Shown here: piece after piece, positions 1 through 64,000 of the stretch | Layout: each line of letters starts with the position of its first letter | Position numbering within the stretch: the first letter of the stretch is position 1 | Translations under genes and position numbers: made by a program | Notes under the pieces: generated by a model | Database searches by the model: none | The model's input: the letters and a program-made list of their open reading frames with translations, nothing else | What the model was told of the DNA's origin: nothing | Origin: an uncultured Verrucomicrobiae bacterium | GTDB lineage: Bacteria; Verrucomicrobiota; Verrucomicrobiia; Chthoniobacterales; UBA10450 | NCBI GenBank assembly: GCA_963772365.1 | Contig: CAVYXA010000004.1 | Span: 37,761 to 101,760 of the forward strand | Reading direction: 5' to 3' | DNA: 64,000 bases

Positions 1-1716
1 GAATGGATCGACGAAGAAGAAGCGCGCGAGTGCCCGAGCTGTCACGGCTCGCGCTTGAACGAAGTTGCTCGCCATGTGCGGGTGCAGGGATGCACTATCG
101 ACGATTTCACAAATCTTTCGGCCAGCGAAGCTGCGCGTAAGATCGACAAGCTGAAATTTCACGGAACACAAAAAACTATCGCATCGGAATTATTGCCGGA
201 AATTCGGCAAAGGCTGCGATTCATGGAAAACGTCGGGCTCGGTTATCTCGCGCTGGGGCGATCGGCCAAGACCTTGAGCGGCGGCGAATCGCAACGCATC
301 CGTCTGGCTGCGCAGCTTGGGTCGAATCTGCGCGGTGTACTTTACGTGCTCGATGAACCCACGATCGGTCTGCATCCACGAGACAATCTGCGCTTGCTCG
401 AAACGCTCATCGCGTTGCGAAAAAAGGGAAACTCGCTTGTGATTGTCGAGCACGACGAAGAAACAATGCGGCGCGCCGATCACATTGTCGATCTTGGGCC
501 GCGGGCGGGAATCCATGGCGGCGAGGTCGTAGTGAGCGGAACGTTGCGAGACATCGAGCGGGCGAAAAATTCCGAGACCGGGCGCTGTTTGAAAACGCCG
601 CTTTGTCATCCAATTCGCAAATCGCGACGGTCGCTGCGCACGGTCGAGAACTGGATCGAGATTCGAAAGGCGCGCGTCAATAATCTGAAAGATGTTGATG
701 TTCGGTTCCCAGTGGGACGCTTATCGGTCATTACCGGAATTTCCGGCTCCGGGAAATCGACTTTGATGCACGATGTGATCTGGCCCGCTGTGCGCGATGA
801 ATTGGAAGCGAAAAAGCGCGGCGGCAATGGCGACTTGTTCAAACTTGTCAGCGGCGCGACCGAGATCGAAGCCGTTTACGAAGTCGATCAATCGCCCATC
901 GGCAAAACGTCGCGCTCGACCCCGGGCACGTACATCAAAGTGTTCGATGAGATTCGAAACCTTTACGCTCAACTCCCTGTCTCGCGCGTCCGCGGTTATT
1001 CAGCCAGCCGCTTTTCGTTTAATGCCGAAGGCGGCCGTTGCGAAGCGTGCAAAGGGCAGGGCGTGATCAAGCTGGAGATGAATTTTCTGCCGAATGCGCT
1101 GGTGCCGTGTGAGGAATGCGGCGGGCGCCGCTACAATCCGCAAACGCTCGAAGTTCTCTACAACGAAAAATCGATTGGTGACGTAATGGAGATGACGATT
1201 GAAGAAGCGGCGCAATTTTTCTCGGCGCATCCAAAGATTGCGCGGTCGCTCGATTTGTTAGTCGAAACCGGTCTTGGTTATCTCAAGCTCGGCCAACCGA
1301 GCCCGACCTTGAGCGGTGGTGAAGCGCAGCGCCTCAAGTTGGTCACACAGCTCAAACGCGGAGTGAATCGCGCCGCCAACGAGCGGATCCGGAAAATGCG
1401 GAAACCGGGATCGACATTATATTTGCTGGAGGAACCAACCATCGGCCTTCACATGGCCGACGTGGAATTATTGCTCAACGTGTTGCATCGCCTCGTCGAT
1501 GAAGGGAACACCGTAATCGTGATCGAGCACAATCTCAGCGTGATCGCCGAGGCTGATTACATTGTCGATCTTGGACCGGAAGCGGGAGCAGAGGGCGGCG
1601 AAATCGTCGCAACGGGCACGCCGGAAGAAGTGTCCAAAAATCGAATCAGCCGCACAGCACCGTTCTTGCGAGAAATCTTGAAATCATCACGCACCAAAAC
1701 AGCGGTGTCATCCTGA
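1..1716 (+). CDS. uvrA: Excinuclease ABC subunit A (UvrA), C-terminal part; the 5' end lies outside the window
   Basis: Frame 1 is open from nt 1 (EWIDEEEARECPSCHGSRLNE) into ORF 55..1716. It has CxxC zinc-finger pairs, Walker A GISGSGKST, and two ABC signature/Walker B blocks (LSGGESQRIRLA...LYVLDEPTIGLH and LSGGEAQRLKLV...LYLLEEPTIGLH). Confidence 0.92.
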   Translation, partial: EWIDEEEARECPSCHGSRLNEVARHVRVQGCTIDDFTNLSASEAARKIDKLKFHGTQKTIASELLPEIRQRLRFMENVGLGYLALGRSAKTLSGGESQRIRLAAQLGSNLRGVLYVLDEPTIGLHPRDNLRLLETLIALRKKGNSLVIVEHDEETMRRADHIVDLGPRAGIHGGEVVVSGTLRDIERAKNSETGRCLKTPLCHPIRKSRRSLRTVENWIEIRKARVNNLKDVDVRFPVGRLSVITGISGSGKSTLMHDVIWPAVRDELEAKKRGGNGDLFKLVSGATEIEAVYEVDQSPIGKTSRSTPGTYIKVFDEIRNLYAQLPVSRVRGYSASRFSFNAEGGRCEACKGQGVIKLEMNFLPNALVPCEECGGRRYNPQTLEVLYNEKSIGDVMEMTIEEAAQFFSAHPKIARSLDLLVETGLGYLKLGQPSPTLSGGEAQRLKLVTQLKRGVNRAANERIRKMRKPGSTLYLLEEPTIGLHMADVELLLNVLHRLVDEGNTVIVIEHNLSVIAEADYIVDLGPEAGAEGGEIVATGTPEEVSKNRISRTAPFLREILKSSRTKTAVSS

Positions 1717-1798
1717 GCGAAGCGAAGCGGAGTCGAAGGATCCCGCGAAACCGCGATGGAGCTTTGCCACGGGATTCCTCGACTTCACTCGGAATGAC
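1707..1798. repeat. Family A hairpin element (~90 nt), copy 1
   Basis: GTCATCCTGAGCGAAGCGAAGCGGAGTCGAAGGATCCCG...CGGGATTCCTCGACTTCACTCGGAATGAC. The long inverted arms are shared with copies at 13690, 45854 and 52332. It overlaps the last 3 codons and the TGA of uvrA. Confidence 0.8.
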
Positions 1799-1813
1799 GG
1801 CGAAGATTTCGCC

Positions 1814-2752
1814 GTGTTCGCCTATTACATCCACGATCTCGACCCGATCATTTTCCGGATTTACGACAACGTCGGGCCACGTTGGTATGGGCTGGCTTAC
1901 GTGCTGGCGTTCATCTGCGGCTACGTTTTGCTGCGCGTGCTGTCGAAAATGGGCTACGCAGATTTGCCGGTCGCGAAGGTCGGCGATTTCATCACCGGTT
2001 GCGCGCTCTTCGGCGTGATCATCGGCGGCCGGCTTGGTTACGTTTTTTTCTACCGGCCGGAAATGCTGCGCGAGCCGTTGTCGATCCTGAAAGTCTGGGA
2101 AGGCGGGATGTCCGCACATGGCGGAATGATCGGCGTGTTGCTGTTCGCACTCTACTTTGCGCACCGCCAAAAGATTTCGTGGCTGAATCTCGGCGATAAT
2201 CTCGTGGTGACCGCCCCCCTCGGTTTGTTCTTTGGCAGGTGCGCGAATTTCATCAACGGCGAACTTTACGGTCGGGCCGCAACTGTTCCGTGGGCAATGC
2301 AATTTCCCAAGGAACTTCTCGATCATCCGACGGAAGCCAACCGCGCGATTTCCGCTGCGATGAAAATTGATCCGACGCTGAGCACGCCGGAAGCCGTCAT
2401 CGTAGCCATTCATCGGCAACCGCAGCTGAAAGAAGCATTGCGCTCCATTCTGACTCCGCGCCATCCATCGCAGCTCTATGAAGCTTTCTTTGAAGGCATC
2501 GTTCTGTTCGCGATCCTCTGGCTCGTTCGGACGCGAACACATCAACCGAACGGCGTTCTGACCGGCTTATTTTTTATCTGTTACGCTGTTTTCCGGATCG
2601 TGATCGAATATTTCCGGGAACCGGATGCAGCATTGATTGCTGGTTTCACGCGCGGACAATTCTTTTCGTTTTTTCTAATCGCGATCGGGACCGCATTTAT
2701 TGTAGCAGCCAAAACGCGACCCACATTTCTGAAGAAATTGATTCCGGATTAG
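1814..2752 (+). CDS. lgt: Prolipoprotein diacylglyceryl transferase
   Basis: 312-aa multi-pass membrane protein with an Lgt-like N-terminus (DPIIFRI...GPRWYGLAYVLAFICGYVLL), plus GGRLGYVFFY and SAHGGMIG blocks. Confidence 0.85.
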   Translation: MFAYYIHDLDPIIFRIYDNVGPRWYGLAYVLAFICGYVLLRVLSKMGYADLPVAKVGDFITGCALFGVIIGGRLGYVFFYRPEMLREPLSILKVWEGGMSAHGGMIGVLLFALYFAHRQKISWLNLGDNLVVTAPLGLFFGRCANFINGELYGRAATVPWAMQFPKELLDHPTEANRAISAAMKIDPTLSTPEAVIVAIHRQPQLKEALRSILTPRHPSQLYEAFFEGIVLFAILWLVRTRTHQPNGVLTGLFFICYAVFRIVIEYFREPDAALIAGFTRGQFFSFFLIAIGTAFIVAAKTRPTFLKKLIPD

Positions 2753-2776
2753 ACATTCGTCATTCGTCCTTTATTA

Positions 2777-3553
2777 GTGTTCGCGGGTGATGCGCGAATG
2801 TTCCTTCCAGAAATCGTAGCAGCAGGGGGCCTGCTCTTCGCATTCGATCACGCGACGATCGCAGGGAAGCTGGTTCTTCTGCTTCTGGCGATCGGGTCGA
2901 TCTTTAGCTGGTCGGTCATGATCACGAAGTTGCGCGTGGTCCAGTTTGCCCGAAAACAAAACGCCCGGTTTCGTGGTGCGTTTCGACAGGATCGACAACC
3001 ACTGCGGTTATTCGAAAAAAATGCGCGCTTTCCCGGCTCACCCAATTTCAATGTTTACCGGGCTGGCTGCCAGGAAATGACGTTTCACTTGCTCGGCTCC
3101 GCCGAAGTGGACGAAACATTTAAAGCCCGTTTGGAAATCGCCGATAAAATTTCGCCCGCGCAAATGAACGCGGTCACAGCGGCAATGGAACGCGCCGTGG
3201 GCGAAACAGCGATCGCCCTCGAGTCGCAAATGATTCTTTTGGCGACGGCGGTGAGCGGCTCTCCATTTCTGGGATTGTTAGGCACCGTGTGGGGAGTGAT
3301 GGATGCATTCACCGGCGTGGCCGTGGCGGGTTCGCCGAATCTCGCTGCCATGGCTCCCGGGGTTTCCGGCGCACTTATCACCACCGTCACCGCCCTCTGC
3401 GTGGCAATCCCCGCAATGTTCGGTTACAATTTTCTCGTCACCAGCATACGCGCGATCATTGTGGAGATGGATAATTTCGCGGCCGAGCTCGCCTCGGAGT
3501 TTGAGCACAAATATGTCGATCACGGCGCGCGCGAGCCCGCCTTCCGCAGATGA
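2777..3553 (+). CDS. tolQ: MotA/TolQ/ExbB family proton-channel protein
   Basis: 258 aa with three TM segments and the C-terminal LGLLGTVWGVM...APGVSGALITT motif typical of TolQ/ExbB. It is followed by tolR-like, TonB/TolA-like and tolB genes. The start may instead be the internal MFLPEIV. Confidence 0.75.
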   Translation: MFAGDARMFLPEIVAAGGLLFAFDHATIAGKLVLLLLAIGSIFSWSVMITKLRVVQFARKQNARFRGAFRQDRQPLRLFEKNARFPGSPNFNVYRAGCQEMTFHLLGSAEVDETFKARLEIADKISPAQMNAVTAAMERAVGETAIALESQMILLATAVSGSPFLGLLGTVWGVMDAFTGVAVAGSPNLAAMAPGVSGALITTVTALCVAIPAMFGYNFLVTSIRAIIVEMDNFAAELASEFEHKYVDHGAREPAFRR

Positions 3554-3576
3554 GCATCCTGATACTAACGGTAGCG

Positions 3577-3636
3577 ACCCTCACCTCAGTCCTCTCCCTG
3601 GCCAGGGAGAGGCGGACGCGAAGCGCCGGTGAGGGT
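3577..3636. repeat. Family B 60-nt nested palindrome, intergenic copy
   Basis: ACCCTCACCTCAGTCCTCTCCCTGGCCAGGGAGAGGCGGACGCGAAGCGCCGGTGAGGGT lies between tolQ and tolR. It is about 90 percent identical to the copy at 21434..21493 inside lysA. Confidence 0.8.
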
Positions 3637-3647
3637 GGACCAGCACG

Positions 3648-4064
3648 ATGAGACGCTATTCACAGCGTCAGGGATTATCATCGCTCAGCGAGATCAACAT
3701 CACGCCGTTGCTCGATCTGGCGTTTGTGCTGTTGATCATTTTCATGATCACCACACCGCTGCTCGAGAGCAGCATGAATCTCATCATTCCATCGAGCACT
3801 CAGCAAAATCCGACGATCAAATCTCCGGAAGTGCAGACGATCTCGATCGATCGGGCCGAGAAGATCACGTTCAACGATCAGATTGTCGATCTTCCGACGC
3901 TCACAGCTCAATTGGTCCAACTGAAGCAGACGAATCCTGACGTGGCTGTGGTGATTCGACCGGATCGGGACTTGCCAGTGCAGAAATTGATCGCATTGAT
4001 GGACGCGTTGCAAAGCGCGCAAATCACGAAAGTAGGCATCGCCACCAAAGCTGGATCGAAATAA
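3648..4064 (+). CDS. tolR: ExbD/TolR family biopolymer transport protein
   Basis: 138 aa. The N-terminal EINITPLLDLAFVLLIIFMIT segment is the ExbD/TolR signature TM helix. It sits next to the tolQ-like gene. Confidence 0.8.
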   Translation: MRRYSQRQGLSSLSEINITPLLDLAFVLLIIFMITTPLLESSMNLIIPSSTQQNPTIKSPEVQTISIDRAEKITFNDQIVDLPTLTAQLVQLKQTNPDVAVVIRPDRDLPVQKLIALMDALQSAQITKVGIATKAGSK

Positions 4065-4067
4065 CCG

Positions 4068-5039
4068 ATGGCGAACAAGGCGCGGTTCTGGCGGAATCTC
4101 ATTCTTATTGGTCTCGCGCACGTAGCGCTAATCATTGGGCTGATTCGTTGGAGTCGGGAACCAAAGATTGCAACGAGCCAAAGCGTCGTTTGGCTCAACG
4201 GCGGTGGCGCAGGCGATGGCAATGTTGCCAACGTTAAGAGTGCTCCAGCGCCGGAGATGGCGGTCGTCCCGACGCCTGAACCGAACCCGGTAGAAAAACT
4301 TGAAGAGGACCGCCCAACACTCGTTTCCGCCAAGAGCGAAATCCAATTGCCTACCGCTACACCAAAACCGACTCCTAAACCGACGCCCAAGCCAACTCCG
4401 AAGGTCACGCTCAAGCCCGAAGTAAAGGAAACGCCAAAACCAAAACCGAAACCGAAACATAAGCCAACACCCAAACCAAAACCAAAGGAGAAGAAAAAGA
4501 CTGTTGTGGCAAAAGCTTCTCCTAAACCGACTCCCAAAAAGAAAGCGACTCCCGAGAAGTCAGATGACGAGGAGGAAAAGCAAGACGTCGATGCTGAGAA
4601 AAAGCGGATCGCCATGGCGGCGCTGGGAAAAAGTGACGCGAGTGAAGATGAAAAGCCGAAGAAAGCGACTGCTGCGAACAGCGGCTCCGGCAAAGGAACA
4701 TCATCCGGCGCTGGCCGTCACAGTGGCGGCGCGGGCGCAGCCTCGCAATTCGGTTGGTACGGCGAGATGTTGCACGATCGTTTTCACAGCGAATGGATTC
4801 AGCCCACTACTGAAGTTTCGGCAGGCGAAAAAATTTCCGTGCTGGTGAAGATTCGAATTGAGAAAGATGGAACTGTTTCGCAATTTGAGATTATCAAGCC
4901 TTCCGGGAATGCAACGGTGGATGGATCCGTGGCAGCCGTTACGAAGCGCGTGACACAAGTCGATCCTCTGCCCGACGGGCTCGGAAGCGACGGGCATTAC
5001 GACGTACGAATCAACTTCGAACTCAATTCCGAACAATGA
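4068..5039 (+). CDS. TonB/TolA-like energy-transducer protein with a Pro/Lys-rich spacer
   Basis: 323 aa: an N-terminal TM anchor, a long TPKP/KPKP spacer and a C-terminal TonB_C/TolA-III-like domain (EWIQPT...VLVKIRIEKDGTVSQFEIIKPSGNATVDGSVAAV). Its stop overlaps the tolB start. Confidence 0.7.
   Translation: MANKARFWRNLILIGLAHVALIIGLIRWSREPKIATSQSVVWLNGGGAGDGNVANVKSAPAPEMAVVPTPEPNPVEKLEEDRPTLVSAKSEIQLPTATPKPTPKPTPKPTPKVTLKPEVKETPKPKPKPKHKPTPKPKPKEKKKTVVAKASPKPTPKKKATPEKSDDEEEKQDVDAEKKRIAMAALGKSDASEDEKPKKATAANSGSGKGTSSGAGRHSGGAGAASQFGWYGEMLHDRFHSEWIQPTTEVSAGEKISVLVKIRIEKDGTVSQFEIIKPSGNATVDGSVAAVTKRVTQVDPLPDGLGSDGHYDVRINFELNSEQ
4351..4500 (+). repeat. Low-complexity (T)PKP codon repeat inside the TonB/TolA-like gene
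   Basis: Translates to TPKPTPKPTPKPTPKVTLKPEVKETPKPKPKPKHKPTPKPKPKEKKK. It also generates the spurious antisense ORF 3908..4693. Confidence 0.85.
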
Positions 5040-6193
5040 TCGGCAAGCTTTCAGTTTTTAGTTTTCAGATCTCAGCGCTTTTGGTTTGCGCAGCGATCAC
5101 GATCTACGGCGCGGAACCACCGACGATCACCGTGAGCAAGAGCGATAAGATCAATCTCACAATTTCCACTTTAGGCGGAAGTGAAGGTGCGGCGGCAACC
5201 AAGACGTTGCAGAACGATCTCAATCTGTCTGGATATTTCGTGTTGAGCAGCAACGCTGCCTATACCGTGCACGGCTTGGCCAGCGGCGGAACGTTGCAGG
5301 GACGCATTGTCGATCATAGCGGGGGTACCGTTCTATCAAAAAGTTACAACGGCAGCGCTCGCGAGAATTCTCACCAATTCGCCGATGACATCATCGAAAC
5401 GCTGAGCGGCAACAAAGGTTTTGCCGCGACCAAGATTGCCTTTATCGCAACACGAACCGGACACAAGGAAGTTTATGTTGCCGACTATGATGGATCGAAC
5501 GCACGCCAGATGACGCACGACGGCGTCATCAGCGTGCATCCGTCGATCAGCCCGGACGGTCGCCGCATCGCTTACACGGGTTATCAAAGTGGCTACCCGG
5601 ATGTGTACGTGATTGATCTCAGCAGCGGCGCACGAAATCGGATCGTAAATTTTCCGGGCACAAACAGCGGTGCAGCGTTTTCGCCGGACGGGAATCGCAT
5701 CGCGCTCACAGTAAGCAGAGATGGAAATCCCGAGCTTTACACGGTTAGCGCGCGTGGCGGCAGCGCGCGAAGGTTAACGAGAACACACGGAATGGAATCG
5801 GGTCCAAGTTGGTCGCCCAACGGCGATGAAATTGTTTATTCGTTCGACGGAGGCAATGGACCGCAGCTTTACCGGATTTCATCCGGCGGCGGGAGCGGCT
5901 CGCATATTTCGACGGGATACGGTTATTGCACCGAGCCGAATTGGTCGCCAGACGGAAAGAAAATTGCCTTTAATGTGCGCGGTGGTGGCGGATTTCAGGT
6001 CGCGATTGTCGATCCTAACGGCGGTGGCGCGCACATCGTAGGATCCGGCGAAAATCCCGTCTGGGGCGCGGATTCGCGCCACATCATGTGCACCCAGGAC
6101 AGCGCGCTTTATCTGGTGGACACGGTAACAAGCCGCAAAACGAAAATTCTCGACGGCCTCGGACGAATCACCGAGCCAAGTTGGTCGCGGTAA
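5036..6193 (+). CDS. tolB: Tol-Pal system beta-propeller protein TolB
   Basis: 385 aa with a signal-like N-terminus and an N-terminal TolB domain. It has repeated SPDG..IA(F/Y/L) blades (SISPDGRRIAYT, AFSPDGNRIALT, SWSPNGDEIVYS, NWSPDGKKIAFN). Confidence 0.82.
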   Translation: MIGKLSVFSFQISALLVCAAITIYGAEPPTITVSKSDKINLTISTLGGSEGAAATKTLQNDLNLSGYFVLSSNAAYTVHGLASGGTLQGRIVDHSGGTVLSKSYNGSARENSHQFADDIIETLSGNKGFAATKIAFIATRTGHKEVYVADYDGSNARQMTHDGVISVHPSISPDGRRIAYTGYQSGYPDVYVIDLSSGARNRIVNFPGTNSGAAFSPDGNRIALTVSRDGNPELYTVSARGGSARRLTRTHGMESGPSWSPNGDEIVYSFDGGNGPQLYRISSGGGSGSHISTGYGYCTEPNWSPDGKKIAFNVRGGGGFQVAIVDPNGGGAHIVGSGENPVWGADSRHIMCTQDSALYLVDTVTSRKTKILDGLGRITEPSWSR

Positions 6194-6209
6194 TTTCTTC
6201 GCTGTAAAT

Positions 6210-7220
6210 TTACAACAGCGCCAGCGATTTGCCTTCGCGTCCAGTGACTTGATCCATGGTGCATTGGCGGGGCGATTTGTCGGGTCGCCAGCGGAGAAAT
6301 TTCGTCCCGTGCCGGAACCGGCCGCCTGTGAAATGATCGTAGGCAACTTCGACTACACTCTTAGGTTCGACAGGTTCCCATTGGCCGCTTCTCTCAGTGC
6401 TCCAGCGACTCGGCCCGCCTGGCGCATTGCCGGTGAATCCCGGTGGGTTGCGCAATGCTTCAAATTTTTTTGTGAGCGAACGGCGTTCGCTTGCCTTGAT
6501 TGCGGATGTGAAGCCAACATGATGAAGTAATCCATCATCGCCGTACAAACCGAGCAAAAGCGAGCCGAGAACTTTGCCGCTGCTGGCATAACGAAATCCG
6601 CCCACTACGCAATCCGCGCTCCGGATCTTTTTTACCTTCACCATCGCGGTCCGTTCACCGGAAGCGTAGGGCAGATCGAGACGTTTTGCGATTACGCCAT
6701 CGAGATCGCCGCCGGCTTTAGCAAACCATTTCTGTGCCTGCTTCAGGTTCGTCGTGGCTGGCGACAGTTTCACAGCCCCTGTGAGTTCGAATTTATCGAG
6801 CTGGACCCGCCGCACGCGAAGCGGCTGTTTTAAATACGATTGTCGATCCTGCGCGAGCAGATCGAATACGACATAGATGGCCGGTTGTACTTTCGCTAAT
6901 TTCGCAACCCGGCTGGCGGCGGGATGCAAACGCAATTGCAATTCGTCAAAAGAAAGTCTGCCACCAACCGCGATTGCTAGCTCACCATCGACGACGAAAT
7001 TCCGACCCGGCAATTTTCTCACCGATTCCACCACATCAGGAAAATAGCGCCCTAGCGGTCGTCCGTTTTTCGATTGCAGATAAACATCGTTCCCGTTTCG
7101 AAAAGCTATGCAGCGAAACCCATCCCATTTCGGTTCGTACTGCCAATTATCACCGACTGGAATTTCCTCCACTGTGCGCGCCTCCATGGGCGGAAGAGGC
7201 GGTTTAATTGCAAATTTCAT
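6210..7220 (-). CDS. ATP-dependent DNA ligase (minimal adenylation + OB type, LigC/LigD-ligase-like)
   Basis: 336 aa with nucleotidyltransferase motif I YEPKWDGFRC. Downstream are VVDGELA, a DLLxxD block and an OB-domain tail ending FLRWRPDKSPRQC. Confidence 0.85.
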   Translation of the reverse strand: MKFAIKPPLPPMEARTVEEIPVGDNWQYEPKWDGFRCIAFRNGNDVYLQSKNGRPLGRYFPDVVESVRKLPGRNFVVDGELAIAVGGRLSFDELQLRLHPAASRVAKLAKVQPAIYVVFDLLAQDRQSYLKQPLRVRRVQLDKFELTGAVKLSPATTNLKQAQKWFAKAGGDLDGVIAKRLDLPYASGERTAMVKVKKIRSADCVVGGFRYASSGKVLGSLLLGLYGDDGLLHHVGFTSAIKASERRSLTKKFEALRNPPGFTGNAPGGPSRWSTERSGQWEPVEPKSVVEVAYDHFTGGRFRHGTKFLRWRPDKSPRQCTMDQVTGREGKSLALL

Positions 7221-7890
7221 CCCGAGCGTAACGCCGTGGAGTCAATTTTGGCGGGCGCTTCCCATTTCGAATGGCTCCGGCGACGGGAATATATCGCAAC
7301 TCCTGTCGATCGTGTGCGCATCGCAGCATCAAACCTCCGCGACTCATGTCGCCGCGTCCGATAAAATCTGCCGGGAAACAAAGCTTTTTCTGAAAATTGG
7401 CGAGAAGAACATCGACATATTTTCCGCTGGCAATGCTTCCGAGTAGAACAACGTCGGATGTAATGGATAATTTTCTCGCAAGGAGCCCGGCGTCTCGCTC
7501 GAGCGGTTTGCGATAGCGCGGATCGTTTTCGTCGATGTCGATCTCGGCAAACTCGCGTAGATCCTCGAGTCGAATCCGCGTCTGAGCATCGACAAGTCCG
7601 CGTGTTGGTGTGATCACAAACACGGCGGAAGCGCCGTTAGCCGAACGCGCGAAAGTTTCCGCGTAGGCGATCTTGCCGCGGAAATAGAGTCCGCTCAAAA
7701 ATGTAAACACCTCGGCAATGCTCGCTCCGCGCCTGCTCCGAAGTTTTTTCGCGAGATCAAATTTCGCAGTCTCTCTCAGGATCATCTGTGCGCGTCGGCC
7801 ACCCGCGTAAGCCGGCGATAACAAAAAGATGCGGCTTTCACCGGTTTGGCGAGCCTGGTCAGTTTCCGAATTTTTCATCCTCATTATCAC
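7204..7890 (-). CDS. Hypothetical protein, translationally coupled to the DNA ligase
   Basis: 228-aa ORF whose 3' end overlaps the ligase start by 17 nt. I recognise no motif. The composition is coding-like, with conserved-looking blocks IFLLSPAYAGGRRA, VVLLGSIASGKYVDVL and FIGRGDMSRGGLMLRC. Confidence 0.5.
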   Translation of the reverse strand: MIMRMKNSETDQARQTGESRIFLLSPAYAGGRRAQMILRETAKFDLAKKLRSRRGASIAEVFTFLSGLYFRGKIAYAETFARSANGASAVFVITPTRGLVDAQTRIRLEDLREFAEIDIDENDPRYRKPLERDAGLLARKLSITSDVVLLGSIASGKYVDVLLANFQKKLCFPADFIGRGDMSRGGLMLRCAHDRQELRYIPVAGAIRNGKRPPKLTPRRYARDEICN

Positions 7891-7982
7891 CGCGCAATCT
7901 TCCGATTCGATCGCTCTGGTGCAAGTTTTCGCCTCGACCTAATTCTATCAAGTGTTGCCTTTAGGCCGCTGTTCGGAAAATA

Positions 7983-8939
7983 ATGAAAGGCATGCGCTGG
8001 CCTGTGAAACTGCAAGCCGATGATCGTGATGAATGGGAACGGCGGTGCTCAACAAACGGGCATCAGCCTGATTTCATCTGCATCGGCGCCCAAAAGTCCG
8101 GGACTTCGTGGCTGTATCATCAACTTACATGCCACGCCGATTTTTGGATGCCGCCGGTCAAAGAGCTGCACTACTTCGATCTGCTGAGCAAGTTCAAGCG
8201 GAAAAAACCTCCGCGTTGTCAGGACGAACGCGACCGCTGGTTCATGGAAAAGTTACTGGAGCTCACCCAACGGCCGTATCTCGATCTGGAAAGGTATTCG
8301 GGCTTGTTCCAATGCAAAGGGACGCTCCTGTGCGGTGATATCACTCCAGGCTATTCAATTCTAAGCGAGGAAATCATCGAGCAGGTCATGGATTTTTTTC
8401 CAGATCTCAAGGTCATCTTTCTGGCCCGCGATCCAGTGGAGAGAGCGTGGTCGCAATTGTCGATGGACGTCCGGCTGGGAGGGGTTCGCTTGTCCGATCC
8501 CGCAGATGGCGATGAGGTCATCCGGAACTTGCGCAATCCCGCAGTTTTGCTGCGTTCGTTTCCAAGCAAAATTATTGCGCGTTGGCGCCGCTATGTACGG
8601 CCAGAATTGTTGCGGATTTATTTCTTTGACGATTTGGAGCGACAACCGGGGAAAGTTCGCGATGAGATCATCAGTTTCCTGGGGGGCGATCCAGAAAAGC
8701 CAAGCGGCCGAATCGCACCCGATTACAACACGAATCGCGGAAGCGAAAAATCTCGATTCACTGACCGAGTCCGTTCGCGCCTTGCCGATTTTTTTCAAGA
8801 AGAACTGAGAACCTGCGCATCAGAACTGGGCGGACCGGCGAAAAATTGGCCCGCACGGTACGGGTTTTCACTGCTTTGGTTCCTGCTTGATTTGGCGAAT
8901 GATCTCGATCTCTTCGGCTGGTGCGATTCCTTTACCTGA
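7983..8939 (+). CDS. Sulfotransferase family protein
   Basis: 318 aa. The 5'-PSB loop FICIGAQKSGTSWLYHQL and the 3'-PB region VIFLARDPVERAWSQ are typical of PAPS-dependent sulfotransferases. Confidence 0.7.
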   Translation: MKGMRWPVKLQADDRDEWERRCSTNGHQPDFICIGAQKSGTSWLYHQLTCHADFWMPPVKELHYFDLLSKFKRKKPPRCQDERDRWFMEKLLELTQRPYLDLERYSGLFQCKGTLLCGDITPGYSILSEEIIEQVMDFFPDLKVIFLARDPVERAWSQLSMDVRLGGVRLSDPADGDEVIRNLRNPAVLLRSFPSKIIARWRRYVRPELLRIYFFDDLERQPGKVRDEIISFLGGDPEKPSGRIAPDYNTNRGSEKSRFTDRVRSRLADFFQEELRTCASELGGPAKNWPARYGFSLLWFLLDLANDLDLFGWCDSFT

Positions 8940-9017
8940 AGTCGTTGATTTTTTATTATCATCGCCTGGGCCGGGTCGAGATCACATTCCGTGAATTTGA
9001 GGCAGAGCGAATCGATC

Positions 9018-9416
9018 TCAATCGCCCGCAGACGTTGCAGAGAAGACGCCGCGGTTTTTTCTCTCCGCCCGGGTCCGATTCGCCTCGAGCTCAGCCAAAT
9101 GTTTTTCTGACCATCGACAAAGCGCGTGCAATGGCTCGATCAATGTTCGTCCGAGGCGAGTCAACGAATACTCAACCTTGGGCGGAACGACGGGGTGGAC
9201 CTTTCGCTGGACTAGTCCGTCGCGCTCGAGACTTCGCAGAGTTTGAGTAAGCATCTTCTGCGAGATGCCGCCGATCTCACGCTGGAGCGTTGCGTAGCGC
9301 ATCGTTCCGCGAGCGAGAATCTGGATGATGAGCGCGGTCCATTTGTCCGCAATCCGATCGAGGACGAGCCGGGAAGGGCACTGCGGCTCCAGAACAGAGG
9401 GAGGGGATTTCGCCAT
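9018..9416 (-). CDS. HxlR family winged-helix transcriptional regulator
   Basis: CPSRLVLDRIADKWTALIIQILARGTMRYATLQREIGGISQKMLTQTLRSLERDGLVQRKV...VEYSLT is the HxlR signature. I trimmed the start to the internal ATG (MAKSPPS) at 9416, because the 170-aa version runs into the divergent protease gene. Confidence 0.8.
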   Translation of the reverse strand: MAKSPPSVLEPQCPSRLVLDRIADKWTALIIQILARGTMRYATLQREIGGISQKMLTQTLRSLERDGLVQRKVHPVVPPKVEYSLTRLGRTLIEPLHALCRWSEKHLAELEANRTRAERKNRGVFSATSAGD

Positions 9417-9463
9417 GACTTTGTCTAGCCTACGGATAAAGCCAGAGCAACATCCCAGATGGA

Positions 9464-10579
9464 GTGTATGGGCAGCCTCGACATGTATTTGACGCAATGA
9501 TGGGCTGCTTGGAAATTTGGGATATGCCAATTTATTTAAAGGAACCTGAAGCTCTCGACTTATTGCTCAGCGAGACAAATCCGGGAAGCCCTTCGCGCAG
9601 CGAAGCGGCTGCAGCCATGCCGAACGATGCAATGCTGTTGGACGAATATTCGCGAACCGTCGTGGACGCAGTGGACCGCGTCTCGCCAGCGGTGGTTAAC
9701 ATCGACATCAAACAGCGGCAGCACGGCCGCCGTGGAACACGCGAAATCGGCGGCAGCGGATCAGGCTTCATCGTCGCGCCGGACGGATTCATTTTGACGA
9801 ACAGCCATGTCGTCCATGACGCCACGGAGATCACGGTGAATCTATCCGATGGTCGCGATTATCGCGCCCAACTCATCGGCGATGATCCCGATACCGATCT
9901 CGCCGTGATTCGCATCGACGCGCCGCAGCTGAAGCATGTTCGCCTGGCTGATTCGGAAAATTTGCGCGTCGGCCAGATCGTGATCGCGATTGGCAATCCG
10001 CTCGGTTTTCAGGCGAGCGTGACCGCAGGAGTGATCAGTGCGCTCGGGCGATCGATGCATTCGACGTCCGGGCGTTTGATCGACAATATCATCCAAACCG
10101 ACGCTGCTTTGAATCCGGGAAACTCCGGCGGGCCGCTCGTCAATTCCACCGGCGAGGTGATCGGTGTCAACACGGCCATGATCCGTCCGGCCCAGGGCAT
10201 CTGTTTTGCCATAGCCAGCAACACCGCGAAGTTTGTTGCCGGCTGGCTCATTCGAGACGGGCTGATTCGGCGCAGTTACATTGGCGTCGCCGGCCAAAAC
10301 GTGCCGATTCATCGGCGCATCGTCCGGTTTTACAATTTTCAGGTTGAGACGGGCGTCTTGGTTGCGTCGGTCGAAAAGGCAAGCCCGGCAGCGCGGGCCG
10401 GTCTGCGTGAAGGGGACGTGATCGTGGCCTTCAATGACAAAGCAATCGGGAACATTTACGAGCTTCATAAGATTCTTATGGGTGACCAGATCGGCGTCCG
10501 CTCCGAGATCACTGTCATTCGGCACACAGAAAAATTGAAGTTGTCGATCTTGCCTGCGGAATCACCGCCGCGAATGTAG
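9464..10579 (+). CDS. HtrA/DegP-like S1C serine protease with one PDZ domain
   Basis: Catalytic blocks TNSHVV (His), DLAVIRI (Asp) and GNSGGPLVN (Ser), plus a C-terminal PDZ (AGLREGDVIVAFNDKAI). There is no obvious signal peptide and the start is uncertain (9464 or 9524). Confidence 0.8.
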   Translation: MYGQPRHVFDAMMGCLEIWDMPIYLKEPEALDLLLSETNPGSPSRSEAAAAMPNDAMLLDEYSRTVVDAVDRVSPAVVNIDIKQRQHGRRGTREIGGSGSGFIVAPDGFILTNSHVVHDATEITVNLSDGRDYRAQLIGDDPDTDLAVIRIDAPQLKHVRLADSENLRVGQIVIAIGNPLGFQASVTAGVISALGRSMHSTSGRLIDNIIQTDAALNPGNSGGPLVNSTGEVIGVNTAMIRPAQGICFAIASNTAKFVAGWLIRDGLIRRSYIGVAGQNVPIHRRIVRFYNFQVETGVLVASVEKASPAARAGLREGDVIVAFNDKAIGNIYELHKILMGDQIGVRSEITVIRHTEKLKLSILPAESPPRM

Positions 10580-10583
10580 CGCG

Positions 10584-11867
10584 GTGAAGATCCTGGTCAT
10601 CGGTTCCGGCGGGCGCGAGCACGCGCTGGCTTGGAAGCTGTCGCAATCGCCCGGAGTGGAGCGAATCTTTTGTGCGCCCGGAAACGCTGGCACGGCTGGA
10701 CTGGGTGATAATCTGGATATCAAGGCCAACGATCTTTCCGCTTTGGTTCGCTTTGCCAAAGAAAATGCGGTGGACCTAACCGTCGTCGGTCCGGATGATC
10801 CGCTGGCCGCCGGCATCGTCGATCTCTTCCAGGCAGAAAAGCTACGCGTCTTCGGTCCTAGTAAATCGGCTGCCCGGCTGGAATCGTCGAAGATTTTTGC
10901 CAAGGAATTGATGCGCGCTCAAAAAATTCCGACCGCGGAAGCGAGGACTTTTTCGAAAAGCGACGAAGCGCTGAATTATTGCGAGCAGCTTGATTTTCCA
11001 ATTGTGATCAAGGCCGATGGACTGGCTCTGGGAAAAGGTGTGATTATTGCGCCAGACGCAGCAACGGCACGATCGACAATCGAAGAAATGATGGCGCGCG
11101 GTCGATTCGGCGAGGCGGGCCGACGCATCGTGATCGAAAAATTTTTGTCGGGATCGGAATGCTCGCTGCACGCCTTAGTTGATGGAAAAAACTATTTGTT
11201 GCTCGAATCGGCACGCGATCACAAACGGGCCTTCGATGACGATCGCGGCCCGAACACAGGCGGTATGGGCGCGTCCAGTCCGGCCAGTAATTGGAGCACG
11301 GAATTGGAAACTCAATTTCAAAAAGCAATCATGTATCCGCTGCTGGATGGGCTGCGGTCGAAAGGAATTACTTTTCGCGGGCTGCTGTTTCCGGGACTCA
11401 TGATCACGAATGGCAGCGCACGCGTTCTGGAGTTCAACTGCCGATTCGGCGATCCGGAGACGCAGGTTATTCTACCGCGAATGAAATCCGAGCTGCTTCC
11501 GCTTCTCGAGGCTACAATCGATGGAACGATCGGCAAATGTTCGGTCGAATGGGACGCCCGTCCTGCAGTGAGCGTCGTCCTGGCTTCCGGCGGGTATCCG
11601 GATAAATACGACACGGGCAAGCCGATTTCAGGGCTCGACGAAGCAGAGAAGCTTGATGATGTCCAAATTTTTCATGCCGGAACACGAAACGTTAATGGCC
11701 GAATTGTAACCGCCGGCGGCCGTGTGCTCGCGGTCACGGCGCTAGGATCGACAATCGAAGCCGCCCGGACTCGCGCCTACGAAGCCATTTCGCATATTCA
11801 TTTTGATGGCATGCATTACCGGCGCGATATCGCCGTAAATCGTGAATCTGCGGCGCGGATTGAGTGA
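10584..11867 (+). CDS. purD: Phosphoribosylamine--glycine ligase
   Basis: The MKILVIGSGGREHALAWKL N-terminus, an ATP-grasp core and a GDPETQV block are characteristic of PurD. Confidence 0.92.
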   Translation: MKILVIGSGGREHALAWKLSQSPGVERIFCAPGNAGTAGLGDNLDIKANDLSALVRFAKENAVDLTVVGPDDPLAAGIVDLFQAEKLRVFGPSKSAARLESSKIFAKELMRAQKIPTAEARTFSKSDEALNYCEQLDFPIVIKADGLALGKGVIIAPDAATARSTIEEMMARGRFGEAGRRIVIEKFLSGSECSLHALVDGKNYLLLESARDHKRAFDDDRGPNTGGMGASSPASNWSTELETQFQKAIMYPLLDGLRSKGITFRGLLFPGLMITNGSARVLEFNCRFGDPETQVILPRMKSELLPLLEATIDGTIGKCSVEWDARPAVSVVLASGGYPDKYDTGKPISGLDEAEKLDDVQIFHAGTRNVNGRIVTAGGRVLAVTALGSTIEAARTRAYEAISHIHFDGMHYRRDIAVNRESAARIE

Positions 11868-11898
11868 CTGTTAAACAAAGTATAGGTTTCTCACGCTA

Positions 11899-13056
11899 AT
11901 GTCTGTCTCTCGGCCGCTTACTTTCACCCTTCGATTTCCTGGCGCTTTAGCGGTCTTTTTCCTCGGCATCGTTTCCAGCGCGGAGATGCTGGCGCAGCCG
12001 CCAAGGCCATCTCCCGCCCGGCTGCCGACGCCAACCAAATCGTCGGCGACACCATCTCCTTCACCACCCTCTACGCCGACGAAAGAGGAATTGATTAACG
12101 AACTGACGCCCGCTGATTTGCAATCGGCCATTGGATTTTTCAAAAACAATTTCGCAAACCCCGGCGCCCTGAGTGAAGTCGAACTGAATCGCGCGCTGGT
12201 GGAAGGATTGATGACACGTCACAATCGCGGGGCGATGCTTTTGCCCGCTGGCGCGAGCGCCTCCGGCAGTCCGCCGAGCCCATTTTACAGTGAGATTTTG
12301 GAAGGGCACATCGGCTATTTGCGTCTGGGAACGCTGAATTCTGCGAATCTTCAGGAACTCGATAAAGCCCTTCCGCAGTTTGTTTCGAAAAAGGTCGACG
12401 CGATCATTCTCGATCTTCGGGGCAGCTCTGAATCCAACGATTTTGCAATCGCAGCGGAAATCGCGAATCGATTTTGTTCCCGAGGAAAACCGCTTTTTAG
12501 CTTGCATAAACCGGGGGCGCGCCAGGACAGAATGTTTAATTCCGATCGCAATCCCGCATTTCAAGGATTGACCGTTGTGCTGACCGACGGCGAGACGGCA
12601 GGTGGGGCGGAAGCTGTCGCTGGCGCGCTGCGGATGAATGACAAAGCCCTTATCATCGGTGAGCCGACGGCCGGTCGCGCGGCGGAATATTCCGACCTGC
12701 AATTGCCGAGCGGCAAGATTCTTCGCCTGGCGGCGGCGGACGCGGTTTTGCCTGACGGCCAGCAATTATTTCCCGATGGAATCAAACCCGATGTGCCGGT
12801 GGAGATGTCGATAGTAAACAAGCGCCAGATTTTTCAGCTGAGCGCCCAAAACGGACTCGGCCCGTTTGTTTACGAAGCGGAACGGCCACATATGAATGAA
12901 GCAGCGCTTATCGCGGGGACGAACCCGGAACTAGACGCGGCCGAAGCCGAGCAGCGACGGCGGCAGCCCGGAGCGTCAAGACCCGCAGTGCACGATGTGG
13001 TTTTGCAGCGCGCTCTCGATCTGGTGACATCCGTCGAGATTTATCAAAAACGATAA
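11899..13056 (+). CDS. S41 (C-terminal processing peptidase-like) family protein, secreted
   Basis: Signal-like N-terminus and a Pro-rich linker. S41 core blocks are IGYLRLGTL, AIILDLRGSSESN and LTDGETAGGAEAVAGAL...IIGEPTAGRA. Confidence 0.65.
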   Translation: MSVSRPLTFTLRFPGALAVFFLGIVSSAEMLAQPPRPSPARLPTPTKSSATPSPSPPSTPTKEELINELTPADLQSAIGFFKNNFANPGALSEVELNRALVEGLMTRHNRGAMLLPAGASASGSPPSPFYSEILEGHIGYLRLGTLNSANLQELDKALPQFVSKKVDAIILDLRGSSESNDFAIAAEIANRFCSRGKPLFSLHKPGARQDRMFNSDRNPAFQGLTVVLTDGETAGGAEAVAGALRMNDKALIIGEPTAGRAAEYSDLQLPSGKILRLAAADAVLPDGQQLFPDGIKPDVPVEMSIVNKRQIFQLSAQNGLGPFVYEAERPHMNEAALIAGTNPELDAAEAEQRRRQPGASRPAVHDVVLQRALDLVTSVEIYQKR

Positions 13057-13057
13057 G

Positions 13058-13675
13058 CTAACTGGAAGAGCTCGCCTGGGCGTTGGGGGCTGAGGTTGGC
13101 TTTGGCGCAGTCGGCAGGCTGCGCGTGCGCAATTCCTCGACGTTTGGCAATTCGTCCAGATTGCGCAAGCCGAAGTGATCCAGGAAGAATTGCGTCGTTT
13201 CGTAAAGAAGCGGACGACCCGGAATTTCCGCGCGGCCGGCAATTTTCACCAGACCGCGCTCCATCAATGTTTGGAGAACGCCATCGATGTTGACGCCACG
13301 GACAGCTTCCACATCGGCGCGGGTAATGGGCTGGCGATAAGCAATGATGGCCAATGTTTCCAAAGCTGGCGCGGTCAGGCGCGCGGGTTTGGGAGCAGGG
13401 AAAAGTTCACTCACCCAGCTCGCATAGCGAGGATCGGTGATGAATTGCCAGCCACCGGCTTTTTCGGCCAATTGAAAACCGCGCTCCTGCTGAATGCATT
13501 CCACCTTCAATTCCTGTAATGCGGCCGCCACTTCCGGTTCCTTTATTTTTGCAAATTCATTAAGCGTAAGTTCATCCTCGCCGCCGGCACGCCGGAGAGT
13601 ATCGACAATCTCCTTGGCTGAGATCGGTTTTTGTGCGCTAAACAGAAGCGCTTCGATGACGCGAATAAGACTCAT
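13058..13675 (-). CDS. scpB: Segregation and condensation protein B
   Basis: A VIEALLFSAQKPIS N-terminus and two winged-helix halves (LETLAIIAYRQPITRADVEAVRGV) are typical of ScpB. Confidence 0.85.
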   Translation of the reverse strand: MSLIRVIEALLFSAQKPISAKEIVDTLRRAGGEDELTLNEFAKIKEPEVAAALQELKVECIQQERGFQLAEKAGGWQFITDPRYASWVSELFPAPKPARLTAPALETLAIIAYRQPITRADVEAVRGVNIDGVLQTLMERGLVKIAGRAEIPGRPLLYETTQFFLDHFGLRNLDELPNVEELRTRSLPTAPKPTSAPNAQASSSS

Positions 13676-13689
13676 AAATCAAAAGCCTA

Positions 13690-13782
13690 GTCATCCCGAG
13701 CGCAGCGAAGCGGAGTAGAGGGACCCCGGTGCGTTGGCTTTCCGGTTTTGCAACGGGATTCCTCGGCTCCGCTCGGAATGAC
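13690..13782. repeat. Family A hairpin element, copy 2
   Basis: GTCATCCCGAGCGCAGCGAAGCGGAGTAGAGGGACCCCGG...GGGATTCCTCGGCTCCGCTCGGAATGAC fills the scpB-glmM spacer. Confidence 0.8.
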
Positions 13783-13787
13783 AGTCT

Positions 13788-15170
13788 TCATTTCACGCCA
13801 ATGGCCGCTTCTATGACTTCCGCGATGCGGTTGGCTTGTTTGTCGATCTTATCGAAGTCGCGGCCTTCGATGAGCAATCGAATCTTTGGCTCGGTGCCGG
13901 AGTAACGCAATAGCACCCGCCCCTTCCCATCCAGTTCCCGTTCGATTTCATCCCGTAGTTTCACCAGACCGCGCAGCTCCTCAATCGGCGGTTTTATTTT
14001 CACAACGAGATTGCGCTGGGCTTGCGGATATTTCTTCAGACAGCTTTTCAATTTGCTCAACGGCTGACCGCTCTCGTGCATAATCCTCAGGATTTGCAGC
14101 GCGCTGATGATGCCGTCGCCGGTTGTCGTGAAGTCGCGAAAAATAATATGGCCGCTCTGCTCACCACCCAAATTCAGGTTCTGTTTCATCATCTCCTCGA
14201 TCACGTACCGGTCGCCCACTTTCGTCCGGACTACTTTGCCACCGTGTACAGTCAACGTTTCATCAAGTCCGAAATTGCTCATCACCGTTGCGACCAGGAC
14301 GTTGTCGCGAAGTTCTCCTCTGCTCAGAAGATCGACTGCCGCGATCGCGAGAATTTCGTCACCATCGACAATTTCGCCATTCTCATCGCAGAGCAGAACG
14401 CGGTCGGCATCGCCATCGTGGGTAATGCCCACATCCGCGCCAGCCATTTTCACGATCCGCTGAATCTCCTCGGGATGCGTGCTGCCGCATCCGTCGTTGA
14501 TGTTCATGCCGTTAGGCTGGTTGTGGGCGATGGCAACATCGGCGCCGAGCTCGCGTAAAATGCACGGGGTCGATTTGTAAGCGGCGCCATTGGCGACATC
14601 CACCGCCACCCGCATTTCTTCGAGCGACATTTTCCTGGGGAAACTAGCCTTGGCGAATTCGATATAGCGGCCGAGGGCATCGTCGATCCTCGCGGCTCGG
14701 CCGATTTTCCCTGCCGTGGGTCGGACCGAATCAATCGCGCCGGTAAAGACGAGCTGCTCGATTTTTTCCTCGATCTGATCATCGAGTTTGTAACCATCGT
14801 GGCGGAAAAATTTGATGCCATTGTCCTCATAAGGATTGTGCGAAGCAGAAAGGACAATCCCGGCATCGGCGCGAAGCGATCGGGTAATGTAGGCCACGCC
14901 CGGTGTGGGCAGAGGTCCGATGACGAGAACATCGACACCGAGCGATGTGATCCCGGCCACGAGCGCATTTTCCAACATGTAACCCGAGAGACGAGTGTCC
15001 TTACCGAGAACAATTTTCGGACGCGTACCTCCGGGCGTCGTCCGCGGATTGAGTTGCGTAAAAACGTGCGCGGCAGCACGCCCCAATTTGAGCGCCGTCT
15101 CAGCAGTGACGGGCTCGACATTGGCCACGCCACGAACACCGTCGGTCCCAAAGATCTTTTTCGTCTGCAT
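13788..15170 (-). CDS. glmM: Phosphoglucosamine mutase
   Basis: KIFGTDGVRGVAN N-terminus, phosphoserine loop SASHNP, metal loop DGDADR and GEQSGH. Confidence 0.92.
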   Translation of the reverse strand: MQTKKIFGTDGVRGVANVEPVTAETALKLGRAAAHVFTQLNPRTTPGGTRPKIVLGKDTRLSGYMLENALVAGITSLGVDVLVIGPLPTPGVAYITRSLRADAGIVLSASHNPYEDNGIKFFRHDGYKLDDQIEEKIEQLVFTGAIDSVRPTAGKIGRAARIDDALGRYIEFAKASFPRKMSLEEMRVAVDVANGAAYKSTPCILRELGADVAIAHNQPNGMNINDGCGSTHPEEIQRIVKMAGADVGITHDGDADRVLLCDENGEIVDGDEILAIAAVDLLSRGELRDNVLVATVMSNFGLDETLTVHGGKVVRTKVGDRYVIEEMMKQNLNLGGEQSGHIIFRDFTTTGDGIISALQILRIMHESGQPLSKLKSCLKKYPQAQRNLVVKIKPPIEELRGLVKLRDEIERELDGKGRVLLRYSGTEPKIRLLIEGRDFDKIDKQANRIAEVIEAAIGVK

Positions 15171-15198
15171 CTGTATCAGGCCGCCGCGCCGCGATAAT

Positions 15199-16944
15199 CT
15201 ACAGTGACGACGACGATTCCGTTTGTCGATTGTGATCGCTCAGAAAAATGCATTCATTCTCCAGTCCGAGCAGCATGCCCCATTTCAATGGGAATGTCTC
15301 CAGATTCACCGTCCGCGAAATAATTGGCGCCCACGCGCTGTATTCTCCTTTCAAAATGTCGCCGAGGGTATTTTGGCTGCCGCTGATGGGTGTGAGATAA
15401 AGACCGTAAACCGGGCCGCCAAGAATTCTGTAATCGCTGATATCGGTCATCTCCTTGATCGTTTCCGGCACATAGAGAGCGCGCCGATCGGCATACCACG
15501 CCACCGCCCACGGCATATCGGACGCGGTCACCTCGTTAGGCTTCATCCAATCGTTCAACACGGCGATGTAGGGCGGAACATAAGGCGGCCAGCGGATCGA
15601 TGACTCCGGTTGTTTGAAGAATGGTAGTTTTAGGATCAGGGGCGTAGCGCAAAGTAAAAACAACAGCGTGATGAATGCGATCCGCGCCACTCGAAGACGC
15701 AGCTCCAATCGACGCCATTGGACCAGAAGGAACGCGAGCCCGTAGCAGGTCATCAGCGGCACAAACATCAGGTGCAGTTGGTTTGCGGCAAAACCTTGTT
15801 CTTCATTGACGCCAAAGACGGCCATGCCTGTGACGCCGCCGAGCCACATGGTCAAAAGCATCCATCGAATTGTTCCCGTTTCGCGGCGTCTGAAAACGTA
15901 AAGCAGCCCGGCAAAAAACATGATCGCGACAATGCTGTAGCCGAAATATCCGAAGAGTCCCGCCGCCTGATTCAAAAAATTGGTGACGATCTTATCGCGG
16001 AAACTCGAAGGGAGAGCACTCCCTTCCAAGTCCAAACTCAGCCGCCGCATCCAGCCGGATTCGGTATGCTGGATTCCGTCGAGAACGGAATAGATCGCCA
16101 GACCCGCAGGATTTCCACTAACGAGATAATTTCGGATCAGCCACGGAAAATAAACAATCGCGAACGCAGCCAACAAAACGAGAGCAGCCCAGCCCCGCGG
16201 CCGAAAAAAGAAAACGCAGTAAATGAATGCAGCGACAAAAATCCAGATAGTCAGCGCGTGAGTGAGGGCCAGAAGTCCGAAACCGAGCCCGACGAAGGCC
16301 AGCCACAATCCCACGCGTCCGCCGCCATATCGTGCTTCGACAGCGCGAACCAGTGCATACATGGTGCAGTTGAACAAAAACAGCAGCAGCATCTGAGGCA
16401 GACCGGAGAGCGAGTACTGCCAGAACATGTCGCAGAGCAAGACCAGCGCGCACGTCATCAAAGCCAGACGCTGATCGAACAATCGCCGCACAATAAGGTA
16501 GAGAACCACTACCGAAAGCAAAAAGAGCGCGATCGCCATCACCACGACCGCCCGATCCCCAGCGTATAGAACGTCGGCCGGCGTCATTTTCCAGTGGGAT
16601 TTGATCGGGAAAAGCGCAATCGCATCCACCAAAGACGGCAACGGCGCATTATAAGTGTCGATCCAAATTTTCTGCGGCACATCTTTGCCATGGGCCAGCA
16701 GGTTCCCAATCGAGAGTGGCCGGGCAAAATTCGTTCGCCAACCATGACCGCGAGCAATTTCCCGACCGATTTGCGCCTGATCCATCGCCTGCGAGGTGGC
16801 CAGCCCGCGGAACTCGTGCGTCATATAAAAGATAGCCAGCAGTGCAACGCCCGCCAGGGCGAGGCCGCGACGCATCCAAACTACGGGCTTGCCAGCTTCT
16901 AGACTGTGAACTAGGCGCTGGATGAATTCTGCGCTACCTGGCAT
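15199..16944 (-). CDS. Multi-pass membrane protein, probably a GT-C fold (ArnT/PMT-like) glycosyltransferase
   Basis: 581 aa with at least 10 predicted TM helices followed by a soluble C-terminal domain. This is the general architecture of GT39/GT83 enzymes. I could not verify a diagnostic motif. Confidence 0.4.
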   Translation of the reverse strand: MPGSAEFIQRLVHSLEAGKPVVWMRRGLALAGVALLAIFYMTHEFRGLATSQAMDQAQIGREIARGHGWRTNFARPLSIGNLLAHGKDVPQKIWIDTYNAPLPSLVDAIALFPIKSHWKMTPADVLYAGDRAVVVMAIALFLLSVVVLYLIVRRLFDQRLALMTCALVLLCDMFWQYSLSGLPQMLLLFLFNCTMYALVRAVEARYGGGRVGLWLAFVGLGFGLLALTHALTIWIFVAAFIYCVFFFRPRGWAALVLLAAFAIVYFPWLIRNYLVSGNPAGLAIYSVLDGIQHTESGWMRRLSLDLEGSALPSSFRDKIVTNFLNQAAGLFGYFGYSIVAIMFFAGLLYVFRRRETGTIRWMLLTMWLGGVTGMAVFGVNEEQGFAANQLHLMFVPLMTCYGLAFLLVQWRRLELRLRVARIAFITLLFLLCATPLILKLPFFKQPESSIRWPPYVPPYIAVLNDWMKPNEVTASDMPWAVAWYADRRALYVPETIKEMTDISDYRILGGPVYGLYLTPISGSQNTLGDILKGEYSAWAPIISRTVNLETFPLKWGMLLGLENECIFLSDHNRQTESSSSL

Positions 16945-18403
16945 TTTCGGATTCGGTGGTTACGTCGTTGCGCGCCGGACCCTGAGTCGGAGCCGGACTG
17001 CCATTTTCGCGGGATAGCTCGCTGGCTGCCTTCATCTCGTTGATCTTTCGATGAAGTGTTCGCCTGCTAATGCCGAGCTTCTTTGCTGCTGCCGTCACGT
17101 TGCCATCTGTCGCTGCAAGTGCCTGCATGATCAACTTTTTCTCCGTTTCATGAAGATCGAGCGGGCTCGCCTTTTCGCCATAGGCTTTAGCAGCGGAAAT
17201 GCCGCGCGGTAAAGTTCCGCCCGCAGCCTGGCGCACGGCCATCGGTAAATCACGCAAGGTCAGCTTCGAACCGGTGGCCATGACCACGCCGTGCTCGATC
17301 GCCGTTCGCAGCTCGCGCACATTGCCAGGCCAGTTGTAAGTGAGCAGTGCGTTCATGGCGTCGGCGGTAAGATCGACAACCGATTTCTCATTCGCTTTCG
17401 AAAAATGCCGCAGAAAAGATTTAACTAATATCGGAATATCGTCCTTTCGCTCCCGCAAAGGCGGCATGGTAATGCGCACAACATTGAGCCGAAAGAAAAG
17501 ATCATCACGAAATTTTCCTTCGCGCACGAGCGCCTCAAGGTTTTTGTTGGTCGCGGCAATCAAGCGAACATCCGCCCGCAAGGTCTGATTGCCGCCCACT
17601 CGTTCAAACGAACGCTCTTCGCTGATCACGCGCAAAAGTTTTACCTGTGTGCTCGGCGGAATTTCGGCCACTTCGTCGAGAAAAATTGTGCCGCCATTGG
17701 CCTGCTCGAATCTTCCGATCCGGCGTTCATGCGCGCCAGTGAAGGCGCCTTTCTCATGACCGAACAATTCGCTTTCCAGAAGAGTAGGAGAAAGCGCCGC
17801 GCAATGCACTGTTACGAATTTCGTCTTGCTACGGCGGCTCAAATTATGAATCGCATGGGCTGCCAATTCCTTGCCGGTACCGCTTTCTCCTTCGATCAAG
17901 ACATTCGCCGACGACGGCGCCACCTGCTTGATGGTTGCGAGCACTTCATGTAGAGCCGGTGATTCTCCAATGATGTTTTCCAGCCCGAACCGCTCATCCA
18001 CTTGCTGGCGCAGTACGCGGTTTTCCTGTTCCAGGTTGCGGCCCTTGAGCGCTCGCGCGATCAGCATCTCGATTTTGTCGAGGTTGAGCGGTTTGGTCAC
18101 AAAATCGTAAGCGCCGCGTTTCATCGCTTCGACCGCGGTATCCACCGAGCCGTAAGCAGTCATCATGATGCAAATCGGCGATTGCGGAAGTTTGAGAGCG
18201 CGATCAATCAACTGCATCCCGTCTTCGCCGCCAAGCCGCAGATCCGTGAGAAGCAAATCGATTGGCTCGCGTTCGAGGACGCTCATCGCGCCGGCGATAT
18301 CTCCCGCGACATAGACATCGTAGTCATCTTCCAGCAATCGACGCAGCCCGTCCCGGGTATGTTTTTCATCATCGACAATCAGTATGGTTGGTTGTGGCGA
18401 CAT
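16934..18403 (-). CDS. Sigma-54-dependent response regulator (NtrC family)
   Basis: Receiver domain (ILIVDDE...LLLTDLRL), AAA+ domain with GESGTGKE and the GAFTGA loop (EKGAFTGA), and a C-terminal Fis-type HTH (AAKKLGISRRTLHRKI). Its stop overlaps the downstream membrane gene by 11 nt. Confidence 0.88.
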   Translation of the reverse strand: MSPQPTILIVDDEKHTRDGLRRLLEDDYDVYVAGDIAGAMSVLEREPIDLLLTDLRLGGEDGMQLIDRALKLPQSPICIMMTAYGSVDTAVEAMKRGAYDFVTKPLNLDKIEMLIARALKGRNLEQENRVLRQQVDERFGLENIIGESPALHEVLATIKQVAPSSANVLIEGESGTGKELAAHAIHNLSRRSKTKFVTVHCAALSPTLLESELFGHEKGAFTGAHERRIGRFEQANGGTIFLDEVAEIPPSTQVKLLRVISEERSFERVGGNQTLRADVRLIAATNKNLEALVREGKFRDDLFFRLNVVRITMPPLRERKDDIPILVKSFLRHFSKANEKSVVDLTADAMNALLTYNWPGNVRELRTAIEHGVVMATGSKLTLRDLPMAVRQAAGGTLPRGISAAKAYGEKASPLDLHETEKKLIMQALAATDGNVTAAAKKLGISRRTLHRKINEMKAASELSRENGSPAPTQGPARNDVTTESENAR

Positions 18404-18487
18404 TTAATAACAGGCGATTCGATCAATCGGATTGCCGAGACATTTGACTCATTCGTCGCATCTCTCAATCGGCAACTGTTTCTGCCT

Positions 18488-19930
18488 TTATGGGCCTTGA
18501 GGAATCCGAGCGACCGGCGTGGGCGATGAACTAATCGTCGGACTTTCCGACACGGTCGGGCTCGGGGTGGGAGAAGCGACTGGAAAAGCGAATGTCGCTT
18601 CCGGTACAGGCGAAACGCTGGCCTCAGCGGGCGGCGATGTCGATGCTCCGCTCGCGACAGGTGTCGGAGTTGCACCGGGACTCGCCGTCGGTGCTGGAGT
18701 CGGCGAAGGCGATGGCAAAAGGATATTTTCCCATTGATGCAATGGCACGGTCGCCCCACCGACCTCATTCACCAACGTTTCGCAACGGGCGCGGATCTTG
18801 TCCAAAACCGGCGGACCCCATGGCTTGTCCGACGTTCCTGGAAAAACCAGATACGTCACTTTGAGATCGCTCACGGGCCGGCTATAAGCCGTAGCGGCAG
18901 GATTGATTTCCTTGGCAATCCGCAACGAAGCTTCGCCGACCCGATCATTCGGGCCGATATCGCCAACGAGCGTTGGATAAATGGCGTCTCCGAAAATGAC
19001 CAAGGCGTAATCACCGACCTTCAAACCATCGGGCCCGCGGGCGAATGCTGCCGGCACAACAATGTAAGGATCGGTCACACCGATGAGAAAACTGAATTTC
19101 TTAAGCGTGAAAATCTCGGCATGCAGTTCCGCAATCAGCGAACGCAATTCACGTTTGCGTTCTACCGTTGTGGCCGGCGAAGCAAACTCATCCTCGGCCT
19201 GTTTCAAACGCGCCTCTGTCGGCGCCAGATAGGGATTGGGCACGGATGTTTTCTTAGACCACTTGTAGCTTGTGAAAGGCTTGAAGTTGGTCGGAGCACC
19301 CGCGCTGGCCGGCATCCTGTCGCCATCGGAGCCGTCTGCATCGACATCCATGTCCGCCTGAATCAGAACGGCCCGGCGATGGCTCTCCGGATGGCGCAAT
19401 TGCAGAACAGTCTGGCAATCGAAAAAATTGTGGCGTGAGAGCAACAGATCGAGGCGGACCAATTTTTCGCGCAGAACTTTAATTTTGGTCTCGTAAAGCT
19501 CGGCGAAAAGAGGCGAGACCGATTCCGGCGTCACCATTTTGCTCAAGCCGGGCAGAAGGGCGGGCAATTGCGGGCTCACTTTCGACAGGTCATCGATCGT
19601 TTTATTCGCTACCGGCAGACGTGCCTTCAATTGAAGATCGACGATGTAACTTTCCAGATCGTTCCGCTCTGTCGTTGCATCCGCTCCGGGAAGAGTCTCA
19701 ACTTTGGAATGTAGAGTGAGGCCGTTGAATATTTTGTTCGTATCGAGCTTGCCGGTGATGATCGGCGGACGCGTCGGACTTGGCGTAGGCGTCGGAGTCA
19801 CCATTAATTCAGGGCCGAAGTGGACCAAACGCTCCAGCGAAATCCAGCTGTAGATAATTGCGACGAAAATCGCCAAAGCCAGAACCAGCACCACCCGCCC
19901 CAGCCATGTCCTGACGCGCAATTTTGCCAC
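18488..19930 (-). CDS. Membrane-anchored protein with a GH75 (chitosanase-like) domain and a Pro/Thr/Ser-rich tail
   Basis: N-terminal TM helix. The central blocks DMDVDADGSDGD, DPYIVVP and VGDIGPNDRVGEASLRIAKEI resemble, from memory, fungal GH75 motifs (DxDxDCDG, PYVV, GDxxxxxxxGEASIxLA). The C-terminus is PT/S-rich low complexity. Confidence 0.45.
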   Translation of the reverse strand: MAKLRVRTWLGRVVLVLALAIFVAIIYSWISLERLVHFGPELMVTPTPTPSPTRPPIITGKLDTNKIFNGLTLHSKVETLPGADATTERNDLESYIVDLQLKARLPVANKTIDDLSKVSPQLPALLPGLSKMVTPESVSPLFAELYETKIKVLREKLVRLDLLLSRHNFFDCQTVLQLRHPESHRRAVLIQADMDVDADGSDGDRMPASAGAPTNFKPFTSYKWSKKTSVPNPYLAPTEARLKQAEDEFASPATTVERKRELRSLIAELHAEIFTLKKFSFLIGVTDPYIVVPAAFARGPDGLKVGDYALVIFGDAIYPTLVGDIGPNDRVGEASLRIAKEINPAATAYSRPVSDLKVTYLVFPGTSDKPWGPPVLDKIRARCETLVNEVGGATVPLHQWENILLPSPSPTPAPTASPGATPTPVASGASTSPPAEASVSPVPEATFAFPVASPTPSPTVSESPTISSSPTPVARIPQGP

Positions 19931-19939
19931 TGGGTGCGG

Positions 19940-20257
19940 TTACTTTTTCACCCAGGCTACGATTCCTACAATGATGCCGATCACGCTCAGGATCGACATC
20001 ATCCCAGCCGGCATTGCTTTGCCGGTACTGATGAATTTGGGAACGAATTGCGCAGCCAGAACGAAGGAAATAATCAAGACAATCGCCAGCCCGGCAACCG
20101 TATGTTCCGGCAAAAGCCAGGCGCCGACGAGCAGCAGAATCCCAGTGATCGAGCCGGCGATGATCGAAGCCGTGCTGCCGGCCTTGATGTAGCCAATGAT
20201 GCCGCCGGCAATTGTGAGAACGCCGAAAACGATGAAGTAGATCCTGGGTCCGAACAT
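19940..20257 (-). CDS. TMEM14/UPF0136-like small membrane protein
   Basis: 105 aa with four hydrophobic helices and the IAGGIIGYIKAGSTASIIAG motif. Confidence 0.5.
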   Translation of the reverse strand: MFGPRIYFIVFGVLTIAGGIIGYIKAGSTASIIAGSITGILLLVGAWLLPEHTVAGLAIVLIISFVLAAQFVPKFISTGKAMPAGMMSILSVIGIIVGIVAWVKK

Positions 20258-20392
20258 TGAGGAATTCAGTAACCTAACGCTCCGGTCCTGTCCAGCGGGG
20301 CAAGAGCGGCTTACCTGATTTACGCCCAGGGTTGAGCGACATTCGAATTCCGAAGAGCGTGCGCTCCACGGAAATCGCGGCTAGGCTTTTTC

Positions 20393-21757
20393 GTGCACGC
20401 GTTTCATTACCGCGATGGCAAACTTCACGGCGAAGATGTCGATCTTACCTGCGTGGCCGAGCAGTTCGGGACGCCGCTGTATGTATATAGCGCGAGCACA
20501 ATTCTGGATCATTACCAACGCCTCGATACCGCTTTGGCTCCGCTCGATCACTTGATTTGTTACGCGGTCAAGGCCAACTCGAACGGCGCGATCTTAAAAT
20601 TGCTGGGCGATGCCGGCGCGGGGTTCGACATCGTTTCCGGCGGCGAACTCTTCCGCGTGCTCAAAACCGGCGGTGATCCAGCCAAATGTACATTCGCAGG
20701 TGTCGGCAAATCGCGCGCCGAAATCGAGTACACGCTCGACCAGGGCGTTTACAGTTTCAATGTCGAAAGCGAAGCCGAGCTGGAATGCATCGACCAAATC
20801 GCGGCCGAAAAAAAAGTGCAGGCGCCGATCGCATTGCGCGTCAATCCCGATGTCGATCCTAAGACACATCATTACATTTCGACCGGGTCGCACGAGAACA
20901 AGTTCGGAATTTCGCTCGATCGGGTCGAAGCGATCTACAATCGCGCCGCGAAGATGGACAACATCGACATTGTCGGAGTCCAAATGCACATCGGCTCCCA
21001 GATTACTGAGGCGAAACCGTTTGCCGAAGCGATCGGGAAAGTTGCCGGAATCGTGCGCCAGCTGAAATCGAAACACGCCATCAAGTTTTTCAGCATCGGC
21101 GGCGGCATGGGAATCATTTATCGCCGCGCATTAGAGAGCGGCTCGGGCCAATGGTGGCACAAGCATGGTCCCGCATGCGCGGGATCCGCATTCAGCATCC
21201 GCGATTATGCCGATGCCATCGTGCCGTCGCTGCGTAAACTCAATGTCCGGATCCTGGTTGAGCCGGGCCGGTTTCTGGTTGGAAATGCCGGCGTTCTTCT
21301 CACCCGGGTTTGTTACGTCAAACAGACCGGCCAAAAGAAATTTGCGGTTGTCGATGCTGGAATGAACGATCTCATCCGGCCGGCCCTATACCAGAGTTAT
21401 CACGAGATCGTGCCCGTTAAAGAGTGTGGCAACACCCTAACCTCAATCCTCTCCCTGGAAGGGAGAGGCGGACGCGAAGCGCGGGGTGAGGGTCGAGCCA
21501 CACCGACCGAGAAGATCGACATTGTCGGACCGGTCTGTGAATCAGGAGATTTTTTCGCACTCGACCGGGAGATGCCGCCGCTGCGTCAGGGCGACCTGCT
21601 CGCCATCATGAGCGCCGGCGCATATGGATTCACGATGGCCTCGAATTATAATTCGCGTCCCTTCCCCGCCGAAGCGCTGATTCGCGGGGACCAGTCCAGA
21701 CTAATTCGTGAGCGACAAACGTGGAGCGATCTGGTGCGCGGTGAGATCGACAATTAG
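20393..21757 (+). CDS. lysA: Diaminopimelate decarboxylase, carrying a 20-codon repeat-derived insertion
   Basis: GTG start. It has the PLP lysine block (ICYAVKANSN), GGGMGI, EPGRFLVGNAG and CESGD motifs. An extra LTSILSLEGRGGREARGEG segment is encoded by the Family B element. Confidence 0.9.
   Translation: MHAFHYRDGKLHGEDVDLTCVAEQFGTPLYVYSASTILDHYQRLDTALAPLDHLICYAVKANSNGAILKLLGDAGAGFDIVSGGELFRVLKTGGDPAKCTFAGVGKSRAEIEYTLDQGVYSFNVESEAELECIDQIAAEKKVQAPIALRVNPDVDPKTHHYISTGSHENKFGISLDRVEAIYNRAAKMDNIDIVGVQMHIGSQITEAKPFAEAIGKVAGIVRQLKSKHAIKFFSIGGGMGIIYRRALESGSGQWWHKHGPACAGSAFSIRDYADAIVPSLRKLNVRILVEPGRFLVGNAGVLLTRVCYVKQTGQKKFAVVDAGMNDLIRPALYQSYHEIVPVKECGNTLTSILSLEGRGGREARGEGRATPTEKIDIVGPVCESGDFFALDREMPPLRQGDLLAIMSAGAYGFTMASNYNSRPFPAEALIRGDQSRLIRERQTWSDLVRGEIDN
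21434..21493. repeat. Family B 60-nt nested palindrome, in-frame inside lysA
   Basis: ACCCTAACCTCAATCCTCTCCCTGGAAGGGAGAGGCGGACGCGAAGCGCGGGGTGAGGGT is exactly 60 nt (20 codons) and about 90 percent identical to 3577..3636. It is flanked by the 7-bp inverted GTGTGGC/GCCACAC. Confidence 0.8.
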
Positions 21758-21789
21758 GTCTTACAATCTTGCCCGGATGGCACGATCCG

Positions 21790-22530
21790 TTACGGAGCCT
21801 CCAAACTCCAACCTGACGGAAGCGTTGGACCGTAGGCGCCACCGATGTAGGCACTGTTGTTCAGATACCAGATCGCTGTCCGGCGGGTGCTGGTATTCTG
21901 CAACAAATAATCAGGCTTTTCGTCCGAGTTAAAATCGGCCACGCCGACCAATTCATAGCCACTCGCAATCGTTGGCCCATAGACGCCCCTGAGAAACGTA
22001 ACCCCGGAGAAATACCAGATCGCTGTCTGACGCGTGCCGCGGTTGAAGAACGCTACATCCACCGAGCCGTCCCCATCGAAGTCCGCTATACCAGCCTTTC
22101 TCCAGCCAACCGGAATAGTGGGCCCGTATGTGCCCCCGATGTAAACGTTGTTGTTCAGGTACCACACCGCCGATCGGCGCGTGCTCGCATTGAAAAGCAC
22201 GTAATCAGGTTTTCCGTCGCCATTAAAATCGCCGACAGCGACCAAGGCCCATCCGCTCGGGAGACTGGGCCCGTAAGCGCCGCTGATGTAAACGTTATTG
22301 TTGAGGTACCAGATCGCCGTCTGGCGTGTGCTGGGGTTGAACAGGGCGTGATCCGGGTGGCCGTCGCGATTGAAATCGGCTACATCGATTACGCTCCAGC
22401 CAACCGGCAGAGTCGGAGCATAAGCCCCGCCGATATAAACGTTGTTATTCAAATACCACACTGCCGTCTGGCGCGTGCTTCCGTCATAGAGCAAGTAATC
22501 TGGGTGGCCGTCACCGTTGAAATCGTAGGT
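21790..22530 (-). repeat. Tandem ~144-nt coding repeats (five FG-GAP-like units)
   Basis: The peptide periodicity is read directly from the translation of 21790..23841. The boundary is approximate. Confidence 0.75.
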
Positions 22531-23841
22531 TGCTTGCGAGGGAGGCGTGGAGCCGAATTCGAAGGCGCCCATGTCCACGATGCCGTTCGCGATACGGCGG
22601 TTGCCATCCAGGTCGGTGCCTGTGGTCATCCAGGTCTGATTGGTTCCTGTGTCAATGCACGGCGAGCCGCTACCAAGATGGTACCCGGTCGCAAAACCGG
22701 GGTCAGAAGCGATGTTGCCGGCGCCGGGAGGCAGGGGAGTTGAGTCGCAGTGGTCAAACGTCGCTGCCCCATACGGGTTGAGGTAATAGTTAGGATCAGT
22801 GGCGGCAGTGTTACCATAGATGATTGTGTTCCGAATCTGACTGCCATAGGCGAGACCTCCTCCGTTGGAGAAATTGCCATAAAGTGTGTTGCCAGAGACG
22901 GTGCTGGACTCCAGAATCCCGCCGCTGTTGAAATACACGCCGCCGCCCACCGCCCAGTTGGCGCCTCCGGGGTCGGTATGGGCGTTGTTGCCGGTGATGA
23001 GACAGTTTCGAACAAGACCATCCACGTTCGCCGTCATGTAAACTCCGCCGCCGTTGGCATACCAATGTCCATAGGCCGTGTTGCCGCTGATCGTGCAGTT
23101 TTGCACTGAGCCGTTGTTGGCGTTGATCCCGGCGCCGTTCGCGTAATAGCCGGTCAGGGTGTTGTTGGTGACGGTGGAGTGGTCAATCTGACTTTCATCA
23201 ATAGCATAGATGCCGCCACCCTCGGCGAACGCCCCATACTGGTAGCTATTTGTGGATGTGACGGTATTCCCGCTGATCATACAGTGAGAAACGGTTCCTC
23301 CGTTACAATAGACACCGCCACCCTTTGGTGCATCACCTACCGCCTGATTGTTGGTGATCACGCAGTTCGTTAGGGTGCCGCCAACACAGTAAACGCCGGC
23401 GCCAAGCTCCGCCGTTCCATTGGCAATCGTCAGGCGGGAAATGGTGGCGGTACTGGAAGTGATATTGAAAATGCGGAAAGGCATCACGGAGTTGCGCTGC
23501 ACGGTCAACAGATTTACGCCGGGGCCATTGATCGTCAGGTGTTTGTTAATTAACAACTCACCACTCGTGAGGTTAATCATGGTAACACCAGCAGCGAAGT
23601 TAATCACATCGCCGGACGCCGCATTAAGGATCGCCTGCCGCAGTGATCCCGCGCCGCTGTCGTTACCATTGGTAACAGTAAGAGTTGCCGCCGGCGCATC
23701 GGTCGCATTTAATAGGAGGGCGGAGATCACGCAAGCCAGATAAGAACACCAGTGCGTCGGCAAATACCGGTTATGACAAGGGGTTGTTAACATGATCTTT
23801 TTCATATTTTTTCCAAAGATTGATTGTGGGGCGAGAAGCAA
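21790..23841 (-). CDS. Secreted parallel beta-helix protein with C-terminal FG-GAP/VCBS-like repeats
   Basis: The N-terminal half has repeated GGG(V/I)Y..N/T..I.GN turns (GAGVYC, GGGVYC, GGGIYA, GGGVYM, GGGVYF) typical of right-handed beta-helix repeats. The C-terminal half has five ~48-aa DFNGDGxPDY...TRxTAIWYLNNNVYIGGAYGPTLPxGW repeats. The likely start is the internal MKKIML at 23805. Confidence 0.7.
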   Translation of the reverse strand: MLLAPQSIFGKNMKKIMLTTPCHNRYLPTHWCSYLACVISALLLNATDAPAATLTVTNGNDSGAGSLRQAILNAASGDVINFAAGVTMINLTSGELLINKHLTINGPGVNLLTVQRNSVMPFRIFNITSSTATISRLTIANGTAELGAGVYCVGGTLTNCVITNNQAVGDAPKGGGVYCNGGTVSHCMISGNTVTSTNSYQYGAFAEGGGIYAIDESQIDHSTVTNNTLTGYYANGAGINANNGSVQNCTISGNTAYGHWYANGGGVYMTANVDGLVRNCLITGNNAHTDPGGANWAVGGGVYFNSGGILESSTVSGNTLYGNFSNGGGLAYGSQIRNTIIYGNTAATDPNYYLNPYGAATFDHCDSTPLPPGAGNIASDPGFATGYHLGSGSPCIDTGTNQTWMTTGTDLDGNRRIANGIVDMGAFEFGSTPPSQATYDFNGDGHPDYLLYDGSTRQTAVWYLNNNVYIGGAYAPTLPVGWSVIDVADFNRDGHPDHALFNPSTRQTAIWYLNNNVYISGAYGPSLPSGWALVAVGDFNGDGKPDYVLFNASTRRSAVWYLNNNVYIGGTYGPTIPVGWRKAGIADFDGDGSVDVAFFNRGTRQTAIWYFSGVTFLRGVYGPTIASGYELVGVADFNSDEKPDYLLQNTSTRRTAIWYLNNSAYIGGAYGPTLPSGWSLEAP

Positions 23842-23959
23842 TTTGATCTTGGGGGAGGCACTTGTGGATATTCTCGCTGGAATGGAACGGCCTTTTTACG
23901 CACTTTCCGCCAGAAACGCAAGAAAAAAATTCTAGGATCGAGCCAGGCCGAATGGTGTT

Positions 23960-24300
23960 TGCCAATCGCGCAGGAAGCGTTTGTCCGTAGGCACCGCCAA
24001 TAAAGACGTTGTTGTTCAATACCAAATCGCCAGCTGGCGCGTGCTGGTATTAAACGGGGCATAATCGGACTTGCCGTCGCGGTTAAAGTCCGCTGTGCCA
24101 GTCAAGATTTAACCGGTGGCGATGGTTGGGCCATAGACGCCGCCGACAAACACATTGTTATTCAAATACCAGATCGCGGATTGGCGAGTCGCAGCGTTGA
24201 AGAGCAGGTAATCGGTTTTGCCGTCGCCGTTGAAATCGCCGACAGCCACCAATTCCCCAGCCGCTGGGCAGCGTTGGGCCGTATGCGCCGGCATCGGGAA
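23960..24300 (-). pseudogene. Decayed 3' fragment of a paralogous FG-GAP repeat gene
   Basis: The minus strand reads DAGAYGPTLPSGW, then a frameshift, then ELVAVGDFNGDGKTDYLLFNAATRQSAIWYLNNNVFVGGVYGPTIATG. An in-frame TAA stop follows, then ILTGTADFNRDGKSDYAPFNTSTRQLAIWYLNNNVFIGGAYGQTLPA. That is two repeat units with no N-terminal domain and no start. Confidence 0.65.
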
Positions 24301-24758
24301 ATGTCCCACCGGGTTGTCCGCGACGCGTCCACGTTGGTGGACTTTGAGGTAAGTGGAATCAATCTCGCTCATCACCACCGACGCTGGCTTGGGCTAAAGC
24401 TTGACCGGGCCACCATTGTCGATCGGGCTGCTGGCAGAGTTTTGCTCCACGGAGCACGTACCGCCAAATCAACCGCCCACTCAATCGCACCCGCAGCCAG
24501 CGTGGAAGTTCCCGCGCCGCCGGCCGGTAATTGCCTGAGCCGCGCTCGTAGAAAACCCCCAATCGAACAGGTCTCAGAAATCATCCATCAGCTCACGGAC
24601 AAGGCGTGGCGCGGGTCGGAGTCATCGTCAGCAAATTGGAAAAGCAGCTTCGCAAAAGAGCGCGATATTCTCTCGGCGTCCGGCAACCAAGCGGCCAGTG
24701 CTCTTGGGCTTTTCGTAAGCGCGGTCCACTCTTGCGCGATTCGTGTCCCGCATAAATA

Positions 24759-25469
24759 GTGCTTCTGCCTAAATCGATGAAACGATTGGTCCTGATTTTT
24801 TTACTGCTCCTACTGGCTCAGTCGTCACAGGCCCGCACGACCGAACGCGAGTGGATCATCCTCGTAGGTGGTCCATCGCTTTACCAATGGGAGAAATACA
24901 AGGCCTATCCGCATGATCATTGGTGGGCCAATTTTGTGCGGGCAGCCCGGATCCGCACCGAACAATTGCGGGCCGTGGGGACGAACGCGAAGATTACCTG
25001 GCTGGTTTACAAGCAGGGCTATATCTCCCGTGGCAAACAGGACCATCAGGATTTGCTCAGCTACATCGATTCCGTGCGCGACAAATACAATCTCAAGCTC
25101 GTTTATTTTCAAACCGGTGCCGATGTTATCAATTACCTAAACAACGGCCAACCGCGCGATCGGGTGAAAGTGGCCGGGTTCGAATATTTCGGTCACTCGA
25201 ACAAGGCCTGTTTCATGTTCGATTACAGCAACAATCTCGACAGCGCTTCAAAAGCTTGGCTGCACGAAAATGATTTGGTGAAAATCGATCGCCACATTTT
25301 TGCGCACCCGACCTATGCCCGAAGCTGGGGTTGTCATACTGGCGAAAGCATGTCGCGAAAATGGTACAACGCGACCGGTACGCATATGTTCGGCGCAATC
25401 GGCAAGACACAGTTCATGATGGAAGAATTGCCGATTCTCACTTCAGCCAACGGCAGGTGGGTCAATTAG
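24759..25469 (+). CDS. Hypothetical secreted protein
   Basis: 236 aa with a signal peptide (LVLIFLLLLLAQSSQA). I recognise no family. It contains FEYFGHSNKACF and SWGCHTGES segments. Confidence 0.5.
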   Translation: MLLPKSMKRLVLIFLLLLLAQSSQARTTEREWIILVGGPSLYQWEKYKAYPHDHWWANFVRAARIRTEQLRAVGTNAKITWLVYKQGYISRGKQDHQDLLSYIDSVRDKYNLKLVYFQTGADVINYLNNGQPRDRVKVAGFEYFGHSNKACFMFDYSNNLDSASKAWLHENDLVKIDRHIFAHPTYARSWGCHTGESMSRKWYNATGTHMFGAIGKTQFMMEELPILTSANGRWVN

Positions 25470-25543
25470 GAATCATCACGAATACTTGGCCAAAATAGAA
25501 TCCAATGTGCTAGACTGAAACAGGGCTGTCCTCTTTTCTCCTT

Positions 25544-27532
25544 ATGAAACACACGTTTTTTCTTCACGCGCTCGTTGTCCTGTTTGGGATCAATTCTTCG
25601 CTCCATGCAGCGGTTAACGTCACGCAGGAGCACAACAACCTCTCGCGCGACGGCGTTTACGTCGATGCGGCCTTTACTGCATCCGCGGCCGCCAATCTGA
25701 CCCGCGACCTCAACTTCAACGGGGCGATCTCGGGCAATATGCTTTCCCAACCGCTCTACATTGAAGGCGGCCCAAATGGACCGATGGTGATTGCCGCGAC
25801 GGAATCGAACAACGTCTACGCGCTGAATGCGATTACCGGCAGCATCATTTGGCAGCGTAACCTCGGTAACCCGGCGACGAGCGGTTTGCCGTGCGGCAAC
25901 ATCAATCCCCTCGGAATCAGCGATACGCCGGCTGTCGATCTTCCGTCCCGCGCGCTCTTTCTGGACGCCATGGTCGATACCGGAACTGCCAAGAAGCATC
26001 TTATTTTCTCACTGAATGTAGACACGGGCGCGACCAATCCCGGTTGGCCAGTGGATGTGAGTGCCGCGTTTCCATCATTTGATTCTCCCCATCACAACAA
26101 TCGCGGCGCGCTCGCTGTAGTGAACGGTATCATCTACGTGCCATACTCGGGGCACTTCGGAGATTGCACTCCATACCGGGGTTGGGTCGTTGGCGTGCAG
26201 ATCGACAATCCCTCGGCTGTCTTGGCTTGGTCCACGAGCGCAAACGGTGGCGGAATCTGGGGGCATTCCGGCGTAGCCAGCGACGGCACGAATATGTTCG
26301 TCATTACCGGCAACACGATCGGCACCGGCGGAACTTATAGCCAGGGCGAATCAATCATCCGGTTACAAGCCGGGCCGGTCTTCAACAACAACACCCAGAA
26401 TTATTGGGCCCCCACTAATTGGTTCTCTCTCGACAATTCCGACTCCGATCTCGGTGGTTGCAGCGCCATGCTCCTCGATGTCCCCGGTGCGACGCCTTCC
26501 CAACTCGTCCTGGCTTTGGGCAAAGATCGTAACGCGTATCTGGTGGATCGCAATAATCTTGGCGGAATCACTTCGGCCATCGCGTCGATGAACGTCTCCA
26601 GTTCCACACTCCGCGGACAGTCTTCCTGCACCTATCACACGAGCATGGGGACATATTTCACTTTCCGCGCCGGGACAAGCAACACCCTGGTCGCTTATCG
26701 GGTCAACCCCGGCAGCCCTCCCACCATGAGCAGCGCCTGGCTGGTGACACAATCCGGTGAAGGTTCGCCGTTCGTCACTTCCACTGACGGTACGAACAAT
26801 TTCATTGTCTGGGCATGTGGCGCCGGCGGTTCGCAGCGATTGAACGGTTACAACGCCGATACCGGCGCGCTGGTTTTTGCTGGCGGCGGATCGAACGAAT
26901 TGATGAGTGGCACCCGGAAATGGAACACCGGAATCGCCGCACGTGGCCGCATTTATTATCCCGCCGACAATCGCATCTACGCCTTCAAACTGCCGGTGCC
27001 CGAGCTTCAAGTTGCTTCTGCCGTTTCACGCAAAACGCACGGCGCCGCGGGCGATTTCGATATTGAGCTTCCGCTTTCCGGCCCTCCCGGCGTCGAATGT
27101 CGCATCGGCGGCGCGACTAACGATTACCAGTTTGTCTTCACGTTCAGCAACAATGTCGAAAGCGGGAATGCTACCGTGACCAGCGGAACCGGCACAGTGT
27201 CCGGCTCACCGACATTTTCCGGAAACACCATGACCGTGAATTTGACCGGCGTGACCGACATGCAAACGATTACAGTCACTCTGAGCGGCGTAACCGATCA
27301 GTTCCTCCAGGTCTTGCCCGACACACCCGTGAGCGCAAACATGTTGATCGCCGATACCAACGGCAATGGAACCGTAAACTCCTCAGATGTCGCCCAGACC
27401 AAGGGGCAGGTTGGCCAGACGGTGACCAGCGGCAATTTCCGCACCGACGTCAACGCCAACGGTAAAATCAACTCAACTGATGCAGCGATCGTAAAATCGC
27501 ACTCGGGCGGCGCGGTCCGGGCACGGATGTAA
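25544..27532 (+). CDS. Secreted PQQ-like/BamB-like beta-propeller protein with a C-terminal SRKxHG + dockerin-like module
   Basis: Signal peptide, then propeller-type repeats (ESNNVYALNAITGSIIWQRNLG, NGYNADTGALVF, RIYYPADNRIYAF). The last ~169 aa are shared with the gene at 36327..38345 and contain two DxNxNGxxNxxD loops. Confidence 0.65.
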   Translation: MKHTFFLHALVVLFGINSSLHAAVNVTQEHNNLSRDGVYVDAAFTASAAANLTRDLNFNGAISGNMLSQPLYIEGGPNGPMVIAATESNNVYALNAITGSIIWQRNLGNPATSGLPCGNINPLGISDTPAVDLPSRALFLDAMVDTGTAKKHLIFSLNVDTGATNPGWPVDVSAAFPSFDSPHHNNRGALAVVNGIIYVPYSGHFGDCTPYRGWVVGVQIDNPSAVLAWSTSANGGGIWGHSGVASDGTNMFVITGNTIGTGGTYSQGESIIRLQAGPVFNNNTQNYWAPTNWFSLDNSDSDLGGCSAMLLDVPGATPSQLVLALGKDRNAYLVDRNNLGGITSAIASMNVSSSTLRGQSSCTYHTSMGTYFTFRAGTSNTLVAYRVNPGSPPTMSSAWLVTQSGEGSPFVTSTDGTNNFIVWACGAGGSQRLNGYNADTGALVFAGGGSNELMSGTRKWNTGIAARGRIYYPADNRIYAFKLPVPELQVASAVSRKTHGAAGDFDIELPLSGPPGVECRIGGATNDYQFVFTFSNNVESGNATVTSGTGTVSGSPTFSGNTMTVNLTGVTDMQTITVTLSGVTDQFLQVLPDTPVSANMLIADTNGNGTVNSSDVAQTKGQVGQTVTSGNFRTDVNANGKINSTDAAIVKSHSGGAVRARM

Positions 27533-27604
27533 TCTTTTTTGCCCGTCGGTTGTTCGCCAGGCGTTAGATTGCTTTGCGAAATCCTTTGACGTAAAATTGA
27601 CGCT

Positions 27605-27790
27605 GTGGATGCAATCGCCGAAAAACTGAACACGAAGCTGAGTACATGGAAGCCAGAGGTTTCACGTGAAGTACGCGCTGTGGTCTCCGACGTGATCGAG
27701 GCCGCCGACAACGACACGCTCGACCTGCAACGCTCGCGGGCTGTCGAGCAGGAAGTGCTCGACCAATTGGATGAGTCCGCATCCAGGTGA
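27605..27790 (+). CDS. Putative antitoxin of the adjacent MazF/PemK-like toxin
   Basis: 61-aa acidic ORF with a GTG start that overlaps the toxin start by 20 nt. It is preceded by the direct repeat TTGACGTAAAATTGACG (27586..27602). Assignment is by position only. Confidence 0.45.
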   Translation: MDAIAEKLNTKLSTWKPEVSREVRAVVSDVIEAADNDTLDLQRSRAVEQEVLDQLDESASR

Positions 27791-28226
27791 GGTTTGGCTA
27801 GCCGACCTCGGGTTGGCTGCGAAGACCCGGGCAGTTGTGATTCTCTCGCGGCACGATCCAGAGGCGCCCCGCGCACTTGTCGAGTACGTGCCGCTGACGA
27901 TACAAAACCGCGGGAGTCGATACGAGGTCATCCTGCCACAACTGCGTTTTCTACGCGAGACGAGCATCGCGAATGTGCAAGGCATCGCCTCGATTCCGTT
28001 GGCTCGACTCGAGCGAAAGCTCGGCGAACTAGCTCCCGACACGCTCATAGCAATCCGCAAAGTGAGCAACGCGCAACGGACGTCACCCAAATCCAGTCTA
28101 CAAGCTGGTCAGCCCACGAGCGACACTAATGCTCCGCACGACGTAAGCGCCAACGGTACAATCAACTCGACTGATGCAACGATCGTGAAATCCCACTCGG
28201 GCGGCGCCGTTCGTCCGAATGAGTAA
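27771..28226 (+). CDS. PemK/MazF family toxin, fused at its 3' end to a remnant of a dockerin-like gene tail
   Basis: The N-terminal ~105 aa (PGEVWLADLG...KTRAVVILSRHD...ANVQGIASIPLARL) fit the PemK/MazF SH3-like fold signature. The last ~44 aa (DVSANGTINSTDATIVKSHSGGAV) are homologous to the C-terminus of 25544..27532. Confidence 0.65.
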   Translation: MSPHPGEVWLADLGLAAKTRAVVILSRHDPEAPRALVEYVPLTIQNRGSRYEVILPQLRFLRETSIANVQGIASIPLARLERKLGELAPDTLIAIRKVSNAQRTSPKSSLQAGQPTSDTNAPHDVSANGTINSTDATIVKSHSGGAVRPNE

Positions 28227-28231
28227 GTCGC

Positions 28232-29476
28232 CTAACGACAGACGTGCGTTTCCGGGTTCATTCGATATTTCCAGTCAGACCCGTTTGAGCCAGCTTCGCT
28301 CAAAGCGGAATCGACGAGCGAGCGATTCGCGGACAATGTGCAGACCGGATCCGTGTTGGCGGCGTTGCCGGTGAGCAACGCCGCTTGGCAACGGCAGCCA
28401 CCGAAATCGATTTCTTTTTTCGGACAACTCCGACACGGCTCCGGCATCCAATCGGTTCCGCGAAACCGGTTAAAGCTCTCCGATTCTCGCCAGATCCAAT
28501 CGAGCGACTGCTCCCGGACATTTTCGAATTGCATATCCGGAATCGCCGATGATGCCGTCGGACAGGGCGAGACGTCGCCGATCGGATTGACGGTGAGATA
28601 GCGCTGGCCCCAGCCGTTTAGGCACGGTTTCGGCCGCGTTTCGTAATAATCGGGCAGGACATAAAAGATGTCGATCTTACTGGCTAGCCGTTCTTTTGCC
28701 GCAGCCGCGATTTCACGGGCACGCTCGACTTGTTCGCGCGTCGGCAATAACGCGGCCCGATTCAAAAATGCCCAGCCGTAGAATTGCGTGTTGGCCAGCT
28801 CGACCCGATCGGCGCCGAGCTCTTCTGTCAGATCGATCATCTCTTCCAACTGATCGATGTTGTGCCGATGCAAAACGAAATTAAGGCTGAGAGAAATGCC
28901 GGCGCTGCGAATTAGCGCCGCGGCGTGGAGCTTTCGTTGATGTGCTCGCGCGCCTGCGATCTCATCGGCAAGATCGACATCGGCAGCTTGAAAACTGAGT
29001 TGCACAGAATCAAGGCCGGCGTCCCGCAATTCATTGACCCGCTTTTCATCGAGGATGATGCCGCTGGTGATCAGATTGGTGTAGAGATTGGATTCCCGAG
29101 CCGCGCGAATAATCGCGGCAAGATCGCGCCGAACCAGCGGTTCACCGCCGGAAAAGCCAACCTGCAATACGCCCAGCGCTGCCGCTTCACGAACAACGCG
29201 GAGCCATTCCTCGGTGGTCAATTCCGCATGAAGTGCTGTAGCGTGCGCTGTCCTCAGCGCATCTGTTGATGGCGCCGCTCGGCTTCCGCTGAGGAGAGCG
29301 GACGCTACACTGACCGGATTCGAGCAATACGGACAATGCAGCGGACAACGATGTGTCAGCTCCGCCAGCAATGCGTATGGACGCGGCGGCGCTGTAGGGG
29401 AAGCTGATAGCTTCCCGCGTGGCTGCGTTTTAGGGAAAGTGTCAGTTTCCCCTACAGTTTTCTTTGTCGTGCTCAT
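28232..29476 (-). CDS. pqqE: PQQ biosynthesis radical SAM/SPASM enzyme PqqE, with two repeat-derived in-frame insertions
   Basis: LLAELTHRCPLHCPYCSNP (CxxxCxxC radical SAM), GFSGGEPLVRRDL and C-terminal SPASM cysteines (CPTASS...CRSCPKKEIDFGGCRCQA). An ATGA overlap joins it to pqqD. Confidence 0.9.
   Translation of the reverse strand: MSTTKKTVGETDTFPKTQPRGKLSASPTAPPRPYALLAELTHRCPLHCPYCSNPVSVASALLSGSRAAPSTDALRTAHATALHAELTTEEWLRVVREAAALGVLQVGFSGGEPLVRRDLAAIIRAARESNLYTNLITSGIILDEKRVNELRDAGLDSVQLSFQAADVDLADEIAGARAHQRKLHAAALIRSAGISLSLNFVLHRHNIDQLEEMIDLTEELGADRVELANTQFYGWAFLNRAALLPTREQVERAREIAAAAKERLASKIDIFYVLPDYYETRPKPCLNGWGQRYLTVNPIGDVSPCPTASSAIPDMQFENVREQSLDWIWRESESFNRFRGTDWMPEPCRSCPKKEIDFGGCRCQAALLTGNAANTDPVCTLSANRSLVDSALSEAGSNGSDWKYRMNPETHVCR
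29236..29310. repeat. Family C GTAG-REP doublet (REPIN) inside pqqE
   Basis: CTGTAGCGTGCGCTGTCCTCAGCGCA...CCGCTGAGGAGAGCGGACGCTACAC spans 75 nt (25 codons). It encodes SVASALLSGSRAAPSTDALRTAHAT, directly after the radical SAM CxxxCxxC motif. Confidence 0.75.
29391..29456. repeat. Family C GTAG-REP doublet (REPIN) in the pqqE N-terminal region
   Basis: CTGTAGGGGAAGCTGATAGCTTCCC...GGGAAAGTGTCAGTTTCCCCTACAG spans 66 nt (22 codons) and encodes TVGETDTFPKTQPRGKLSASPT. Confidence 0.75.
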
Positions 29477-29757
29477 GCGAACTCGATCAATTTTCGGCGC
29501 TGAAAATCCGAGAGCGTCTCCTGAACATCTGCTGCAATTGTGGCAGGATCGACATCGTATTCTTTGGCGAGGTCGCTGATGATTTCCCCAAGTACCCGCC
29601 CATCACAACGCGCCATGATTTCGTGAGCGGTTTCGTTCAGTTCGACGATCCCCTCTGGATGAAGCAGGACAGATTTACCGCTGGCATTATCAATCTGGAA
29701 GCGAACGCCCGGCGCAAGACGTGGCCGCATGTCGTCACGAATTGTTTGCATAAGCAT
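29473..29757 (-). CDS. pqqD: PQQ biosynthesis peptide chaperone PqqD
   Basis: 94-aa version starting MLMQTIRDDMRPRLAPGVRFQ...LLHPEGIVELNETAHEIMARCDG, which is typical PqqD size and sequence. The 150-aa track ORF extends upstream into pqqC and I trimmed it. Confidence 0.8.
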   Translation of the reverse strand: MLMQTIRDDMRPRLAPGVRFQIDNASGKSVLLHPEGIVELNETAHEIMARCDGRVLGEIISDLAKEYDVDPATIAADVQETLSDFQRRKLIEFA

Positions 29758-30508
29758 GATGAATTGCGTCCAGAATCGCCCAGAGCAGATCGCATTTGAA
29801 CTGGAGCGCGCGAACGGCGGCTTCCTGTAGCTCGCGCGTGTTGCAATAACGCATGGTGATCTCGAGGGCTTCGGTCGAATCCCGCCGGGCTTGAGTAACC
29901 CGCCGCCGAAAATAATCGAGTCCACTTGTGTCGATCCACGTATAAAATTTTTCGAACGCGGCGAGACGCGTCGCCATCAAATCGGGCGCGAACAGTTCCG
30001 TGAGCGACGAGGCGATTGCGACCGGCCATGGCTCGCGTCGAGCGAAATTCACGTAGGCATCGACCGCGAACCGGACGCCGGGCAGAAGATGTCGATCCTG
30101 CAACAAATCTTCTCTCGATAATCCACACGCTTGGCCCAATCGCAGCCAGGCTTCGATCCCGCCTTCTCTGATCGGATTGTCGCCTCGGCTGTCCTGAACC
30201 GATTGCCCCTGTGATCCGCTGAGGACAGCGGACTCTACAGCGTCGATCAGCCCGTCATGATCGACAATCCGATGGACCCAGACCCGCCGCACGTCGCGCT
30301 CGGGACAATTGGAAAGAATGGCGGCGTCTTTGATCGGGATGTTGCGCTGGTAATAAAACCGGTTTGCCACCCAGCCGCGCAACGCTTCCTTCGAAAGCCG
30401 GCCCTCATTCATCGCAAGATGAAACGGATGTTTGTCGTGATAAGCGCGTCCGCCGGTCTCGCGCAGTTTCTCGATGAAAATCTCGCGATCCCAAACCGTG
30501 GCGGTCAT
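29735..30508 (-). CDS. pqqC: Pyrroloquinoline-quinone synthase PqqC, with a repeat-derived in-frame insertion
   Basis: YHDKHPFHLAMNEGRLSKEALRGWVANRFYYQ, RIVDHDG, GGIEAWLRLGQACGLSREDL and LPGVRFAVDAYVNFAR are PqqC blocks. An extra ~25 aa lie between DHDG and GGIEAWL. Confidence 0.9.
   Translation of the reverse strand: MTATVWDREIFIEKLRETGGRAYHDKHPFHLAMNEGRLSKEALRGWVANRFYYQRNIPIKDAAILSNCPERDVRRVWVHRIVDHDGLIDAVESAVLSGSQGQSVQDSRGDNPIREGGIEAWLRLGQACGLSREDLLQDRHLLPGVRFAVDAYVNFARREPWPVAIASSLTELFAPDLMATRLAAFEKFYTWIDTSGLDYFRRRVTQARRDSTEALEITMRYCNTRELQEAAVRALQFKCDLLWAILDAIHHAYANNS
30185..30240. repeat. Family C REP inside pqqC, with a degenerate inverted partner
   Basis: GATCCGCTGAGGACAGCGGACTCTACAG (30213..30240) is an intact GTAG-REP on the minus strand. 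TCGGCTGTCCTGAACCGA (30185..30202) keeps the hairpin but has lost the GTAG head. Confidence 0.65.
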
Positions 30509-31404
30509 AAAACGATTTCCATTCCATCGAATCCGATCTCAACTCCCGCCTTTTCGACTTGTTGTCGCTCCTCTGAGCCGGGCATCAGAATCGGATTGGT
30601 ATTGTTGATGTGAGTGTAAACCTTCCGGCTTGCCGACAAACTGCGCAACAAATCGAGAGACCCGTCGCGAATCGGCAAATGATGCATTTCCTGCGCGGTG
30701 CGCGCACCTGCCCGAACGGCAGATAACTCGTCGTTTGACCAAAAAGTTCCGTCGAACAGGATCACATCGGAGGCGTGGATTGCCTCGCGCAGATGATCTG
30801 TCAGTTCGCCAACCGCCGGCGCGATCACGGCACTCTTGCCGGAGTTTTCATCACGCAATTGAAAAGCAATGCTCTCGGGCAATGGAATCGCGGAAACGGA
30901 AATCTTCAGGCCGGGCAAGATTGAGCTTTGTAGGGCAACCGCTTCGGTTGCCGAGGCAGGCGGAGCGCCTGCCCTACAATTCGTGATGTCTGGGTTCAGG
31001 TCGCGCCATTCTATTCCGCAAAATTGTCTGAGCAGATTGTCGATCCAATTCAGCGCGATCCGCGTGGACCGATCGGCATAAACAAGCAACGGTTGCTCCC
31101 GTTGCCGCAGCAAAACCAGACCCAGCGCATGATCGATGTCCGCATTGGTGAGAAGAACGGCCGCGATGGGACTGTTCCGCAACGAATGGGGCCGCGGTTG
31201 CAGTTCTGGCGTGCTCTCGATTTGACGCGCCAGATCCGGTGAAGCGTTGATGAGAAACCAATGTCGATCATCGGCAGTGACGGCGACGCTCGACTGCGTC
31301 TGCGGTTGAATTTTTCCCGCGCGTGCGGCAAAGCAATTTGGACAAGCGCAATTCCATTGCGGCAGGCCGCCACCCGCCGCGCTCCCGAGAATTCGGATAC
31401 GAAT
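30505..31404 (-). CDS. pqqB: PQQ biosynthesis protein PqqB (MBL fold), probably starting at ATT, with a repeat-derived in-frame insertion
   Basis: The frame is open from the TAG at 31408..31410 and reads (V)IRIRILGSAAGGGLPQWNCACPNCFAAR...SSVAVTADDRHWFLINASPD, the canonical PqqB N-terminus. The first ATG/GTG/TTG is 74 codons later (the track ORF begins at 31182). The ATT at 31402..31404 lies 6 nt after GAGGGT. Confidence 0.8.
   Translation of the reverse strand: MRIRILGSAAGGGLPQWNCACPNCFAARAGKIQPQTQSSVAVTADDRHWFLINASPDLARQIESTPELQPRPHSLRNSPIAAVLLTNADIDHALGLVLLRQREQPLLVYADRSTRIALNWIDNLLRQFCGIEWRDLNPDITNCRAGAPPASATEAVALQSSILPGLKISVSAIPLPESIAFQLRDENSGKSAVIAPAVGELTDHLREAIHASDVILFDGTFWSNDELSAVRAGARTAQEMHHLPIRDGSLDLLRSLSASRKVYTHINNTNPILMPGSEERQQVEKAGVEIGFDGMEIVL
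30928..30979. repeat. Family C GTAG-REP doublet (REPIN) inside pqqB
   Basis: TTGTAGGGCAACCGCTTCGGTTGCC-GAG-GCAGGCGGAGCGCCTGCCCTACAA encodes NCRAGAPPASATEAVALQ. Confidence 0.75.
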
Positions 31405-31421
31405 GACCTACCCTCGCTCGA

Positions 31422-31511
31422 TCAGACAGCAGCCGCGTAGCAGGTGCACTCGAAAAAGATCGGCACGTAGCGCGCTGCGGGTTTGATCCACTTTTTCCTG
31501 TTCGATTTCAT
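31422..31511 (-). CDS. pqqA: PQQ precursor peptide PqqA (29 aa; absent from the ORF track)
   Basis: The minus-strand ATG at 31511 is preceded by AGGAG. The translation is MKSNRKKWIKPAARYVPIFFECTCYAAAV, with the W-x-KP motif and the E-x-x-x-Y pair (ECTCY) that is cross-linked into PQQ. It sits directly upstream of pqqB. Confidence 0.8.
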   Translation of the reverse strand: MKSNRKKWIKPAARYVPIFFECTCYAAAV

Positions 31512-31530
31512 AGACGCCCTTGAGTCTCCT

Positions 31531-31559
31531 CTTATATCGCGAAACTAAGCCGGCTGCAA
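31531..31559 (-). promoter_or_regulatory. Candidate sigma-70-type promoter of the pqq operon
   Basis: The minus strand reads TTGCAG, a 17-nt spacer, then TATAAG, ending 19 nt upstream of the pqqA ATG. This rests on pattern match only. Confidence 0.3.
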
Positions 31560-31565
31560 TGCTAA

Positions 31566-32726
31566 TTGTCTTCTAGCGGTTGCCGGGACGAAACCGCCGC
31601 CGCGCGAATCTGCTGCGAATGTAACTACGTGCACGCCGTGGCGAAGAGGCAAAACAAACGGAAGATCGACAAGGCAGCCGATCCAGGCAAAGCCGCCGAA
31701 GAGGCCGGACTTCGTTACGTCAGCGACGACCGGCCCGGTTATTCGCGCATACGGCGCGGTAAAGACTTCGACTACTTCGACACCGAAGACAAACCGATCC
31801 GCGACGAGCAACGCCTGCTCCGCATCAAGCGCCTGGCCATTCCACCAGCATGGACGGACGTTTGGATTTGCCCCTCGCCTAATGGACATATCCAGGCGAC
31901 CGGCCGCGATGCCCGTCGCCGGAAACAATATCGGTATCACGATCGGTGGCGCGAGGTGCGCGACGAAAACAAATACGACAAGATGGTGATATTTGCGCGG
32001 GCGCTTCCGAAGATCCGAAAACGGGTTGCGCGAGATTTGAGACGCAAAGGCCTGCCGCGCGAGAAAGTGCTGGCCACGGTGGTGCAATTGCTGGAGCGCA
32101 CATTCATACGGATCGGAAACGAAGAATACGCTCGTGACAACAATTCGTTTGGGCTGACCACGATGGAGGATCGACATGTTCAGGTGAAGGGCTCAAAACT
32201 ACGGTTCCGGTTTCGCGGCAAAAGCGGGCGTCAGCATGAAGTCGATGTTTCGGATCGACGGATCGCCAAAATCGTCTCCAAGCTGCAGGAGTTGCGGGGC
32301 CAGGAATTATTCCAGTATCTCGATGACGATGGTGAAGTGCGCGATGTGACTTCGCAGGATGTGAACGATTACCTGCGCGAAATCACCGGGGAAGATTTCA
32401 CCGCGAAAGATTTTCGGACCTGGGCCGGGACCGTCCTTGCGGCGATGGCTTTGAATGCGCAGGAACAATTCGAGACCAAGAAGCAGGCGAAGAGCAATGT
32501 GCGAACGGCGATCAGCGCCGTCGCAGAAATGCTCGGCAATACACCGGCGATCTGCCGGAAATGCTACGTCCATCCAGCTCTCCTCGAGGCGTATCTCGAT
32601 CGCATTTCCATCGAGGGATTGAAGCGAACGATCGCGAACGGCCAGAAGACTGTCGATCTTCGGTCGAGCGAGAGCGCTGTGCTCGAGTTTCTCGAGACGC
32701 GTCTGAAAGAGAAAAACGGAAGCTGA
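31566..32726 (+). CDS. Type IB DNA topoisomerase (bacterial poxvirus-like TopIB)
   Basis: LRYVSDDRPGYSR, IPPAWTDVWICPSPNGHIQATGRDARRRKQYRYH, FRFRGKSG and the catalytic-Tyr block ICRKCYVHP. The TTG start at 31566 is uncertain, and GTGs at 31629 and 31638 are alternatives. Confidence 0.8.
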   Translation: MSSSGCRDETAAARICCECNYVHAVAKRQNKRKIDKAADPGKAAEEAGLRYVSDDRPGYSRIRRGKDFDYFDTEDKPIRDEQRLLRIKRLAIPPAWTDVWICPSPNGHIQATGRDARRRKQYRYHDRWREVRDENKYDKMVIFARALPKIRKRVARDLRRKGLPREKVLATVVQLLERTFIRIGNEEYARDNNSFGLTTMEDRHVQVKGSKLRFRFRGKSGRQHEVDVSDRRIAKIVSKLQELRGQELFQYLDDDGEVRDVTSQDVNDYLREITGEDFTAKDFRTWAGTVLAAMALNAQEQFETKKQAKSNVRTAISAVAEMLGNTPAICRKCYVHPALLEAYLDRISIEGLKRTIANGQKTVDLRSSESAVLEFLETRLKEKNGS

Positions 32727-32741
32727 TTTCGCCGAACGGCG

Positions 32742-33857
32742 TCACTCTTTCTTTTGTTTTTCCAGTTCCGGCAATTCGACGTCCTTATTTTCCAATGTGC
32801 CGCTGAACGCTTTTACAAAAGCGTTTCGAAATGCATTAAACACGGTTTCAATGATGTCCGGTTGCGGATTGTCGAATGTGCCGGCAAACGGGACCTTGGT
32901 GCCGAAGCGATCTTTCGGTTGATTTCGCACAATATGCGTGATCCCGCCGACGATCGCCTGCCAGACAAAGCTCAGTGGATTTTCAGCGTCATGTTCGGGA
33001 TTGAAGATGCTCATGTGGTCGAACACTGGCTCGACATATCCCTGATATGCGCCTTTGCTCGCGCTGGCTTCCATGGCCATTCTGAAGGTGCCTTTCTCGA
33101 AGGTGAAATTGCCATAGGCTTTCGCGAAATCATTTAGTTTGACCAGCGGGATCTCCTTCAGCTCGACGTTCAGTGAAAATGTGGGATTCGCTGCATAAGG
33201 ATCGAGAGCCATTTGCACTCGTCCGTGCCCGGCCTGCAACGGCCGGCCTTTAATCTCGACTTCGGCAATCAGCGTTTTCGAAAGCTTTTTACTGTTGGTG
33301 AGATTGCTCGCGATCATCTCGATCTGGTCCACGGTGATATTGACTTTCGGAGTTTTGTTAAAATCGCGATAATAAATCTCGCCGTCGTGGATGGTGAATC
33401 GATTAATCTTTAGCGGATAAAGTTGCTTGATTTTTTGCGCCCATGGCTCATCCACCGGCGCCTGTCTCTCGGATACGCTCGGACCGTTTACGAGATTCAT
33501 GTTGGGCCGATAAATCTGAATCTCGCCCACCATCGATCTTTCGAAGATGAGCGCTTTCCATTGCACATTAAAATCAATTAGCGGCGCGGAAAAGAACGGA
33601 ACCGGTACATCCCCGCTGGTTTTTTTAATGTCGAGATTGTGAATTTGATAGGCTCCACGCCAGAGATGGAGTGTGACCGCGGCGATGTGCGCACGATAAC
33701 CGTGAATCTCGGAAAGCTTGCGGTTCACATAATCGCGAACCCAGACCGCGAGGTAGGCGTGCACGATAACGAACGCGACGACGAACACCATCAGCAGCCA
33801 AAACCACCAGCGTCGGACGAGCCAACTGAGGCGCACTGTTTTGGTTAACGATTTCAT
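32742..33857 (-). CDS. DUF748/AsmA-like membrane-anchored protein
   Basis: 371 aa with an N-terminal TM helix (WWFWLLMVFVVAFVIVHAYLAVW) followed by a beta-rich domain. The family call is from memory of DUF748 architecture. Confidence 0.55.
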   Translation of the reverse strand: MKSLTKTVRLSWLVRRWWFWLLMVFVVAFVIVHAYLAVWVRDYVNRKLSEIHGYRAHIAAVTLHLWRGAYQIHNLDIKKTSGDVPVPFFSAPLIDFNVQWKALIFERSMVGEIQIYRPNMNLVNGPSVSERQAPVDEPWAQKIKQLYPLKINRFTIHDGEIYYRDFNKTPKVNITVDQIEMIASNLTNSKKLSKTLIAEVEIKGRPLQAGHGRVQMALDPYAANPTFSLNVELKEIPLVKLNDFAKAYGNFTFEKGTFRMAMEASASKGAYQGYVEPVFDHMSIFNPEHDAENPLSFVWQAIVGGITHIVRNQPKDRFGTKVPFAGTFDNPQPDIIETVFNAFRNAFVKAFSGTLENKDVELPELEKQKKE

Positions 33858-34273
33858 GAGAGGCGCTTTCGGGCGCGCCCTAAAGGAATCGTTCTCGAAA
33901 TGCGCCGTGGTTGCACTGCCGCAATCTGCTTATGCTGTGTGTAGACGATCCTCGCGATTCTAGGCCGAGAACGCTTCCTGTCGGTTGCACGACGGATTTG
34001 GGTCAGGATCCATGGCAACTCCAGCACACGTAAAAACAGGCTCGACTCCGTTGACATTGCCGGGATTGTCGGCACAGTGGCGGCGACCATAGAGAAAAGA
34101 GGCGCGCTCTGGCAGCCGCTAGTCCAAACGCAATTCCCTCCAGGCCAACTCGCATTCACCGAGGTTGGTGTTCTGTTCTCCGCGATCAGCGGGACTGACG
34201 AGAACCGGGTTGCCTGGCCTAAGCGCTGCTACCGATCTTCTTCTCAACTAATTCAACCCCCAGTTTTAACGAT

Positions 34274-34813
34274 ATGAAACGTTTCCTAGGTTCTGCGGCC
34301 ATTTTTGTTTTGGTGATGCCCACAGCTTTTGCGCGCATCCAACACACGCGCGAGCAAACTGTTCTGGCTCGAGTGACGGTTTATTGGGCCCATGGAGGAG
34401 CCGGGTCCGACCGATACACGCGTCAGCACAAATGCGCTACCGGCATTCGCCTGCGCCAGGGCCATTGCGCTGTCGATCCTCGGCGGATTCCTTATGGCAG
34501 CCAGGTCATTTTCCCCGATGGAAAATTTGTGGCCGTGGATACGGGAACGGCCGTAATCAATCGGAAAGCAGCACGATTATCGGGCCGGACAAAAGAGGAG
34601 CGGGGCGCGATTGTGATCGATCGATTCTTCGAGCACAAGAGCCAGGCATTGGCGTGGGAGCGAAGGCATTCGCCATTCATGGTTGTTCGGGTGATTCCAC
34701 CAGGCCATCATCCCGCCCAGCAATCTGACGTCAGAGTCGCCAAAAAGACGATTCCGCGAGCTCGGCTGTTTGCAAAGAGAGAAGCCAATTTCGCGACGGG
34801 CTTGTTTCGATAA
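34274..34813 (+). CDS. 3D domain-containing (MltA-like DPBB) protein
   Basis: Signal peptide, then VTVYWAHGG...TGIRLRQGHCAVDPRRIPYGSQVIFPDGKFVAVDTGTAV, which matches the 3D-domain pattern (AVDP..IP.GS...DTG). Confidence 0.6.
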   Translation: MKRFLGSAAIFVLVMPTAFARIQHTREQTVLARVTVYWAHGGAGSDRYTRQHKCATGIRLRQGHCAVDPRRIPYGSQVIFPDGKFVAVDTGTAVINRKAARLSGRTKEERGAIVIDRFFEHKSQALAWERRHSPFMVVRVIPPGHHPAQQSDVRVAKKTIPRARLFAKREANFATGLFR

Positions 34814-34852
34814 ATCTTGGCGGCAGGGGCCAGACTGGATTGACTCAATGAA

Positions 34853-35329
34853 ATGGCCCGGCCTCATCACGTCTCTTCTCGGGAGATTGAGCGGAAATTC
34901 CTGATCAAGCGCTTGCCGCTGCAAATTCTTCGGTCGCGTCATTTCCAACTGGCCCAAGGGTATCTGGCCAATGAACAGGGCGGGCGTCATGTGCGCTTGC
35001 GGAAAAAAGGCGGGACGATGTCGCTCACATTCAAGGTCGGCCGAGGTGCAGCCCGAGAGGAGCGCGAGATTCGACTGAGCCCGAAGCAATTTGCGACCTT
35101 ATGGCCCGCCACACGTGGGCGGCGTCTGCGCAAAACGCGCTACGAAGTGCCGTGGAAAAATCTCGTGATCGAGATCGACATGTATCACGGATCTAATGAC
35201 GGCCTCGTGGTGGCTGAAGTAGAGTTTCCCAGCCATGCCAGCTGCCGCAAATTCAAACCGCCACGCTGGTTTGGGCGAGAAATCACCGGCGAGAAACGCT
35301 ACAGCAATGTGAGGCTCGCCACTGAATAA
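34853..35329 (+). CDS. CYTH domain protein (triphosphate tunnel metalloenzyme)
   Basis: An EIERKFLI (ExExK) N-terminal signature, size of 158 aa, and a LVVAEVEF strand. Confidence 0.75.
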   Translation: MARPHHVSSREIERKFLIKRLPLQILRSRHFQLAQGYLANEQGGRHVRLRKKGGTMSLTFKVGRGAAREEREIRLSPKQFATLWPATRGRRLRKTRYEVPWKNLVIEIDMYHGSNDGLVVAEVEFPSHASCRKFKPPRWFGREITGEKRYSNVRLATE

Positions 35330-35347
35330 ATCATCTTTCCGCGAGCG

Positions 35348-36265
35348 ATGAGCTACCGATTGAAATCGGACGAAAGACCTTCCGAAGGCCTGAAGCGAAT
35401 CTTCCGGCAGGAAATCGAGGCCGCGATCGAATTATGTCGTCATCCTGCCGAGGAACGCGGCGTGACCGTTCACGAAGTTCGCAAGCACCTCAAGAAACTT
35501 CGGGCTGCGCTCCGGCTTGCTGCGGACGAAGTGGGGAAAGATCGACATACTCGCGAGGACCGCAACCTGCGCGACATCGGGAAACTCGTCTCAGACCTAC
35601 GCGACGCGCAGGTCCGCCTGCAAACATTCGATCAACTTCGGGACGTGATGATAAAACGCACCGGCTGCAACCCCTTTCCCACTATCGAACAATTACTGTC
35701 GATGGAACGCGATAGTTTCTCGGCGGCATTCGCTGGCTGGCAGAAGCAAGCGATCCCAAAGCTGGAAGAGGTGAGAGATCGTCTTTCGAAATGGCCCACG
35801 GAAGGAATCAACTGGAAACAGATTTGCGCCGCTGTGGCCAAGACCTACAAGCGTGGCCAGCGTCGGCTGCAAAAGGCGATTAAAAACCCGGAGCCGGAAA
35901 ATTTACATGCGTGGCGTCAACGGATGAAGGATCTGTGGTATCAACTGCGGATTGTGCAGCCCCTGAACCGGCTGGTGCTGGAGGAGATTGCCATAGATGC
36001 AAAGACGTTAGGCGAATTGCTTGGGCGTGGCCACGATTACACGTTTCTGCTTCTGCGGCTGAAGAATGAACGCGGCGATGAAGCATTAGACGCTGAACTC
36101 GATCAATTGGAAAGGCTGATTCAGAAACGAAGCGCGAAACTAAATCTGGACGCACTGGAACTGGGTCGCCGCTTTTATGCCGAACCAGCCAAGGCTTTCG
36201 CCAAGCGCATCTCGATCTTCATTGGGAAGAAGAAGAGCCGCCATAGAAGACGACTGCCGCGCTGA
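35348..36265 (+). CDS. CHAD domain protein
   Basis: All-helical and basic. It has VHEVRKHLKKLRAALRL and HAWRQRMKDLWYQLRI repeats typical of CHAD, and it directly follows the CYTH gene. Confidence 0.75.
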   Translation: MSYRLKSDERPSEGLKRIFRQEIEAAIELCRHPAEERGVTVHEVRKHLKKLRAALRLAADEVGKDRHTREDRNLRDIGKLVSDLRDAQVRLQTFDQLRDVMIKRTGCNPFPTIEQLLSMERDSFSAAFAGWQKQAIPKLEEVRDRLSKWPTEGINWKQICAAVAKTYKRGQRRLQKAIKNPEPENLHAWRQRMKDLWYQLRIVQPLNRLVLEEIAIDAKTLGELLGRGHDYTFLLLRLKNERGDEALDAELDQLERLIQKRSAKLNLDALELGRRFYAEPAKAFAKRISIFIGKKKSRHRRRLPR

Positions 36266-36326
36266 GACAATGCGGCTGCCCACCAGCGAGTGCGTGCGGT
36301 CGCCAGATTCGAAACTGCTCTCGCTT

Positions 36327-38345
36327 TTAAGGCAGGTTTTGTTTGATTATCGTGACGTCGCTCGAGTTAATGCCGCCGCTGACATTTACATCTGAACGGA
36401 AATTAGACGGGGTGACCGTCTGACCAATTTGGCCCTTCGTTTGGGCGATATCAGCTGAACTGACATTGCCGCTGGCATTGGTATCGCCGGTGATTCTTGT
36501 CATTGGAATAATTACATCCGTCGCAGGCCTATCCGCTGCGGCGTTTACTCCATTTAGTCGGACGTTGATCGTTTGGTCGTCGGCAACATTGGTCAGAGGG
36601 ATGGTCACGACCGTACCACTCACGCCGACCGTTCCGCCGTTGCAGGCGCCCCCACTTCCGACACAGCCTGCACCTGATATCACTTCGGCTTGAGGCGAGC
36701 CAGTTACCGTTACATTGCCGGAGAAGGTGACCACCATTGTGTAATCGTTAGTGGCGCCTCCGGTCCGACACTCGATGCCCGGCGTGCCGGTAAGCGGTAG
36801 ATTGACATCAAAAGTGCCCGCCGCGCCGTGCATCTTTCGAGACACGGCGCTAGTCACCGTGGGTGCCCCTCCTGAGAAGACGAGCGTGTCGGTGTAAAGA
36901 TCAAAGGCGTGCAATGTCCCGTTCGCGTTCGTGCCGTCGCAGTTCGCGTTGTCCGCCCACACCGTGAACAACTTGCCCGCATGCGCGGATTGACCCACAT
37001 AGTCACCATAATCGACTCCATTTGCCGCCGCGGCCGCATTCGAGAAACCGCCGCTCAGCCTGACATTCGCCGCCCAAGTTGCACCGCCATCAGTGCTGTA
37101 GGTGCCGTAGTATTCCGCATCGTCGTTAGGGGTATTATTTGTGCCGCCTGAACCGGGCACGCCGTTGTCATTGCGACAATCGTGGAATCCTACCGCGACG
37201 TGACCATTTGTCCGATCGAGTGTGATGTAGGGCAGGAACTGGCTTCGAATAGGCCCTATTGGGTCATCATTCACGCGCACCGGAGCTGTCCATGTCGCGC
37301 CATCGTCGGTCGAGGTCCGCAGGTAAATCTCGGTATCGTTATTCTCGTTGACCGTTTCCTCTGTGTAGACCAGGTAGATGCGGTCGTTGAATGGCCCTCC
37401 GGTTGCATCCCATACTAGCCCGGCCTCAGAATCGATCGAGCGCCCGTTCTGGGCCGGGATGAAATCGAAGCCGCCGACATTGGTCGTCGTTACTGTTATT
37501 CGTGCGCCGAAGCCGCCGGCTCCCAAACCGTCCGCATCCACATTTGCGTAAATTGTTGCCGGCCCCTGCCCACCAGTCGGGTTTTGATACGCCACGATGA
37601 CTTTGCCGCCGTTTAGGCCGGGGCCAACAGCGATTCCTCCGAAGCTGCCGGTCGCTGACGGGATGGACTGTTGCGGGTTGAAAGGTCCAAAAACACCAAG
37701 ACCGGCCACCGGCGCGCCGCGCGCGACCATACTTCCGTTCTGATTCCAATCGACCCACACGCTGCCATTGCCCACAGCGATCGAAGGCTGATCGATGCTG
37801 CCTGTCCCAACGGTTAGCGGTGCGCTGAATGTTGCGCCGCCGTCGGTGCTCAGGATAACATTGATTTGGTTGACGCTGTTGTTGATGTAGACCAGGAACA
37901 GGTTGCCGAACGTGTCCCACGCCGCCTGCGCGTCACAACACGCGACGTTGGTGGCTACCGTGCCGCGCGTCCAAGTCGCACCGCCATCTATTGAATACCC
38001 GCGGAAAATGCTGTTAGCGCTGGCCAGGTTGGAGAACGCGACCAGGTTATTTGTGTTGGTCGGGTTAACGACAACGAAACTCTCAGCCTCGTTGCCGGAC
38101 CGCATGCTGACGTTTACCACCGGCTCCAGGCAAGTCAGCGGCTCAAATAAATTGGTGAGTATCGGGAAACGGTTCTCAGGCTTTATGCATTTGCGTGTAC
38201 CGTCGGGCACATTCCTGGTGTCCTTCGGCACCAGCAGTTGGGCCTGCAAAGTAGAGGTGAGAGCGGGAAGGAATGCGCAAACGGTGGCAAACGCAACGAG
38301 GCGAGATTTTTTCATATGTCGTGGACTGGTAGTAAGATTGGCCAC
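36327..38345 (-). CDS. Secreted BNR/sialidase-like beta-propeller protein with a C-terminal SRKxHG + dockerin-like module
   Basis: Four Asp-box motifs (SIDGGATW, STDGGATF, STDDGATW, STDGGATW). The likely start is MKKSRL at 38315, which gives a signal peptide. The last 172 aa are homologous to the tail of 25544..27532. Confidence 0.7.
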   Translation of the reverse strand: MANLTTSPRHMKKSRLVAFATVCAFLPALTSTLQAQLLVPKDTRNVPDGTRKCIKPENRFPILTNLFEPLTCLEPVVNVSMRSGNEAESFVVVNPTNTNNLVAFSNLASANSIFRGYSIDGGATWTRGTVATNVACCDAQAAWDTFGNLFLVYINNSVNQINVILSTDGGATFSAPLTVGTGSIDQPSIAVGNGSVWVDWNQNGSMVARGAPVAGLGVFGPFNPQQSIPSATGSFGGIAVGPGLNGGKVIVAYQNPTGGQGPATIYANVDADGLGAGGFGARITVTTTNVGGFDFIPAQNGRSIDSEAGLVWDATGGPFNDRIYLVYTEETVNENNDTEIYLRTSTDDGATWTAPVRVNDDPIGPIRSQFLPYITLDRTNGHVAVGFHDCRNDNGVPGSGGTNNTPNDDAEYYGTYSTDGGATWAANVRLSGGFSNAAAAANGVDYGDYVGQSAHAGKLFTVWADNANCDGTNANGTLHAFDLYTDTLVFSGGAPTVTSAVSRKMHGAAGTFDVNLPLTGTPGIECRTGGATNDYTMVVTFSGNVTVTGSPQAEVISGAGCVGSGGACNGGTVGVSGTVVTIPLTNVADDQTINVRLNGVNAAADRPATDVIIPMTRITGDTNASGNVSSADIAQTKGQIGQTVTPSNFRSDVNVSGGINSSDVTIIKQNLP

Positions 38346-38438
38346 GAGTATTGAATCATTTTAAAAAAAAAGTCGAGTCTATTTCAGCTGTGGAACGGGG
38401 GGATCGAATCGGCCCGCCATCCTGCGATTGACAGCAAT

Positions 38439-38882
38439 TTGAAAAAGCGAATCGTGATTCTGTTCCATATGAATCTGTTCCGCAGCATCATAATCTATGT
38501 CCTCGGAATCGGCTTATCGGGTGGTATGTCCGCAGCGCGGGCACAAGTGAATAGTGCGGAACAAACACCGCACTTTGCGATCACTCCCTCAAAAGTTGAT
38601 GCCGCTTCGCTGCAGAAAAAAGCTGCTCAAGCCCAGGTCCGGATTAACGCCAACAGCGACGACCGCGATCAATTGAGGAGGGCGGTTAAGGTTAACGAGC
38701 CTGGCCTGGCTAAGGAAGTTCTCATCAGAAACGGATTCACTGCTGAAGATCTGGAAAATGCGAAGATTATTTTACGAACGGGCGGAGGAAAAGATTCCGA
38801 GGACAAAATCGAGATCTCTGCCACGTGTTGTGAACCTAAGGAAATCGTAATTCAACGATCGCTGCCTTACTTCACCAAGTAA
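38439..38882 (+). CDS. Hypothetical small secreted protein
   Basis: 147-aa ORF with a signal-like segment (IIIYVLGIGLSGGMSAARAQ). I recognise no family. Confidence 0.4.
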   Translation: MKKRIVILFHMNLFRSIIIYVLGIGLSGGMSAARAQVNSAEQTPHFAITPSKVDAASLQKKAAQAQVRINANSDDRDQLRRAVKVNEPGLAKEVLIRNGFTAEDLENAKIILRTGGGKDSEDKIEISATCCEPKEIVIQRSLPYFTK

Positions 38883-38929
38883 TTCTAACAGGAAGATCGG
38901 AAATTAGGACGCACTGCAGCGAAACAAAG

Positions 38930-38960
38930 CTACACAGGAAGCTGTCAGCTTCCCCTACAC
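38930..38960. repeat. Family C GTAG-REP overlapping the sixA 3' end
   Basis: The minus strand reads GTGTAGGGGAAGCTGACAGCTTCCTGTGTAG. The last codons of sixA (ACRGS) and its TGA are read from this unit. Confidence 0.65.
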
Positions 38961-39412
38961 GCGATCCGGGGCGGGAAAAGCCAGAGCAATCGCCCCGCGA
39001 GCGAGGAAAGATCGACATCGATCAGAGCGACACCGCCTTTCGAAAGTTTGAGCGACGCTCCGGTCAGTGCTGCGATCGCGCCTGTAAAATCCGGCTCGTG
39101 ACCAACGAGCATTGGGTCTTCGTCGGCATATTTTTCCAGCAGCTCTTCCAACTCTCGTTTCCCAAACCCCGGCGCGAGTAATTTTTCTTCCCGACACTTT
39201 GCCTTTAGACATTTTGCGGCAATCTCCGCAGTCTGCGCCGCTCTTGGCAGAGGGCTGGTCAGGATAATAGATGGCTTGGCTTTAACCCGGCGAAGGAACT
39301 TGCCAATTTCGCTCATTTCCTTTTTGCCGGCCTTCGTGAGGGGCCGCTCGTCGTCCGGTTTTTTCCAATTCGGCCAGTCGGCCTGACCATGTCTGAGAAA
39401 GTAAAGCCGCAT
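38945..39412 (-). CDS. sixA: Histidine phosphatase family protein, SixA-like
   Basis: MRLYFLRHGQA (the RHG catalytic motif), a size of 155 aa, and LVGHEPD. Confidence 0.7.
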   Translation of the reverse strand: MRLYFLRHGQADWPNWKKPDDERPLTKAGKKEMSEIGKFLRRVKAKPSIILTSPLPRAAQTAEIAAKCLKAKCREEKLLAPGFGKRELEELLEKYADEDPMLVGHEPDFTGAIAALTGASLKLSKGGVALIDVDLSSLAGRLLWLFPPRIACRGS

Positions 39413-39444
39413 TGTCGATGTTAATTCTTCCTCTTACTCATCGT

Positions 39445-39476
39445 CGGCTGCGGCGCGCCTGGCTGCCGCGCCCTAC
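39445..39476. repeat. Probable single Family C REP in the sixA / ROK-kinase spacer
   Basis: The minus strand reads GTAGGGCGCGGCAGCCAGGCGCGCC: a GTAG head followed by a GGCGCG/CGCGCC stem. Confidence 0.35.
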
Positions 39477-39480
39477 CAAA

Positions 39481-40170
39481 TCACATGATTCGCCATTTCG
39501 GGCGGCCTGTCTTCGAGTCAATTTGCCACATTCGTTCTCCGCCTAAAAACGCATTACGATTATGGCCGCGTTCGATTCCTTCCGGCAGATCGTCAAATTT
39601 CTTCACGTTTCCGCCGCCTAACACAACGTAATCGGCGATTAATGATTTCTTTAAATGCTCGACCGCATTCACGACCTCGCGTCGCCATTTTTTTTCGCCC
39701 AGCTCGATCATTCCCGATTTGCCCAGGAAATCTTCGATGGCTCGTCCATCGCGGTACGGAAGGTCGCCCAATTCCAGCTGCAGGACGGCATTGCTCCAGA
39801 CCAGAGCCGATCCGAGGCCGGTGCCAAGCCCGAGAAAAAGCATTCGTCCGCCGTGATAACTGCCCAGCGCCTGGAGAGAAGCGTCATTGATAAGGCGAAC
39901 CGGTTTGCCGAATGCTTTCTCAAAGTTAAAGCCAATCCAGCCGCTGCCGAGATGTTTGGGTTCGCTCATGATTTCCCCATTGAGAACGGGAGCCGGGAAT
40001 CCAATTGAGATCGCATCGAACTTCCAATCGCTTACGAGCGGTTTCGTCTCGGCCACCAGCCGGCGCGGCGTCAGGTCAGGACCCGATTTAAATTTTCGCT
40101 TTTCCGCCCGCGAGATCATCAGCTTCACGTGGTTGCCGCCGATGTCGACGACCAGCACAGCCTTTTTCAT
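39481..40170 (-). CDS. Short ROK family sugar kinase, polyphosphate glucokinase-like
   Basis: VLVVDIGGNHVK (phosphate-1 loop), LINDASLQALG and LGLGTGLGSAL blocks. It lacks the Zn-Cys motif, as PPGK-type ROK kinases do. Its start overlaps the ppk1 stop by 4 nt. Confidence 0.6.
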   Translation of the reverse strand: MKKAVLVVDIGGNHVKLMISRAEKRKFKSGPDLTPRRLVAETKPLVSDWKFDAISIGFPAPVLNGEIMSEPKHLGSGWIGFNFEKAFGKPVRLINDASLQALGSYHGGRMLFLGLGTGLGSALVWSNAVLQLELGDLPYRDGRAIEDFLGKSGMIELGEKKWRREVVNAVEHLKKSLIADYVVLGGGNVKKFDDLPEGIERGHNRNAFLGGERMWQIDSKTGRPKWRIM

Positions 40171-42374
40171 GGTTGCTGTTTCAAATCTGCGGCTGTGATC
40201 GGGATAAGCTTCGAGACATTGGGACGTTTTGGCGGCGGCCGAAGTTTTTTCATGCGGCGACGAGATCGTTCCCGAAAATGAAGCTGTGCCTGGGATCGCG
40301 GCTCCTGTCCTTCAGGTCTTAGCCGGCGGTAGCTACCATCAGGTTGAAGCTCCCTTGATTTGACGCGGTCATGCAGAAAATTCGGGAGGATCTCGTTGAT
40401 GATGTGAGCCCGAAGCGGTAGCGATTCGATTGGAAATGTAATCTCAATCCGCCGCAGAAAATTGCGCGGCATCCAATCGGCGCTGGCCAGGAACAGATCC
40501 GGTTCTCCACCGTTTGCAAAGTAGTAGATCCGACTATGCTCGAGGAATCTGCCGACGATGCTGATGACGCGGATGTTTTCGCTCAAGCGCGGAATCTTCG
40601 GCCGCAAACAGCAAATGCCGCGCACGATCAAATCGATGGTCACGTCGGCGCAGGAGGCCTCATAGAGCTTTTCGATGACGTCCTGATCGACTAACGAATT
40701 AAGCTTGGCCACGATTCGAGCGGGTTTGCCCGCTCGGGCATGATCGCGCTCGCGTTCGATCAATCCGATGAGGCGCTGCTTCAAATCGAAGGGCGCGACC
40801 ATCAGTTTTTTGAGACCAGGATAGCCGGCCAGGCCGGTCAGCGTGTTGAAGACGATGGCGACTTCATCGGTCAGCTCTGGCTCGCTCGTAAGCAGGCTGA
40901 AATCGGTGTAAATGCGCGCGGTCCGCGGATGATAATTTCCCGTACCGAGATGGACATAATTGCGGAGCCTGTCGGCATCCCGGCGCACTACCAAAAGGGC
41001 TTTACAATGGGTCTTTAATCCGACCACGCCATAAATGACGTGCGCGCCGGCTTCTTCCAGCCGTCGCGCCCATTGAATGTTGACCGCTTCATCGAACCGT
41101 GCGCGCAATTCCACAATCGCTGTCACTTGTTTCCCGGCATTGGCGGCATGGATTAGAGCTTCGACAATCGGCGAATCGCCACTAGTGCGATAAAGGGTGA
41201 TCTTAATCGCAAGCACCTGCGGATCGTTTGCGGCCGCCTCGATGAATTCAACAACGGGATCGAAGCTGTCATAGGGATGATGGAGCAGAACATCCTGGCG
41301 TCGCAGCACCTCAAAAAAATCCGCGTGCTTAGGCAATGCTGGATCGCGAGCCGGCTGAAATGGGCGATCTTTCAAATTGCCAAAGGCGTCATTCGTGACC
41401 AATGGCATCAGGTGCGTCATCGATAATGGTCCGTCCAGCTTGTAGGCGTCGGCTTCGCTGAGGTCGAAAAATTCCAGAAGCAAACCAAGAAAATCCTTTG
41501 GGCAATCAGCCTCGACTTCCAATCGCACCGCATCCCCCCGACTGGAGCGTCGCAACTCCTGTTCAATGGTGCGAAGAAGATTTTCCGCCTCTTCATCGTC
41601 GATGTAGAGATCGCTGTTACGCGTGACCCGAAAGGCATGGACATCATCGAGAATCAAACCCGGGAAAAGCTCCGCGATATGATGTTTGATGAGTGAGGCG
41701 AGATAAATGTAGTCCCACGGCTCATTTTCCGATTTGCCGCGAGGCATCAGAATCAGCCGCGGCAAGACTCGTGGCACCTGAACAATAGCATGGAGCGGTT
41801 CTCCCTGCCGTTTTGTCCGCGCCCGGACTAGCAAGTTGTGGCTTTTGTTCAGAAGCTGCGGAAACGGATGACTGGCATCTACGGCCAGTGGCGTCAGCAT
41901 GGGAAAAACTTCCTGCTGAAAATATCGAAGCGCCCAGGCCGCGCGTTTGGCGGACAACTCAGACATCTCTCGCACCCGAATTCCATTCCTAGTGAGCGCG
42001 GGAAGCAGTTCATTTTTCCAGAGCGCGTATTGCGTCCCGACCAGCTTGCGCACCATTTTCTCTATGCGGTTAAACGTCTCTGTTGGGCTGAGTCCGTCCG
42101 GGCCAATCTTGCTCGTTTCGCTTTCGATTTGCTGTTTGATTCCGGCGACGCGGATCTCAAAAAACTCGTCGAGATTTGAGCTGAAGATGGTGAGAAACTT
42201 TACCCGCTCGACCAGCGGCTGGTTGGCATCCTGCGCCTCTTCAAGAACGCGACGGTTGAACTCGAGCCAGCTTAGCTCCCGATTAATGAAATTTTCCGGC
42301 GCGGAAAAAGATGGAGTGGTGACCGGAAGAACTACCGGTTCTTCGGTACTCGCTTTGGCGATCGCTGGCTCCAC
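40167..42374 (-). CDS. ppk1: Polyphosphate kinase 1
   Basis: 735 aa. FINRELSWLEFNRRVLEEA N-terminus, two PLD-like HKD regions (GLKTHCKALLV; GRFLEHSRIYYF), and LGTGNYHPRTARIYTD. Confidence 0.93.
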   Translation of the reverse strand: MEPAIAKASTEEPVVLPVTTPSFSAPENFINRELSWLEFNRRVLEEAQDANQPLVERVKFLTIFSSNLDEFFEIRVAGIKQQIESETSKIGPDGLSPTETFNRIEKMVRKLVGTQYALWKNELLPALTRNGIRVREMSELSAKRAAWALRYFQQEVFPMLTPLAVDASHPFPQLLNKSHNLLVRARTKRQGEPLHAIVQVPRVLPRLILMPRGKSENEPWDYIYLASLIKHHIAELFPGLILDDVHAFRVTRNSDLYIDDEEAENLLRTIEQELRRSSRGDAVRLEVEADCPKDFLGLLLEFFDLSEADAYKLDGPLSMTHLMPLVTNDAFGNLKDRPFQPARDPALPKHADFFEVLRRQDVLLHHPYDSFDPVVEFIEAAANDPQVLAIKITLYRTSGDSPIVEALIHAANAGKQVTAIVELRARFDEAVNIQWARRLEEAGAHVIYGVVGLKTHCKALLVVRRDADRLRNYVHLGTGNYHPRTARIYTDFSLLTSEPELTDEVAIVFNTLTGLAGYPGLKKLMVAPFDLKQRLIGLIERERDHARAGKPARIVAKLNSLVDQDVIEKLYEASCADVTIDLIVRGICCLRPKIPRLSENIRVISIVGRFLEHSRIYYFANGGEPDLFLASADWMPRNFLRRIEITFPIESLPLRAHIINEILPNFLHDRVKSRELQPDGSYRRLRPEGQEPRSQAQLHFRERSRRRMKKLRPPPKRPNVSKLIPITAADLKQQP

Positions 42375-42386
42375 GTCGGCATCACC

Positions 42387-43073
42387 TCACACGGCGGCAG
42401 CGATTGATTGGTGGCGAATATCCTCGGCGGCAGCGGCGTAAACCGCATCTTCGGCGATGTTCGTGGCGTGATCGCCCACCCTCTCGAGACAGCGCGAGAC
42501 GAAAATCAAATTCAAATAGCCACGAAGTTGATCGGGGTCCTGAGCCATGCGTTCGATGAGACGCTTATTCGCCTGGCGATTCATATCGTCCAAATCTTTG
42601 TCGCGCGGAATCACGCCTCGCGCAAGATCGACATCTTCGCGGGCAAACGCATCCACCGCGTCTTTGAACATCGACATCGCCTGGGCTTGAATCGGCCGGA
42701 TCAATTCCGTCTCCGATAACGGCGGATGCTGGTTCAGTTTGCGCGCCCGGCGGGCGATGTTCGTTGCCTGATCGGCGACTCGCTCAATATTGGGTGAAAG
42801 TTTCATGGCGGAAACAACACGCCGCAAATCGGACGCCACCGGTTGATAGCGCAACAGAATGTCCACGCCATCCTTGTCGATCTGTTTTTCGAGTTGATCG
42901 ATCTCTTCGTCATCGGCGATGGCCGCGGTGCAGAGATTATCGTCGCACTGAAGCAATCCCTTGATGGAGCGATCGAGACAACGCTCGGCCAACCCGGCCA
43001 TCATTAGCACATTGTTGCGCAATGAGCTCAATGCTTCGTCAAAAGTCCCGAGAATATGTTTTGGTGCGATCAT
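42387..43073 (-). CDS. phoU: Phosphate signalling complex protein PhoU
   Basis: Two PhoU repeats with E(R/C)xGDxAxNIA motifs (IERVADQATNIA; LERVGDHATNIA). Confidence 0.9.
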   Translation of the reverse strand: MIAPKHILGTFDEALSSLRNNVLMMAGLAERCLDRSIKGLLQCDDNLCTAAIADDEEIDQLEKQIDKDGVDILLRYQPVASDLRRVVSAMKLSPNIERVADQATNIARRARKLNQHPPLSETELIRPIQAQAMSMFKDAVDAFAREDVDLARGVIPRDKDLDDMNRQANKRLIERMAQDPDQLRGYLNLIFVSRCLERVGDHATNIAEDAVYAAAAEDIRHQSIAAAV

Positions 43074-43112
43074 GAAGCCGATACATCCTGAAATCGTTAG
43101 AACCCTAAGCGA

Positions 43113-43958
43113 TTAGCCGAAGCGGCCGGTAATATAATCTTCTGTCTGCTTTTCGCTCGGGTTTGTGAAAATTTTCGTGGTCGCGCCAAATTCGATCAGC
43201 CGACCCATATAGAAAAAGGCGGTGTAATCGGAAACGCGACCAGCTTGTTGCATGTTGTGTGTGACGATCACGATGGTGAATTGGGTCCGCAGTTCGAAAA
43301 TTAATTCTTCGATCTTGGCCGTGGCGATGGGATCGAGAGCCGAGCACGGCTCGTCCATCAGAATTACTTCCGGTTCGACCGCAAGCGCGCGGGCAATGCA
43401 CAGCCTTTGTTGCTGGCCACCGGAAAGACTCGTCCCCGCCTTGTGCAGATCGTCTTTCACTTCATCCCAGAGTGCAGCCATTCGAAGAGATTTCTCCAAT
43501 CGCTCGTTAAGAAATTTTTTATCGCGCACACCATTCAAACGCAGACCGACGATCACGTTCTCGCCGATGGAAAGGGTCGGAAACGGATTCGACTTTTGGA
43601 AAACCATTCCCACAAGGCGACGCACGATGGCAGGATCGACATCCTGGGAATAAAGATCCTCGCCATCCAAAAGCACCATTCCTTCCATCCGCGTGCGCGG
43701 GACTAGCTCGTGCATCCGATTCAAACACCGCAGGAAGGTCGATTTGCCGCAGCCGCTCGGACCGATGATCGCGGTCACCGCCTTCGAGGGAATATCGAGT
43801 GTGATATTTTCGATTGCTCGTTTTCCACCGTACCACATTGAGAGATTTTTGACCCGAAACGTCAAAGCCATTGATTCGGTTTCCAAACCCGGCTCAGCTT
43901 CATGCGCGCGCTGCTCCACCACGGTTGGATCAGGGGCTGCCATAAGTAAATTTGCCAT
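43113..43958 (-). CDS. pstB: Phosphate ABC transporter ATP-binding protein
   Basis: [45 protein letters not shown] and a C-terminal [10 protein letters not shown]. Confidence 0.93.
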
Positions 43959-43969
43959 GGTGAGAAATT

Positions 43970-44830
43970 CTAAACAACCGACACCTTGCGCTCCCGGGTG
44001 AGAATTCTCACCAACACATTAACGCAAAAAATTCCGGTGACGAGCACAAGCGCGCCGGCCCAAGCCTGGCGGTGCCAGTCGTCATACGGCGAGATGGCGT
44101 AAGTGAAAATTTGCAACGGAAGGGCGGCGATCGGTTCATTCAAATCGTGGTTCCAAAAACGATTGCCGAACGCGGTAAAAAGAAGCGGTGCGGTTTCGCC
44201 CCCAATGCGGGCCAGCGCGAGGAGCATGCCGGTGATAATTCCTTTCGAGGCGGTCTTCATCACGATATGCACGATGGTTTTCCAGCGAGCCACTCCGAGG
44301 GCGAGGGCGGCTTCGCGGTAACCATTCGGCACGAGCAGAATCACCTCCTCAGTTGTTCGCAGAATGAGCGGGATCATGATGAGACCAAGGGCAAGGCCGC
44401 CGGCATATGCGGAAAAGCCTTTGAAGCGTAAGACAACCAGCCCGTAAACCGCTACCCCCCAGGTGATCGACGGAACGCCGTTGAGCACGTCGGCAACGAA
44501 GCGCAGCATCGAGTTTGCGCGAGCGGTGCCGTATTCAGCCAGGTAAACTCCACCAAGCACACCGACCGGAATGCCAATCGCAGAAGCGAGCGCGAGCAAT
44601 TCGAGCGACCCAAGAATTGCGTTGGCCATTCCACCTCCGGGCTCACCCACTGGCTTTGGCAAATGCGTGAAGAAATCCCAATTCACTGAGCTGGCGCCAT
44701 TGGCGAGGAGATACAGAAAAACCAGCGCGAGCGGCGCGATCACCAGTAGCGCCGAAACAAACGTGGCAGTCATAGCGAGGACATTCTTAATCTTTCGCCA
44801 AACGTGATGATCTGCTCGTGTGGTGTACAT
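43970..44830 (-). CDS. pstA: Phosphate ABC transporter permease PstA
   Basis: Six-TM permease with the EAA-like loop ([15 protein letters not shown]), positioned between pstC and pstB. Confidence 0.88.
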
Positions 44831-44832
44831 CG

Positions 44833-45858
44833 TTACTGCACGGCTCGGGTTGTCGATGTTGTCATCATCGTTTTGAGAAGAAGTTGGGCCAGCAGGTTGA
44901 CCAAAATGGTGACGCCGAAGAGCACCAATCCGATCTCGAACAATGCCGCCAGATAAACATCGGTGGTTGCTTCGGTGAACTCATTCGCGATTACGCTGGC
45001 CAGCGTGTAACCGGGCTGGAGCAGAGATGCGGCGATTTGGGGAGTGTTGCCGATCACCATCGTGACCGCCATCGTTTCCCCAAGCGCGCGTCCGAGGCCG
45101 AGAATGACGGCGCCGAACAAACCTTTCCTCGCATAACTCAGGACCGCAATCCGTGTCACTTCCCACTGTGTCGCCCCCAGCGCGTAGGCCGCTTCGCGCT
45201 GCAAGTTCGGAACACTTCGCAGAATCTCACGCGAGACCGACGTGATGATTGGCAAAATCATGACGGCGATGATGAGTCCTCCAGCGAGCATGCTTGGTCC
45301 GTAGTTCGGCCCGGTGAACAACGGCGTCCAAACAAAGAAGCGTTTGAGGAATGGCAAAGAAGGTGTCCATCCGAATACCTGCTTGAGAAATGGAAATGGA
45401 TAATCTCGCAGCCATGGCACCATGACGAAAATTCCCCATAGCCCGAGAATTACGCTCGGGATTGCGGCCAGCATTTCGATTAATGAGACGATCGGCTGCC
45501 GGATCCAGAGGGGCGCGAGTTCAGTCAGATAAACTGCCGTCGCAATGCTCAATGGCACCGCAATCAGCAGAGCAATGAACGATGAGACTAACGTCCCGTA
45601 AATGAACGGCAACGCGCCAAAATCCCCTGCGTTTGGGTCCCAGGTCGATGTTGCGAGAAAATGGAAGCCAAACTTCTGGATGGCAAGGGAAGAGCCGCGG
45701 GCCAGTTGCCAGCCGATGAGGAAGACCAGCACAACCACAGCCATTGCCATTCCAAGCGTAAGCCACTCAAATGCTTTGTCCCCAAACCGCGACGGCGGCT
45801 TCATCTGGGCCGCCGCCGCAGTTTGCATCGGAATCTCCGGTGTAATCGCTCCTGTCAT
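44833..45858 (-). CDS. pstC: Phosphate ABC transporter permease PstC
   Basis: Permease with REAAYALGATQWEV. The annotated ATG at 45856..45858 lies inside the Family A element terminus. An internal ATG (MQTAAAAQ, 45828) is an alternative start. Confidence 0.88.
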   Translation of the reverse strand: MTGAITPEIPMQTAAAAQMKPPSRFGDKAFEWLTLGMAMAVVVLVFLIGWQLARGSSLAIQKFGFHFLATSTWDPNAGDFGALPFIYGTLVSSFIALLIAVPLSIATAVYLTELAPLWIRQPIVSLIEMLAAIPSVILGLWGIFVMVPWLRDYPFPFLKQVFGWTPSLPFLKRFFVWTPLFTGPNYGPSMLAGGLIIAVMILPIITSVSREILRSVPNLQREAAYALGATQWEVTRIAVLSYARKGLFGAVILGLGRALGETMAVTMVIGNTPQIAASLLQPGYTLASVIANEFTEATTDVYLAALFEIGLVLFGVTILVNLLAQLLLKTMMTTSTTRAVQ

Positions 45859-45944
45859 TCTGAGCCAGGCGAAGAATATCTGATCATTCTTTGTCAGTCA
45901 TGGAGAGCAATGATTGGAGATGTTTCGCTCCGCTCAAACATGAC
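45854..45944. repeat. Family A hairpin element, copy 3 (diverged)
   Basis: GTCATTCTGAGCCAGGCGAAGAATATC...GATGTTTCGCTCCGCTCAAACATGAC lies in the pstS-pstC spacer. Confidence 0.7.
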
Positions 45945-45955
45945 AGAAATAAGAG

Positions 45956-47002
45956 CTAGTATTTGATTTCGTTAATTCGCTTCAACACCCGTTTCTGCAC
46001 GTTGTCCGGCAATGGAGCATAATCCAGATCCTTGGCCATTTGTTCACCCTTGGTCTCGGCCCATTTCAGGAATTCAACGATCTTCTTGCCCTTTGCGTGG
46101 TCCTTCTGGTTTTGGTAAACGAGCAACCAGGTGGCGCCCGCGATCGGATAAGCGTCTTTGCCCGGCGCGTTCGTCATCGAGAATCGGAAATCATCTGGAA
46201 TATCTGCGGTCGCCAGCGCGGCGGTGACCGATTCCAAGCTTGGCTTAACGAATTCTCCGGCGGCATTCTTTACGTCCGCGTAGGGCATCTTATTCTGGAT
46301 CGCATAGATCAGTTCCACATAACCAAGCGCCCCTGGCGTTTGCTTCACTTGTCCGGCCACGCCTTCATTGCCTTTGCCACCAATTCCGGTCGGCCAGCTT
46401 ACTGACGTATTTGTGCCTACCTTTGATTTCCACTCCGGGCTGATCTTACTCAAGTAATCAGTCCAGATGTAGGTCGTTCCGCTGCCATCCGAACGATGCA
46501 CGACGACGATTTCCTGGTCGGGTAACGAGACGCCCGGATTCAACGCCACGAGCTTCGGATCATTCCATTTCTTGATCTGGCCAAGAAAAACGCCGGCGAT
46601 CGTATCGCTGTCGAACTTCAGGGTTGGATTGCCGGGGAGATTATAAGCAACGACATCCGCGCCCGCGACAGTGGGAATGTGCAACAATTTCCCCGGCGCT
46701 TTGGCCAGATTTTCATCGCTCATCGGGCCGTCGGATGCGCCGAAGTCGACGGTTTGAGCGAGGATTTGCTTCTGGCCGCCACCGGATCCGATCGACTGGT
46801 AATTGAACCGGACCGATGGATCAACCTTGGCATATTGATCGAACCACTTTGAGTAGATCGGATACGGGAAGGTAGCGCCGGCTCCATTGATCATCATCTG
46901 CGCCGAAGCGGTCGCAGTGATACCAACCAGCAGAACGCCTGTGAAAAATTTGCGGACGAGGTTGAGAGAATTCATAGATGCTCGCACCCTGCCGCAACCC
47001 AT
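45956..47002 (-). CDS. pstS: Phosphate ABC transporter substrate-binding protein PstS
   Basis: INGAGATFPYPIYSKWF, HRSDGSGTT and GALGYVE motifs. The likely true start is MNSLNLV at 46975. Confidence 0.9.
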   Translation of the reverse strand: MGCGRVRASMNSLNLVRKFFTGVLLVGITATASAQMMINGAGATFPYPIYSKWFDQYAKVDPSVRFNYQSIGSGGGQKQILAQTVDFGASDGPMSDENLAKAPGKLLHIPTVAGADVVAYNLPGNPTLKFDSDTIAGVFLGQIKKWNDPKLVALNPGVSLPDQEIVVVHRSDGSGTTYIWTDYLSKISPEWKSKVGTNTSVSWPTGIGGKGNEGVAGQVKQTPGALGYVELIYAIQNKMPYADVKNAAGEFVKPSLESVTAALATADIPDDFRFSMTNAPGKDAYPIAGATWLLVYQNQKDHAKGKKIVEFLKWAETKGEQMAKDLDYAPLPDNVQKRVLKRINEIKY

Positions 47003-47024
47003 TCCGAAGCGTCAAAATTTTTAG

Positions 47025-47042
47025 TGTTACGTTTGTGTGACG
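47025..47042 (-). promoter_or_regulatory. Pho-box-like direct repeat upstream of pstS
   Basis: The minus strand reads CGTCACA-CAAA-CGTAACA: two 7-nt direct repeats with 11-bp periodicity, 50-67 nt upstream of the ATG at 46975. It resembles the PhoB box layout (CTGTCAT-N4-CTGTCAT). Confidence 0.3.
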
Positions 47043-47054
47043 CAACATGAGATT

Positions 47055-47158
47055 GCGCCGGCACCCGGAGCGGCTGCGCTACAAGAAGAAGATCCGCTGA
47101 GACAGACAGCGGACACTACAGCATCCTTACCGCTGTAGCGTGCGCTGTCCTCAGCGCA
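47055..47158. repeat. Cluster of three Family C GTAG-REP units upstream of pstS
   Basis: The cluster reads ...GCGCCGGCACCCGGAGCGGCTGCGCTACAA, then GATCCGCTGAGACAGACAGCGGACACTACAG, then CTGTAGCGTGCGCTGTCCTCAGCGCA. The last unit is identical over 26 nt to the unit at 29236..29261 in pqqE. Confidence 0.75.
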
Positions 47159-47213
47159 TTGGATCAACGCGTGGCTACATCCAAGTTCCCGCCCGGAGCA
47201 ATCGACGCCGAAA

Positions 47214-47903
47214 TCAGAAACGCATGACCGGTGCGATGTGTAAAAGCGAGCCTTCGCTGGTCAGATTGGAGATCGAGTGGTAGGCGATTTCAGCAACGCG
47301 ACGACTGACATCTTCAGGCGTAAAACTGTTGCCCGTTTCCTTCTCAATGGATGTCATGGTCACATCTTGAATCCCACACGGAATGATCTGACTGAACGGC
47401 GCGAGATCGCCGCACACATTCAACGCGAATCCATGCATGGTAATCCAGTGGCGCACTCCGACTCCGATTGACGCAATCTTGCGATCGTGCACCCACACAC
47501 CCGTTAGGCCAGGACGAGTCCGGCCCGCGATATCGAAAATGCGCAGGGTTTTCACGAGCAAATCTTCGATCCAACGCAAATATCGATGCAGGTCCTGGCC
47601 GCACCGTCGAAGATCGACAATCGGATATCCGATTAGTTGGCCGGGCCCATGATAGGTGGCCTGGCCACCGCGATTAATTGTAAACAGCGGATGCGGAAGA
47701 TGCGCTGCATCGAGCAGACTCGATTGATCCGGAGTCCGGCCCATGGTGTAAACCGGATCGTGCTCGAGCATCAGCAAACAGTCCGGCGCCAGTCGATTCT
47801 CCCGTTTCTGCGCAACCAATTCTTCCTGCATCTGGAGCGCGTCGGCGAAAGGCACTCGGCCCAGCCAGCGCCATTCGAATGTTTTGCTATTGGCCGTGTT
47901 CAT
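47214..47903 (-). CDS. lipB: Octanoyltransferase (lipoyl(octanoyl) transferase)
   Basis: LMLEHDPVYTMGR, INRGGQATYHGPGQL, KIASIGV and HGFALNV blocks. Confidence 0.88.
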   Translation of the reverse strand: MNTANSKTFEWRWLGRVPFADALQMQEELVAQKRENRLAPDCLLMLEHDPVYTMGRTPDQSSLLDAAHLPHPLFTINRGGQATYHGPGQLIGYPIVDLRRCGQDLHRYLRWIEDLLVKTLRIFDIAGRTRPGLTGVWVHDRKIASIGVGVRHWITMHGFALNVCGDLAPFSQIIPCGIQDVTMTSIEKETGNSFTPEDVSRRVAEIAYHSISNLTSEGSLLHIAPVMRF

Positions 47904-48436
47904 ATTTGTGATTCACCCGGAATGCCCAAGCGCATCATTTCCTGGGCTCGCAAATGAGTGAGCCCGATGGCCAGCGCATCAGCGGCGTCCGCATCTGGAG
48001 TTTCTGTTAAGCCCAGCAAGGCCCGCACCATGAAAGCAACCTGATTTTTTGCCGCGCCGCCACGGCCGACGGTGGCTTGTTTGATGCGGCGCGGCGAATA
48101 TTCGAAAATCGGCAATCCGTTTTCCGCCGCAGCCAGAATAGCAGCGCCGCGAGCCGCGCCGAGCAGGATCGCGGTTTTGTGACTCTGCACATAAATCACG
48201 CTTTCCAGCGCACAACAATCCGGTTGGTGCGTTTTAATAAGTTCCGCTAATTGAGCGCGAATCCCGACGAGGCAGGATGAGGAGCGCAACGAGCTGGGAT
48301 TGCGAATGGTGCCGAAATATAACGCCCTGGCCTTGCCGTTGTTTGCATCGACAACCGCGACTCCCGTGTTCCGCAACGATGCATCGACAGCCAAAACTCG
48401 CACCGCCCAACTTAGGATCGACCATCGCCGGTTCAA
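47900..48436 (-). CDS. ruvC: Holliday junction resolvase RuvC
   Basis: VLAVDASLRNTGVAVVD (catalytic Asp), ALESVIY, and a C-terminal DAADALAIGLTH. Its stop overlaps the lipB start. Confidence 0.85.
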   Translation of the reverse strand: MNRRWSILSWAVRVLAVDASLRNTGVAVVDANNGKARALYFGTIRNPSSLRSSSCLVGIRAQLAELIKTHQPDCCALESVIYVQSHKTAILLGAARGAAILAAAENGLPIFEYSPRRIKQATVGRGGAAKNQVAFMVRALLGLTETPDADAADALAIGLTHLRAQEMMRLGIPGESQI

Positions 48437-48484
48437 GATGGAATCGACAATCTCTGTCGAGCTAGTTAATTCATCGGGAATTCA

Positions 48485-49192
48485 ATGAGCGAACCTGTTC
48501 GGCAACAAACTTGTGTTGTTTGCAAGAAATCATTCCCGTCCTCTCGCGGACAGCTGGCGGAGCTGATTCGGCCATCGCTGCACGAATTCGTTCGCAAACG
48601 TCTGCCGGGTTGGGATGGCAAGGGCTTCATCTGTCTCAATGATCTCGGCGAATTCAGAAAAGAATATGTAAAGGACGTCCTGGAGGACGAGATCGGCGAG
48701 CTGACCGCACTCGACCAGGAAGTCATCGAAAGTTTGCAAGAGCACGAAATCCTCTCGAGCAACATCAGCCAACAATTCGAGCGAAAGCTGACGTTTGGCG
48801 AGCGACTTTCCGATCACATTGCGACGTTTGGCGGCAGTTGGCGTTTCATCATCCTCTTCGGAACCGTCCTTCTCGGCTGGATAGCTCTCAACGTAATCGT
48901 GTTCCTTAACCGTGGATTCGATCCTTACCCATTCATCCTGCTTAATTTGATTCTATCCTGTCTGGCGGCGATTCAGGCGCCGATCATCATGATGAGCCAA
49001 AATCGGTCGGAAGCGCGGGATCGCTTGCGAGCCGAAAATGATTACAAGGTCAATCTGAAAGCCGAGCTGGAAATTCGACACCTGCACGAAAAAATCGATC
49101 ATCTTCTGCGCCGGCAATACAATCGGCTTTTCGAAATTCAGCAGATCCAGATCGAGCTGCTGGAAGAGCTGGGGCGAAAACGGCGCCCGTGA
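48485..49192 (+). CDS. DUF1003 family membrane protein
   Basis: N-terminal CVVCKK segment, RLSDHIATFGGSWRFIILF, two TM helices, then a QNRSEARDRLRAENDYKVNLKAELEI coiled region typical of DUF1003. Confidence 0.6.
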   Translation: MSEPVRQQTCVVCKKSFPSSRGQLAELIRPSLHEFVRKRLPGWDGKGFICLNDLGEFRKEYVKDVLEDEIGELTALDQEVIESLQEHEILSSNISQQFERKLTFGERLSDHIATFGGSWRFIILFGTVLLGWIALNVIVFLNRGFDPYPFILLNLILSCLAAIQAPIIMMSQNRSEARDRLRAENDYKVNLKAELEIRHLHEKIDHLLRRQYNRLFEIQQIQIELLEELGRKRRP

Positions 49193-49318
49193 TTGACCCT
49201 TCACGGAAATCAGCTCGCGCCTGCGGCGATTGGTTGCCATCGTCTTCGGGAGAAGCCGATCCACCTACATCGGGGTGGAACGCGTTGGCAAAAACAAATG
49301 CGGCTTTGGCCGCCATAC

Positions 49319-50560
49319 TTAGTCGCGACCCCAAATCATCGCCACAGATGTCGTGAGACTCCCGCCCATGTTGAAGGTGAGGAAACGTTTTGCGTTTGGA
49401 ATTTGTCGGGCACCGGCTTGCTCGCTCAGATGCTGATACGCTTCGTAAACCTGACGCACGCCGACTGGCCCCGACAGGATGCCCATCGCCAATCAAACCG
49501 CCGCCGGGGTTAACCGGAATCTCAAACGCAAACGGACCCCGCATTTTTTCATTGCGCACTTGCGGCAACGCGGTTGCGCCGCTCTTGGCCAGGTCTGCGC
49601 CTTTGCCTGGTTCGGCGAGACCCAGAATTTCGTAAACGACAATTTCGGTAACGGAAAAGCAATCGTGCACGTCCGCGCCATCGAGGTCGCGCGGCTTGAT
49701 GTTCGCCATTCCGAACGCTTTCTCCGCGGCTTTCCGTGCGATCGAAAATGTCGGCGCGTCCTTTTTGTTGAGCGGGAGGTAATCGGTCGTGTGACCGAAA
49801 CCGAGCAGGCGCGGCGTCTTCTTTTTAGCGCGCCCGGTCCTTTCCAAAAATTTTCCAGACACGAGCACGAGGCCAGCCGAGCCATCGGTGATCTGCGAGC
49901 AGTCGGAAACCTTCAATGGTGGGGCGACGCTCGGATTTTTGTCCGAGACCTGCGAGGCGCAGCTGAGAGTGAGATCGGCCTCGCGCATCTGGGCGAGGGG
50001 ATTCAATTTCGCGTGCGCGTAATTTTTCCAGGCAACAGTTGCCAGGTCGGCTTCGCTTCGCGCCGTAGTTGTCGATGTAAATTTGGGCGATCCGTCCAAA
50101 CAGTTTCGGGAACATATAATCGCCGTACTCGGGCTTTTCGTTGTGATAATCGGCCGCGGCTCCAAGCACATCCGCGCCATCGAGCGACGACATCGTTTTC
50201 TGTTGCTCCGCGCCTACCACGAGCACGACATCATAAAGTCCGCCCATGATCCATTCCGCGCCCAGCAAAACTGAGAGGGCGCCCGCTAGCGCAGGCCGCT
50301 TCGGTGTGCATCGTCGGGAATGCCGCGCAATTTCGGATCGATTTCAGGAATAAATGCGCCGAGCTGCAACTGCTTGGTGAACTGGCCGGAATTAAAATTT
50401 CCCACCGCGCCGGCCTGAATCTCTGACCGGGTCGATCTCGGCATCATCCATCGCTTTCTTGCCGGCTTCGATGATCAAATGCCGGATCGTCTTGCCTTCT
50501 TTTTCAGGTTGCGCTTAAAGTCCGTGCGCCCGCCGCCGAGATGTAAACTGGCTCGCTCAT
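49319..50560 (-). pseudogene. Thiolase (SCP-x type acetyl-CoA acyltransferase-like) pseudogene with at least 7 frameshifts
   Basis: Thiolase peptide blocks are spread over all three minus frames. They are MSEPVYISAAG / RTDFKRNLKK / EGKTIRHLIIEAGKKAMDDAEIDPV / EIQAGAVGNFNSGQFTKQLQLGAFIPEIDPKLRGIP / TMHTEAACASG / ALSVLLGAEWIMGGLYDVVLVVGAEQQ...IYIDNYG / SEADLATVAWKNY...NPGGGLIGDGHPVGA / GVRQVYEAYQHLSEQAGARQIPNAKRFLTFNMGGSLTTSVAMIWGRD, ending at the TAA at 49319. Confidence 0.75.
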
Positions 50561-50590
50561 ATAGGATAATCTACCAATCATTCCGCACTG

Positions 50591-51121
50591 TCACCACTGC
50601 GGCCGCTCATTAGCTTGATCCTCTTCCTCGGAAATTGGCCACCGTGCGTCGATCGGAAGGGAGTTCAAGCGAGTGAATAAATTCACGGAACCGCTCCGAG
50701 AAAATTCCTGTCGCAGTCTCCAATAATGCCCCATCCCGGGGGATGCGATATAATGGCGAAGAAGGCCGCACCATCCCTGCCAAATCTGTTCGTCCATGAC
50801 CCGATGAACATGATGAAAATGGATCGTTTCAAATGCCTTGAGAAATTGGTAGGCGGAATGAAAAAAGCGGGCCTGCTCTTCCGCCGATAGCGATTGGAGA
50901 TTTTCCAGACCTGCCCGCCAAATTCGGGCCAGCTCTGCGTTTTCGGCGAAAGGCCGCGTAACTTCACGAAGGGAAGTGGCTGCCGCATCCTGCGCCGCCA
51001 GTCTCGCCACACGCGTGCTTTGATGAACTTGAACCGCGAGATAAAGAACGGAAAGAACGACTGCAATCGAGCCGATGATTTGCGAGACCGCACTGATGGC
51101 GTCCCAGTTCGAATGACTCAT
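50591..51121 (-). CDS. Hypothetical membrane-anchored protein (intact, between the two pseudogenes)
   Basis: MSHSNWDAISAVSQIIGSIAVVLSVLYLAVQV (TM helix) is followed by a helical domain. Its ATG forms an ATGA overlap with the reconstructed stop of the upstream acyl-CoA dehydrogenase. I trimmed it from track ORF 50591..51202. Confidence 0.45.
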   Translation of the reverse strand: MSHSNWDAISAVSQIIGSIAVVLSVLYLAVQVHQSTRVARLAAQDAAATSLREVTRPFAENAELARIWRAGLENLQSLSAEEQARFFHSAYQFLKAFETIHFHHVHRVMDEQIWQGWCGLLRHYIASPGMGHYWRLRQEFSRSGSVNLFTRLNSLPIDARWPISEEEDQANERPQW

Positions 51122-52300
51122 GCGCAATCTGAAACTCCGAACGCGTCGATCCCGGTGACGTCCGACCGATGACCAGCATGTGGACATGTCGGGTTCCTTC
51201 ATAAGTGTAAACGCTTTCCAGATTCATCAGATGCCGGATCACTGAGTAGCGATCAGTGATGCCGGCAGCACCAAGGATGTCGCGCGCTTTGCGAGCGCAC
51301 TCGAGCGCCATGGCGACGTTGTTGCGTTTTGCCAACGAAATTTGCGCTGGTCGCGCCGTGCCGGCTTCCATAATTCGAGTCAATCGCAATGCCAAAAGTT
51401 GCGCCTTGGTAATTTCCTGCACCATCCAGGCCAGTTTTTCCTGCACGAGTTGAAAACCGGCAATCGGTCGCCCAAATTGTTCTCGAGATTTGGCGTAAAC
51501 GAGCGCCGTCTCATAGCAATCGATCGCTGCCCCAATCACCCCCCAGGCAATACCGATTCGCGCTTGTGAAAGACATGACAACGGCGCGCGCAATCCTTTC
51601 GCGTTCGGCAAACGGTTCGATTCCGGAATCCGGCAATTCGTCGAACCAACATTCCGACGTGCGCGACATGCGCAGACTGAATTTCCCTTCAATGTCGTTA
51701 GCGCGAAAACCGGGACGCGTCTTTCTCGACCACGAATCCCGCCACGCGTCCATCATCATCCTTCGCCCAGACAACTTTCACATCGGCAATGGAAGCGTTG
51801 CCGATCCAGCATTTGCTGCCGTTCAATATATAATTAGCGCCGTCGCGCTTCGCCCGGGTTTCCATCCCGCCAGGATCGGAGCCGTGCCCGTGTTCGGTCA
51901 GGGCAAAACAACCGACGCGCTCGCCCGACACCAATCCGGGCAACCAGCGCTTTTGTTGCTCAGGCGATCCGAACGAATGAATCGCATGAATGGCCAACGG
52001 GCCTTGTACCGACGCCAGCGAGCGTAATCCCGAATCCGCTCGTTCCAATTCCTGCATGATCAATCCGTAACCGGTATAACTCAGCCCGGCGCAGCCGGGC
52101 TCTTTCAGATACGGCGCATAAAACCCGAGCGAGCCCATTCGCGGGATGAGATGCTCCGGGAATTTCCCTGCGCGATGACACGGAACAACCTCCGGCATCG
52201 CTTCCTCCGCCACGAATTTTCGCGCCCGATCACGCGCGGCGCGCTCGTCATCAGTAAGCAATTCTTCAACCGCGTAGTAGTCGAGAGATCCCGGTGTCAT
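51118..52300 (-). pseudogene. Glutaryl-CoA dehydrogenase-like acyl-CoA dehydrogenase pseudogene (3 frameshifts)
   Basis: Frame A (52300..~51720) ends ...GFVVEKD. Frame B carries PGFRANDIEGKFSLRMSRTSECWFDE. Frame C carries RIPESNRLPNAKGLRAPLSCLSQARIGIAWGVIGAA...NLESVYTYEGT. A last shift near 51163 restores GRDVTGIDAFG...TGA at 51118. Length is 1183 nt, which is not a multiple of 3. Confidence 0.75.
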
Positions 52301-52331
52301 TGAGAATTCAACAGGAAGCTATTCCATAATC

Positions 52332-52412
52332 GTCATTCCGAGCGAAGTCGAGGAATCCATGGCGCAACTCACCGGTAGTTCCACGGGATGTCTCGACTTC
52401 GCTCGACATGAC
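52332..52412. repeat. Family A hairpin element, copy 4
   Basis: GTCATTCCGAGCGAAGTCGAGGAATCC...GGGATGTCTCGACTTCGCTCGACATGAC. Confidence 0.75.
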
Positions 52413-52430
52413 ATGTGGCGGCCGCAGCCT

Positions 52431-52565
52431 CCGGGTAGCGCACGCGTCTCGGGTGCTGGCAAGGGCGTCCTCGCCATTGCGAACTTTCTTTATGCCTGCA
52501 AATCACAAGCAAAGTTCGTTTCGGCGCGACGCCTAAACCCCACACCAGACGCGTGCGCTACCTGG
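52431..52565. repeat. 135-nt element bounded by 19-bp inverted repeats (MITE/REPIN-like)
   Basis: CCGGGTAGCGCACGCGTCT...AGACGCGTGCGCTACCTGG, with 18/19 complementary and both ends carrying GGTAGCGCACGCG. This is the only copy in the window. Confidence 0.5.
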
Positions 52566-52599
52566 AAATCGCGCTAGAGTCGCGCGATACGCATCAGTT

Positions 52600-54138
52600 A
52601 TGGCTCGACTCCACGAGTATCAAGGCAAAGCAATTCTGGCTGCGAATGGATTTAAGACTCCGCGGGGTCGTGCTGCATCGACTGCGGAAGAAGCAGTCAC
52701 GATCGCCAAGGACCTGATGGCAAACGGCAATGCGGGTGTGGTCATTAAAATTCAGGCCTGGACTACTGGACGCGCCGGAATTGGCGGAGTGGCTTTTGCC
52801 AAACGACCGGCCGATGTTCGCGGTCACGCCTCACGAATGTTGTCGATGAAAGTGGGCCAGTTTCCAGTCGAGGCTGTGCTGGTGGAAGAGAGGATCGACA
52901 TCGATCGCGAGTTTTTCTTGTCGTTCGCCATTGACGACGCTGCCCGGGCGCCCATCATTGTTTTCGCGGTCGGCGGCGGCACCGGAATTGAAGAGCGCGC
53001 CGCATCGACAAAGCGAATTCCTTGCGATCTCAAAACCGGACCGCTGGATTCTGCGCTTACCGAAGCCGTTGCGTCGAGCGAACTGCCCGCAGCGCAAGCA
53101 GAGAACCTGCGCGACTCGATTCGGAAATTGTATGCTGCCGCACGCAGCGTGGAAGCGCGTTCCCTAGAGATCAATCCGCTGGTGTTGACGAAAAAAGGTG
53201 AGTTCGTCGCGGCTGATTGTCGGATCACGATTGACGATTACGCCGTGGCGCGGCATCCGGATCTCAAGATCGAAATCGCGCGTGAGTTCGATCATCCACC
53301 GACGCCATTGGAGCGTGTCGCCTACGCTGTCGAACAAAACGATCACCGCGGCACATTTTATTTTGCGCAGTTGGCCACCGCGGCCGCAAAAGGATCCAAA
53401 GGGCTGGTCGGTTTTCACGGCGCTGGCGGCGGGGGATCGATGATGTCGATGGACGCGATCGTGAACGCCGGATTCACAATTGCCAATTTTACTGATACCA
53501 GCGGCAATCCATCGGCATCGAAAGTTTATCGAGCAGCGCGAATCATTCTGACTCAGCCTGATTTGGTAGGCTATTTCGGTTCCGGATCCGGCGTTGCTAG
53601 TCAGGAACAATATTGGTCGGCCTACGGATTGGCCAAGGCGTTCTGGGAACTCGAGCTCAACATACCGGCAGTGATTCGACTGGGCGGCAATACCGAAGAC
53701 CGGGCAGTAGAGATCTTGCATAGAATGGCCAAGCTGCTCGGCGCATCAATCGAAGGTTATCGCAAAACCGATTCGCCGGCTTTTATCGCCGAGCGATTCT
53801 CCCAGCTCATCGCCGAATCCGGCGGTACGAAATGGCGCCCGAGAAAACCGCGCGCGCCGAAGTTCGTTAACGATTCGGCGGCAGCCAAGCTTCCATTGAA
53901 AGCTGGCCGGGTTTGGATCGACAAGGCGAAGTGGCCCGAGATCCGTGCGGCAGTCGAGACACACTCCGCTGGATTAATTGCAGACCGCGACGGAGCTCCC
54001 TTGCCGGGTCTGCCGGATGAAGAATTCGCCACCAAAGATTCGGAGTTGCTCGCCTGCGACGTCGAATGCCGCCTGGCCGGCGTCGAGGGATTTTATCTTG
54101 AGCTTGATATTCCCGGCCTCGACGAGATTACGCCCTGA
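52600..54138 (+). CDS. Succinyl-CoA synthetase beta-subunit-like ATP-grasp protein with a ~110-aa C-terminal extension
   Basis: MARLHEYQGKAILAANGF (the SucC N-terminus), an ATP-grasp core, and a CoA-ligase domain (GAGGGGSMMSMDAIVNAGFTIANFTDTSGNPS...VIRLGGNTEDRA). No alpha-subunit gene is adjacent. Confidence 0.65.
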   Translation: MARLHEYQGKAILAANGFKTPRGRAASTAEEAVTIAKDLMANGNAGVVIKIQAWTTGRAGIGGVAFAKRPADVRGHASRMLSMKVGQFPVEAVLVEERIDIDREFFLSFAIDDAARAPIIVFAVGGGTGIEERAASTKRIPCDLKTGPLDSALTEAVASSELPAAQAENLRDSIRKLYAAARSVEARSLEINPLVLTKKGEFVAADCRITIDDYAVARHPDLKIEIAREFDHPPTPLERVAYAVEQNDHRGTFYFAQLATAAAKGSKGLVGFHGAGGGGSMMSMDAIVNAGFTIANFTDTSGNPSASKVYRAARIILTQPDLVGYFGSGSGVASQEQYWSAYGLAKAFWELELNIPAVIRLGGNTEDRAVEILHRMAKLLGASIEGYRKTDSPAFIAERFSQLIAESGGTKWRPRKPRAPKFVNDSAAAKLPLKAGRVWIDKAKWPEIRAAVETHSAGLIADRDGAPLPGLPDEEFATKDSELLACDVECRLAGVEGFYLELDIPGLDEITP

Positions 54139-54162
54139 ACAATCTCTGACTTTCGAGGCGCA

Positions 54163-55119
54163 TTACAAAACGACAGGTTTGCCTTCCGTCATAACGAGCA
54201 GACTCTCCGCGATCCCGTGAGCACGCGCGGAGGCGAGAAGGCGTTGCGGCGGTTCTTCCATTGGTTCGTAGCCAAGTCGAAATGTTCCGTAATGCATCGG
54301 CACTAATTTCTTCGCCTTTAGCTCGACAAAAGCGCGCACTGCTTCCTCCGGATTCATGTGAACTTCGCGCCCGGTAGGCGGATCGTAAGCGCCGATTGGT
54401 AAGAGCGCGATGTCGATGTTGTAGCGTTCACCTATCTCGCGAAAGCCGGGAAAGAACGCGCTGTCGCCGCAATGAAAAACCGTCCGTCCTTCGGCGGTGA
54501 TGGCAAACCCGCCGAAGCCGCGATGCAGATCTGCGAGGAAACGTGCTCCCCAGTGGTAACAAGGGGTAAGAGAAACTTCGATCGAACCGAGCTTCACCGT
54601 TTGCCAGCAATCGAGCTCATGCACAATGTGGAACCCGAGATCATGCACAAGATTCCCCACACCGATGGGAACGACGATCGGTTGATCGGCCGCCACCTTG
54701 CGCAAGGTCCGACGATCGAGATGATCGAAATGAGCATGCGTCACCAGAACGATGTCGATCTCCGGCAGGTGATGGATTTCAAATCCCGGTTTCTTCAGGC
54801 GTTTGATTACCTTGAGCCACTTCGACCAGATCGGGTCGATCAAGATGTTCATCTCGCGCGTTTGCAACAGAAACGAAGCGTGACCGATCCAGGTCAGACA
54901 AATCTGACCCGGCTGAATCAGAGGAAATTCCGGTGGCACATAATCACCCGAGCGCCGAGTGAACAGCGAGGGAATAAGCACCTCCGATAAATAATTGCGC
55001 CGATGCCAATCGCTCCGCGGCCGCATTTTTACCCGGGTGGAACGATGAACCTCAGAGGCCTTATCCGGAGACTGGCGAATTACATTCCGCTGACTTTTTT
55101 TCGCAAAGGGAATCGGCAC
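54163..55119 (-). CDS. MBL-fold metallo-hydrolase (NAPE-PLD-like)
   Basis: TWIGHASFLLQT and VTHAHFDHLD (HxHxDH) motifs with downstream His/Asp ligands. The start is uncertain. Confidence 0.7.
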   Translation of the reverse strand: MPIPFAKKSQRNVIRQSPDKASEVHRSTRVKMRPRSDWHRRNYLSEVLIPSLFTRRSGDYVPPEFPLIQPGQICLTWIGHASFLLQTREMNILIDPIWSKWLKVIKRLKKPGFEIHHLPEIDIVLVTHAHFDHLDRRTLRKVAADQPIVVPIGVGNLVHDLGFHIVHELDCWQTVKLGSIEVSLTPCYHWGARFLADLHRGFGGFAITAEGRTVFHCGDSAFFPGFREIGERYNIDIALLPIGAYDPPTGREVHMNPEEAVRAFVELKAKKLVPMHYGTFRLGYEPMEEPPQRLLASARAHGIAESLLVMTEGKPVVL

Positions 55120-55183
55120 TTGGAGAGAACGATATGAAGCGGCGACGGCGAATCAAAATTTTTCGATTTTCGGGAGAGATCAG

Positions 55184-56113
55184 TTGCTCAATGGAAAATT
55201 TGGCATTCTCTTTGTCGGGGTAAATATGGGGAAGTGGAAAATCTTCGTTGCAGTCGCGCTGATTGGCTCGACTGCGTTTGCATCGGAGCACGGATTGCCT
55301 TTCGGCACCGTTTTTAAGGGGCACGATCGGTTCGACCGGCTGGTGACACAGGCAAAACAGGAAAATTGGAAGGCGCTACCGATCGGTGAACGGACTGCTG
55401 CGGTTGGTCATGCTCTTGTGGGAACGCGGTACCGGCATTTTACACTGGAGATCGACAATCGAATCGAGGCGCCTTCCGTCAATTTCAACGGAATGGATTG
55501 CTGGACCTTTTTCGAAACAGCACTGGGTTTCGCCCGCATGTTGAATGAACCGGAGGAGAACTGGACCCCGGAAATGCTTTTGCATTACATCGAGAAGGAT
55601 CGATATCGCGGCGGGGTTTGCACGGGTGACTATCTTTCTCGACTCCATTATCTGGAGGATTGGTTGCACGATAACGATCAGCGCGGATTGGTCGAAGATT
55701 TGACGCGCGACCTGGGCGGTCGAAGCGTTCCGCATTCAGCCCGGGAGATGTCGGTTGGCTGGCGGCATTATCGATATCTGACAGCGAATCGAGCCTTGCT
55801 CGGTCCGTTAGCCAAGATGGAAGCACGCGTATCGGCGCGGCCACTGTATCAGATCCCGAAAAGCCGGGTAGCCAGGATCGAACCGAAACTGCGAAGCGGC
55901 GATATCATCGGAATTGTTTCGCACGATGGCCGGCATCTTTATTCCACATCGCATGTCGGCCTGGCCCTTCGAACCAGGGATGGCGTTTTGCATTTCCTGC
56001 ACGCATCAGCGCCAAACAATTATGGACGCGTCGTAGTTGATTCGCGCCTCTCGACTTATTTGCACCGCTTCCGGTCCGACAGCGGAATCCTGGTTGCGCG
56101 TCCGGTGAAATAA
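55184..56113 (+). CDS. DUF1460 (amidase-like) domain secreted protein
   Basis: The likely start is MGKWKIF at 55226, which gives a signal peptide. It has the GMDCWTFFETALGFARM catalytic-Cys-like block and SHVGLAL. The family call is from memory. Confidence 0.5.
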   Translation: MLNGKFGILFVGVNMGKWKIFVAVALIGSTAFASEHGLPFGTVFKGHDRFDRLVTQAKQENWKALPIGERTAAVGHALVGTRYRHFTLEIDNRIEAPSVNFNGMDCWTFFETALGFARMLNEPEENWTPEMLLHYIEKDRYRGGVCTGDYLSRLHYLEDWLHDNDQRGLVEDLTRDLGGRSVPHSAREMSVGWRHYRYLTANRALLGPLAKMEARVSARPLYQIPKSRVARIEPKLRSGDIIGIVSHDGRHLYSTSHVGLALRTRDGVLHFLHASAPNNYGRVVVDSRLSTYLHRFRSDSGILVARPVK

Positions 56114-56134
56114 TATCCGCCCGGAAAATCGAAG

Positions 56135-58156
56135 TCACTGGCTGGTTGCAGTCGGCAGCTCGATCGCGAATGTCGCTCCTTTGCCCAACCCCTCGCTTTT
56201 CGCGCGAATCGCGCCGCGGTGCATCTCAATAATGACCTTACTGATGGCCAGGCCAAGGCCCAGACCTTCCCGACGCGAATCGATCTGCTCAAAAGCGTCA
56301 AAGATCTTTTCAAGGTTTTCGGCGCTAATCCCAATACCGCTATCGCTGATCTCGATGGCAATCGATCCGGGGGTTGGGTTGTGCGAACGGATGGAAATGA
56401 CACCGCTTTCCGGAGTGAACTTGCAGGCGTTGCGAAGCACGTTCCAAAAGACCTGCTGCAAACGCGAGGAATCGACCCGAAGGGTATGATCTTTTGCGTC
56501 CAGCTTTACTACCAGGTTGAGATGCTTGGCGTGAATATCGCTGGCCACGATCTCGATAGCCTGCCGAACCAGATCGTGCGCGTCGGCCTGGCGAAGTTGC
56601 AGCTGGAGTTTCCCGCGGGACAGCCGGGTAAGATCGAGAAGATCGTCGATCAATCGTGCCTCCAATTCGACGTTGCGGCAGACCATTTTTAGTCCTTCCC
56701 GCATTTCCGGAGTTAACCCGGGTTGATCGACAGTGCCTCCCGCCCAAATCAACACTGGTGTAAGCGGGGTGCGCAGTTCGTGACTCAGCGTTGCCAGGAA
56801 TCGGTCCTTGGCCGCATTGGCCGTCTCGGCTGCTTCTTTTTGGCGCTGCAATTCCGCTTCCGTCTGGCGCCGTTGTATGAAAAGGCCAATCTGACTTCCC
56901 AACGCCTGGGCGAGCTGGAGCAGATCGTCGTCGGGCTCGACTACCGCCGGACTAAACAATTCCAGGACACCTTTCATCGAGTCTTCGGCTAACAGAGGAA
57001 AACCGAATCCGCCACAGATCCCCGCCTCGGCCGCGAAATCTTTGCGAGGAAAATTGCTGTCTTTGCTGACGTCGCTGATCCAGAAGGGCCTTTTCGATGA
57101 AAACACGCGCCCTGGCAGTCCAATGGAATTCAGCAATGGCGTGGTTCGCGTGACGCTCTGAAATTTCTCCAGCCAAGGCGCCCCCGTATGCCAGGTAACT
57201 TCGCACCGCAGTATTTTTTCAGATTCGTTCCAGAGCCAGATCGAGCCGAAGATCCAGTTGCCGCTTCCGGCGATGATCTCAATAATGTGCGGCCCTGCTT
57301 CGGCAAGGGAATGGGAACCGGCTAGCAAATTCGCAATCGCGTATTGAGCTGACCGGCGCCGTTCGATCCGCACCCGCGCGGTGATGTCGCGCGCAATTTT
57401 TGATGCGCCGACCACATGTCCGTCTTCATCCTTGATGGGGGAACGCGTCATCGACACGTTCACGTGCGTTCCATCCTTTCGACGACGCACACTTTCGTAG
57501 CGCTCCACCCTTTCTCCCAGCCGAATCTGATCGAGCACAACCTGTTCTTCGTTGTGCCGTTCGGGGGGAATCAAAATGGCGATCGATTTGCCGATCACTT
57601 CCTCAGGCGTGTAACCATACAGCCGCTGGGCACCCTGATTCCAGCTCCTGATATCGCCGTTCAGATCCGTGCTGAGAATTGCATCTTGAGAAGAATGCAC
57701 GATTGCAGCTAGGTGCCGCTGGGCTTCTTCATCCCGTTTACGTTTCGTGATATCACGCAGGTAAGCGGTGAAGAACGGTTTACTGTCGATCCTGTAAGGA
57801 GTAATCGCCAATTCCACAAGAATTTCCGATCCGTCTCGACGCAATGCATTGATCTCGACGCGCTTTCCGAGGAATATGCCTTGCCCGGTCTTTAAAAAAT
57901 TGGCCAGCCCGCGGCGGTGTTGATCTCGGAACCGCGCCGGAATGATTAGCTCGGCGAGTTCCCTTCCGATTACTTCATCCCGAGTAAAACCGAATATGCG
58001 TTCGGCCGCGGGATTGAACTCCAGAATATTACCCCTGCCATCGATACAGATGATGCAATCGAGGGCCGATTCGAGAATGGCATGGTTGAGCGACTCGGCC
58101 CAGCCGGGCGGGCGACGGATTCGAACTCGCTTTTCCTTGGTTTTGTGCGGCGGCAT
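56135..58156 (-). CDS. PAS-PAS-GAF sensor histidine kinase
   Basis: Two PAS modules (CIDGRGNILEFNPAAERIFGFTRDEVIG; STDLNGDIRSWNQGAQRLYGYTPEEVIG), a GAF region, the H-box FLATLSHELRTPLTP, the N-box VFWNVLRNACKFT, and G-boxes DSGIGI and GLGLGLAI. Confidence 0.88.
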   Translation of the reverse strand: MPPHKTKEKRVRIRRPPGWAESLNHAILESALDCIICIDGRGNILEFNPAAERIFGFTRDEVIGRELAELIIPARFRDQHRRGLANFLKTGQGIFLGKRVEINALRRDGSEILVELAITPYRIDSKPFFTAYLRDITKRKRDEEAQRHLAAIVHSSQDAILSTDLNGDIRSWNQGAQRLYGYTPEEVIGKSIAILIPPERHNEEQVVLDQIRLGERVERYESVRRRKDGTHVNVSMTRSPIKDEDGHVVGASKIARDITARVRIERRRSAQYAIANLLAGSHSLAEAGPHIIEIIAGSGNWIFGSIWLWNESEKILRCEVTWHTGAPWLEKFQSVTRTTPLLNSIGLPGRVFSSKRPFWISDVSKDSNFPRKDFAAEAGICGGFGFPLLAEDSMKGVLELFSPAVVEPDDDLLQLAQALGSQIGLFIQRRQTEAELQRQKEAAETANAAKDRFLATLSHELRTPLTPVLIWAGGTVDQPGLTPEMREGLKMVCRNVELEARLIDDLLDLTRLSRGKLQLQLRQADAHDLVRQAIEIVASDIHAKHLNLVVKLDAKDHTLRVDSSRLQQVFWNVLRNACKFTPESGVISIRSHNPTPGSIAIEISDSGIGISAENLEKIFDAFEQIDSRREGLGLGLAISKVIIEMHRGAIRAKSEGLGKGATFAIELPTATSQ

Positions 58157-58176
58157 TTGCGCAGACGATTAGTAGT

Positions 58177-58989
58177 CTATTGCGGATTATAACCAAATTG
58201 GCTATCCAGCTTTCTAATCGCATCTGCCGCATACCGCTGGTCGTCGGCGGAAAGATATTCTCGATAACCACCGATCTTGCCACGCCGGACTTTGAAGGAT
58301 TCCGGATCAAGCACATCGCCAGCGCGGAGAATCTTGGAATCGAACGCGCCCGCCGCCTCCATTTTTTGCATATTTTCGAACCGGGAAAACTCGATAGTCT
58401 GCTGCAAGATCGACATATCGGGTGTCGCCTCGCCCAGGAGCCCGAGTAACGTCCGAAAGTGTTCGACTGGTGCGGCGCGCAGTGATTCATATCGCAACAG
58501 GCTAAAATCCGGTCGGCCGGAAAATTCGCGCATCCATTCGTTCATCGTTCTCACCATCGCCCGAATACCGAAGCGTCGATCACGTAGAACTTCACTGATT
58601 GAGCGGGCTCTTAGTCTTTCCGCTGTCGCGGGGTCACGACGCGTCATCTGGAGATAGAGTGAGACAAAACAATCGCGGGGATCTCGCGCCAGCAAAATAA
58701 TGCGCGCCTGGCCAAGCTCTTTGGACGGAATCAAATATTTCCCGCGCAGTTTGTCCCATTGGCGTCCTTTTGTTCTATACTCGAATCGATCGTGCGAATA
58801 AATGATCCGCGGAATCTTAAGATCGACATATTGCTCGGGCTCGAGAGTAAATTCACGACCATTCCGTTTGCAAAAATACGCGCACAGGAATGTTCGCACC
58901 CAGGTCCGTCCGCTTTTGGGAATCGAAATAATGATTGCGTCGCCACCGGAAAGATGACGCGCACGGCTGCTTAAGTTTCTCCGGATCAT
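58177..58989 (-). CDS. Sulfotransferase domain protein
   Basis: The IISIPKSGRTWVRTFL PAPS 5'-PSB loop and ILLARDPRDCFVS. Its start overlaps the stop of the upstream ClC gene by 4 nt. Confidence 0.7.
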   Translation of the reverse strand: MIRRNLSSRARHLSGGDAIIISIPKSGRTWVRTFLCAYFCKRNGREFTLEPEQYVDLKIPRIIYSHDRFEYRTKGRQWDKLRGKYLIPSKELGQARIILLARDPRDCFVSLYLQMTRRDPATAERLRARSISEVLRDRRFGIRAMVRTMNEWMREFSGRPDFSLLRYESLRAAPVEHFRTLLGLLGEATPDMSILQQTIEFSRFENMQKMEAAGAFDSKILRAGDVLDPESFKVRRGKIGGYREYLSADDQRYAADAIRKLDSQFGYNPQ

Positions 58990-60710
58990 TGAGGACCGCC
59001 CTCGCGCTCGGCAACGGCAAGTTGGGCCCGGAGCAGATCGTGCAAGGTCACAATGCCAATCAATTTGTTCCCCGAATGATCGGTGATGGCGAGTGTGCCA
59101 GTGGTGGATTGAATCAGGCGCGTTTGCGATTGGCGAATCGATTCACCCGGCCGGCAAGTCACAGCCTGTTCCAGTTTTGGTTGTCGATGCTCCGCCAGGG
59201 CCGCTGTGATCTCCGTGCGGGTGGCGACACCTTTGACCTGGCCATTTTCGATGACTGGAAAATGTCGATAGGGATAGTGTTCGATCAATTCCGCCAACGT
59301 TTGCTCCGAGAGATCGTTCGCCGCCACCGGCTTGAAATTTGCCAGCGCGGAGATCGGAAGATTTTGCCACGAGCGCAAGTCGCGCGGTGGAATCAGATGG
59401 TCGAGGTCGTGTCCATCCTGGCAAAGAACCTGGTCGTAGAAGTTCGTGCGATTGATCGCACGGGCAATCACTTGGCTGATTAAGCCGGCCAACATCAGCC
59501 CTGGAACCAGCGCGAACTGGTGGGTCATTTCAAAGATGATCAGGATCGCCGTGACCGGCGCTTGCACCACGGCGCCGAGGCAAGCGCTCATTCCACCAAC
59601 CGCGAGCAGAACTGAATCGCTTTCATTCAGCTGGAGAAAATGTCCGCCCAATCCCGCAACGACAACGCCGCACATTCCGCCGAGGAAAAGATTGGGTGAA
59701 AATATTCCACCGCATCCTCCGAATCCGTAACAGGCAATCGTGGCGACGAGTTTGCCCGCCAATAAAGCTGCTGCGAGTTGCCAGGTAAAATCTCGATTGA
59801 GCGCCGAGGATAAATCTTCATAGCCCAAGGCGAATACGCCGAGATGCGCCGTCGCGAAAAATACCCCCACGCCCACAGACCAGGTAATCAATCCGCCTCC
59901 CAGTGGATGCAACCAGCGTGGAATGGCGCGGACTTTTTTCATCCCGGCGCGCAACGCGAGCGAGCCGCGCTGGAAGATTACGCCGAGCAAAGCTGATGCT
60001 CCGGCAGCGATCGGCATGAGAACGTAGGAGCGCCAGCTTGGTTCGCCGATGTGCGGCAAAATAAATGCCGGCTGCGGCCCGATAAACGCGTGAACAACGA
60101 ACGCGCCGATGACTGCGGCCAACAGAACCGGCCCCAGCGAACGACTGTTCAAATCGCCAATGATCTCCTCGAGCACGAACGCTACCGATGCCAGGGGGGC
60201 GTTGAACGCCGCCGCCAAACCCGCAGCTGCTCCGGCCGCGCTCGCTGCGCGCCTGTTTTGTTTCGTCACCCCAAACCAGCCGGCGATTGTCGATGATAAA
60301 TTGCTCCCGATCTGCACCGTTGGTCCTTCGCGACCCAGTGCTTGACCGCCACCGATGCAGACAGCACCGGCAATAAATTTTACGAGCGCGATCCGACTCG
60401 GCGCGTGCCCGAATTCCTTCCAGAAATTCAACTTTACCTGCGGAATTCCGCTGCCAGCCGCTTCCGGAGCGAAGGAGTTCAGAAGCCAACCTGTGAGCAG
60501 CGACCCAGCGACGATTGCGACCAGGCTAATCCATAGAAAGCGGGACGTGTTCATCGCCGCGGGAGCTACGAATGCGCGCCCGTAGATCCAGTTGATCGCT
60601 AATTGAAATCCAACCGCAGCGATGCTCGCCGCCAAAGCATAAATACAAGTCCCGAGAATCGGGCGCGCCTTGTCGTGCACCCGATGAAACTCGGTCGCCA
60701 AGGATCTCAC
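58986..60710 (-). CDS. ClC family voltage-gated chloride channel/antiporter with a C-terminal CBS pair
   Basis: GSGIPQV, GREGPTVQIG and GIFSPNLFLG selectivity-filter motifs, with two CBS repeats at the C-terminus. Confidence 0.87.
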   Translation of the reverse strand: MRSLATEFHRVHDKARPILGTCIYALAASIAAVGFQLAINWIYGRAFVAPAAMNTSRFLWISLVAIVAGSLLTGWLLNSFAPEAAGSGIPQVKLNFWKEFGHAPSRIALVKFIAGAVCIGGGQALGREGPTVQIGSNLSSTIAGWFGVTKQNRRAASAAGAAAGLAAAFNAPLASVAFVLEEIIGDLNSRSLGPVLLAAVIGAFVVHAFIGPQPAFILPHIGEPSWRSYVLMPIAAGASALLGVIFQRGSLALRAGMKKVRAIPRWLHPLGGGLITWSVGVGVFFATAHLGVFALGYEDLSSALNRDFTWQLAAALLAGKLVATIACYGFGGCGGIFSPNLFLGGMCGVVVAGLGGHFLQLNESDSVLLAVGGMSACLGAVVQAPVTAILIIFEMTHQFALVPGLMLAGLISQVIARAINRTNFYDQVLCQDGHDLDHLIPPRDLRSWQNLPISALANFKPVAANDLSEQTLAELIEHYPYRHFPVIENGQVKGVATRTEITAALAEHRQPKLEQAVTCRPGESIRQSQTRLIQSTTGTLAITDHSGNKLIGIVTLHDLLRAQLAVAEREGGPQ

Positions 60711-60734
60711 GCCCCGATCATAGCGTGTTAATCG

Positions 60735-62537
60735 CTACTCAGCGAACAAGCCGATTCCTTCCGCCATCGAGTGGGCGATTCGTTCCTTGGAAATCCAGCC
60801 GCGGATTTCGCTCCCCGAGTTCACGGCCAAATTGCCGGAAACTAAAAAAACGTCGGTCCGGTTCGTATGCATTCGGGTCACGATTTCGAACAGCGTCGTG
60901 TTTTCACCGATCACGTCGTAATTCAAGTTCGCGGCGTCGCCCACAGTTTCCGTTTCCGGGCGGCGTCGCATTGCTCGATACGCCATCTCTTCGGTCAAGA
61001 CCCCTTTAATTTGGCCATCACGTTCGATCACGAACAAGGGCGGTGTTGCACCCGGTTCCGGCATTTTCTTTCTTAATTCTTCCAAAGTGACTCCAGCTGG
61101 CAACAGCGTCATATTTTCGTTCTTCAAATCGCGCGCCAACCGCATGTGTTGAAGATTGGTCTGGAGCGCGTCGGGCATATAATGGCCGCGGCGGGCGAGC
61201 TTCAGGGTGTAAATGCTTTCTTTGAGCAGCACCTTTCGCACTCCGTAACTGATCGCCACCGTAATCGTCATCGGCACGATCACGCCATAATCCCGCGTCA
61301 TTTCGAAGATCATGACGATCGATGTAATCGCAGCGCTGGTTGCGCCACCCACCATTCCGGCCATGCCCGCCACGGCAAACGCCGGCGGACTGATGGGCAA
61401 GGCCGGAAACAAAACGCCTAACACGCTTCCGTAGGTCGCACCCAGAGTTGCTCCCAAATACAAAGAGGGAGAAAAAATCCCGCCGGATCCACCGGAACCG
61501 AGAGTCAACGATGTCGCCATCAGTTTAAGCACAAATAACAGAGCCAACGGTCCCGCGGTCGCTAACACTCCGGACAAAATATCCTGCACTGTCGAGTAAC
61601 CGATCCCCTGGATGTAATAATGCCCCCATCCCCGCATCATCAGATACATCATCACGCCGACGAGCAACATCCCCAGCGTGTGTCGCACGTAGTAATTACC
61701 TCGAATCTTTTTCTCAAACAAATCCTCGAAGACATAGATCGATCGAATGAACAAGGCGGCCGCGCCACCGGCCAGGACTGCGAGCCCGACATAGGAGAGA
61801 AGCACCACCGGATTGGTCGCATGATAAAACGACTCGCGAAATTCCGGGATGACGAATGACGGATTCGCGCCGAAGAACAACCGACCGATATACGTGGCGG
61901 TCGCCGTTGAAATTGCCACGGGCACAAGTGTCCAGACGCTCACTTCGTGCAACATGATCTCGGCCGCGAACAAAATGCCCCCGATGGGTGTATTGAAGGT
62001 TGCCGCGATCCCGCCGCCGGCGCCGGCTGCGATCAAAGTCACGCGTTGCCAGGCTGGAATCCGCAGCCATTGACCAAATGTCGATCCGAACGCGGACGCG
62101 ATCTGGATGATCGGGCCTTCCCGTCCCACCGAGCCACCGCTGCCGATGGAAAGAGCTGAGGCCATCGCTTTCACGAAAGCAACGACAGGACGAATCAAGC
62201 CCTTATTGTAATAAATTGCGTCCATCACTTCGGGGACGCCGTGGCCCTTTGCTTCGGGCGCAAATGTCTTGACCAGAAACGCCACGCCCAAACCGCCAAT
62301 CACCGGAGCGAGAATGATCCAGGGACCCCATGGCCCGGCGGGAGTGTGCGCATTGGCGTCGTAGAAGATCGACAATCGGCCAAGGAAAAAAAGATTGTGG
62401 AAAAACGCGATCAGCCCGCGAAAAGCGGCTGCGCCCAAACCTGAAACGATCCCGACTATGACTGATAATCCCCAGAGCGAAAATGGACCGATCGGGCGGC
62501 TGCGTTTTATCTGTTTATTACTGTCGGGTTCCGCCAT
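60735..62537 (-). CDS. ClC family voltage-gated chloride channel/antiporter with a C-terminal CBS pair (tandem paralog)
   Basis: KGHGVPEV, GREGPIIQIAS and GIFSPSLYLG motifs, followed by a CBS pair. Confidence 0.87.
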   Translation of the reverse strand: MAEPDSNKQIKRSRPIGPFSLWGLSVIVGIVSGLGAAAFRGLIAFFHNLFFLGRLSIFYDANAHTPAGPWGPWIILAPVIGGLGVAFLVKTFAPEAKGHGVPEVMDAIYYNKGLIRPVVAFVKAMASALSIGSGGSVGREGPIIQIASAFGSTFGQWLRIPAWQRVTLIAAGAGGGIAATFNTPIGGILFAAEIMLHEVSVWTLVPVAISTATATYIGRLFFGANPSFVIPEFRESFYHATNPVVLLSYVGLAVLAGGAAALFIRSIYVFEDLFEKKIRGNYYVRHTLGMLLVGVMMYLMMRGWGHYYIQGIGYSTVQDILSGVLATAGPLALLFVLKLMATSLTLGSGGSGGIFSPSLYLGATLGATYGSVLGVLFPALPISPPAFAVAGMAGMVGGATSAAITSIVMIFEMTRDYGVIVPMTITVAISYGVRKVLLKESIYTLKLARRGHYMPDALQTNLQHMRLARDLKNENMTLLPAGVTLEELRKKMPEPGATPPLFVIERDGQIKGVLTEEMAYRAMRRRPETETVGDAANLNYDVIGENTTLFEIVTRMHTNRTDVFLVSGNLAVNSGSEIRGWISKERIAHSMAEGIGLFAE

Positions 62538-62658
62538 GGACGATACATTTGGATTTTTCGAATCGACTCCTCATGGCGGACGTTCGATTCGCCCGGAGGC
62601 ATTAAGAATAGGCAGGCAAACCCGACTTAAAGCAAGCCTATCAAGGAGACAACGGATT

Positions 62659-64000
62659 CTATCTTTCGGCCAATTTCCCCGGGCCCCACAATGCCCTTCC
62701 CGGTTTTGCGCCAGTGTGCTCGCCGTCCTTGATCACCTGGACGCCGTTCACGAAAACGTGCTTCACGCCGATTGCGTATTGCTGTGGTTTCTCATAGGTA
62801 GCGCGATCGGCGATCGTCGCCGGATCGAACACGACGACGTCGGCAAACATTCCTTCCTTCAGGAACCCGCGATGATCGAGTCCAAGGTTTGTCGCCGGCA
62901 GACCGCTCAACTTATGAATCGCCTCCGGCATCGGGAGCACTTTTTCGTCGCGGACATATTTGCCCAGAACACGCACAAAATTTCCGTAAGCACGCGGATG
63001 CGGATGAGACTTGAGAAAAACGCCTTCCGGCGCCTGGGAAGATTCATCGGAACCAAAGGAAATCCATGGCTTGGCAATTTTCTTCTTCACGTTCTCTGCC
63101 GACATTACGAAATAGATTGTGTCGATCCGCGATTCATCTTCGGCGATCAGGTCCATGATCGTTTCGATCGGATCTTTTCCGCGCATTTTTGCCACTTCGG
63201 CAAGCGTTTTGCCGGTGAGCGGTTTCAGTTTCTCGGTTTTGAACCCGACCAGCAGAATCTTATCAGGCGAACCAGCGGCCAGATAAAGGTTTTCCCATTT
63301 GTCGCTGTCGATCTTCACCTCGGCGGCAATCTTTTTTCGCGTCGCCGGATCGCGCAACCGTTTGAACAGCGCGGGATAGCCTCCATCCTGCGTCCACGGC
63401 GGAAGACATGCATCTAATCCTGTCGCCGCGGCCGTGTAGGTGTACATGTCGGCGGTAATTTTTAATCCCTCTTTTTGCGCGGCTTCGATTCGCGCCAGAA
63501 AGGGCTCCAACTTGGGCCAATTCTTTTCGCCGGCTGCTTTAATGTGATAAATCTCGGCTGGAATGTGGGCCTCTCGCGCGATCCGGATCAGTTCGTCCGT
63601 CGCTTCGAACAGCTGATTTCCTTCACTGCGCATGTGAGAGATGTATTTGCCCTTGTACTTCGCAGCGACTTTGCAAAGCTCGATCAGTTCACCGGTCTTG
63701 GCATAAAACGCCGGCGGATAAATCAATGAGCTGCCGATACCGAGCGCGCCATCTTCCATGGCCCGGCGCACAATCTCGCGCATCTCATCGAGTTGTTTCG
63801 GTGTCGGCTGTTTGTCTTCGAGGCCGATGACATACTCGCGAACCGTAGTGGCGCCGAGAAATGACGCGACATTGCAGGAAATTCCGTGCTGCTCGAGATA
63901 GCGCAGATATTCCGCCAGCGCGTTCCATTTGATGTCGAACTTGATGTCCTTCTGCTCGTCGAGCATTCGCTTTTTCATCCGGTCATTGAGCGGACCCATC
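62659..64000 (-). CDS. N-acyl-D-amino-acid deacylase (D-aminoacylase) family amidohydrolase; the N-terminal part lies outside the window
   Basis: C-terminal blocks GFLKEGMFADVVVFDP...ATYEKPQQYAIGVKHVFVNGVQVIKDGEHTG and SHMRSEG are typical. The usual ~100-aa N-terminal HxH region is missing, so the ATG at 63999 is probably internal. Confidence 0.75.
   Translation of the reverse strand, partial: MGPLNDRMKKRMLDEQKDIKFDIKWNALAEYLRYLEQHGISCNVASFLGATTVREYVIGLEDKQPTPKQLDEMREIVRRAMEDGALGIGSSLIYPPAFYAKTGELIELCKVAAKYKGKYISHMRSEGNQLFEATDELIRIAREAHIPAEIYHIKAAGEKNWPKLEPFLARIEAAQKEGLKITADMYTYTAAATGLDACLPPWTQDGGYPALFKRLRDPATRKKIAAEVKIDSDKWENLYLAAGSPDKILLVGFKTEKLKPLTGKTLAEVAKMRGKDPIETIMDLIAEDESRIDTIYFVMSAENVKKKIAKPWISFGSDESSQAPEGVFLKSHPHPRAYGNFVRVLGKYVRDEKVLPMPEAIHKLSGLPATNLGLDHRGFLKEGMFADVVVFDPATIADRATYEKPQQYAIGVKHVFVNGVQVIKDGEHTGAKPGRALWGPGKLAER

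Follow-up and report, generated by a model that had tools for sequence, protein, structure and literature searches.

A 60-nt palindromic repeat, probably low-copy and lineage-specific, lies in frame within lysA of Candidatus Udaeobacter/Chthoniobacterales

The RPE repeats of Rickettsia (Ogata et al., 2000, Science) are the closest described counterpart of the element reported here; the summary in PMC10969869 gives them a length of ~100-150 bp and places nearly half of 44 R. conorii copies within genes. REP sequences, 20-40 nt long and headed by GT[AG]G, are typically arranged in inverted pairs and grouped beside their RAYT gene. They lie overwhelmingly outside genes: in P. fluorescens SBW25 only 14 of 1,067 REP 16-mers overlap genes (PMC3116915). 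Amongst MITEs, Correia/NEMIS and intragenic ERIC elements are occasionally fused in frame with host ORFs (PMC10969869). The 60-nt element that we describe resembles each of these groups in part. It also recalls the cyanobacterial SDRs of Elhai and colleagues (from 2008), which are reportedly palindromic mobile repeats of 21-27 nt that occur in genic and intergenic positions and are sometimes nested.

Two copies of the element are present in the window, the 64-kb stretch of DNA that was analysed, one within lysA and one between tolQ and tolR. The relevant features are as follows.

2777-3553, + strand: tolQ/exbB-type gene (MotA/TolQ/ExbB; PF01618, E 4e-27), upstream of the spacer copy
3577-3636, + strand: palindromic element copy 2, 60 nt, intergenic, in the tolQ-tolR spacer
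3617-3625, + strand: mini-hairpin of the spacer copy, CGCGAAGCG
3648-4064, + strand: tolR/exbD-type gene (ExbD/TolR; PF02472, E 6e-29), downstream of the spacer copy
20393-21757, + strand: lysA, diaminopimelate decarboxylase, 454 aa (PF02784, PF00278)
21434-21493, + strand: palindromic element copy 1, 60 nt, in lysA; LysA residues 348-367 (T348-G367), TLTSILSLEGRGGREARGEG
21434-21442, + strand: outer stem 5' arm of the lysA copy, ACCCTAACC, pairing with 21485-21493 (GGTGAGGGT) with one mismatch
21448-21468, + strand: inner hairpin 1 of the lysA copy, CCTCTCCCT, GGA loop, AGGGAGAGG
21473-21481, + strand: inner hairpin 2 of the lysA copy, CGCGAAGCG, which includes GCGAAGC
21485-21493, + strand: outer stem 3' arm of the lysA copy, GGTGAGGGT

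A sequence-only reading of this DNA had reported these two copies as ~90% identical, and pairwise alignment bears this out, with 55 identities in 61 aligned columns, the differences being four mismatches and two compensating 1-nt indels. The outer arms it described, ACCCTnACC/GGTGAGGGT, were likewise found, with one A/G mismatch in the lysA copy, as was the inner palindrome (CCTCTCCCTGG/CCAGGGAGAGG in the spacer copy, CCTCTCCCT-GGA-AGGGAGAGG in the lysA copy). It overlooked the additional small hairpin CGCGAAGCG that both copies carry, as a result of which the fold is a three-way junction. RNA folding of the two copies gave -30 and -36.7 kcal/mol (z -2.6 to -3.9), and DNA folding gave z-scores of -3.5 to -3.9. 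Within the window, CCTCTCCC is found at no site other than the copies' four arms. A 27-nt core pattern comprising the inner hairpin and junction matches the spacer copy alone (mean in shuffles 0.00), since its spacing is fixed and the loop in lysA is 1 nt shorter, and a profile search of the 64 kb (nhmmer --max) detected no copies beyond these two. Chance similarity between the copies was rejected, as no match is expected in shuffles. Judging from the family consensus, the palindrome at lysA may extend to approximately 21431-21496 (…GGGTCGA).

The spacer copy begins 23 nt past the tolQ stop codon and ends 11 nt ahead of the tolR ATG, with TonB_C and TolB-like genes following tolR. An intrinsic (Rho-independent) terminator was rejected, as no T-run follows either copy (GGACCAGCACGATG, CGAGCCACACCG). 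The tolQ-tolR copy may act as an intercistronic hairpin in the mRNA.

In lysA, the open reading frame is unbroken and the element lies in frame between HEIVPV and IDIVGPVCESGD, as the sequence-only reading had it. The product matches LysA from the PDB (E 1e-115), and its model aligns with solved LysA structures at TM 0.8-0.9 (Foldseek). The AlphaFold model was built from a deeper alignment (pLDDT 80, pTM 0.82), a shallow-alignment version having given a C-terminal domain with pLDDT <50. Structural mapping, proposed in the earlier reading, places the insert (residues 348-367) as low-confidence coil (pLDDT <50 at residues 347-366) between strands 338-341 and 373-378, and alignment to PDB 3n2b gives the window LysA 23 additional residues at this position. 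The model shows the insert within a predicted disordered surface loop. The peptide pattern of the element in LysA is TLT[SP][IT]LSLEGRGGREAPGEG, and the predicted insert-spanning peptide is TLTPTLSLEGRGGREAPGEGE.

Alignment of LysA orthologues, a check that the sequence-only reading had suggested, revealed that the insert is absent from all 120 other verrucomicrobial LysA proteins, in each of which this loop is 11 aa. An ancestral LysA loop was rejected on this ground, and the comparison shows that the insert is a derived state. The loop is ~9-11 aa in metagenomic LysA orthologues below 70% identity and 14-56 aa in the Udaeobacter clade. The description of this region as a variable loop therefore holds for sequence outside Udaeobacter but not for length, which is fixed there at 11 aa. 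The element peptide is found in 95 of the 120 closest LysA homologues and is missing from 25, which argues that the lysA insertion, not unique to this genome, is old and mostly inherited vertically. Inserts in relatives are also related in nucleotide sequence, and the element occupies at least 10 other genomic sites in related genomes. Hence the core of the earlier reading, that a repeated palindromic element sits in frame in a tolerant LysA loop and leaves the enzyme intact, is supported.

To define the family, we scanned one genome per species, across 185,579 species, with an exact 23-mer. This returned 26 loci with differing flanks, all in Udaeobacter/Chthoniobacterales MAGs, which together with the two window copies make up a set of 28; nearly all of the sequences compared are metagenome assemblies. 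The scan shows a dispersed element family, apparently specific to Ca. Udaeobacter/Chthoniobacterales. At least 17 of the 28 copies lie in frame within long ORFs belonging to nine gene families, namely UvrA, DnaE2, MoeA, N6_N4 DNA methylase, GGT, FadB, amidohydrolase, glycerate kinase and LysA. A Pfam domain spans the insert in every family (HHH_6 in DnaE2, MoCF in MoeA) save FadB, where it falls in an interdomain linker. The intragenic copies use all three forward frames as well as reverse orientations, and those in frames where the consensus carries a stop codon possess variants that remove it (L026; L017/L019), which argues for translation of the element. Given the open frames, the insert is probably translated; the predicted products include PSPQSSPWPGRGGREAPGEG-type peptides in DnaE2 (L010: …REAPVRV) and GGT.

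Across the family, the outer arms ACCCTCACC/GGTGAGGGT are frequently lengthened to TCGACCC…GGGTCGA, and the apical pair of inner hairpin 1 covaries between copies (T-A, C-G or G-C). The heptamer GCGAAGC, which forms an extraordinarily stable DNA mini-hairpin (PMC13037366), is unchanged in 38 of 38 aligned copies. Some copies carry insertions within the element itself (L110, L017/L019). Profile searches of the loci compared recovered roughly one additional complete copy in every 100 kb or more, a low density unlike that of a bursting MITE. Viral contigs searched with both halves of the element yielded no matches. Rfam holds no corresponding family: the gathering-threshold search of the window and a permissive search of the spacer copy returned only miRNA noise (E >0.7). 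A literature search found no paper linking Udaeobacter with palindromic elements.

In its behaviour the element works like RPE, although by its length, exact-match distribution and Rfam search it appears to lie outside known sequence families. Both are multi-copy dispersed palindromic repeats with varied flanks (here 26 loci plus the two in the window) that frequently insert in frame into unrelated housekeeping genes (the at least 17 of 28 intragenic copies here compare with a share of nearly half in R. conorii), and both add a peptide segment that the fold of the host protein can accommodate, translation being presumed in our case. In contrast to RPE, whose host is an obligate intracellular alphaproteobacterium, the present element belongs to a free-living soil Verrucomicrobium, is only 60 nt long, folds as a three-way junction that includes the GCGAAGC mini-hairpin and is conserved across species beyond synonymous sites. 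Its length, the restriction of exact matches to Udaeobacter/Chthoniobacterales and the lack of an Rfam entry appear to set it apart from RPE-1 to RPE-10.

Like REP and REPIN sequences, the element is a short, hairpin-forming, species-group-specific dispersed repeat, with no direct repeat indicative of target-site duplication visible at the edges of the 38 copies aligned, and its tolQ-tolR position recalls classical intercistronic REP sites. It differs from REP in its 60-nt three-way junction, in having ACCCTCACC/GGTGAGGGT ends and no GTAG head, and in being mainly intragenic; unlike REPINs, its copies are single and its two inner hairpins are unrelated in sequence. Neither in the window nor in ~0.6 Mb of loci compared is the element adjacent to a RAYT gene, the one homologue detected there being a RAYT-like (Y1 transposase) gene of L108 (16174-16623), whose flanks carry a different, GTAG-headed REP. 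True GTAG-headed palindromes thus exist in the same lineage, distinct in sequence from the 60-mer. With MITEs the element shares terminal inverted repeats (outer arms of 9-12 bp), small size, a non-coding origin and occasional in-frame fusion with host ORFs, but it lacks their target-site duplications, is low in copy number and stands at the very low end of their size range, and the loci compared showed no insertion sequence with matching ends that could be its parent. As SDRs are said to do, it forms very small palindromes in and between genes, with nested insertions (L110, L017/L019), whereas it differs from them in sequence, phylum and length. No mobilising enzyme, transposase or otherwise, could be tied to the element. 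We infer that its mobility, past or present, depends on a single-stranded hairpin DNA form handled in trans by an enzyme of the HUH/Y1 type.

Taken as a whole, the explanation that we regard as probable is that the 60-mer represents a palindromic repeat of Ca. Udaeobacter/Chthoniobacterales that is non-autonomous, confined to this lineage and low in copy number. A single strand would fold into a three-way junction consisting of an outer stem of 9-12 bp, a CCTCTCCC/GGGAGAGG hairpin of 9-11 bp and the GCGAAGC mini-hairpin. Copies would have inserted between genes and, in many cases, within them, where they would persist only if the frame was kept, no stop codon was introduced and the site was a loop or linker, and would then be translated as extensions of 20-28 aa composed chiefly of Gly, Arg, Glu, Pro, Ser, Thr and Leu. 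The lysA copy would have entered a short beta-hairpin loop just before the GPVCESGD active-site motif once Udaeobacter had diverged from the other Verrucomicrobia, and would since have passed vertically in most lineages.

The nucleotide conservation of the element bears on whether it is chiefly selfish. Amongst nine lysA orthologues, mean identity is 0.88 in the element, 0.77 in the gene core and 0.48 at 4-fold sites. Conservation above the synonymous sites of lysA was an unexpected result. In seven lysA copies of equal length and frame, variation affects 3 of the 42 stem columns and 8 of the 18 unpaired ones (p=0.0016); this comparison was registered by hand in preference to a MAFFT covariation count, because 1-nt indels shift the 3' arm. 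Third-codon positions are invariant at 13 of 14 sites in the element stems and at 16% in the gene core (p=6e-10). Beyond lysA, the orthologous copies of five genes and of one intergenic site match their flanks in conservation or, usually, surpass them. These alignments show that the element is apparently not drifting freely and is conserved beyond lysA synonymous sites, with the conservation concentrated in the stems. The stems would be maintained by selection or sequence-specific recognition acting on DNA or RNA and not on the peptide. Such strong conservation across species is unlike that of a decaying selfish insert and points to an added constraint.

The alternative that deserves most weight, doubtful as we find it, holds that the element is not chiefly selfish DNA but a cis-acting DNA or RNA module selected by the host, serving as a protein-recognition site or in mRNA stability, translation or replication. 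The conservation beyond synonymous sites, the restriction of variation to unpaired positions, the constancy of GCGAAGC, the small number of copies with old orthologous insertions, and the lysA-specific variant CCCCAACCC, which is inherited vertically and has not been overwritten by the family consensus, would all suit such a role. Set against them, the host genes of the copies are unrelated and share no operon logic, every frame and both orientations being used, close strains lack the element or have a different palindrome at the same site, and 25 of the 120 closest LysA homologues do without it. A related and equally tentative proposal is that the 60-mer is a positively maintained nucleic-acid module under purifying selection even in essential coding sequence, so that two codes overlap. 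If so, the three-way junction with its invariant GCGAAGC would be recognised by a protein, either the host's own or one derived from a transposase, or would act in ssDNA or mRNA.

L113 and L115 are 96-99.6% identical in DNA, and their LysA proteins, loop aside, are distinguished by a single residue; the loop itself holds the 60-mer in one and a GTAG-type palindrome in the other. This shows that the lysA loop is a turnover hotspot, with allele replacement within a species. The turnover was itself unexpected. An unlikely alternative is that recombination (gene conversion, or exchange of loop cassettes via conserved flanks) accounts for both conservation and patchiness without selection. Consistent with exchange, L113 and L115 show a clean allele swap between conserved flanks, loop types (A-TSIL, A-TPTL, B, C and other palindromes) are intermixed over the LysA tree, and in L013 the junction between dnaE2 and a methylase gene falls precisely at the element, possibly by mis-joining or rearrangement. 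However, the residues that adjoin the element inside the loop (ESVSLSHSKNKSGK, EIASESKSRTEK and EFVSQSKRGK, for example) have diverged and differ from clade to clade, whereas the element itself does not change. The A-TPTL variant is restricted to lysA and so speaks against homogenising conversion from other copies, and a 60-nt low-copy tract would be a poor substrate for frequent conversion.

It is very improbable that the insert goes untranslated, through ribosome bypass or removal from the mRNA, with the hairpin alone mattering. A stable hairpin within coding sequence is superficially like the bypass element of phage T4 gene 60, but every intragenic copy has a net length that keeps the frame, and the frame stays open, stop-removing variants occur where the consensus has a stop, and no intron, intein or take-off/landing features are present. 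Artefact or chance, whether assembler misplacement in lysA or coincidental likeness of the window copies, merits practically no credence: L013 does resemble a mis-join or rearrangement at the repeat, but 95 independent LysA clusters, drawn from numerous samples and assemblers, carry the insert (one on the 2.69-Mb contig ERZ26871208:contig_36995, which carries L107), 60 nt is shorter than the k=141 implied by the 'k141_' names of many contigs, the frame is intact every time, and the expectation of a chance match is nil.

Ca. Udaeobacter is a free-living lineage with a small genome, abundant in soil and dominant there worldwide. In practical terms, the repeats of our preferred explanation yield odd low-complexity segments in Udaeobacter protein predictions and can provoke mis-joins in MAGs, of which L013 may be a case. 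In-frame palindromic repeats in housekeeping genes have hitherto been viewed as a peculiarity of Rickettsia, and Udaeobacter would provide a second, independent system, in genes such as lysA, uvrA, dnaE2 and moeA. This system bears on how selfish or structured DNA enters proteins, on the tolerance of enzymes for loop insertions near active sites, and on how the conservation of an element can exceed that of the synonymous sites of its host gene.

The two copies of the element, described in the sequence-only reading as 60-nt palindromes about 90% identical, bear out that description, since 55 of 61 columns are equal and the remainder comprises four substitutions plus a pair of 1-nt indels that offset each other. 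The octamer CCTCTCCC is seen nowhere but in the arms of these copies, four in all. A 27-nt pattern covering the inner hairpin and junction core, for which no chance matches were expected, matched the spacer copy only; the lysA copy was missed because its loop is 1 nt shorter than the pattern's fixed spacing. A profile built from 28 copies detected no further 60-mer in the 64-kb window. Each copy folds as a three-way junction, as RNA or DNA and on either strand, with z-scores of -2.6 to -3.9 (RNA and DNA folding). The outer arms and inner palindrome recognised earlier are present, but the fold also includes a third, small hairpin that had gone unmentioned.

The two window copies, their surroundings and the parts of the fold
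20393-21757: lysA (diaminopimelate decarboxylase), PF02784 and PF00278, best PDB match 3n2b (E 1e-115)
21434-21493: copy within lysA
3577-3636: spacer copy, between the MotA/TolQ/ExbB gene and the ExbD/TolR gene
Outer stem: ACCCTCACC/GGTGAGGGT, part of the three-way junction
Hairpin 1: CCTCTCCC(TGG)/(CCA)GGGAGAGG, 9-11 bp
Small hairpin: CGCGAAGCG, part of the three-way junction

The ExbD/TolR gene is followed by TonB_C-type and then TolB-like genes. An intrinsic terminator was ruled out for the spacer copy because no T-run follows it; by analogy with the intercistronic REPs of E. coli, it could plausibly affect the relative expression of the tolQ and tolR cistrons. Other repeats are also present in the window. 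A second palindromic family of ~100 nt, GTCATCC[CT]GAGCG…CTCGGAATGAC, occurs between uvrA and lgt and in three other places (1698-1798, 13681-13782, 7217-7242 and 52377-52412), the first two, full-length copies of which look intergenic. A third, short repeat, GCTGTAGCGTGCGCTGTCCTCAGCGCA (29235-29279 and 47132-47176), is REP-like in having a GTAG head and a palindrome, and its first copy falls inside a minus-strand open frame of 456 aa.

As the sequence-only reading had proposed, the lysA copy is in frame and leaves the gene intact: the open reading frame (20393-21757) encodes 454 aa, of which residues 348-367 derive from the element. The predicted position in a loop was likewise upheld by an AlphaFold model (71-sequence alignment, mean pLDDT 80, pTM 0.82; TM-scores of 0.8-0.9 against solved LysA structures), in which residues 347-366 are coil with pLDDT <50 between strands 338-341 (EIVP) and 373-378 (EKIDIV), the latter leading into the conserved GPVCESGD motif. 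The insert is thus modelled as a disordered surface loop. An initial model, based on a shallow alignment, could not be used for this domain. Compared with solved structures, the window LysA has a second insertion of ~18 aa at residues ~237-262 (window 21100-21180), SGSGQWWHKHGPACAGSAF, also of low pLDDT, and a WW-containing version of it is shared with other Verrucomicrobia. Directly downstream of lysA (21790-24300, minus strand) lies a gene for a 683-aa protein with 147-nt tandem coding repeats (FG-GAP/VCBS-like, WYLNNNVYIGG…), and a related repeat is found near 24000-24260.

Alignment of LysA orthologs supports insertion into a pre-existing gene, as the insert is absent from all 120 profile-retrieved outgroup proteins from other Verrucomicrobia (58-75% identity to the window protein), each of which has an EIVP-DVVGP loop of 11 residues; but it is not particular to the window genome, its peptide being found in 95 of the 120 closest homologs. 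In these homologs (74-81% identity, Udaeobacter clade) the loop ranges from 14 to 56 residues, and loop length is nearly constant in metagenomic orthologs down to 45% identity. Element-free outgroups branch first in a neighbour-joining LysA tree built with the loop masked. The insertion is derived and old.

The loop exists in several allelic forms among related genomes (L numbers denote their loci or contigs).

Alleles of the lysA loop
Family-consensus form, TCAATCC: window, L108, L111
lysA-private form (majority), CCCAACC: L016, L107, L112, L115
Differing hairpin-loop length, 5' half in another frame: L027, L030, L109
Further insertion inside hairpin 1: L110
Extra unrelated palindrome beside the 60-mer: L111
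Other palindromes alone, GTAG-headed, without the 60-mer: L113, L114

The lysA loop is a hotspot in which turnover is ongoing, most sharply seen in L113 (1856-1945) against L115 (2135-2300). Flanking DNA is 96-99.6% identical between the two, and apart from the loop only a single residue distinguishes their LysA proteins. L115 carries the 60-mer, and L113 has the perfect palindrome GTAGGGCGTCCGCCGCGGCGGACGCC and a loop 23 residues shorter, a presence/replacement polymorphism within essentially one species. Another palindromic insert, with the peptide RLRSSAAHQAS or LRAATARQAS, occupies the lysA loop alone or beside the 60-mer (L111:8596-8670; proteins P0085, P0096, P0037, P0073 and P0104). Separately, the LysA of L030 (1459-2928) has an in-frame insertion of ~26 aa (ESSFESGAREWWDDTT…) in another loop, duplicating neighbouring sequence.

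Scanning one genome per species (185,579 species) for the exact 23-mer AGGGAGAGGCGGACGCGAAGCGC retrieved 26 loci, at most three per genome, all of them in Candidatus Udaeobacter, Chthoniobacterales or Verrucomicrobia MAGs. Flanks are unlike between loci, which are therefore separate insertion sites, and several sites recur across different species. Beyond the copies by which loci were found, lysA neighbourhoods from six genomes (~121 kb) contained one further full copy and ~171 kb of the 26 loci contained fragments only, so that element density is low in the DNA examined. Viral contigs contained no copies, and Rfam holds no family matching the element. Among these comparison sequences, nearly all metagenome assemblies, the element is a dispersed palindromic repeat of the Udaeobacter/Chthoniobacterales lineage. 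At L013 (5722-5790) dnaE2 is joined to a methylase gene exactly at the element, the upstream side resembling dnaE2 loci (identity 0.81-0.84) and the downstream side DNA-methylase loci (0.80-0.83); this may reflect an assembly error at the repeat or else a real rearrangement between two copies.

At least 17 of 28 copies are traversed by a long open frame, and the element is found in frame in loops or linkers of housekeeping proteins. Most of these inserts lie inside the Pfam domain envelope, which then exceeds the profile by ~20-28 residues.

Proteins carrying the insert
DnaE2 (L010, L023): in the HHH_6 domain
MoeA (L003, L005): in the MoCF domain
N6_N4 DNA methylase (L006, L025): within the domain
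Gamma-glutamyltranspeptidase (L007): within the domain
Amidohydrolase (L022): within the domain
Glycerate kinase (L026): within the domain, element reversed
UvrA (L001, L004, L015): within the protein
FadB (L017, L019): in the ECH-3HCDH linker, element reversed

All three forward frames are used, giving TLTSILSL…GRGGREAPGEG, PSPQSSPWPGRGGREAPGEG and PHLNPLPGQGEADAKRQVRV, as are reverse frames. Where the consensus has a stop in the frame used, the copy is altered so that the stop is gone: L026 has TCTATC instead of TCAATC, and in L017 and L019 the TCAATC segment is replaced. Such changes are the pattern expected if the element were translated and only stop-free, frame-keeping insertions survived. 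In the fadB copies (L017:5543-5623 and L019:1607-1687) the replacement at the TCAATC junction is 14-17 nt, and at L110 (11036-11118) an internal insertion interrupts hairpin 1, which suggests nested events.

Since choosing the 26 loci by an exact 23-mer inflates the apparent conservation of that segment, our conservation tests rest on the protein-retrieved lysA set and on those parts of the element outside the search word, which are also nearly constant. The element is more conserved than its host gene. Across nine lysA orthologs with DNA, the gene core has 77% nucleotide identity and four-fold sites 48%, so that synonymous sites are near saturation, and the elements average 88%. The same pattern holds for orthologous copies at one intergenic site and in uvrA, dnaE2, moeA, fadB and the methylase gene, where the comparison was limited to the 40 nt that the search word left free. 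Seven lysA copies that share length and frame vary at 3 of 42 columns in the stems and at 8 of 18 columns that are unpaired (Fisher p=0.0016; the copies are kin by descent, so p-values are indicative only). Third-codon positions in the stems are invariant in 13 of 14 cases, against 16% in the rest of the same genes, where 11% of four-fold sites are invariant (binomial p ~6e-10). The constraint therefore falls on the nucleotides rather than the peptide. In hairpin 1 the apical pair is T-A, C-G or G-C depending on the copy, the palindrome being kept, and the core GCGAAGC is invariant in 38 of 38 copies, 12 of which were not chosen by the search word. GCGAAGC is a classic, extraordinarily stable DNA mini-hairpin (Tm 76.5 °C) that occurs in primase sites and in origins of single-strand replication (PMC13037366); finding it here hints at a role as single-stranded DNA but does not demonstrate one.

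We propose that the element spreads, or formerly spread, as a hairpin-forming single strand via a putative trans-acting enzyme, and that selection would retain only insertions that keep the frame, contain no stop and are structurally tolerated. An added constraint would preserve the stems, through either protein recognition of the sequence or a role of the hairpin in DNA or RNA. The only RAYT-like (REP-associated Y1 transposase) gene found lies near lysA in L108 (16174-16623; 149 aa, PF01797, E 6e-7, HUH motif DHIHL), flanked on both sides (16088-16650) by the GTAG-type REP GGCGCTTGGCACAAGCGCCTCTACAA and not by the 60-mer, and forms a classical REP/RAYT unit distinct from it. That unit aside, no RAYT homolog was found near any 60-mer copy in the window and the loci examined.

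REPs and REPINs are defined by location outside genes, a GT[AG]G head and arrangement as inverted doublets, none of which the 60-mer shares, and by a RAYT gene nearby (PMC3116915), of which there was no sign beside the 60-mer in the DNA examined. Unlike a MITE it has no target-site duplication. Functionally it comes closest to the Rickettsia palindromic elements (RPE), 44 copies of which occur in R. conorii, nearly half as in-frame inserts in unrelated genes (PMC10969869); the 60-mer behaves likewise. The likeness is one of behaviour, with no sequence relationship shown, and the 60-mer is much shorter, unusually well conserved and from another phylum and lifestyle. Because it behaves as an RPE and departs from REP/REPINs and MITEs, we file it under "protein-coding palindromic repeats", as a new repeat of this kind outside every named family.

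Follow-up and report, generated by a model that had tools for sequence, protein, structure and literature searches.

Toxin–antitoxin (TA) modules of the MazEF and PemIK (Kis-Kid) type are two-gene operons in which a small acidic antitoxin is encoded first and its gene overlaps that of a toxin carrying the PemK/MazF fold signature and an invariant arginine and threonine. Decayed MazF relics typically show lesions mainly in the toxin, together with an intact antitoxin and accessory rearranged patches. Type I dockerins (PF00404), such as that of Clostridium thermocellum Xyn10B (1OHZ chain B), are two-repeat modules of secreted proteins. We analyzed a 64,000-nt stretch of DNA (the window) from an uncultured Verrucomicrobiae bacterium that brings features of all three together in one locus. 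The cassette at this locus shares operon order, antitoxin size and acidity, gene overlap, fold signature and both invariant toxin residues with MazEF and PemIK, and differs from them in an antitoxin with no AbrB/SpoVT, RHH, Phd/YefM or HTH signature and in a toxin that has lost the end of its C-terminal helix and gained a 53-residue foreign tail. As in decayed MazF relics, the lesions lie in the toxin, beside an intact antitoxin and a rearranged accessory patch; in contrast to such relics, the toxin ORF is open, both residues at catalytic positions are kept, and the lesion is a fusion with an identifiable and datable donor. We consider it likely, with good confidence, that the locus is a TA cassette fused to the remnant of a secreted beta-propeller gene, here called P2, and that the dockerin appendix is a passenger. 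The features of the locus are as follows.

25544–27532, forward strand: P1, an intact gene for a 662-aa secreted beta-propeller (PQQ-enzyme-like) that ends in an Ig-like part and a two-loop dockerin; the neighbor of the cassette
27438–27519, forward strand: left copy of an 82-nt repeat, encoding the second calcium loop and helix of the P1 dockerin
27533–27604, forward strand: spacer between P1 and the cassette, made up of the P1 3′ flank and then the cassette upstream region
about 27533–27541, forward strand: P1 3′ flank with a T-run, in common with the P1 flank of a related contig (L065)
27569–27574, forward strand: TTGCTT box, 17 nt before the TAAAAT box
27586–27602, forward strand: direct repeat TTGACG-TAAAA-TTGACG, bracketing the TAAAAT box and not conserved
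27592–27597, forward strand: TAAAAT box, conserved upstream of the GTG
27605–27790, forward strand: antitoxin ORF, 61 aa, acidic, GTG start
27771–28226, forward strand: PemK/MazF ORF, 151 aa, with a 20-nt overlap with the 61-aa ORF
27771–28064, forward strand: MazF/PemK toxin domain, residues 1–98, without the last ~8 residues and stop of its family and with substitutions P21A and T44I
28065–28077, forward strand: junction, 13 nt matching neither toxin nor dockerin homology
28078–28132, forward strand: decayed P2 remnant, the helix and linker between two dockerin loops, with several indels and its first ~7 codons out of the P2 frame
28133–28226, forward strand: well-preserved P2 remnant, comprising the second calcium loop, helix, last codons and the P2 TAA stop
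28224–28226, forward strand: P2-derived TAA stop, which now terminates the toxin ORF
28232–29476, reverse strand: pqqE, convergent with the fusion ORF, the two stops 5 nt apart; the right-hand context

Both ORFs of the cassette, called in the initial annotation as a 61-aa ORF overlapping a PemK/MazF-like ORF by 20 nt, stand at these coordinates. A pair of 61 aa and 106 aa with the same 20-nt overlap recurs at 11 or more loci in varied contexts, and in 12 of 13 fetched loci the antitoxin gene has the toxin gene immediately behind it, the thirteenth contig (L076) ending inside the pair. Cassette neighbors vary by locus, among them LptF/G, a HAD hydrolase, a metallophosphatase and a GlgC-like gene, and the closest antitoxin homolog (P0122) occurs on contigs with a different context, next to a GlgC-like gene. 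The arrangement is that of a type II TA operon, with a small co-oriented antitoxin gene upstream and a pairing kept across genomes. Canonical Udaeobacter-type cassettes (61 aa and 106 aa; L065 15738–16224, L059 3835–4321) have in common with the window the GTG start, the 20-nt overlap and a TTGCxT-17/18-TAAAAT upstream box, and compared with the L065 pair the window antitoxin is 84% and the toxin 75% identical. Gene order and homology mark the locus as an ordinary chromosomal TA cassette of type II, from a family that Candidatus Udaeobacter and other Chthoniobacterales commonly carry. By analogy with MazEF, free toxin would cleave RNA and the antitoxin would bind and block the toxin dimer.

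An HMM search, proposed in the initial annotation, confirmed the toxin as a PF02452 protein, with residues 5–97 of the ORF matching PemK_toxin at 33.0 bits (cut-off 23.1), and a PHROG search matched it to a MazF-like growth inhibitor (E 1.2e-6). The toxin-family profile (alignment A4) matches 30 PDB sequences at E values from 2e-10 to 5e-4, including MazF3, MazF9, MazF7, MazF6, MazF4, Staphylococcus aureus MazF, EndoA, Escherichia coli MazF and Kid; the closest solved toxins are Mycobacterium tuberculosis MazF3 (5UCT) and MazF9 (5HJZ). These alignments extend to profile position 105 of 106, and the C-terminal helix is therefore part of the toxin fold. Homologs of the window protein number 2,213 at E ≤ 0.001, their source names including 'Candidatus Udaeobacter sp.' and 'Chthoniobacterales'; among the 119 matches listed most are 106 aa long. 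Coverage of the query is at most 73%, and not one of the 2,213 carries the tail, which is thus not a C-terminal domain conserved in toxins of other genomes. In a DNA alignment of the window with ten homologous loci, homology to the other cassettes begins ~70 nt ahead of the GTG and ceases at about 28064 (…IRKVS). From there, canonical toxin genes end in ...IRKALAFATEMA*; in the window this end is swapped for P2-derived sequence, and no frame retains the last ~8 codons or the stop. Toxin homology in the window's protein thus stops at about residue 98, against 106 aa in canonical toxins.

The retained toxin domain carries marks of damage. R20 of the RP motif and T43 of the TTQ motif, which we take to correspond to catalytic R29 and T52 of E. 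coli MazF, are invariant in alignments A4 and A5, the window's protein included. Each now adjoins an unusual substitution: P21A beside Arg20, where all 119 other sequences have proline, and T44I beside Thr43, where threonine is 97% conserved. Ending at about residue 98, the domain has neither the full C-terminal helix of its family nor the 106-aa length. Divergence from the family consensus places the toxin in the top 5% and the antitoxin in the top 24%, and the antitoxin has no deviation at the 33 columns of its family that are at least 95% conserved, the columns at which deviations were counted. For the whole 151-aa protein, AlphaFold2 (AF2) gave a low-confidence model (mean pLDDT 54) with a MazF-like order of strands and helices. 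The shortened helix and the substitutions beside both catalytic positions suggest that the toxin is probably attenuated, and activity may still be possible, Arg20 and Thr43 being kept. Our reading is of a module in early decay with its antitoxin intact. Other C-terminal mishaps occur at the same place in relatives, namely 1-nt frameshifts in G015 and G020 and altered ends in P0003 and P0007.

The foreign tail was first described as homologous to the last 44 codons of P1 at roughly 85% nucleotide identity. Homology to the P1 end is clear on formal alignment, at 88% identity over 82 nt (27438–27519 versus 28133–28213 with one gap; 27445–27519 versus 28139–28213 at 88% without gaps), with an E value of 4.8e-22 in a BLAST search within the genome and a score reached by none of 2,000 dinucleotide shuffles. 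The figure given for the full 44 codons did not hold, as 27401–27532 and 28095–28226 are 73.7% identical with 10 gap columns. Upstream of the 82-nt core (28062–28132), similarity to the window's own P1 is not significant alone (p=0.25–0.27, shuffles), and within the repeat the longest identical run is at most 14 nt. Other dockerin tails of the genome (~44) reach at best 83% over 36 nt or 74% over 70 nt against the fusion tail. The P1 dockerin is a full Dockerin_1 match (40.3 bits, Pfam), and residues 111–141 of the fusion ORF match positions 24–54 of 57 in the same model at 22.3 bits, with a cut-off of 22.9.

A related contig identifies a different donor for the tail. L065, a 142-kb soil-metagenome contig, carries the closest P1 relative found (86% amino-acid identity; 84% for the ortholog in G001, a genome of the same genus as the window). 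On this contig lysA and a 208-aa gene precede P1, and P1 is followed immediately by P2, an intact tandem paralog of 676 aa that has its own dockerin. Between L065 and the window, lysA, the 208-aa gene and P1 are 76–82% identical. The L065 P2 end (12077–12176) aligns with 28133–28231 at 80%, through the stop and 5 nt beyond it, and the L065 P1 tail matches the window only up to 28207. The terminal codons and post-stop bases of the tail (…E TAA G.CGC) are P2-like, where P1 in both genomes continues into a T-run. Farther upstream, the 45 nt at 28078–28122 are collinear with L065 P2 (shuffle p=0.002), with weaker similarity to L065 P1 (p=0.037) and p=0.27 against the window's own P1. More distant relatives (L068 and G020) also have P1/P2 tandems beside pqq genes, in the order P1, 29-aa ORF, P2, pqqBCDE in L068. 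The presence of P2 in the window's own lineage is drawn from L065 as the one close contig and from these more distant ones. On these homologies, the fusion tail is a remnant of the lineage's P2. The initial proposal that the cassette had replaced most of a paralogous secreted-protein gene, leaving its 3′ end fused in-frame to the toxin, is thus borne out by the intact P2 of L065 and by the match of the P2 end to the tail past the stop. In synteny, suggested at that stage as a way to see the empty site, L065 shows an intact P2 at this position, and G001 is uninformative, its order being scrambled almost gene by gene, with P1 and pqqE on different contigs and no ortholog of the TA cassette.

We weighed this origin against an insertion-linked duplication in which the cassette entered the dockerin of P1 and copied ~80–150 nt of the P1 tail, no second paralog having ever existed. 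Such an event would account for the adjacent P1 tail being the best DNA match of the fusion tail in the genome (88%), for the two repeat copies standing as direct repeats 694 nt apart on either side of the cassette, and for relatives that have P1 without P2 (G001 and contigs L066 and L067). It would not account for last codons, a stop and 5 further nt that match P2 beyond the end of P1 similarity, for an upstream 45 nt that match P2 and not the window's P1, or for the native T-run flank that P1 still retains. A target duplication of 80–150 nt is, to our knowledge, also far too long for a transposition footprint, and the excess of synonymous changes between the two tail copies (7:3) argues for evolution as working coding sequence. 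We consider this duplication improbable.

The P2 origin leaves one feature to be accommodated, which is that the 82-nt core lies nearer the window's P1 (88%) than L065 P2 (76–80%). In a 75-nt codon-aligned core, identity is 87% between the P1 and P2 tails of either genome and 73–76% when tails from different genomes are compared, a pattern that indicates concerted evolution by gene conversion or a lineage-specific duplication, either of which explains the closeness of the core to its neighbor. The two tail copies of the window differ at 10 positions, 7 synonymous and 3 non-synonymous (pN/pS 0.15), and a model in which the remnant has been neutral since the split yields P of about 0.03–0.05 on these 10 differences. 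P2 probably stayed functional until a fairly recent time.

The simplest and likeliest account of the P2 remnant at this position is a two-step history. The left junction falls within 27533–27565, with cassette-upstream homology beginning in 27536–27565 and P1 keeping its native 3′ flank with the T-run. In a first step, the cassette would have landed in the 85-nt spacer between P1 and P2; in a second, ~1.9–2 kb would have been deleted, starting near codon 99 of the toxin and ending inside P2's first dockerin repeat. A replacement in one step fits the data just as well. In either case the event would have removed ~1.9 kb of P2 together with the last ~8 codons and the stop of the toxin, and translation would proceed across the ~13-nt junction and the ~55-nt decayed linker into the P2 frame and on to the P2 stop. 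From about 28098 onward the fused frame is the original one of P2, so the ORF runs to the P2 stop, and a compensated indel pair within the remnant has turned the conserved NFRTD (NFR(T/S)D) motif into NAPHD. Searches of the genome and the fetched loci with the 68 nt of junction and linker returned only chance 11–17-mers. At the locus we saw no transposase-like ORF or terminal inverted repeats, and the only flanking direct repeats belong to the 82-nt dockerin repeat family. The intermediate with P1, intact cassette and intact P2 was found in no genome searched.

We also considered that the chimeric ORF is an artefact, produced by misjoining of the contig at the dockerin repeat or by an indel error near 28060–28100 that hides the toxin's stop. 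The genome is a 6-contig assembly of 90% completeness, probably a metagenome bin, and the other reading frames meet stops close to the junction, at 28059–28061 and 28125–28127. An 82-nt repeat at 88% identity with no identical run above 14 nt is, however, unlikely to mislead an assembler; no frame contains the canonical 3′ end and stop of the toxin, even in shifted form; and a chimeric join could not produce a remnant with its own pattern of decay and a P2-specific end. An artefact therefore seems to us highly improbable.

Could the half-dockerin instead have been recruited as a C-terminal toxin module, for instance to bind calcium, tether the protein or control its stability, and be kept by selection? 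The ORF is open to the P2 stop, its last 25 codons remain dockerin-like with few amino-acid changes, and a single-sequence PDB search finds the C. thermocellum dockerin 1OHZ_B (E 3e-4), with tail DVSANGTINSTDATIVKS aligning to a calcium loop and helix. The tail nevertheless falls short of the two-repeat Dockerin_1 definition, having the second repeat only, a decayed linker, one of two calcium loops, a score just under the Pfam cut-off, no secreted carrier and an NFRxD motif destroyed by compensating indels. In this genome the dockerin is a C-terminal tag of about 40 secreted proteins and does not belong to a cellulosome; modules of this type act extracellularly, whereas the toxin, which lacks a signal peptide, would stay in the cytoplasm. 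Residues 104–148 are predicted to be disordered in the AF2 model, weak overall, with pLDDT below 50 and no secondary structure. The architecture is moreover unique (1 of 2,213 homologs), the exact 151-aa protein occurring on one contig only, and the C-terminal extensions that four relatives carry through frameshift or stop loss (G015, G020, P0003 and P0007) are unrelated to it, marking extended tails as recurrent accidents and not as domain architecture. Selection for a functional fusion is the least probable of the readings we weighed. Being half a domain, without a signal peptide and predicted to be disordered, the 53-residue appendix is an evolutionary passenger and not a working dockerin.

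The antitoxin is the less familiar half of the cassette. Its close homologs are of equal length and form 324 clusters at 50% identity, and W15, S44-R45 and an acidic E48-Q-E-V-L…D56 stretch are nearly invariant among them. The 61-aa protein has no match in Pfam, NCBIfam, PHROG or PADLOC, 48 members of its family have no consistent Pfam match, and a family profile searched against the PDB returned only unrelated proteins (E ≥ 0.055). AF2 predicts three helices (residues 2–14, 17–35 and 42–60; pLDDT 77.6), for which Foldseek found no match at E < 9.6. Across Pfam, NCBIfam, the PDB profile search and Foldseek, no DNA-binding domain of the MazE/AbrB, RHH, Phd/YefM or HTH class is recognizable, which bears out the first impression of an antitoxin unlike the MazE/AbrB type. 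If the antitoxin acts as MazE does, its conserved tryptophan and acidic C-terminal helix would fill the RNA groove of the toxin. Searched against 401 genomes of the phylum, the antitoxin profile gave 4 matches, 2 of them weak and with no adjacent toxin of the window's toxin family.

The control region of the cassette is likewise conserved. The TTGCxT-17/18-TAAAAT arrangement is kept upstream, every aligned locus having TAAAAT 6–7 nt ahead of its GTG, and from this conservation we propose the arrangement as a putative promoter; a sigma-70 consensus scan called no promoter at the cassette. The antitoxin GTG has no Shine-Dalgarno sequence upstream, and the closeness of the TAAAAT box to it suggests a leaderless mRNA, the alternative being that the box is an A/U-rich translation enhancer. 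A TTGACG direct repeat at 27586–27602 had been put forward as a candidate operator. The repeat is present at those coordinates, and its second copy is absent from all ten aligned homologous promoters, so it is not a conserved operator. Tentatively, and with rather less than even confidence, we propose that the 61-aa partner represents an undescribed class of MazF antitoxin: three-helix, acidic, without a known DNA-binding domain, begun at a GTG 6–7 nt behind a TAAAAT box in a way that suggests a leaderless mRNA, and widespread in soil Chthoniobacterales.

The fusion is a gene-replacement scar, a well-documented kind of genomic accident, and not a new kind of system. It serves as a case study in which the tail donor of a chimeric ORF is identified and the junctions are placed within about 15–30 nt, and in which the fusion can be placed in time with respect to gene conversion among tandem paralogs. 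For annotation, the lesson is that a dockerin match in a 151-aa 'PemK family toxin' reflects a fusion accident and not a new architecture. Candidatus Udaeobacter is one of the most abundant bacteria of soil and one of the least tractable, and the locus shows TA cassettes remodeling its fast-turning accessory gene families. Current TA biology is unchanged by the fusion, and the wider value lies in the unclassified antitoxin family: if the antitoxin neutralizes MazF without a DNA-binding domain, it would add to the repertoire of MazF partners.

The toxin open reading frame, whose tail is the remnant of P2, the second of two tandem propeller genes, now meets pqqE head-on, with a stop-to-stop gap of 5 nt. 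In L068, a more distant relative contig at 75% identity, pqqBCDE lies downstream of P2 on the same strand (6373-9302), and a 29-aa open reading frame between the first propeller gene P1 and P2 (3975-4064) is possibly pqqA. The entire pqq operon of the window (28232-31511) is inverted relative to this arrangement, and pqqE therefore converges on the P2 remnant. At the toxin/remnant junction, the 11-mer GTGAGCAACGC (28062-28072) recurs exactly 309 nt downstream within pqqE (28371-28381); such a recurrence is near chance level (expectation ~0.1-0.2), but the 11-mer could be templated filler from repair at the junction.

Comparison of the window's propeller tails (27446-27520 and 28140-28214) with the P1 and P2 tails of L065, the closest relative and a 142-kb soil-metagenome contig, reveals 87% identity between tandem paralogs inside each genome versus 73-76% across genomes, which suggests gene conversion among adjacent dockerin modules. 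Further dockerin-module fragments in the window's genome sit within short open frames (48-117 aa) or are stop-interrupted:

C1:1367101-1368403, dockerin-module fragment
C1:1487067-1487195, dockerin-module fragment
C2:88364-88480, dockerin-module fragment
C3:392540-392653, dockerin-module fragment

Remnants of this ~40-member dockerin-tailed gene family are common across the genome.

In L065, the canonical cassette sits within a 2.7-kb segment (14743-17468) alongside an L-PSP gene and four small open reading frames. The window's genome cleanly lacks the segment at C6:119287-119314, within a region from LptF/G to a methyltransferase that is otherwise collinear. Every antitoxin gene examined, both in the window (27592-27607) and in the homologous loci aligned with it, begins with GTG, placed 6-7 nt downstream of a conserved TAAAAT and preceded by no Shine-Dalgarno sequence; antitoxin mRNAs may be leaderless.

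The window's genome encodes a second PemK toxin of canonical length (C1:1200258-1200524, 105 aa) that shares 40% identity with the window toxin. By eye, the open reading frame starting just 3′ of this gene resembles the N-terminal end of the specificity subunit in type I restriction-modification systems.

Independent 3′-terminal lesions, comprising a 1-nt deletion, a 1-nt insertion and stop loss, occur in toxin relatives:

G015:C129 1501-1875, toxin relative at locus L041
G020:C1 1492-1920, toxin relative at locus L043
P0003 and P0007, toxin homolog proteins

The resulting tails are unrelated (110-142 aa), and the last ~10 codons of the toxin family look like either a recurrent damage site or a dispensable segment.

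Follow-up and report, generated by a model that had tools for sequence, protein, structure and literature searches.

Four short palindromic elements lie inside three genes of the pqq operon in the 64,000-nucleotide stretch of DNA analyzed here (the window), and they are very probably REP/REPIN elements, i.e., non-autonomous GTAG-headed hairpin doublets that are kept in frame and translated while the enzymes remain working. REPs are GC-rich imperfect palindromes of 20–40 nt with a GTAG tetranucleotide conserved at the 5′ end. The identification draws on the anatomy of the elements, on copies of them elsewhere, on empty orthologous sites, on the preserved reading frames, on the association with RAYTs and REPtrons in related genomes, and on the nucleotide conservation of the hairpin arms. 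In the favored mechanism, RAYT (TnpA-REP, HUH/Y1) transposases would mobilize short GTAG hairpin doublets, and copies of families A, B, and C would have landed at permissive places in an Udaeobacter-like verrucomicrobium, namely in surface loops of PqqB, PqqC, and PqqE and in the N-terminal tail of PqqE. Survival would have been limited to insertions with a length divisible by three and a stop-free frame, and these would be transcribed and translated into linkers of 21–27 residues rich in Ala, Ser, Gly, Thr, and Pro. Judging from the sequence, PqqB, PqqC, and PqqE would stay active despite these linkers.

The pqq operon and its in-frame elements

The operon was identified by its gene order, in which a precursor gene with an E-x3-Y motif is followed by B, C, D, and a radical-SAM/SPASM E (Table 1). 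PqqB, PqqC, and PqqE matched the PDB entries 4z7r, 3hml/1otv, and 6c8v with E-values of 1e-52 to 1e-103, and PqqD is homologous to the PqqD of relatives.

Table 1. Positions of the pqq genes and of the GTAG-headed elements within the window.
Feature	Position	Strand	Details
pqqA	31422–31511	−	29-aa precursor MKSNRKKWIKPAARYVPIFFECTCYAAAV with E-x3-Y motif
pqqB	30505–31404	−	metallo-beta-lactamase fold; stop overlaps pqqC ATG (ATGA)
pqqC	29735–30508	−	257 aa
pqqD	29473–29754	−	about 93 aa; stop overlaps pqqE ATG (ATGA)
pqqE	28232–29476	−	radical-SAM/SPASM enzyme, 414 aa
Type-A REPIN in pqqE	29236–29310		units 29236–29261 (+), 29285–29310 (−); heads outward
Type-B REPIN in pqqE N-terminal extension	29392–29457		units 29392–29416 (+), 29433–29457 (−)
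Type-A REPIN in pqqC	30182–30250		69 nt; intact unit 30215–30240 (−)
Type-C REPIN in pqqB	30928–30979		units 30928–30952 (+), 30955–30979 (−)
Extragenic cluster of three GTAG units	47055–47158		lipB / pstS-like gene interval; units 47055–47084 (−), 47093–47121 (−), 47133–47158 (+)
Extragenic unit (G)GTAGGGCGCGGCAGCCAGGCGCGCC	39452–39477	−
Single type-B unit	38935–38960	−	3′ end of histidine-phosphatase ORF 38945–39412

The four inverted GTAG doublets described in the first-pass annotation, two in pqqE and one each in pqqC and pqqB, were all located, including the decayed half of the pqqC element (partner unit at about 30182–30210). The type-A copy in pqqE directly follows the CxxxCxxC-SNP of the enzyme and encodes VSVASALLSGSRAAPSTDALRTAHATA. 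The type-B copy (consensus GTAGGGGAAGCTGAyAGCTTCCC) encodes TVGETDTFPKTQPRGKLSASPTA, and no alternative start codon was found downstream of it in pqqE. In PqqC the insert lies between DHDG and DNPIRE-GGIEAW, and the type-C copy in pqqB (consensus GTAGGGCAnnCGCTyCGnnTGCC) encodes CRAGAPPASATEAVAL. When folded as single-stranded DNA, the four doublets gave z-scores of −3.3 to −5.7. An independent short-read assembly, Logan contig L001, matches positions 29392–30979, and both of its ends are REPIN borders.

PDB and MAFFT alignments confirmed that reference or close orthologous proteins lack these codons, and the additions amount to 21–27 codons per doublet, compared with the 17–25 or so claimed before. 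PqqC gains 24 residues versus 1otv/3hml, the PqqE loop 22 residues versus 6c8v, the PqqE N-terminus 27 residues versus relatives starting with MTA-PRPYALL, and PqqB about 21 residues versus L004–L007, the PqqB insert not being visible from the PDB alignment by itself. The frame is open in every case. As stated earlier, the TAG embedded in the heads is avoided, the frames being read as GTA-GCG, GTA-GGG, GTA-GAG, and TGT-AGG, and for each doublet just one or two of the three coding-strand frames are free of stops. For PqqC, a structural model (pLDDT 78.6) places the insert between helices 71–85 and 117–127, with residues 98–113 below a pLDDT of 50; the insert is thus modeled as a low-confidence loop joining two helices. 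The AlphaFold model of PqqE (pLDDT 56.8) was too poor for insert placement.

An operon on its way to decay had been offered as one explanation, with the inserts as early lesions under relaxed selection and the proteins impaired or inactive. Such a course would fit four insertions within 3.2 kb, one of them adjoining the radical-SAM cluster motif, and the frameshifts in the neighboring gcdH and thiolase-like genes. It would also fit the related MAG contig L203, in which pqqE is frameshifted within its own REP insert; barring an error of long-read assembly, REP inserts can therefore go with damage to the gene. However, we regard decay as very improbable, since all five ORFs (pqqA to pqqE) are open, the coupling ATGA overlaps of pqqB/C (30505–30508) and pqqD/E (29473–29476) are unbroken, as had been noted before, and all clade-invariant residues are kept, including CxxxCxxC and the SPASM cysteines. 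Hundreds of otherwise well-conserved homologs (72–78% identity) carry the same insert sites, and a gene for a PQQ-type beta-propeller (weak PQQ_2 match) lies 0.7 kb away. Even the odd ATT start of pqqB, immediately 3′ of an in-frame TAG-GTC, is not a lesion, because ATT or ATC is conserved there in five lineages. From the sequence, the pqqB, pqqC, and pqqE genes with their inserts look functional. A palindrome at 51603–51646 was considered as a further intragenic insert and rejected; it is ordinary coding sequence of the frameshifted gcdH.

Copies in the window and in soil metagenomes

The window holds 12–13 units at six separate places, which belong to three or four stem families and carry the heads (C/T/G)TGTAG or GGTAG. 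Eleven of them are strict units (GTAG plus a perfect GC-rich hairpin), whereas 30 simulations of the window under a second-order Markov model averaged 0.57. The identity of the 26-mer CTGTAGCGTGCGCTGTCCTCAGCGCA at 29236 in pqqE and at 47133 outside genes, already reported in the first pass, was reproduced, and dinucleotide-preserving shuffles gave 0 matches. Two of the three intergenic locations named there stood, namely the cluster upstream of the pstS-like gene and the unit (G)GTAGGGCGCGGCAGCCAGGCGCGCC. The third, the single type-B unit, is not purely intergenic, as it supplies the final five codons (ACRGS, frame TGT-AGG) and the TGA of the histidine-phosphatase ORF. More than half of the window units would be translated. 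The pqq operon makes up 5% of the window, yet it contains 7 of about 13 units and 4 of about 8 insertion events. No Rfam family matched anywhere within the window.

A DNA pattern scan placed family A on at least 120 soil metagenome contigs. Among the matches listed, a compensated stem pair occurs in 146 of 152 exact units (80 G..C and 66 C..G), all 26 doublets combine one G..C with one C..G unit, and the heads point outward in 25 of the 26. In the window, too, each doublet joins two variants of the stem, related by a compensatory change, with the GTAG heads pointing outward. A spanning frame, defined as one with 40 or more codons to either side of the unit, was absent for 78 of 103 family-A units on metagenome contigs, again among the matches listed; family A is mostly extragenic, and the pqq copies belong to an intragenic minority. 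Further in-frame hosts among these matches are Tgt, PrmA, and the PqqE of other contigs, and in Tgt a single Pfam stretch extends across the insert. A protein search with a tandem 53-aa REPIN-encoded peptide as the query examined 19 candidates and yielded no hits.

With GTAG palindromes, multi-copy dispersal that reaches well beyond the operon, inverted doublets of two variants, and a family that lies mostly outside genes, the assignment to REP/REPIN made in the first pass is borne out. It is scarcely credible that the segments are instead ordinary lineage-specific loops under protein-level selection, immobile and palindromic by coincidence. The PqqC loop does vary between 5 and 14 residues in other phyla, but an identical 26-mer in intergenic DNA, family A on so many unrelated contigs and mostly outside long ORFs, a PqqC site that reads one DNA family in two frames (LEGGAPATPG and GGRSSCDAG), and nearest relatives with empty sites all argue against it.

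Site occupancy, mobilization, and selection

Among the closest homologs from Udaeobacter-like relatives, the PqqC site is filled in 104 of 107 and the PqqE site in 119 of 119, and together the two sites host at least four palindrome families. Both sites are empty in L006 and L007; the PqqC site is empty also in L002 and in every more distant locus, and the PqqE site also in L003. In 60 of 77 diverse loci the PqqC site measures 5 residues, with a maximum of 14 outside the lineage. The earlier view that coding insertions of this kind are highly unusual fails, because in-frame GTAG REPs were published in 2013 (PMC3733652) and occupancy of these sites is the rule in the lineage. A comparison of filled and empty sites revealed no convincing common target sequence or target-site duplication.

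The loops of PqqC, PqqE, and PqqB might be recurrent landing sites that were colonized independently, and not merely tolerated accidents. At least four or five unrelated families would have taken the same codon-level positions, namely type A, a family with GGAG heads that is read in two frames, GTAGCCGCTTCGC, GTAGGGCGAC, and, in L002, a non-GTAG hairpin with a 9-bp stem. We consider this idea rather doubtful; if true, it would point to target choice by RAYT, for example with a resident GTAG head being re-used for the next integration, or alternatively to positive selection for hairpins within the pqq message.

Selection at these sites would also be at work if the hairpins had been exapted to tune the pqq operon through their structure in RNA or DNA, for example by protecting the upstream, pqqA-containing transcript from 3′ exonucleases or by pacing translation; the coding insert would then be a cost and not the purpose. 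The gap between pqqA and pqqB is only about 17 nt and therefore leaves no space for a terminator, and REPs are known mRNA stabilizers (also PMC3733652). Exaptation would further agree with the filling of the same three sites by different families across the lineage, with compensatory changes that preserve individual hairpins, and with the higher conservation of the arms, as synonymous-codon identity in five pqqE genes is 87% inside the REPIN versus 61% in the flanks. However, recent transposition or recognition by RAYT equally predicts arm conservation and hairpin maintenance, L002, L006, and L007 keep an otherwise similar operon with empty sites, and unrelated genes, among them Tgt and PrmA, host family A as well. 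We therefore judge exaptation unlikely, although the concentration of window units in the pqq operon is not obviously accounted for by a neutral filter for permissive loops.

Mobilization by RAYT, the preferred origin, had been proposed before, and the link holds at the level of the lineage. No RAYT was found in the 64-kb window with an E. coli RAYT or with the lineage's own RAYT as queries. The E. coli query was validated by the agreement of its hits with Pfam Y1_Tnp and PDB 4er8. In L203, a RAYT with HUH (DHVHLF) and tyrosine (KWNYVRENP) motifs lies 10 kb from that contig's own pqq operon and has REPINs on either side, i.e., it forms a REPtron. L097/L180 carry a C-terminal RAYT remnant between type-A REPINs (a decayed REPtron), and an ORF of L117 matches Pfam Y1_Tnp with 24.7 bits (cut-off 23) and has TnpArep (4er8, E = 1.2e-8) as its top PDB match. 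RAYTs are thus associated with such elements in related genomes; for the elements of this genome, a RAYT is the probable mobilizer.

What REPs are remains unchanged by the pqq inserts. In REP-rich soil Verrucomicrobia, REP-coded linkers are a routine source of length variation for conserved enzymes; they split short-read contigs, and an annotator may take them for new domains or for pseudogenes. The Udaeobacter-like soil lineage is globally abundant. Re-occupancy of the PqqC and PqqE loops in hundreds of metagenomic homologs offers a natural experiment on how REPINs choose insertion sites or survive there, and the PqqE inserts bear on the tolerance of radical-SAM enzymes for 20–50 extra residues beside the cluster-binding motif.

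Comparison with known systems

REPINs/BIMEs with their RAYTs were reportedly described in Pseudomonas and E. coli by Bertels and Rainey in 2011 and by Ton-Hoang in 2012. Like the elements of the window, these are inverted GTAG doublets with two alternating stem variants (Y and Z REPs), and a single-copy RAYT is flanked by its own REPs (Nunvar 2010, PMC2817692; Corneloup 2021, PMC8266576). However, classical REPINs/BIMEs are almost wholly extragenic, in contrast to the units of the window, more than half of which would be translated. Rickettsia palindromic elements (RPEs) are said to go back to Ogata et al. in 2000 and 2002. As far as the account in PMC3733652 extends, RPEs are likewise in-frame palindromic repeats in functional genes, thought to be surface-exposed, but they are longer (about 100–150 bp), and the short RPE-4 and RPE-6 are CGTC-tagged and not GTAG-tagged. 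Their host is an obligate intracellular alphaproteobacterium. The pqq elements, at 52–75 nt and with GTAG heads, were rejected as RPEs.

The closest precedent is the work of Di Nocera, De Gregorio, and Rocco (2013, BMC Genomics 14:522, PMC3733652), who described intragenic in-frame GTAG REPs whose dimers encode 20–30 aa, with the highest count in the verrucomicrobium Opitutus terrae. There, too, GTAG hairpins sit in frame within ORFs for known proteins, some genes have two inserts, a number of units are N- or C-terminal within their ORF, and a verrucomicrobial host combines abundant GTAG repeats of several families with a RAYT/REPtron association. The pqq inserts agree with that description in having homologs without the segment, a preserved frame, and a length of 21–27 aa. 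The O. terrae peptides, such as VGPALAAG, are unlike families A, B, and C, and the hosts in PMC3733652 include no pqq gene, no case of several families at the same codon-level sites across a lineage, and no four events in one operon. In-frame REP insertion has thus been known since 2013, and what is added here is the repeated occupancy of the same loops across a soil lineage.

Palindromic inserts in the pqq operon

Inside a complete pqqABCDE operon, the window carries four inverted doublets of palindromic units, each unit having a GC-rich hairpin behind a (C/T/G)TGTAG head and belonging to one of three sequence families (A, B and C). The units located in the sequence agreed exactly with the four intragenic positions proposed by the first-pass annotation, and a 26-mer described there as identical at 29236 and 47133 was confirmed as such. 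Strict units of GTAG plus a perfect hairpin numbered 11 in the window vs 0.57 expected from second-order Markov simulations, and the doublets folded far better than shuffled sequence (z = -3.3 to -5.7). Four of the approximately eight insertion events of the window sit in the pqq operon, equivalent to 5% of the window length. A unit reported as intergenic at 38930-38960 was indeed present, but it overlaps the 3' end of a histidine-phosphatase ORF, providing its last five codons and TGA stop.

Features of the window and their coordinates
Feature	Position	Strand	Remarks
pqqABCDE operon	28232-31511	minus	complete
pqqA	31422-31511	minus	29-aa peptide with E-x3-Y motif
Family A doublet, pqqE loop	29236-29310		GTAGCGTsCGCTGTCCTCAGCGsA
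Family A doublet, pqqC	30182-30250		one half decayed
Family B doublet, pqqE N-terminus	29392-29457		GTAGGGGAAGCTGAyAGCTTCCC
Family C doublet, pqqB	30928-30979		GTAGGGCAnnCGCTyCGnnTGCC
Palindrome families beyond the operon	47055-47158, 38935-38960, 39452-39477		38935-38960: single type-B unit
Histidine-phosphatase ORF	38945-39412
Small ORF and MazF/PemK toxin ORF	27605-27790, 27771-28226
82-nt repeat	27438-27519, 28133-28213		approximately 87% identity
Thiolase-like gene	49050-50268	minus	frameshifted look
Glutaryl-CoA dehydrogenase	50964-52300	minus	split over three frames within approximately 200 nt
CATTCCGAGCGAAGTCGAGGAATC repeat	1773-1796, 13757-13780, 52334-52357		partner arm of last copy 52386-52412

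The surroundings of the operon hold further features. Directly behind a beta-propeller gene (662 aa, with a dockerin) come a small ORF and, downstream of it, a MazF/PemK toxin ORF (Pfam PemK_toxin) that has a dockerin fragment at its end. The 3' end of the beta-propeller gene is repeated, as if a toxin-antitoxin cassette had been inserted with duplication of its target. The intact pqq genes lie near the frameshifted glutaryl-CoA dehydrogenase, both halves of which are spanned by PDB 2eba, and the thiolase-like gene; these two may be either pseudogenes or assembly indels. A second interspersed repeat, without GTAG, occurs three times in intergenic DNA when up to 2 mismatches are allowed (never in shuffles), one copy forming an 81-nt inverted repeat. 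Positions 1-1590 of an independent short-read Logan contig (L001) differ from 30979-29392 of the window only by 2 mismatches and by a single-nucleotide indel in pqqD near 29592. The contig runs precisely from the outer edge of the pqqB REPIN to that of the REPIN at the pqqE N-terminus, so its assembly probably broke at repeated sequence.

State of the pqq genes and nature of the inserts

Operon decay, raised earlier as one reading of the inserts, was not borne out: all pqq ORFs of the window are open, ATGA overlaps join pqqB/pqqC and pqqD/pqqE, and every clade-invariant residue is kept, including the radical-SAM and SPASM cysteines. PqqB, PqqC and PqqE matched solved structures (4z7r, 3hml/1otv and 6c8v; E 1e-52 to 1e-103). 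The start of pqqB lacks ATG, GTG or TTG in the window (31402-31410) and likewise in the related loci L002, L007, L008 and L010; its 5' end shows an in-frame stop and, at most 2 codons on, a conserved ATT (ATC in L010), and other relatives have TTG-ATT at this position. Because this ATT/ATC and a Shine-Dalgarno-like GAGG ahead of it, fixed in position, are conserved in five lineages, the absence of a canonical start is not damage, and the ATT looks like the initiation codon. In the related long-read MAG contig L203, the pqqE frame changes inside a GTAG-REP insert (11150-11290), either by real disruption or by assembly error, and pqqD was not called.

Alignments to solved structures and close loci upheld the claim that the inserts are additions to canonical PqqB, PqqC and PqqE. 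The spacing from DHDG to GGIEAW is 28 residues in PqqC of the window vs 4 in Klebsiella PqqC, and PqqE has 22 extra residues right behind CxxxCxxC-SNP relative to 6c8v. A 27-residue N-terminal extension of PqqE occurs only in the window, relatives beginning with MTA-PRPYALL, and no alternative pqqE start codon lies downstream of the N-terminal doublet. Among the closest genomic loci, the orthologous site is empty for PqqC in L002, L006 and L007 (and in all more distant taxa), for PqqE in L003, L006 and L007, and for PqqB in L004-L007, which argues against normal lineage-specific loops. Across diverse loci, the PqqC site comprises 5 residues in 60 of 77, with a maximum of 14 outside the window's lineage. 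Whether the inserts fall in surface loops was approached by modelling: in the PqqC AlphaFold model (pLDDT 78.6), helices 71-85 and 117-127 bracket the insert and residues 98-113 score below 50, which fits a flexible surface loop; the quality of the PqqE model was insufficient for such a placement.

As had been claimed, every doublet is read in a stop-free frame; of the three frames on the coding strand, each doublet leaves only one or two free of stops, and the frame used is always an open one (predicted junction peptide ...TAHATANEGGIEAWLR). Family-A doublets from metagenomes are free to vary in length (among the matches listed, 10 of 26 are divisible by three), so the intragenic copies represent a filtered subset. 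Synonymous-codon identity among five pqqE genes was 87% inside the REPIN vs 61% in the flanks, indicating that the arms are held at the nucleotide level, be it because they transposed recently, are recognised by RAYT or have a structural role.

REPIN organisation and recurrent occupancy in the lineage

A family-A pattern scan of soil metagenomes yielded at least 120 contigs. Among the matches listed, a compensated stem pair was found in 146 of 152 exact units (80 G..C, 66 C..G), all 26 doublets combined one unit of each stem variant, 25 of these 26 had their GTAG heads outward, and roughly three quarters of the copies were not within long open frames. Family A also occurs in frame in Tgt and PrmA. 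To judge from sequence, the doublet layout is the organisation of REPINs/BIMEs, and the paired stem variants, outward heads and many dispersed copies support the REP/REPIN identity first assigned to the in-frame inserts.

Predicted RAYT transposases occur in the window's lineage. The one encoded by L203, 10 kb from the contig's own pqq operon, shows both the HUH motif (DHVHLF) and the tyrosine motif (KWNYVRENP), and REPINs of family GTAGCCACCGGCC lie on either side of it. A C-terminal RAYT remnant lies between two family-A REPINs in the related contigs L097/L180, and an ORF of L117 reaches the Pfam Y1_Tnp threshold, with E. coli TnpA-REP (4er8) as best solved relative. No RAYT was found within the 64-kb window, the sole part of the genome read, so that mobilisation by RAYT in the source genome is what we infer. 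The 20-kb loci around pqq in L203, L204 and L205 contain 8-14 strict G[TG]AG-plus-hairpin matches per 16-21 kb, mostly with GTAG heads and representing six or more stem families; several hairpins lie at annotated gene N-termini, where start codons may be mis-called.

The loci closest to the window are Verrucomicrobia MAGs, including Candidatus Udaeobacter. Both PqqC flanking motifs were found in 107 of the best 120 homologues, with 22-40 residues between them in 104 and 5 in three, and the post-CxxxCxxC site of PqqE was filled in 119 of 119 best homologues, fractions that overstate prevalence as homologue ranking favours insert-bearing sequences. Occupants of the shared sites are type A (AVESAVLSG...ALRTAHATA), a GGAG-headed palindrome in two reading frames (LEGGAPATPG...LAGARPS and GGRSSCDAG...) and a further family (GGLQSAQP...AAGKPPL); the PqqE site holds FPVAASLREAPRRPQGGGYS (GTAGCCGCTTCGC) and HYCRATASVADPE (GTAGGGCGAC). 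For every one of these families, the representatives' DNA is palindromic. A neighbour-joining analysis of the PqqC core with inserts masked shows the families intermixed, and the window's nearest relatives (82-85% identity) have an empty site, so that the window's pqqC insertion seems to have arisen separately from those of the large clade. At the PqqB site, the nearest relative (L002) carries a different, non-GTAG hairpin. A type-A variant with an extra ESD(S/A)SAGALAK(E/A)D in the hairpin appears in PqqC of L004, in the PqqC proteins P0072 and P0107 and in the PqqE protein P0223; being present at both sites in different genomes, it would be a sub-family and not a one-off nested insertion. 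Filtering by selection, a choice of target or an advantage conferred by the hairpins may account for the recurrence and concentration.

Comparison with published intragenic REPs

Di Nocera et al. (2013, PMC3733652) described GTAG and CGTC REPs inside genes of several species, the GTAG cases being most numerous in Opitutus terrae, a member of the Verrucomicrobia in which several GTAG families abound. There, REP dimers code for 20-30 aa, some genes are hit twice, the inserts are argued to occupy loops or linkers, and in-frame Rickettsia RPEs are mentioned. The rarity first attributed to the pqq inserts thus does not hold, and they are a further case of a described phenomenon. Our literature search found no paper tying Udaeobacter to palindromic repeats. 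The table of Di Nocera et al. contains no pqq gene. Two aspects go beyond the published picture: three codon-level sites of one operon are repeatedly filled by several families lineage-wide, and half of the window's roughly eight insertion events fall within so small a part of its length.

Follow-up and report, generated by a model that had tools for sequence, protein, structure and literature searches.

Does the short reading frame directly in front of pqqB in this stretch of DNA code for PqqA, the precursor peptide of PQQ? The window, i.e. the whole stretch of 64,000 nucleotides that was analysed, comprises positions 37761-101760 of contig 4 of a 3.35 Mb genome (6 contigs, 90% complete). On its minus strand, positions 31422-31511 read ATG AAA TCG ... 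GCT GTC TGA, which gives 29 codons and a TGA stop at 31424-31422. The encoded peptide is MKSNRKKWIKPAARYVPIFFECTCYAAAV, and its ATG is the sole ATG, GTG or TTG in the open frame. Reading frame and translation confirmed the 29-codon minus-strand gene that an initial annotation of this DNA had placed here. The W-x-KP motif and the E-C-T-C-Y core named there were both found, as W8-I-K-P11 and E21-C-T-C-Y25. From the stop codon to the first codon of pqqB (ATT, 31404-31402), which runs in the same direction, there are 17 nt, so that the earlier figure of 18 nt was essentially right.

A 29-codon ORF is by itself no evidence for a gene here, because 180 ORFs with a length of 20 aa or more overlap the surrounding 11-kb stretch of G+C-rich DNA. 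What places this micro-ORF far beyond chance is where it lies, which motifs it carries and that more than 100 species conserve it, with a dN/dS of 0.11. It contains the Glu-X-X-X-Tyr motif expected of a PqqA (E21-C-T-C-Y25), it carries a Trp-x-x-Pro leader at the fixed distance from the Glu (13 residues from W8 to E21), and it is a short co-directional ORF directly 5' of pqqB in a pqqBCDE cluster. We concluded from the sequence comparisons described below that the micro-ORF is very probably a real pqqA, the first gene of a pqqABCDE operon of a Chthoniobacterales (Ca. Udaeobacter-like) bacterium, and that it encodes the PQQ precursor peptide. Glu21 and Tyr25 are the predicted building blocks of PQQ, and Cys22-Thr23-Cys24 is the predicted linker that would be excised.

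The operon claimed in the initial annotation stood up to the model searches. Behind the micro-ORF, PqqB, PqqC, PqqD and PqqE all scored above the NCBIfam equivalog cut-offs and lie in one gene string, all on the minus strand. The pqqB gene (30505-31404, 299 aa) reached 329 bits on TIGR02108 (cut-off 245), the match beginning at residue 2 and covering positions 1-297 of the profile. The start of pqqC (29735-30508, 257 aa; TIGR02111, 307 bits, cut-off 240) overlaps the pqqB stop by 4 nt. For the peptide chaperone gene pqqD (29473-29756, approx. 92-94 aa) the score on TIGR03859 was 72.9 bits with a cut-off of 46, and the match comprised residues 68-148 of a 150-aa frame. Its start is likely the ATG at 29756 or at 29750, and pqqD therefore overlaps the end of pqqC. 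The gene for the radical SAM/SPASM enzyme PqqE (28232-29476, 414 aa; TIGR02109, 512 bits, cut-off 381) in turn overlaps the pqqD stop by 4 nt. Such overlapping or close starts are typical of one operon. When compared with PqqE from M. extorquens (6C8V; E 1.8e-103), the PqqE of the window was found to keep the radical SAM motif, all cluster Cys, the SPASM cysteines and the Asp ligand. No extra tailoring gene was found in the operon.

To the curated family models for PqqA the peptide was invisible. PF08042 and TIGR02107, with cut-offs of 21.1 and 20 bits, did not match it at any E ≤ 10. When the whole genome was searched in six frames, PF08042 gave just one chance match of 13 bits elsewhere, and TIGR02107 did not match the window peptide either. 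The check with these two models, which the initial annotation had proposed, thus came out negative, with the peptide falling short of both curated cut-offs, and it cannot confirm the gene because neither model matched. This failure was not a limitation of the tool, as a Methylacidiphilum-type PqqA from a genome of the same class, used as positive control, was detected at 41 bits (PF08042) and 35 bits (TIGR02107). Between these extremes, a peptide of the same order with an EVSLY core scored 17 and 18.5 bits, respectively, and the ECTCY orthologue of Chthoniobacter flavus scored 17.3 bits on TIGR02107 with the whole model covered. The window peptide is thus the far end of a graded series. A curated bit cut-off is an operational threshold that derives from the seed sequences of the models and not a biochemical property.

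Homology to canonical PqqA could be detected when profiles were compared with each other. In hhalign, a profile of 30 clade peptides aligned with a profile of six canonical PqqA sequences, two of which came from loci fetched here, with a probability of 92% and an E of 6.7e-7 over 22 columns. This alignment pairs W-x-K-P with W-x-K-P and E-x-T-x-Y with E-x-T-x-Y. The distance from Trp to Glu is 13 residues in the window peptide as well as in the canonical, Methylacidiphilum and alphaproteobacterial ones. Canonical PqqA peptides (PF08042/TIGR02107; Klebsiella, Acinetobacter, Methylorubrum, Methylacidiphilum) are likewise short (23-39 aa) and encoded directly 5' of pqqB, and they share the Trp-x-(Lys)-Pro leader, the Glu-X-X-X-Tyr with a middle Thr and a short tail after the Tyr. 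Unlike these, the clade peptides have a basic N-terminal extension of 5-8 residues (MxxxKKx) before the Trp, Pro-Ile-Phe-Phe before the Glu where the canonical ones have x-Gly-[FLM], Cys at +1 (canonical Val/Ile) and at +3 of the linker, and an Ala-Gly-Ala-[VI] end. The clade peptides make up a lineage-specific PqqA subfamily with the consensus M-x3-KK-x-W-I-K-P-x2-K-x-VPIFFECTCYAGA[VI].

The PqqA of a genome from another family of the same order (G039), MKAKRAWTAPRLKDIPVFFEVSLYAATR, is the EVSLY peptide mentioned above. It has the basic N-terminus, W-x-x-P, five residues, P-[IV]-F-F-E and Y-A-A in common with the window peptide and takes the same place 5' of pqqB, but its linker is Val-Ser-Leu instead of Cys-Thr-Cys. 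With its 17-18.5 bits on the curated models it is an intermediate between the canonical and the ECTCY forms. The alphaproteobacterial EINGY-type PqqA, MAWTTPTLVEICIGLEINGYLPAEF, from relatives of genome G764, also has the W-to-E spacing of the window peptide; in contrast to the latter its linker is Ile-Asn-Gly, without Cys, its N-terminus is short as in canonical PqqA, and its Glu follows Gly-Leu.

Conservation of the micro-ORF was followed in near relatives and then in the whole family. Seven of the 40 nearest genomes have pqqB, and all seven have the micro-ORF directly 5' of it. In the six that belong to the same family (five genera and the window's own genus) the peptide reads ...VPIFFECTCYAGA[VI], and the seventh is G039. 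Within the family pqqB was found in 108 of 354 genomes. We took the DNA 5' of pqqB from 40 more family genomes, chosen without reference to the peptide, which made a PqqB-anchored sample of 47 loci in total. An intact micro-ORF was present in 45 of these 47, with the core ECTCY in 43 and the cores ECTFY and ECTSY in one locus each. Conservation in relatives, the lack of which would have spoken against the gene according to the initial annotation, was thus evident at both distances. The other counter-sign named there, a different pqqA-like ORF elsewhere, was not seen: the genome (90% complete) has one pqqB and one FFE...Y micro-ORF, and no other PqqA-like match.

Among 42 distinct DNA sequences from the PqqB-anchored loci, dS was approx. 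1.0 (saturated) and dN approx. 0.11, with an overall dN/dS of 0.11. Across P-x-F-F-E-x-x-x-Y-x-x-x the pN/pS was 0.043. The W, P, F, F, E, first C, T and Y were invariant in all 42. The micro-ORF is under strong purifying selection. A scan with a DNA pattern for P-x-F-F-E-C-T-C-Y-A, with one genome per species, added at least 118 further loci. All matches listed encode a peptide of the same type, and at least approx. 100 of them show a PqqB N-terminus no more than 75 nt downstream. Nearly all of the matches listed come from Chthoniobacterales (Verrucomicrobiota), among them Ca. Udaeobacter MAGs as well as Chthoniobacter flavus Ellin428, a cultured strain with the orthologous operon, in which the peptide is MKNTAKKRWTKPSIKTVPIFFECTCYAAAV. 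Among 400 genomes sampled evenly across the phylum, pqqB outside the clade was seen only in a Methylacidiphilum-like genus, which has the canonical PqqA MNWEKPAFEEMNLCMEVTAYAFVAEN.

In a maximum-likelihood tree of PqqB the ECT[CFS]Y loci are found on one side of a branch with a support of 99/98, which fits a single origin and vertical descent. Apparent occurrences of ECTCY outside the phylum were rejected. The MAGs titled Dormiibacterota, Limnocylindria and Alphaproteobacteria turned out to be the same genomes as the family members G694, G695 and G738. A 4.4 kb contig labelled 'Xanthobacteraceae' (JBEVJT010000331.1; loci L015/L179) has a PqqB that groups with that of C. flavus; relatives of this MAG carry the EINGY-type pqqA. 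The contig is either mis-binned or a transfer. The same MAG has a second pqqB on another contig.

The two loci of the anchored sample without an intact micro-ORF belong to one genus. At the same position and with the same length they hold decayed micro-ORFs, MSKPKKRRLKPAMREVRMRFQRTCRPGAI in L155 (G483:C194) and MNKPSKRCSKTGVRRVPTFFGRTRCAGAR in L156 (G490:C47), which are without the Trp, the Glu and the Tyr, and pqqB is still open in both genomes. No intact pqqA copy was found elsewhere in these genomes, which are 77-81% complete. The decayed copies show what the ORF looks like without selection, and by this evidence the genus of G479, G483 and G490 looks like a case of ongoing loss of the PQQ pathway. 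In G479, the third genome of the genus, there was no micro-ORF match at all. Some MAGs contain two pqqA-type ORFs (L013/L085 in one MAG, L087/L089 in another, L177/L178 in G687). In G687 one pqqA-pqqB locus is of the ECTCY and the second of the ECTFY type. Such pairs could be paralogues or could stem from mixed strains in the bin.

The start of pqqB is a non-canonical ATT (31404-31402), located 6 nt after GAGGGT, and the first 74 codons of the frame include no ATG, GTG or TTG. It opens with ATT CGT ATC CGA ATT CTC GGG AGC GCG GCG GGT GGC GGC CTG CCG CAA TGG AAT TGC, which is the canonical PqqB N-terminus. Among the pattern-scan matches listed, at least 78 loci have a TTG one codon further 5'. 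At least approx. 25 of the loci listed lack a canonical start, and where the window has its ATT they likewise have ATT, or rarely ATC; loci of this kind often have TCG where others have TTG. As the ATT/ATC start recurs in this way, we regard it as a habit of the lineage and not as a lesion.

Four imperfect palindromes with arms that begin with TGTAG and end with CTACA are inserted in frame (minus strand) into pqqB (30928-30979), pqqC (30178-30239) and, twice, pqqE (29237-29309 and 29392-29457), each adding approx. 17-24 residues. A relative of the same genus is without the four inserts. A related copy was observed at window positions 47132-47159. One of the inserts places 23 aa after the CxxxCxxC of PqqE. 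Co-evolution of this insert with the Cys linker was considered and rejected, as 41 clade loci, the same-genus one included, lack it; as a palindromic DNA insert it is confined to the genome of the window. With an ATT start in pqqB and in-frame palindromes in pqqB, pqqC and pqqE, activity of the window operon is not guaranteed.

The cysteines in the linker set the peptide apart. The initial annotation had called them uncommon, and this held: both curated models miss the peptide, and the other lineages sampled show EINGY, EVTSY, EINMY or EVTAY and never Cys. Its description of E-V-T-x-Y as the usual core could not be upheld as a general rule, as the linker is lineage-specific in general. In 29 alphaproteobacterial genomes, sampled by PqqB and without a PqqA model, the linkers were EINGY (24), EVTSY (2) and EINMY (1). 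EINGY, kept in 24 of 27 loci, is thus a lineage-specific linker like ECTCY. Position +1 is Val or Ile in the other lineages sampled and Cys in the clade, +2 is Thr, Asn or Ser, and +3 is variable (Leu, Met, Ser, Ala or Gly in the other lineages; Cys, Phe or Ser in the clade). The Glu-X-X-X-Tyr motif supplies all the atoms of PQQ, with Glu and Tyr being essential, and the three linker residues are excised and contribute no atom to PQQ (PMC2294125). Because the linker is excised, and is lineage-specific elsewhere too, the cysteines are unusual but need not change the chemistry. With +1 otherwise Val/Ile and +3 variable, they may simply be the linker residues of this lineage.

We consider it unlikely, although not to be dismissed outright, that the two linker cysteines, of which the one at +1 is invariant and the one at +3 nearly so, are more than passive. 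They would then serve in Fe-S or metal ligation in PqqE or PqqB, in a Cys-x-Cys disulfide, or in a sulfur-bearing PQQ congener. A disulfide could possibly pre-organise the Glu and the Tyr, or make the cofactor synthesis redox-gated. Substrate cysteines ligate a cluster or a metal in SPASM thioether synthases. In a beta-strand both Cys would lie on one face and the Glu, the Thr and the Tyr on the other, an arrangement that would favour bidentate binding. The idea that the clade PqqE has lost a ligand of an auxiliary cluster and thereby freed a site for a substrate Cys was rejected, as all Cys and the Asp (the 'K-D-W' position in 6C8V) are kept. Nothing found in this analysis points to new chemistry.

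Established pathway knowledge allows the steps to be laid out as they would run in this organism. PqqD would bind the basic Trp-x-Lys-Pro leader and hand the peptide to PqqE, the radical SAM/SPASM enzyme, which would cross-link Glu21 to Tyr25. Peptidases encoded elsewhere would then cut out the Glu-Tyr pair, and the Cys-Thr-Cys linker would be discarded. Candidates for this excision are encoded on contig 1, where two genes for M16 peptidases lie side by side. PqqB would hydroxylate the product and PqqC would close the ring and oxidise it to PQQ.

Recognisable PQQ clients are few in the genome. The search gave no methanol/ethanol-type dehydrogenase and one weak GSDH-type six-bladed protein (47.8 bits). 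A gene for a PQQ-type propeller lies within the window, on the plus strand at 25544-27532 and convergent with pqqE. It encodes a secreted protein of 662 aa with a dockerin tail, the main domain of which had no family match; some of its homologues gave weak PQQ-repeat Pfam matches. The best matches of its AlphaFold model (pLDDT 79.8) were the eight-bladed PQQ alcohol dehydrogenases 1YIQ, 1KB0 and 6ZCW at E of approx. 1e-12, interleaved with BamB. A homologue of the gene is convergent with pqqE within 2.5 kb in 14 of the 32 clade loci that were long enough to judge. On the basis of the model the 662-aa protein may be a PQQ client. It is only a candidate, because the fold alone cannot split enzymes from BamB-like scaffolds and there are many copies of the family per genome.

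Other readings of the locus have to be weighed against these results. A short ORF that arose by chance, or a non-coding leader 5' of pqqB, would agree with the high frequency of short ORFs in G+C-rich DNA and with the lack of any family model that matches the peptide. The alignments refuted this reading, as frame, length and motifs are kept in more than 100 species with synonymous changes saturated and a core pN/pS of 0.04, and as the flanking non-coding DNA is far less conserved; we give it next to no weight. Another reading is a precursor of a different modified peptide or cofactor, e.g. one with a SPASM-made Cys-derived (thioether-type) link or a product that retains sulfur. In its favour, the repertoire of the SPASM radical SAM enzymes as a class includes Cys thioether links, the first linker Cys is invariant and the second nearly so, and canonical PQQ clients are scarce in the genome. 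Against such a product, PqqB, PqqC, PqqD and PqqE are all equivalog-level matches, and PqqE keeps every cluster ligand of the M. extorquens enzyme, Asp included, so that no open site is created. Moreover, the Glu and the Tyr never vary and are spaced as in canonical PqqA, two species have Phe or Ser in place of the second Cys, other lineages keep their own linkers (EINGY) equally tightly, and the operon has no extra tailoring gene. A different product is for these reasons improbable.

The remaining reading accepts an intact pqqA and takes the operon of the window genome to be on its way to loss and no longer making PQQ. The four in-frame palindromes in pqqB, pqqC and pqqE that are absent from the same-genus relative would fit, as would the ATT start of pqqB, the patchy presence of pqq in the family (pqqB in 108 of 354 genomes), the decayed pqqA copies in one genus and the small number of clear PQQ clients. 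Yet the five frames are open and the family scores stay above the cut-offs despite the inserts, the peptide retains every conserved residue, and ATT/ATC starts are found in at least approx. 25 clade loci, which makes an inactive operon very improbable.

With the micro-ORF read as the pqqA of a complete operon, we compared it with what is on public record. In a large protein collection the C. flavus peptide and a common Udaeobacter form are labelled 'hypothetical protein' (e.g. TCO94122.1), and the window's own peptide is absent from it. What is new would be a lineage-specific ECTCY subfamily of PqqA that curated models and public annotation miss. Since both curated models miss the precursor and public records say hypothetical protein, the pqq operons of the Udaeobacter group look incomplete to pipelines. 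In the library searched, no paper was found that has the motif in a PQQ context, that links Udaeobacter or Chthoniobacter with PQQ synthesis, or that tests a Cys-linker PqqA biochemically. A survey of PQQ synthesis with Pseudomonas (proteobacterial) queries reported none in the five Verrucomicrobia examined (bioRxiv 10.1101/2024.06.04.597491). Once the subfamily is recognised, about one third of the family, going by the presence of pqqB, would be inferred to produce PQQ and not to scavenge it. Ca. Udaeobacter and its relatives rank with the most abundant bacteria in soil. The main value lies in closing an annotation gap in this ecologically dominant soil group, the system itself being well known. 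The clade alignment is a ready annotation profile, with which a member scored 68 bits and background no more than 15 bits. In addition, the natural Cys-x-Cys variant can be used for probing the linker tolerance of PqqE, PqqD and the excising peptidases.

The DNA upstream of pqqA contains a purine-rich stretch (31517-31530, minus strand) with AGGAG at 31530-31526 and AAGGG at 31521-31517. The AGGAG that the initial annotation had taken as the site behind which the gene starts is present, but at 14 nt from the ATG it is far for a Shine-Dalgarno sequence and probably not the ribosome-binding site. The weaker AAGGG, 5 nt from the ATG, is better placed and seems the more plausible site. The stretch was not conserved as a Shine-Dalgarno site across the genera compared. 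Directly 5' of it, TTGCAG-17 nt-TATAAG (31559-31531, minus strand) forms a candidate sigma-70-type promoter of pqqA, although a consensus promoter scan did not call the element. From its position, the AGGAG would lie at or before the transcript start. ATTGCA...GATATAA is kept in a genome of the same genus and in two other genera. Udaeobacter-type loci have TTGACC-17-TATGA[AG] ending approx. 13 nt before the pqqA ATG, which suggests very short 5' leaders. As a whole the non-coding DNA flanking pqqA is far less conserved than the micro-ORF. Further upstream, on the opposite strand, lies a gene for a bacterial topoisomerase IB, and the listed TTG start of this divergent ORF (31566) adjoins the promoter-like element.
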